Positions 1 through 712 of a DNA stretch of 712 bases are shown here, one piece after another. The translations under genes were made by a program, and so were the position numbers. A model generated the notes under the pieces. That model ran no database searches, was not told where the DNA came from, and saw only the letters and a program-made list of their open reading frames with translations. Source of the stretch: Escherichia coli. Its GTDB lineage: Bacteria > Pseudomonadota > Gammaproteobacteria > Enterobacterales > Enterobacteriaceae. Position 1 is the stretch's first letter, and each line of letters begins with the position of its first letter. The DNA is taken from the NCBI RefSeq assembly GCF_003334765.1, contig NZ_QOWT01000105.1. One strand, given 5' to 3'.

Positions 1-354
1 TACACCGAAATTGATCTGAAGATTTTCCGTCAGTACCTCGCTCCCGCGCTGGGTGTAACTCACCGCTTTGTCGGTACTGAACCCTTTTGTCGCGTTACCG
101 CCCAGTACAACCAGGATATGCGCTACTGGCTGGAAACGCCGACTATCTCCGCACCGCCCATCGAACTGGTTGAAATTGAGCGGCTGCGTTACCAGGAGAT
201 GCCGATATCCGCTTCCCGGGTACGTCAACTGCTGGCGAAAAACGATCTCACGGCTATCGCGCCGCTGGTCCCTGCAGTCACGCTGCATTATTTGCAGAAC
301 CTGCTTGAGCACTCCCGCCAGGACGCGGCAGCTCGTCAAAAGACCCCCGCATGA
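1..354 (+). CDS. citC: [Citrate (pro-3S)-lyase] ligase (citrate lyase synthetase), C-terminal portion; 5'-truncated by window edge
   Basis: Frame +1 is open from base 1 to the TGA at 352-354 (117 codons: YTEIDLKIFRQYLAPALGVTHRFVGTEPFCRVTAQYNQDMRYWLETPTISAPPIELVEIERLRYQEMPISASRVRQLLAKNDLTAIAPLVPAVTLHYLQNLLEHSRQDAAARQKTPA*). The track ORF 118..354 is the same frame starting at an internal Met. The sequence matches my recollection of the E. coli CitC C-terminus, and the gene sits directly upstream of citD as in the cit operon. No start codon is visible because the gene begins upstream of the window. Confidence 0.88.
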   Translation, partial: YTEIDLKIFRQYLAPALGVTHRFVGTEPFCRVTAQYNQDMRYWLETPTISAPPIELVEIERLRYQEMPISASRVRQLLAKNDLTAIAPLVPAVTLHYLQNLLEHSRQDAAARQKTPA

Positions 355-359
355 GAAAC

Positions 360-365
360 AGGTGA
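360..365 (+). promoter_or_regulatory. Putative Shine-Dalgarno (AGGTGA) for citD
   Basis: Purine-rich AGGTGA at 360-365 in the 14-nt citC-citD spacer, 3 nt upstream of the citD ATG at 369. The spacing is shorter than the usual optimum. Confidence 0.5.
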
Positions 366-368
366 AAA

Positions 369-665
369 ATGAAAATAAACCAGCCCGCCGTTGCAGGCAC
401 CCTTGAGTCTGGGGATGTGATGATACGCATCGCCCCACTCGATACGCAGGATATCGACCTGCAAATCAACAGCAGCGTTGAGAAACAGTTTGGCGATGCA
501 ATTCGCACCACCATTCTGGACGTTCTCGCCCGCTACAACGTGCGCGGCGTACAGCTGAATGTCGATGACAAAGGCGCACTGGACTGCATTTTACGTGCAC
601 GACTGGAAGCCCTGCTGGCACGCGCCAGCGGTATCCCGGCTCTGCCATGGGAGGATTGCCAATGA
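369..665 (+). CDS. citD: Citrate lyase acyl carrier protein (gamma subunit), complete
   Basis: ATG at 369 to TGA at 663-665, 98 aa ([98 protein letters not shown]). Length and sequence match my recollection of E. coli CitD, including the conserved Ser14 (codon TCT 408-410) that carries the prosthetic group. It lies between citC and citE as in the canonical operon. Confidence 0.93.
649..654 (+). promoter_or_regulatory. Putative Shine-Dalgarno (GGGAGG) for citE, embedded in the 3' end of citD
   Basis: GGGAGG at 649-654, 7 nt upstream of the citE ATG at 662. This is typical spacing for an internal ribosome-binding site in a translationally coupled gene pair. Confidence 0.6.
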
Positions 666-712
666 TTTCCGCTTCGCTGCAACAACGTAAAACTCGCACC
701 CGCCGCAGCATG
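662..712 (+). CDS. citE: Citrate lyase beta subunit (citryl-ACP lyase), N-terminal 17 codons; 3'-truncated by window edge
   Basis: ATG at 662-664 overlaps the citD stop (ATGA, 662-665). The frame stays open to the window end: [17 protein letters not shown], which matches my recollection of the E. coli CitE N-terminus. Only 51 nt are visible, so the call rests on that match plus conserved gene order. Confidence 0.8.

Follow-up and report, generated by a model that had tools for sequence, protein, structure and literature searches.

A 712-nucleotide piece of the Escherichia coli citCDEFXG-citT locus and the gene content around it

Gene layout of the window

The window, by which we mean the whole 712-nucleotide stretch of DNA analyzed, contained three co-directional frames on the + strand in the ORF listing. 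A frame open from base 1 ended at a TGA at 352–354, a 98-codon ORF occupied 369–665, and a third frame started from an ATG at 662 and ran off the end. The first frame (1–354, + strand) was the 3′ end of citC, which encodes [citrate (pro-3S)-lyase] ligase, and comprised its last 117 codons and the TGA stop; this assignment followed the annotation of a genome 100% identical over the window and a match to TIGR00124. The 117-aa CitC fragment was aligned to profile positions 230–335 of 335 of this NCBIfam model (E = 1.1e-49), and its score was under the full-length cut-off because only a fragment of the protein is encoded here. The second frame (369–665, + strand) was a complete citD encoding the 98-aa citrate lyase acyl carrier protein (gamma subunit). 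It passed both NCBIfam models, NF009726 (143.7 bits; cut-off, 65) and TIGR01608 (100.3 bits; cut-off, 63.5), and it was annotated as WP_000700703.1, with an identical CitD protein, in all of the E. coli genomes inspected. The third frame (662–712, + strand) covered the first 17 codons of citE, encoding the citrate lyase beta subunit, according to the annotation of the identical genome, whose full-length CitE scored 452.1 bits on TIGR01588 (cut-off, 443.4). CitX and CitG of the same genome each passed their own curated NCBIfam models.

The junctions between these genes were tight. The citC–citD spacer is 14 nt (355–368) and contains AGGTG (360–364, + strand), a putative Shine-Dalgarno-like motif 4 nt 5′ of the citD ATG. 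The citE ATG overlaps the citD stop in the tetranucleotide ATGA (662–665), and GGAGG (650–654, + strand), located within the end of citD and 7 bases 5′ of the citE ATG, would serve as the Shine-Dalgarno motif of citE. The short spacer and the ATGA overlap fit co-transcription and translational coupling, and the spacing suggests that coupling may extend across citC-citD-citE.

The TCT codon at 408–410 (+ strand) encodes Ser14 of CitD. Alignment showed that Ser14 within its AGTLES motif was invariant among the E. coli, Citrobacter-type, and Klebsiella pneumoniae CitD proteins. We take this residue to be the attachment site of the 2′-(5″-phosphoribosyl)-3′-dephospho-CoA prosthetic group, as established by work of the Dimroth and Bott laboratories.

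Gene identity, order, and conservation were observed directly in this study. The enzymology and regulation of citrate lyase, including its anaerobic, citrate-dependent expression, are established biochemistry and genetics, and they are read here onto the genes. CitD would be the small acyl carrier subunit carrying the dephospho-CoA-derived prosthetic group on Ser14, for which CitG would produce the triphosphoribosyl-dephospho-CoA precursor and CitX would join this precursor to apo-CitD. The enzyme would then be activated by CitC through acetylation of the prosthetic-group thiol. CitF would swap the acetyl for a citryl group, and CitE would cleave the citryl-ACP to oxaloacetate with regeneration of acetyl-ACP. 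Citrate is predicted to be taken up via CitT against succinate, and expression under anaerobiosis would be controlled by CitA/CitB (DpiB/DpiA), the citrate sensor pair whose genes are transcribed divergently.

Conservation of the locus and its flanks in Escherichia coli

A megablast search of the window against 5,426 complete E. coli genomes showed that it was at least 99% identical in 5,422 of them and 100% identical in several, always with the annotation citC, citD, and citE. The ORFs, the annotation, and the NCBIfam models thus agreed with the description of the visible part as the core of the cit operon in the earlier note made from the sequence. Compared with individual strains, the window was identical to E2348/69 and FDAARGOS_497, was 1 base off K-12 strain C600, the Tokyo wastewater isolate WP4-S18-ESBL-07, and the circular record peccDNA113, and was 5 bases off O157:H7. 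Many strains share the window without a single difference, so it cannot identify the source strain or that strain's own flanks; the remark that 712 bp cannot show the neighbors is true of the window alone. We therefore read the flanks in genomes that were 99.3–100% identical over the window and inferred those of the source from them.

In FDAARGOS_497 (100% identical), the order was pagP, dcuC, dpiA and dpiB on the opposite strand, citC, citD, citE, citF, citX, citG, citT, rna, rnk, yldA, and uspG. The neighbors that had been anticipated from general knowledge were all found in this annotation: the citAB pair (dpiB/dpiA) was divergent upstream, citT followed directly downstream of the operon, and citX (L001 15117–15668, 183 aa) and citG (L001 15643–16521, 292 aa) were two separate genes downstream of citF with a 26-nt overlap. 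A check of the flanks for cit genes and for mobile elements, as the earlier note had advised, returned the canonical genes and, within 12 kb on either side of the window in the FDAARGOS_497 annotation, no transposase, phage gene, or mobile element. The same gene order was found in K-12 C600, O157:H7, E2348/69, WP4-S18-ESBL-07, and DH10B, and the 11.8-kb block from dcuC to rna was at least 80% covered in one place in 5,406 of the 5,426 genomes. The gene content of the flanks within E. coli is therefore nearly invariant, almost as much so as the window itself.

These features are those of locus I of E. coli K-12, defined as citCDEFXG-citT with the divergent citAB (= dpiBA) between dcuC and rna (PMC2735749). 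The window encodes a CitD with the conserved serine, with citC directly 5′ and citE directly 3′ on the same strand. In genomes 99.3–100% identical over the window, these are followed by citF, separate citX and citG, citT, and then rna downstream, with divergent dpiB/dpiA and dcuC upstream. Content, order, orientation, spacing, and CitD are the same as in K-12, and the difference is that the best-matching lineage has diverged by approximately 2% over the 11.8-kb block, mostly outside the window. We regard the window as almost certainly a piece of the chromosomal E. coli citCDEFXG-citT locus that holds the end of citC, the whole of citD, and the start of citE, and no observation spoke against this assignment. 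The window and its neighborhood constitute the ordinary textbook citrate lyase locus of E. coli, which is already known.

Two other origins were weighed against this assignment. Derivation from another Escherichia species or a cryptic clade, rather than from E. coli proper, would be compatible with the gene order, since E. albertii, E. whittamii, and other Escherichia species share it, but their representatives were only 95.1–98.5% identical to the window whereas many E. coli were 100% identical, making this origin extremely improbable. Derivation from a mobilized, plasmid-borne cit locus rather than from the native chromosome has a precedent in two E. coli plasmids (LR890350.1 and JALDNN010000003.1), which carry an extra block of truncated dcuC, dpiAB, citCDEFXG, citT, and rna between two copies of IS26. 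The cit copy bounded by IS26 was, however, 82.8% identical to the window and closest to the Citrobacter freundii complex (97%), its nearest species representatives over the window-equivalent being C. werkmanii (97.3%) and C. portucalensis (97.1%). The other records labeled as plasmids with at least 99% identity were megabase chromosome pieces, whole chromosomes filed as plasmids, and one 113-kb chromosomal circle with genes in native order. Because of these identity values, a plasmid origin of the window is effectively refuted. The plasmid-borne segment itself looks like a piece of C. freundii-complex chromosome captured by IS26, judging from its sequence similarity. In both plasmids (L002 6969–24712 in plasmid 2 of LR890350.1), the captured segment is 16.6 kb long and lies between IS26 copies in the same orientation; after rna it continues with genes for a flavin reductase and a hydrolase, then rnk and uspG, followed by a partial DMSO-reductase-family operon.

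Returning to the chromosomal locus, the census over the 5,426 genomes indicates that changes in its gene content are very rare; those seen were a deletion associated with an insertion sequence, a duplication in a laboratory strain, and the Citrobacter-derived plasmid copy. The deletion was found in strain a7 (NZ_CP122496.1; L003 7873–10227), in which pagP is followed directly by an ISKpn26 (IS5-like) transposase gene and then by a 5′-truncated citT, and dcuC through citG have been deleted; very few other complete E. coli genomes lack citCDE. A second match to the window at E ≤ 1e-250, that is, a near-identical copy spanning the window wholly or for the most part, was present in 41 E. coli chromosomes. 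In DH10B (NC_010473.1), citD occurs at 589,042–589,338 and at 702,302–702,598, exactly 113,260 bp apart, and the second copy is due to a known tandem duplication of 113,260 bp in this cloning strain, which has been published as a 113-kb duplication (PMC2408644; bioRxiv 10.1101/2024.10.01.616104). The peccDNA113 record (CP110860.1; L008) is a 113,260-bp circle of ordinary chromosomal genes in native order; since its length is that of one repeat unit, it may be a collapsed assembly of the DH10B duplication rather than a real episome. For WP4-S18-ESBL-07 (NZ_AP022087.1; L004 and L007), two places were reported; the second was not found in the annotation read around the native locus, which reached 20 kb in the upstream and 70 kb in the downstream direction. 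We also considered whether second places in E. coli could represent a Klebsiella-type island; this was ruled out, as the 6.3-kb K. pneumoniae island from citS to citG had no match in the complete E. coli genomes at the sensitivity of megablast. The best-known functional rearrangement of a cit-locus flank is described in PMC5918244.

Farther downstream, approximately 11 kb from the window and beyond ahpCF and dsbG, lies the LysR-family gene ybdO (L001 24079–24712; L003 17717–18619). RefSeq now names this gene citR, with the product "DNA-binding transcriptional repressor CitR", and an older record of the plasmid collection keeps ybdO. CitR is a further regulator tied to the locus by name, outside the classic picture of the operon.

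Nucleotide diversity and the search for overlapping elements

The claim that variation lies in the flanks of the window held in part. The flanks carried 2–4 times more nucleotide polymorphism than the window, and gene content differs between genera, but within E. coli the gene content of the flanks is nearly invariant. To describe the polymorphism, we compared nucleotide diversity across the 11.8-kb block. In six E. coli genomes, polymorphism across the block was lowest in the window: the bin at window positions 183–682 (L001 12183–12682), where citC ends and most of citD lies, contained 4 variable sites per 500 nt, compared with 10–33 in the other bins. Third-position diversity, from a sample of only five or six genomes, was 1.4–1.8% for citD and citC and 3.3–5.7% for their neighbors. 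The per-gene pattern was mosaic, as E2348/69 was near the reference in citF–citT and farther from it in dcuC, with the opposite pattern in the wastewater isolate, which indicates recombination inside the cit locus. Outside the trough of low diversity, the locus was 2–3% diverged and mosaic.

A hidden functional element overlapping the genes (an antisense RNA or a structure in the mRNA, for example) could produce low diversity of this kind, as an alternative to ordinary gene-to-gene variation or recombination history. Besides the variable-site counts and the third-position values, a count of terminator-like hairpins pointed in this direction: the window contained 4, compared with 0.7 expected from shuffles. 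One lies on the + strand (273–287) and three lie on the − strand (398–383, 362–346, and 513–491), the latter inside citD or at the citC–citD junction. These hairpins are, however, short consensus matches within coding sequence, with short stems and weak T-runs. The searches for an element were all empty: no Rfam match was found in the window at E ≤ 1, no promoter-like site was present in the window, the three antisense or out-of-frame ORFs of the window matched no protein family, and folding of both strands showed no significant excess stability over shuffles (z = −1.5 and −1.9). On the Rfam, promoter, ORF-family, and folding results, hidden elements in the window were rejected as candidates. 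The diversity values themselves were also unexceptional when scaled to divergence from the Citrobacter-type copy in an HKA-style comparison. The within- to between-species ratio was 0.036–0.043 for citC and citD and approximately 0.05 for dpiA, citX, and rna, a difference obtained from a small sample at a locus that is mosaic by recombination. We consider a hidden overlapping element as the cause of the low polymorphism highly improbable. The low diversity of the window was likewise discarded as an anomaly, its ratio being only slightly under those of several neighboring genes, as expected from ordinary gene-to-gene variation. A broader proposal, that the approximately 1.4-kb trough over citC and citD is the trace of one allele recently swept through the species by recombination, or of synonymous sites being under selection from an unrecognized overlapping element, for example an antisense transcript, would be very unlikely as well.

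Citrate lyase loci of other genera and the arrangement of citX and citG

To place the E. coli locus among those of other genera, we performed a pattern scan with the CitD serine motif, which is not exhaustive, and annotated the 35 species-representative loci obtained by tblastn with E. coli proteins. The order pagP-dcuC-dpiAB-citCDEFXG-citT-rna with separate citX and citG was found, where the sequence reached, in Escherichia, most Citrobacter, Salmonella enterica arizonae and diarizonae, and Intestinirhabdus. In most Citrobacter loci with both genes in range, 2–3 kb were inserted between rna and rnk. The scan returned no locus fit to be the species representative of E. coli, though the window matches the pattern, and absences from it therefore carry little weight. 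The sole locus titled Escherichia coli (strain SCPM-O-B-8794; L014) shared 95.1% identity with the window, a value like those of other Escherichia species, and its sequence identity suggests that this strain is probably a cryptic-clade Escherichia.

Gene content varied farther from E. coli. An Erwinia MAG (L024 5385–7418) and Pantoea coffeiphila (L032 9700–11574) showed the order citF-citX-citT, and no CitG-like sequence was found in the fetched DNA at E ≤ 1; citG of these bacteria must be located elsewhere in the genome or have a substitute, a situation that would parallel the remote citX of Klebsiella. Two loci (L027 4349–14739 and L044 4783–8736) had dcuC directly before citC with no dpiA or dpiB between them, and in L027 a cus-like RND efflux operon of approximately 7 kb lay between pagP and dcuC. 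The records L027 and L044 bear the titles Chryseobacterium sp. 18061 and Citrobacter sp. 18056, and they were 75.5% and 74.7% identical to the window, respectively, with similar gene orders. The DNA of L027 is clearly enterobacterial, and because it also resembles L044 in identity and gene order, the record is probably mislabeled or contaminated. Some Citrobacter genes were fragmented. In C. koseri NCTC10786 (L038), tblastn recovered dpiA, dpiB, citE, citF, and citT each as several pieces and only parts of citX and citG, and in C. amalonaticus AUH_CA_2023_1 (L023), it recovered citC and dpiB in pieces. These pieces would reflect either a locus decaying through multiple frameshifts or long-read assemblies with indel errors.

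The arrangement in Klebsiella bears on the statement in the earlier note that the citX function is fused into citG in K. pneumoniae, which proved to be wrong. We examined the chromosome of K. pneumoniae strain 176 (CP125156.1). A tblastn search with E. coli CitX found one place only, a standalone 179-aa gene annotated as citX, with a divergent response-regulator/histidine-kinase pair upstream and rluA downstream; its product scored 205 bits on TIGR03124. The citG gene was located approximately 22 kb from citX at the end of the lyase genes, adjoining dapB, and its 302-aa product matched the CitG and MdcB models only. Among the lyase genes, citD, citE, and citF were annotated, and citC was absent from the distributed gene table. 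The citS gene, the genes for the beta and gamma subunits of oxaloacetate decarboxylase, and a two-component pair were divergent from citG. The passages of PMC2735749 on this subject, citing Schneider et al. 2002, agree with these observations in describing a 13-kb citrate fermentation region of K. pneumoniae without citX and a second locus that holds citX with citW and the divergent citYZ.

This arrangement corresponds to locus II of K. pneumoniae and Salmonella, in which citS-oadGAB-citAB and the divergent citC2D2E2F2(X2)G2 lie next to dapB. Locus II resembles the E. coli locus in having the same citrate lyase subunits and the same Ser14 motif of CitD. The two loci differ in that their CitD proteins are 45% identical, in that locus II has the Na+ symporter CitS where E. 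coli has CitT, and in that locus II contains oxaloacetate decarboxylase genes. Neither citS nor oad genes were annotated near the cit locus of the E. coli genome identical to the window. In K. pneumoniae, the locus II cluster has no citX, which lies approximately 22 kb away with a citYZ-like two-component pair.

A fusion of the two proteins does occur in other bacteria. A CitXG fusion is known from Haemophilus influenzae, and a "CitXG protein" is annotated in Oenococcus oeni. The 475-aa protein annotated as citG in Limosilactobacillus fermentum DR9 comprised a CitX domain (residues 12–178) and a CitG domain (residues 194–462). Among the proteins compared from E. coli, K. pneumoniae, and L. fermentum, CitX and CitG were joined in one polypeptide only in the last. 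The lactic acid bacteria thus have the same two activities of prosthetic-group biosynthesis adjoining citCDEF as one protein, whereas E. coli has them as two genes with the 26-nt overlap. The fusion of lactic acid bacteria was probably assigned to Klebsiella by mistake, and the correction matters because a citX-citG fusion wrongly attributed to Klebsiella could spread into later annotation.

Two minor features of the K. pneumoniae strain 176 record were also observed. The gene upstream of citX, where citW was expected, was split into overlapping ORFs of 219 and 294 aa (L005 5404–6794) that were absent from the gene table; the citW of strain 176 has probably suffered a frameshift. The record CP125156.1 itself is a 5.37-Mb chromosome filed as a plasmid.

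Follow-up and report, generated by a model that had tools for sequence, protein, structure and literature searches.

Gene content of the citC-citD-citE window

We analyzed a 712-nt stretch of Escherichia coli DNA, hereafter the window, which is 100% identical along its whole length to the E. coli chromosome and is found at an identity of at least 99% in 5,422 of 5,426 complete E. coli genomes. According to the RefSeq/PGAP annotation, it carries the 3' end of citC, the whole of citD, and the 5' end of citE. Its features, with the evidence that defines them, are as follows.

1–354, + strand: 3' end of citC, encoding [citrate (pro-3S)-lyase] ligase, with the stop TGA at 352–354 (frame-1 translation; RefSeq annotation of L001, a locus with 100% identity)
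360–365, + strand: AGGTGA, the Shine-Dalgarno sequence (SD) of citD, within the 14-nt citC-citD spacer at 355–368 (sequence)
369–665, + strand: citD, 98 aa, citrate lyase acyl carrier protein (gamma subunit), with the stop TGA at 663–665 (open reading frame; annotation; homologues with Pfam PF06857)
634–652, + strand: small predicted hairpin, 634–640 with 644–652 (RNA folding; thermodynamic prediction only)
648–650, + strand: TGG, encoding the conserved Trp near the CitD C terminus and contributing the first GG of the citE SD
649–654, + strand: GGGAGG, the SD of citE, inside the citD codons for Trp-Glu-Asp (sequence; anti-SD duplex of −10.2 kcal/mol)
655–661, + strand: spacer of 7 nt separating the SD from the citE start (sequence)
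662–665, + strand: ATGA, the −4 junction, with the citE ATG (662–664) over the citD TGA (663–665) (sequence; open reading frames; annotation)
662–712, + strand: 5' end of citE, encoding the citrate lyase beta subunit (frame-2 translation; annotation; six of six substitutions synonymous against a plasmid copy)

The three genes run in the same direction, no promoter-like site was detected in the window, and the single terminator-like match on the + strand (273–287) lies inside citC, 5' of citD. In the RefSeq annotation, the gene cluster reads citC-citD-citE-citF-citX-citG-citT and adjoins dpiBA; citCDEFXG is given as one transcription unit in supplement file 4 of PMC10666635. As expected of a bacterial citrate lyase operon, citC, citD, and citE are adjacent, and the CitD homologues carry PF06857. 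The gene for the alpha subunit, citF, starts 10 nt past citE in E. coli (+10); its SD is weak, and its ribosome-binding site (RBS) is very open. Further along, citF and citX are separated by 3 nt, and citX and citG overlap by 26 nt (10117–10668 and 10643–11521 of L001), so that several junction types occur in one operon.

Scanning for terminator-like stems followed by a T run returned four matches in the window, against 0.7 expected from shuffled sequences: the one at 273–287 and three antisense matches on the − strand, at 346–362, 383–398, and 491–513. All four fall in coding sequence or in the citC-citD spacer and are probably consensus noise.

Geometry of the citD-citE junction

Positions 641–670 read tctgccaTGGGAGGattgccaATGAtttcc, and the citD-frame codons at the end of the gene are CCA TGG GAG GAT TGC CAA TGA. 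The original prediction, made from the letters of the window, held that the citD stop and the citE start overlap at 662–665; this is borne out by the sequence, by the open reading frames, and by the RefSeq/PGAP annotation, which records a 4-nt overlap. It had also placed a GGGAGG inside citD, 7 nt 5' of the citE start, and the motif was indeed located at 649–654, followed by the spacer 655–661; every coordinate that it gave was correct. Its description of the motif as strong agrees with our duplex calculations, in which GGGAGG forms the best anti-SD duplex of the window (−10.2 kcal/mol; the runner-up reaches −7.4 kcal/mol).

GGGAGG occurs once in the window against 0.30 copies expected. The tetramer ATGA is present at chance (five copies against 5.03 expected) and is by itself uninformative; the signal is its placement at the junction together with its conservation. 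At the level of sequence, the junction displays all the features of the termination-reinitiation (TeRe) class, namely co-directional genes on one transcript, a −4 overlap, and an internal SD at canonical spacing.

The overlap would be an annotation artefact if citE truly started at ATG 647, TTG 656, or the internal ATG 710. The first two are in the citE frame, and ATG 710 encodes the conserved Met of the RRSM motif. Against these starts, neither ATG 647 (−3.0 kcal/mol) nor ATG 710 is preceded by an SD, and TTG 656 directly abuts the SD with zero spacing. Furthermore, citE codons 2–16 are conserved as protein across Enterobacterales, and each of the six substitutions that set these codons in E. 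coli apart from a plasmid copy with 83% identity (L002) is silent when read in frame with citE. Edwardsiella ictaluri has no start candidate 5' of the conserved KTRTRRS residues except the −4 ATG, which is likewise the only candidate ahead of conserved residues in several loci. On the grounds of the missing usable SDs, the synonymous codons 2–16, and the loci in which the −4 ATG is the only choice, we rejected the starts at 647, 656, and 710 and consider an annotation artefact extremely improbable. Judged by these comparisons, the start of citE at 662 is well supported.

In E. coli, ATG 647–649 spans the CCA and TGG codons and is unused. In Streptococcus, Enterococcus, and Tetragenococcus (loci L029, L030, L034, L037, L040, L056, and L066), the ATG that overlaps the Trp codon is the best-supported citE start and gives a −13 overlap.

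Conservation of the junction in E. coli and its close relatives

When a 32-nt junction probe (641–672) was searched against 5,426 complete E. coli genomes, 5,418 of them matched it exactly over at least 28 nt. In the plasmid copy L002, CAG TGA replaces CAA TGA. The change is synonymous in citD and turns the citE start from ATG into GTG; the 4-nt overlap is kept as GTGA, and the SD is identical.

The citC-citD junction is labile; the citD-citE junction is not. At 352–354, E. coli has TGA, as opposed to the sense codons TTA or TCA in five other Enterobacterales sequences (four species and the Citrobacter-like plasmid copy). In the annotation of the latter, citC runs to TGA 370–372, which overlaps the citD ATG (369–371) as ATGA (6369–6372 of L002). 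The presence of a stop in E. coli and of a sense codon in its relatives suggests that one T-to-G change turned an ancestral −4 overlap into the 14-nt spacer. The citD SD, ACAGGTGA, is invariant in the six Enterobacterales.

Comparison of the three junctions across bacteria

Using a 16-sequence CitD alignment as the query, we collected 80 loci from contigs representing one genome per species. They cover Enterobacterales, Pasteurellaceae, Vibrio, Aeromonas, alpha- and betaproteobacteria, Clostridia, Lactobacillales, Selenomonas, Treponema, one actinobacterium, and Bacteroidota. In each locus, the citD stop and the CitE homology were located, and the candidate with the best SD was taken as the citE start. 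The same rule was used at both flanking junctions; it favors SD-preceded starts equally at all three and is not an independent annotation. In three Klebsiella-type loci (L025, L036, and L045), the rule took a −16 start over a near-equal −1 start, which gives an overlap either way and leaves the tally unaffected.

Of the 80 loci scanned by tblastn, 79 have CitE immediately 3' of citD; the remaining one, L044, stops ~40 nt past citD. The two genes overlap in 73 of the 79 loci: by −4 in 45, by −1 in 11, and by a longer stretch (−13 to −19) in 17, so that 56 of 79 are at −4 or −1. The genes are separated by a gap of 0–6 nt in five loci and of 51 nt in one. In contrast, citE and citF overlap in just 18 of 69 loci, most lying at +1 to +10, and citC and citD in 13 of 40; the Fisher p values for citD-citE against these two junctions (1e-17 and 1e-11, respectively) overstate independence because the loci are related. 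The citE-citF distance is within −8 to +10, the range that Huber et al. deem compatible with reinitiation, in 47 of 69 loci. Our tallies agree with the COG-pair distances of Huber et al. 2023, whose supplement gives medians of −4 for CitD-CitE (quartiles −4 and −1; n = 160), 3.7 for CitE-CitF, and 12.4 for CitC-CitD (PMC10666635).

The form of the overlap differs by lineage, being −17 in Serratia, −13 in Lactobacillales, and −1 in the Klebsiella-type clusters. This suggests that the citD-citE overlap has been rebuilt repeatedly (−1, −4, −13, −17) without the genes ever being separated, which argues against a frozen accident. As far as can be read from sequence conservation, the citD-citE junction is under selection, though ATGA alone is no more frequent than chance.

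Selection on the Shine-Dalgarno sequence inside citD

A Trp codon stands 3–9 codons (mostly 4–6) ahead of the citD stop in 78 of the 81 loci listed. The residue that follows it varies (Glu in 34 loci, Gly in 26, Ser in 7, Asn in 7, Arg in 2, and Asp in 1), and the codon chosen for that residue extends the purine run: GAG over GAA in 29 of 34, GGA or GGG over GGY in 25 of 26, AGY over TCN in seven of seven, and AGR over CGN in two of two. A codon that keeps the SD (GGAG or GGGAG) follows the Trp in 63 of 69 loci, compared with 21.1 expected from the codon usage of the same loci (Poisson-binomial P ~3e-29, a value that overstates independence, as the loci are related). With one locus retained per 65%-identity cluster, the count was 18 of 21 against 5.5 expected (P ~3e-9). 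The SD is thus retained through amino acid changes, which indicates selection at the nucleotide level. Such selection, as read from codon choice, shows that the SD functions in citE initiation, and it fits reinitiation and fresh 30S binding alike.

In the C-terminal tail of CitD, the conserved Trp precedes Glu, Gly, Ser, or Arg and keeps an almost constant distance to the stop. We suggest, tentatively and with more doubt than confidence, that this tail may be shaped mainly by the encoding of the citE RBS and less by protein function, and that it may be dictated by RNA-level selection for gamma-to-beta coupling, conserved from Proteobacteria to Firmicutes, Spirochaetes, and Actinobacteria. If this were true, the D-E(-F) block would be translated as one obligately coupled unit, with the occasional CitD-CitE fusions as the final outcome of that pressure. 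Our search returned no solved structure of CitD.

Two single-polypeptide CitD-CitE fusions are predicted, P0173 (L083, 30–1262) and P0188. P0173 has 410 aa, with ACP and HpcH_HpaI domains joined by a linker of ~25 aa, and the next gene overlaps it by 26 nt. It was traced to one 2.8-kb metagenomic contig only and is possibly an assembly artefact; a real fusion would be a Rosetta-stone hint of a 1:1 demand for gamma and beta.

RNA structure at the citE ribosome-binding site

In the predicted E. coli hairpin, UCCC 634–637 pairs with GGGA 649–652 of the SD with a probability above 0.8–0.97. The predicted unpaired probability of G649–G651 is at most 0.03; the AUG is open, and AUG and spacer together are largely unpaired.

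The predicted cost of opening positions −13 to +3 in E. coli is 6.95 kcal/mol for citE, compared with 3.3 for citC, 3.0 for citD, 1.8 for citF, and 8.7 for the coding background. Over ~80 loci, the median costs are 7.3 for citE, 4.1 for citD, 4.7 for citF, and 9.0 for the background, with significant paired Wilcoxon tests for citE against each other class and for citD and citF against the background. The citE initiation region thus lacks the open signature of its neighbors, which fits a reliance on the upstream ribosome. Counting against coupling, the citE RBS does not exceed average coding sequence in predicted structure (6.95 versus 8.7 in E. coli; 7.3 versus 9.0 over the loci). The highest predicted RBS opening cost, 10.7 kcal/mol, belongs to citG.

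These predictions bear on the idea that the hairpin (634–640 with 644–652) masks the SD until ribosomes finishing citD melt it, whereupon a new 30S subunit binds. The predicted pairing of the SD and the more structured citE RBS, compared with its neighbors across loci, are what such coupling by RNA unfolding would lead one to expect. Nevertheless, the junction fold is no more stable than its dinucleotide shuffles (z of +0.8 to −0.1), the upstream arm of the hairpin is not conserved in relatives, even within Enterobacterales, and a search of Rfam gave no RNA family match. At −4 spacing, moreover, the unfolding ribosome would itself occlude the SD (PMC12548453). We rejected a conserved RBS-masking hairpin because of its shuffle-level stability and unconserved upstream arm, and we do not regard the E. 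coli 634–652 hairpin as a functional element. No stable, conserved RBS-sequestering structure, the mark of structure-mediated coupling, was found at the junction, and coupling through unfolding appears quite improbable.

The junction can be compared in this respect with rpmI-rplT and atpH-atpA (PMC12548453), in which the downstream RBS is likewise predicted to be partly paired without upstream translation. Those systems have defined, conserved, or mutationally verified inhibitory structures, often at larger spacings, whereas the citD-citE hairpin is weak, unconserved, and statistically unremarkable.

Probable translational coupling of citD and citE

Termination-reinitiation is the best reading of what the sequences show, namely the stop/start geometry, a strong and well-spaced SD, a conserved overlap, and an SD maintained by selection on its nucleotides: citE is probably translated mostly by ribosomes that have just completed citD. 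Such a ribosome would reach UGA 663–665 with CAA 660–662 in its P site, and GGGAGG 649–654 would then be within reach of the anti-SD of its own 16S rRNA. After release of the peptide, the 30S subunit (or the 70S ribosome) would be retained through the SD:anti-SD contact, and a one-nucleotide backward shift would bring AUG 662–664 into the P site and initiate citE. In this way, the synthesis of CitE would depend on that of CitD on their common citCDEFXG mRNA, as would suit a complex with six copies of each subunit.

Indirect support for coupling may be drawn from three of our comparisons: the overlap that persists across phyla compared with the unconserved flanking junctions, the nucleotide-level selection on the SD, and the more structured citE RBS suggested by folding predictions. 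Experimental precedent points in the same direction. In dual-reporter tests of five native E. coli −4 pairs, coupling was found in four, being strong in three and ~60% in one, with none in bioBF, and removal of the SD lowered reinitiation by 60–100% in the four coupled pairs (PMC6728339). In three further E. coli pairs, coupling was lost at a spacing of ~20 nt (PMC10666635).

The principal competing explanation is independent initiation, in which a free 30S subunit binds the strong internal SD and starts at AUG 662 regardless of citD translation, the overlap being a by-product of compaction and of the SD lying inside citD. An SD of −10.2 kcal/mol with a 7-nt spacer, followed by an AUG that, like the spacer, is predicted to be mostly unpaired, makes de novo initiation plausible and counts against coupling. 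The selection on the SD is equally predicted by independent initiation, and among tested pairs bioBF is fully de novo despite its −4 overlap and menDH is ~40% de novo (PMC6728339). Against this explanation, the SD core (G649–G651) is predicted to be paired, and opening the citE site would cost 2–4 times as much as opening those of citC, citD, and citF, with the same trend over 80 loci. The overlap is held in 73 of 79 loci, whereas the adjacent junctions of the same operons drift to spacers, and most tested E. coli −4 pairs are coupled. A ribosome terminating at 663–665 also covers the SD, so that fresh binding would have to wait for its departure; the argument is made in a 2025 review, according to which at close spacing a new ribosome cannot bind before the terminating one leaves, favoring reinitiation over unfolding (PMC12548453). 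Taken with these points, independent initiation seems unlikely to us, although it retains appreciable weight.

Comparison with characterized pairs illustrates both sides. With hyfHI, astDB, ydbH/ynbE, and menDH (PMC6728339, PMC10666635), citD-citE shares the 4-nt overlap, an SD at canonical spacing in the 3' end of the upstream gene, a common transcript, and products that are subunits of a complex. Those pairs were examined with premature-stop and SD-knockout reporters; for citD-citE, coupling is predicted from sequence. The SD of citE ranks among the strong ones, lying below the −8.4 kcal/mol threshold of the Huber work, and this gives de novo initiation more scope. The bioB-bioF pair (Huber et al. 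2019), also from E. coli, has an identical ATGA layout; the SD of bioF is very weak, and bioF is nonetheless initiated de novo. That bioB-bioF is uncoupled in spite of its −4 overlap means that geometry alone is no proof of coupling.

In the termination-reinitiation reading, matched stoichiometry would be the selected benefit. Citrate lyase contains six copies each of the alpha, beta, and gamma subunits (PMC6232273), which makes a 1:1 translational link between gamma and beta sensible, and among gene pairs spaced at −8 to +10 nt, those encoding subunits of heteromeric complexes are 4.5-fold enriched (PMC10666635). The original prediction had invoked coupling to keep the gamma and beta subunits at matched levels for the alpha6-beta6-gamma6 complex. 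Its identification of the citD stop, the citE start, and the SD inside citD stands, and coupling is the usual interpretation of such a layout, but the stoichiometric rationale extends from gamma to beta only: in E. coli, citE does not overlap citF (+10 nt), and coupling alone therefore cannot fix the full alpha:beta:gamma ratio.

Implications

The citD-citE arrangement is already known, and junctions of its class are the commonest in operons. Some 24% of unidirectional E. coli gene pairs lie within −8 to +6, with −4 the most frequent distance, and E. coli citD/citE is entered as "−4, CMPLX yes" in the supplement of Huber et al. 2023 (PMC10666635), a genome-wide catalogue in which it thus figures as a predicted coupled pair for subunits of a complex. 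In our literature search, no paper was found that specifically states or tests coupling of citD and citE, that supplement being the only place where the pair is listed. Beyond confirming a good annotation, the finding is of little importance in itself and opens no new question.

It does have practical consequences. When citD is deleted or tagged, or when citE or citDEF is expressed recombinantly, polar, coupling-dependent effects on citE should be expected, and the last ~20 nt of citD are worth retaining in constructs. The comparison across loci offers a clean teaching case of RNA-level selection acting within a coding sequence, in which the overlap and the SD are kept across phyla while the adjacent junctions drift.

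Follow-up and report, generated by a model that had tools for sequence, protein, structure and literature searches.

The TCT codon under study encodes Ser14 of Escherichia coli CitD, and we consider it nearly certain (probability about 0.96) that this is the cofactor-attachment serine of the citrate lyase acyl carrier protein (ACP); the modification itself is predicted. The codon was read directly from the plus strand of the window, by which we mean the whole 712-nt stretch of E. coli DNA analysed here. From Klebsiella protein chemistry, we take Ser14 to be the prosthetic-group site of citrate lyase ACP. In an E. coli/Klebsiella study of 2000, Schneider, Dimroth and Bott reportedly mapped AMP-ACP and holo-ACP to serine 14; they are also said to have reported the covalent cofactor on this residue, and mass spectrometry of CitD has reportedly been done already. 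The mass shift expected on the Ser14 peptide is about +880 Da, as estimated from the formula of the cofactor. Clearly, the finding is already known: residue, protein and operon have all been described before, and the operon is nearly universal in E. coli. It matters little as a discovery, and its value is that of a sanity check of reading by sequence only, in which raw sequence alone was enough to identify correctly citC, citD and citE, the frame, the activation pathway and the number of the residue.

citD occupies the sole long plus-strand ORF with family support in the window, which starts with ATG and stops with TGA at 663-665 (Table 1). Codon 14 of this ORF, as calculated from (408-369)/3+1 = 14, specifies serine; codons 12-17 read CTT GAG TCT GGG GAT GTG and are translated to LESGDV. 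There are 0 stops in the citD frame, and the remaining plus-strand frames have 5 and 3. The citD frame is secure because of this difference and the full-length match of the product to CitD models. The original prediction had placed Ser14 within an ESGD motif at residues 13-16, and the codon, the frame and the motif were all borne out.

Upstream of citD, frame 1 is open over positions 1-351 and ends at a TGA codon. The CitC fragment encoded there matched TIGR00124 with 169.3 bits over model positions 230-335 of 335. Since the match extends to the last position of the ligase model, the C-terminus of CitC is intact within the window, as had been claimed. The AGGTG in the citC-citD spacer would, judging from the consensus, serve as the ribosome-binding site of citD, and the 4-nt overlap between citD and citE points to probable translational coupling of the two genes. 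Overlaps are also found elsewhere at the cit locus, between citX and citG (26 nt, L001:12643-12668) and between dpiB and dpiA (32 nt, L001:6258-6289); taken with the citD/citE overlap, they suggest translational coupling along the locus. A published primer, CitD-Fw, designed on E. coli BW25113 (PMC10380867), matches window positions 330-349 exactly.

Table 1. Features of the window, full-length cit products scored in a chromosome that holds the identical window (L001), and CitD-like genes without the motif serine
Feature	Position	Strand	Remarks
citC 3' end ([citrate (pro-3S)-lyase] ligase)	1..354	+	last 117 codons and TGA at 352-354; annotated citC in RefSeq
citC-citD spacer, GAAACAGGTGAAAA	355..368 (14 nt)	+	Shine-Dalgarno-like AGGTG at 360-364, 4 nt before ATG
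citD, citrate lyase gamma subunit / acyl carrier protein, 98 aa	369..665	+	annotated citD, WP_000700703.1
E-S-G-D loop motif, residues 13-16	405..416	+	conservation among representatives and structural model
TCT = Ser14, predicted attachment site of 2'-(5''-phosphoribosyl)-3'-dephospho-CoA	408..410	+	conservation and alignment with MdcC Ser25
citE start (citrate lyase beta subunit)	662..712	+	ATG at 662-664 overlaps citD TGA at 663-665 as ATGA
CitC, full length	L001		TIGR00124, 593.6 bits (cut-off 262.1)
CitE, full length	L001		TIGR01588, 452.1 bits (cut-off 443.4)
CitF	L001		814.1 bits (cut-off 501.45)
CitX	L001		TIGR03124, 204.6 bits (cut-off 105.25)
CitG	L001		NF007503, 644.5 bits (cut-off 477)
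P0141	L012:8001-8285		motif KKGD; present in 61 indexed blocks of the collection
P0139	L004:92-358		motif EKGD
P0149	L005:2849-3127		motif EKND
P0085	L002:634-906		motif EKGD
P0129	L011:113-388		motif DTDD

The 98-aa product is CitD, as predicted: it scored 100.3 bits against TIGR01608 (residues 1-94 of 94; cut-off 63.5) and 143.7 bits against NF009726 (cut-off 65), and in a Pfam scan PF06857 was the sole significant match (E 1.3e-28). We also considered an ACP of the phosphopantetheine type and rejected it, there being no match to PF00550 and the model of the protein showing a beta sheet with two helices, not a four-helix bundle. Like the ACPs of the AcpP type (PF00550), CitD is a small carrier in which a serine holds a thiol-ended cofactor via a phosphodiester; it differs from them in the missing PF00550 domain, in the cofactor and in the transferase, which is CitX rather than AcpS.

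Employing HMMER, we searched 1.84 billion representatives and obtained 695 relatives of CitD, the best 150 of which, each representing one cluster at 50% identity, were aligned with MAFFT. Serine is found at column 14 in 133 of these 150 sequences, the exceptions being mostly fragments, and in 91 of the 102 full-length representatives among them. Because serine fills the column to this extent, the match of the window to ESGD is more than chance, and the claim that Ser14 is the conserved serine of the family holds. The flanking residues G10, E13 and D16 are near-invariant (141, 134 and 140, respectively, in the best 150 of the 695 relatives), position 15 holds S, G or N among the 150 representatives, and common motifs are ESSD (60), ESGD (14) and ESND (9). 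With Ser14 in AGTLESGD, the CitD of the window fits the N-terminal loop pattern G-x-x-E-S-[SGN]-D. An alignment used for profile searches (A1) was made up of Ser-containing sequences only, so its invariant S14 is circular and the unbiased figures are 133/150 and 91/102.

A search of the PDB with the single CitD sequence gave chance-level matches only (YlbL, E 0.1). With the A1 profile, the best match was MdcC (5vit chain C); it was weak (E 0.06), and its register was clear, with G10, S14 and D16 of CitD paired with G21, S25 and D27. MdcC has the sole structure solved for this fold, and the paper on it reported no close structural homologue. The protein carries 2'-(5''-phosphoribosyl)-3'-dephospho-CoA on Ser25, which caps a loop joining two antiparallel strands, and the citrate lyase carrier is expected to be similar (PMC5534430). 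The AlphaFold2 model of CitD (window 369-662) had a pLDDT of 91.8 and a pTM of 0.83; in this model, Ser14 lies in the loop that joins strand 7-9 to strand 17-23. When the model was compared with the PDB using Foldseek, MdcC (5vit_C) gave the highest TM-score (0.71/0.71 over 90 columns) at rank 44 by E-value. The matches at the top by E-value (EF-G domain IV, RNase P protein and GHMP kinases; TM 0.5-0.57) were set aside as general fold resemblance. All of these, like ribosomal protein S9, which the model also resembles at TM 0.5-0.57, have ribosomal-protein-S5-domain-2-like folds. By the alignment of the A1 profile, Ser14 of CitD is the equivalent of MdcC Ser25. The assignment of Ser14 as the probable attachment site rests on the reported protein chemistry together with this homology.

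MdcC (PDB 5vit/5vj1 chain C; TIGR03130) is thus like CitD in its PF06857 domain, in its fold (TM 0.71) and in bearing the prosthetic group on a homologous serine, Ser25, where the group is installed by MdcB and MdcG, homologues of CitG and CitX (PMC5534430). The two carriers differ in that they share only about 20% identity, that MdcC carries malonyl/acetyl rather than citryl/acetyl groups, and that MdcC is primed by the transacylase MdcH whereas CitD is primed by the ligase CitC; their partner enzymes differ as well.

The window is 100% identical to many E. coli chromosomes, in which it is annotated citC, citD and citE. In one of these, L001, dpiB-dpiA is divergent from citC-citD-citE-citF-citX-citG-citT, with CitE and CitF encoded directly downstream of citD. 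The cit genes were scored against NCBIfam curated cut-offs on this chromosome, which is 100% identical over the window and is not provably that of the source strain (Table 1). The activation pathway named in the original prediction is matched here in that both citX and citG are present above their cut-offs, so the objection foreseen there, a genome lacking citX or citG function, does not apply. In 5422 of 5426 complete E. coli genomes the region is found with at least 99% identity; it is absent from 4. An exact 25-nt core with codon 14 occurs in 5397 of the 5426, 25 genomes with citD have some mismatch within 31 nt around the codon, and over 61 nt around it the identity is at least 99% in 5387 of 5422 genomes. 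Matches to the window were located at 5466 places in 5424 E. coli records, four of these places being on plasmids; some genomes hold two, and two records match at only 80-90% identity. The extra matches probably represent a second cit locus like locus II of Salmonella or the 13-kb island of Klebsiella (PMC2735749).

The CitD of the window is the same protein as the known CitD of E. coli K-12 and K. pneumoniae, with a length of 98 aa, an E-S-G/S-D loop and a position between citC and citE, and no difference from it was detectable. As to the locus, citX is inside the operon in E. coli but at a separate place in K. pneumoniae (PMC2735749). A likeness also exists to the citramalate lyase ACP of glutamate-fermenting Clostridia, which have a homologous CitDEF-type complex and activation genes of the CitCXG type; there, however, the substrate is (S)-citramalate, whereas E. 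coli extracts high in citrate lyase were without citramalate lyase activity (PMC4682846).

In the pathway established in the literature, CitG converts ATP and dephospho-CoA into 2'-(5''-triphosphoribosyl)-3'-dephospho-CoA, and CitX transfers this precursor to the ACP serine, here predicted to be Ser14; a phosphodiester is formed with the serine hydroxyl, and apo-ACP becomes holo-ACP. The thiol of the cofactor is then acetylated by CitC using acetate and ATP. In the reaction cycle, CitF swaps acetyl for citryl with release of acetate, and CitE cleaves citryl-S-ACP to oxaloacetate, regenerating acetyl-S-ACP. In the model Ser14 is exposed, in a loop that joins two beta strands, so that the long cofactor arm could reach the active sites of both CitF and CitE. 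The roles of CitX, CitG and CitC given in the original prediction agree with those summarised in a review (PMC10798043), and the activation and reaction pathway is also summarised elsewhere (PMC10380867). We infer the chemistry of each step, and the actual modification of Ser14, from the literature.

Four other readings of the gene and the codon have to be weighed against the one given above. PF06857 is common to CitD and MdcC, and its Pfam name refers to the malonate decarboxylase delta subunit; the ORF also gives weak matches to TIGR03130 and NF002293. Even so, the chance that it encodes the malonate decarboxylase ACP MdcC rather than the citrate lyase ACP is close to nil, as the scores against these two models are far below their cut-offs (26.4 bits versus 84.1 and 25.7 versus 115, respectively) and the neighbours are citC, citE, citF, citX, citG and citT instead of mdcA, mdcD and mdcE. 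The protein being CitD, the cofactor might be attached to another residue, for example Ser35, with Ser14 conserved for structural reasons. Ser35 is indeed conserved as well, being present in at least 90% of the Ser-containing sequences of A1. Yet in the model it ends the beta strand 29-35, whereas Ser14 is in a loop, and it was serine 14 to which AMP-ACP and holo-ACP are said to have been mapped by Schneider et al. in 2000. The alignment likewise speaks against Ser35: Ser25, the attachment site of MdcC (PMC5534430), is aligned with Ser14 and not with Ser35. We regard attachment at a residue other than Ser14 as extremely improbable.

The remaining two readings accept Ser14 of CitD and concern what the codon means. 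Taken alone, one intact codon is weak evidence for function and cannot prove it, and the window holds only the last third of citC, without citX or citG. Moreover, 4 of the 5426 genomes are without the region, and the 25 genomes with a mismatch near the codon come in addition to these. It could thus be argued that this organism has an intact Ser14 but a decayed or silent pathway, the codon saying nothing on function. Support for function comes from the operon and the literature instead: all cit genes are full length and above the curated cut-offs in the genome holding the identical window, the region is kept nearly throughout the species, and citrate lyase activity of 0.48 U/mg was measured in citrate-grown E. 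coli ATCC 700728 (PMC4682846). The view that the pathway is functional rather than decayed is therefore backed both by the presence of the region in 5422 of the 5426 genomes and by activity in that strain, and decay or silence is very unlikely. Alternatively, the bases around codon 14 may also serve an antisense gene. In E. coli O157:H7, citC is reported to contain an overlapping gene on the opposite strand, nog1 (PMC4683798), and two antisense ORFs with ATG starts are present in the window, one at 278..514 (-) of 78 aa that spans codon 14 and one at 466-711 (-) of 81 aa. Neither of the minus-strand ORFs is nog1 itself, which by the coordinates of the paper maps to approximately nucleotides 18-323 of citC, in the 5' part of that gene and outside the window (PMC4683798). 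That the ORF at 278..514 is another overprinted gene of the cit operon, similar to nog1, seems exceedingly unlikely: antisense ORFs of 78-aa length are common in such sequence, and we found no family evidence for this one, no sign that either ORF is expressed and no promoter-like site on either strand. Nothing contradicts the reading of the codon as that of the cofactor-attachment serine of CitD, which is retained.

Other signals in the window were few. A scan of both strands against Rfam gave no match at E up to 1, and no sigma-70-like promoter was found on either strand. Four weak terminator-like hairpins with T-rich tails are located at 273-287 (+), 346-362 (-), 383-398 (-) and 491-513 (-), all of them inside or adjoining coding sequence, compared to 0.7 +/- 0.7 expected from shuffles. 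The longest, with 10 pairs, lies at 513-491 on the minus strand inside citD.

Among the best 150 of the 695 relatives, 11 of the 102 full-length representatives are without serine at column 14. The serine is not universal, then, and this makes it slightly more informative than expected. Two of the 11, P0011 and P0146, have disrupted N-termini; the remaining nine are CitD-like proteins that look intact. A motif serine is missing altogether from six of these, with EKGD (in two), EKND, KKGD, EEKD and DTDD at this place, and three have the serine one position later (DTSD, DKSD and EGSD). Lysine replaces the serine in five of the full-length representatives (n = 102). P0139, P0149 and P0085 pass the cut-off of TIGR01608 even without the serine, and each is directly followed by a citE-like gene. 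The genes in L012/L013 are arranged as DctM, a 77-aa ORF, the ACP, CitE-like, CitF, an HD-domain protein and a LysR regulator.

We compared the flanks of genes with and without the serine. The contigs of P0085, P0139 and P0129 do not extend far enough to tell whether citC, citX or citG is missing. On contigs that were long enough, genes without serine at column 14 lie in citD-citE-citF-like triplets, with one beside aconitase-family genes. None of citC, citX and citG was called within 8 kb of the six such CitD-like genes with readable flanks. citC is directly upstream of citD in the window and of two distant Ser-containing CitDs (P0041 and P0052), versus no citC upstream of the six genes without serine at column 14, a comparison of three with six that covers flanks, not whole genomes. 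These data fit the notion that the serine and the activation machinery may go together, a pattern drawn from a small sample (three versus six). A complex of the P0141 type, lacking the serine, may be citrate-lyase-like and work without a covalent cofactor. When metagenomic citD genes are annotated, the motif serine is a possible marker of the cofactor-dependent type of citrate lyase.

Several CitD-like genes were found in other settings. P0116 (L006/L007/L008:8001-8279), a CitD-like protein with TLEEKD in place of the serine motif, is encoded on animal-gut metagenome contigs. Instead of citE or citF, two aconitase-family genes directly follow its gene, an unexpected partner for a protein of the ACP fold; nearby are genes for PrpF, a 2HCT transporter, LysR regulators and oxaloacetate decarboxylase subunits. 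P0090 (L016:5346-9356, L017:86-3239) and P0062 (L014:7090-9854) belong to citD-citE-citF-like triplets with the serine one residue later (EGSD, DKSD), and no citC, citX or citG was called within these loci. One of the triplets is directly after genes for the alpha and beta subunits of class-I fumarase, an arrangement that fits a putative mesaconase plus citramalate lyase as discussed previously (PMC4682846); the other follows PTS and YdjC genes and precedes an RraA-like gene. The CitD-like domain is also found within longer proteins, namely P0102 (545 aa; residues 440-527), P0058 (410 aa; two matched stretches) and P0073 (208 aa), which could be gene fusions or miscalled ORFs.
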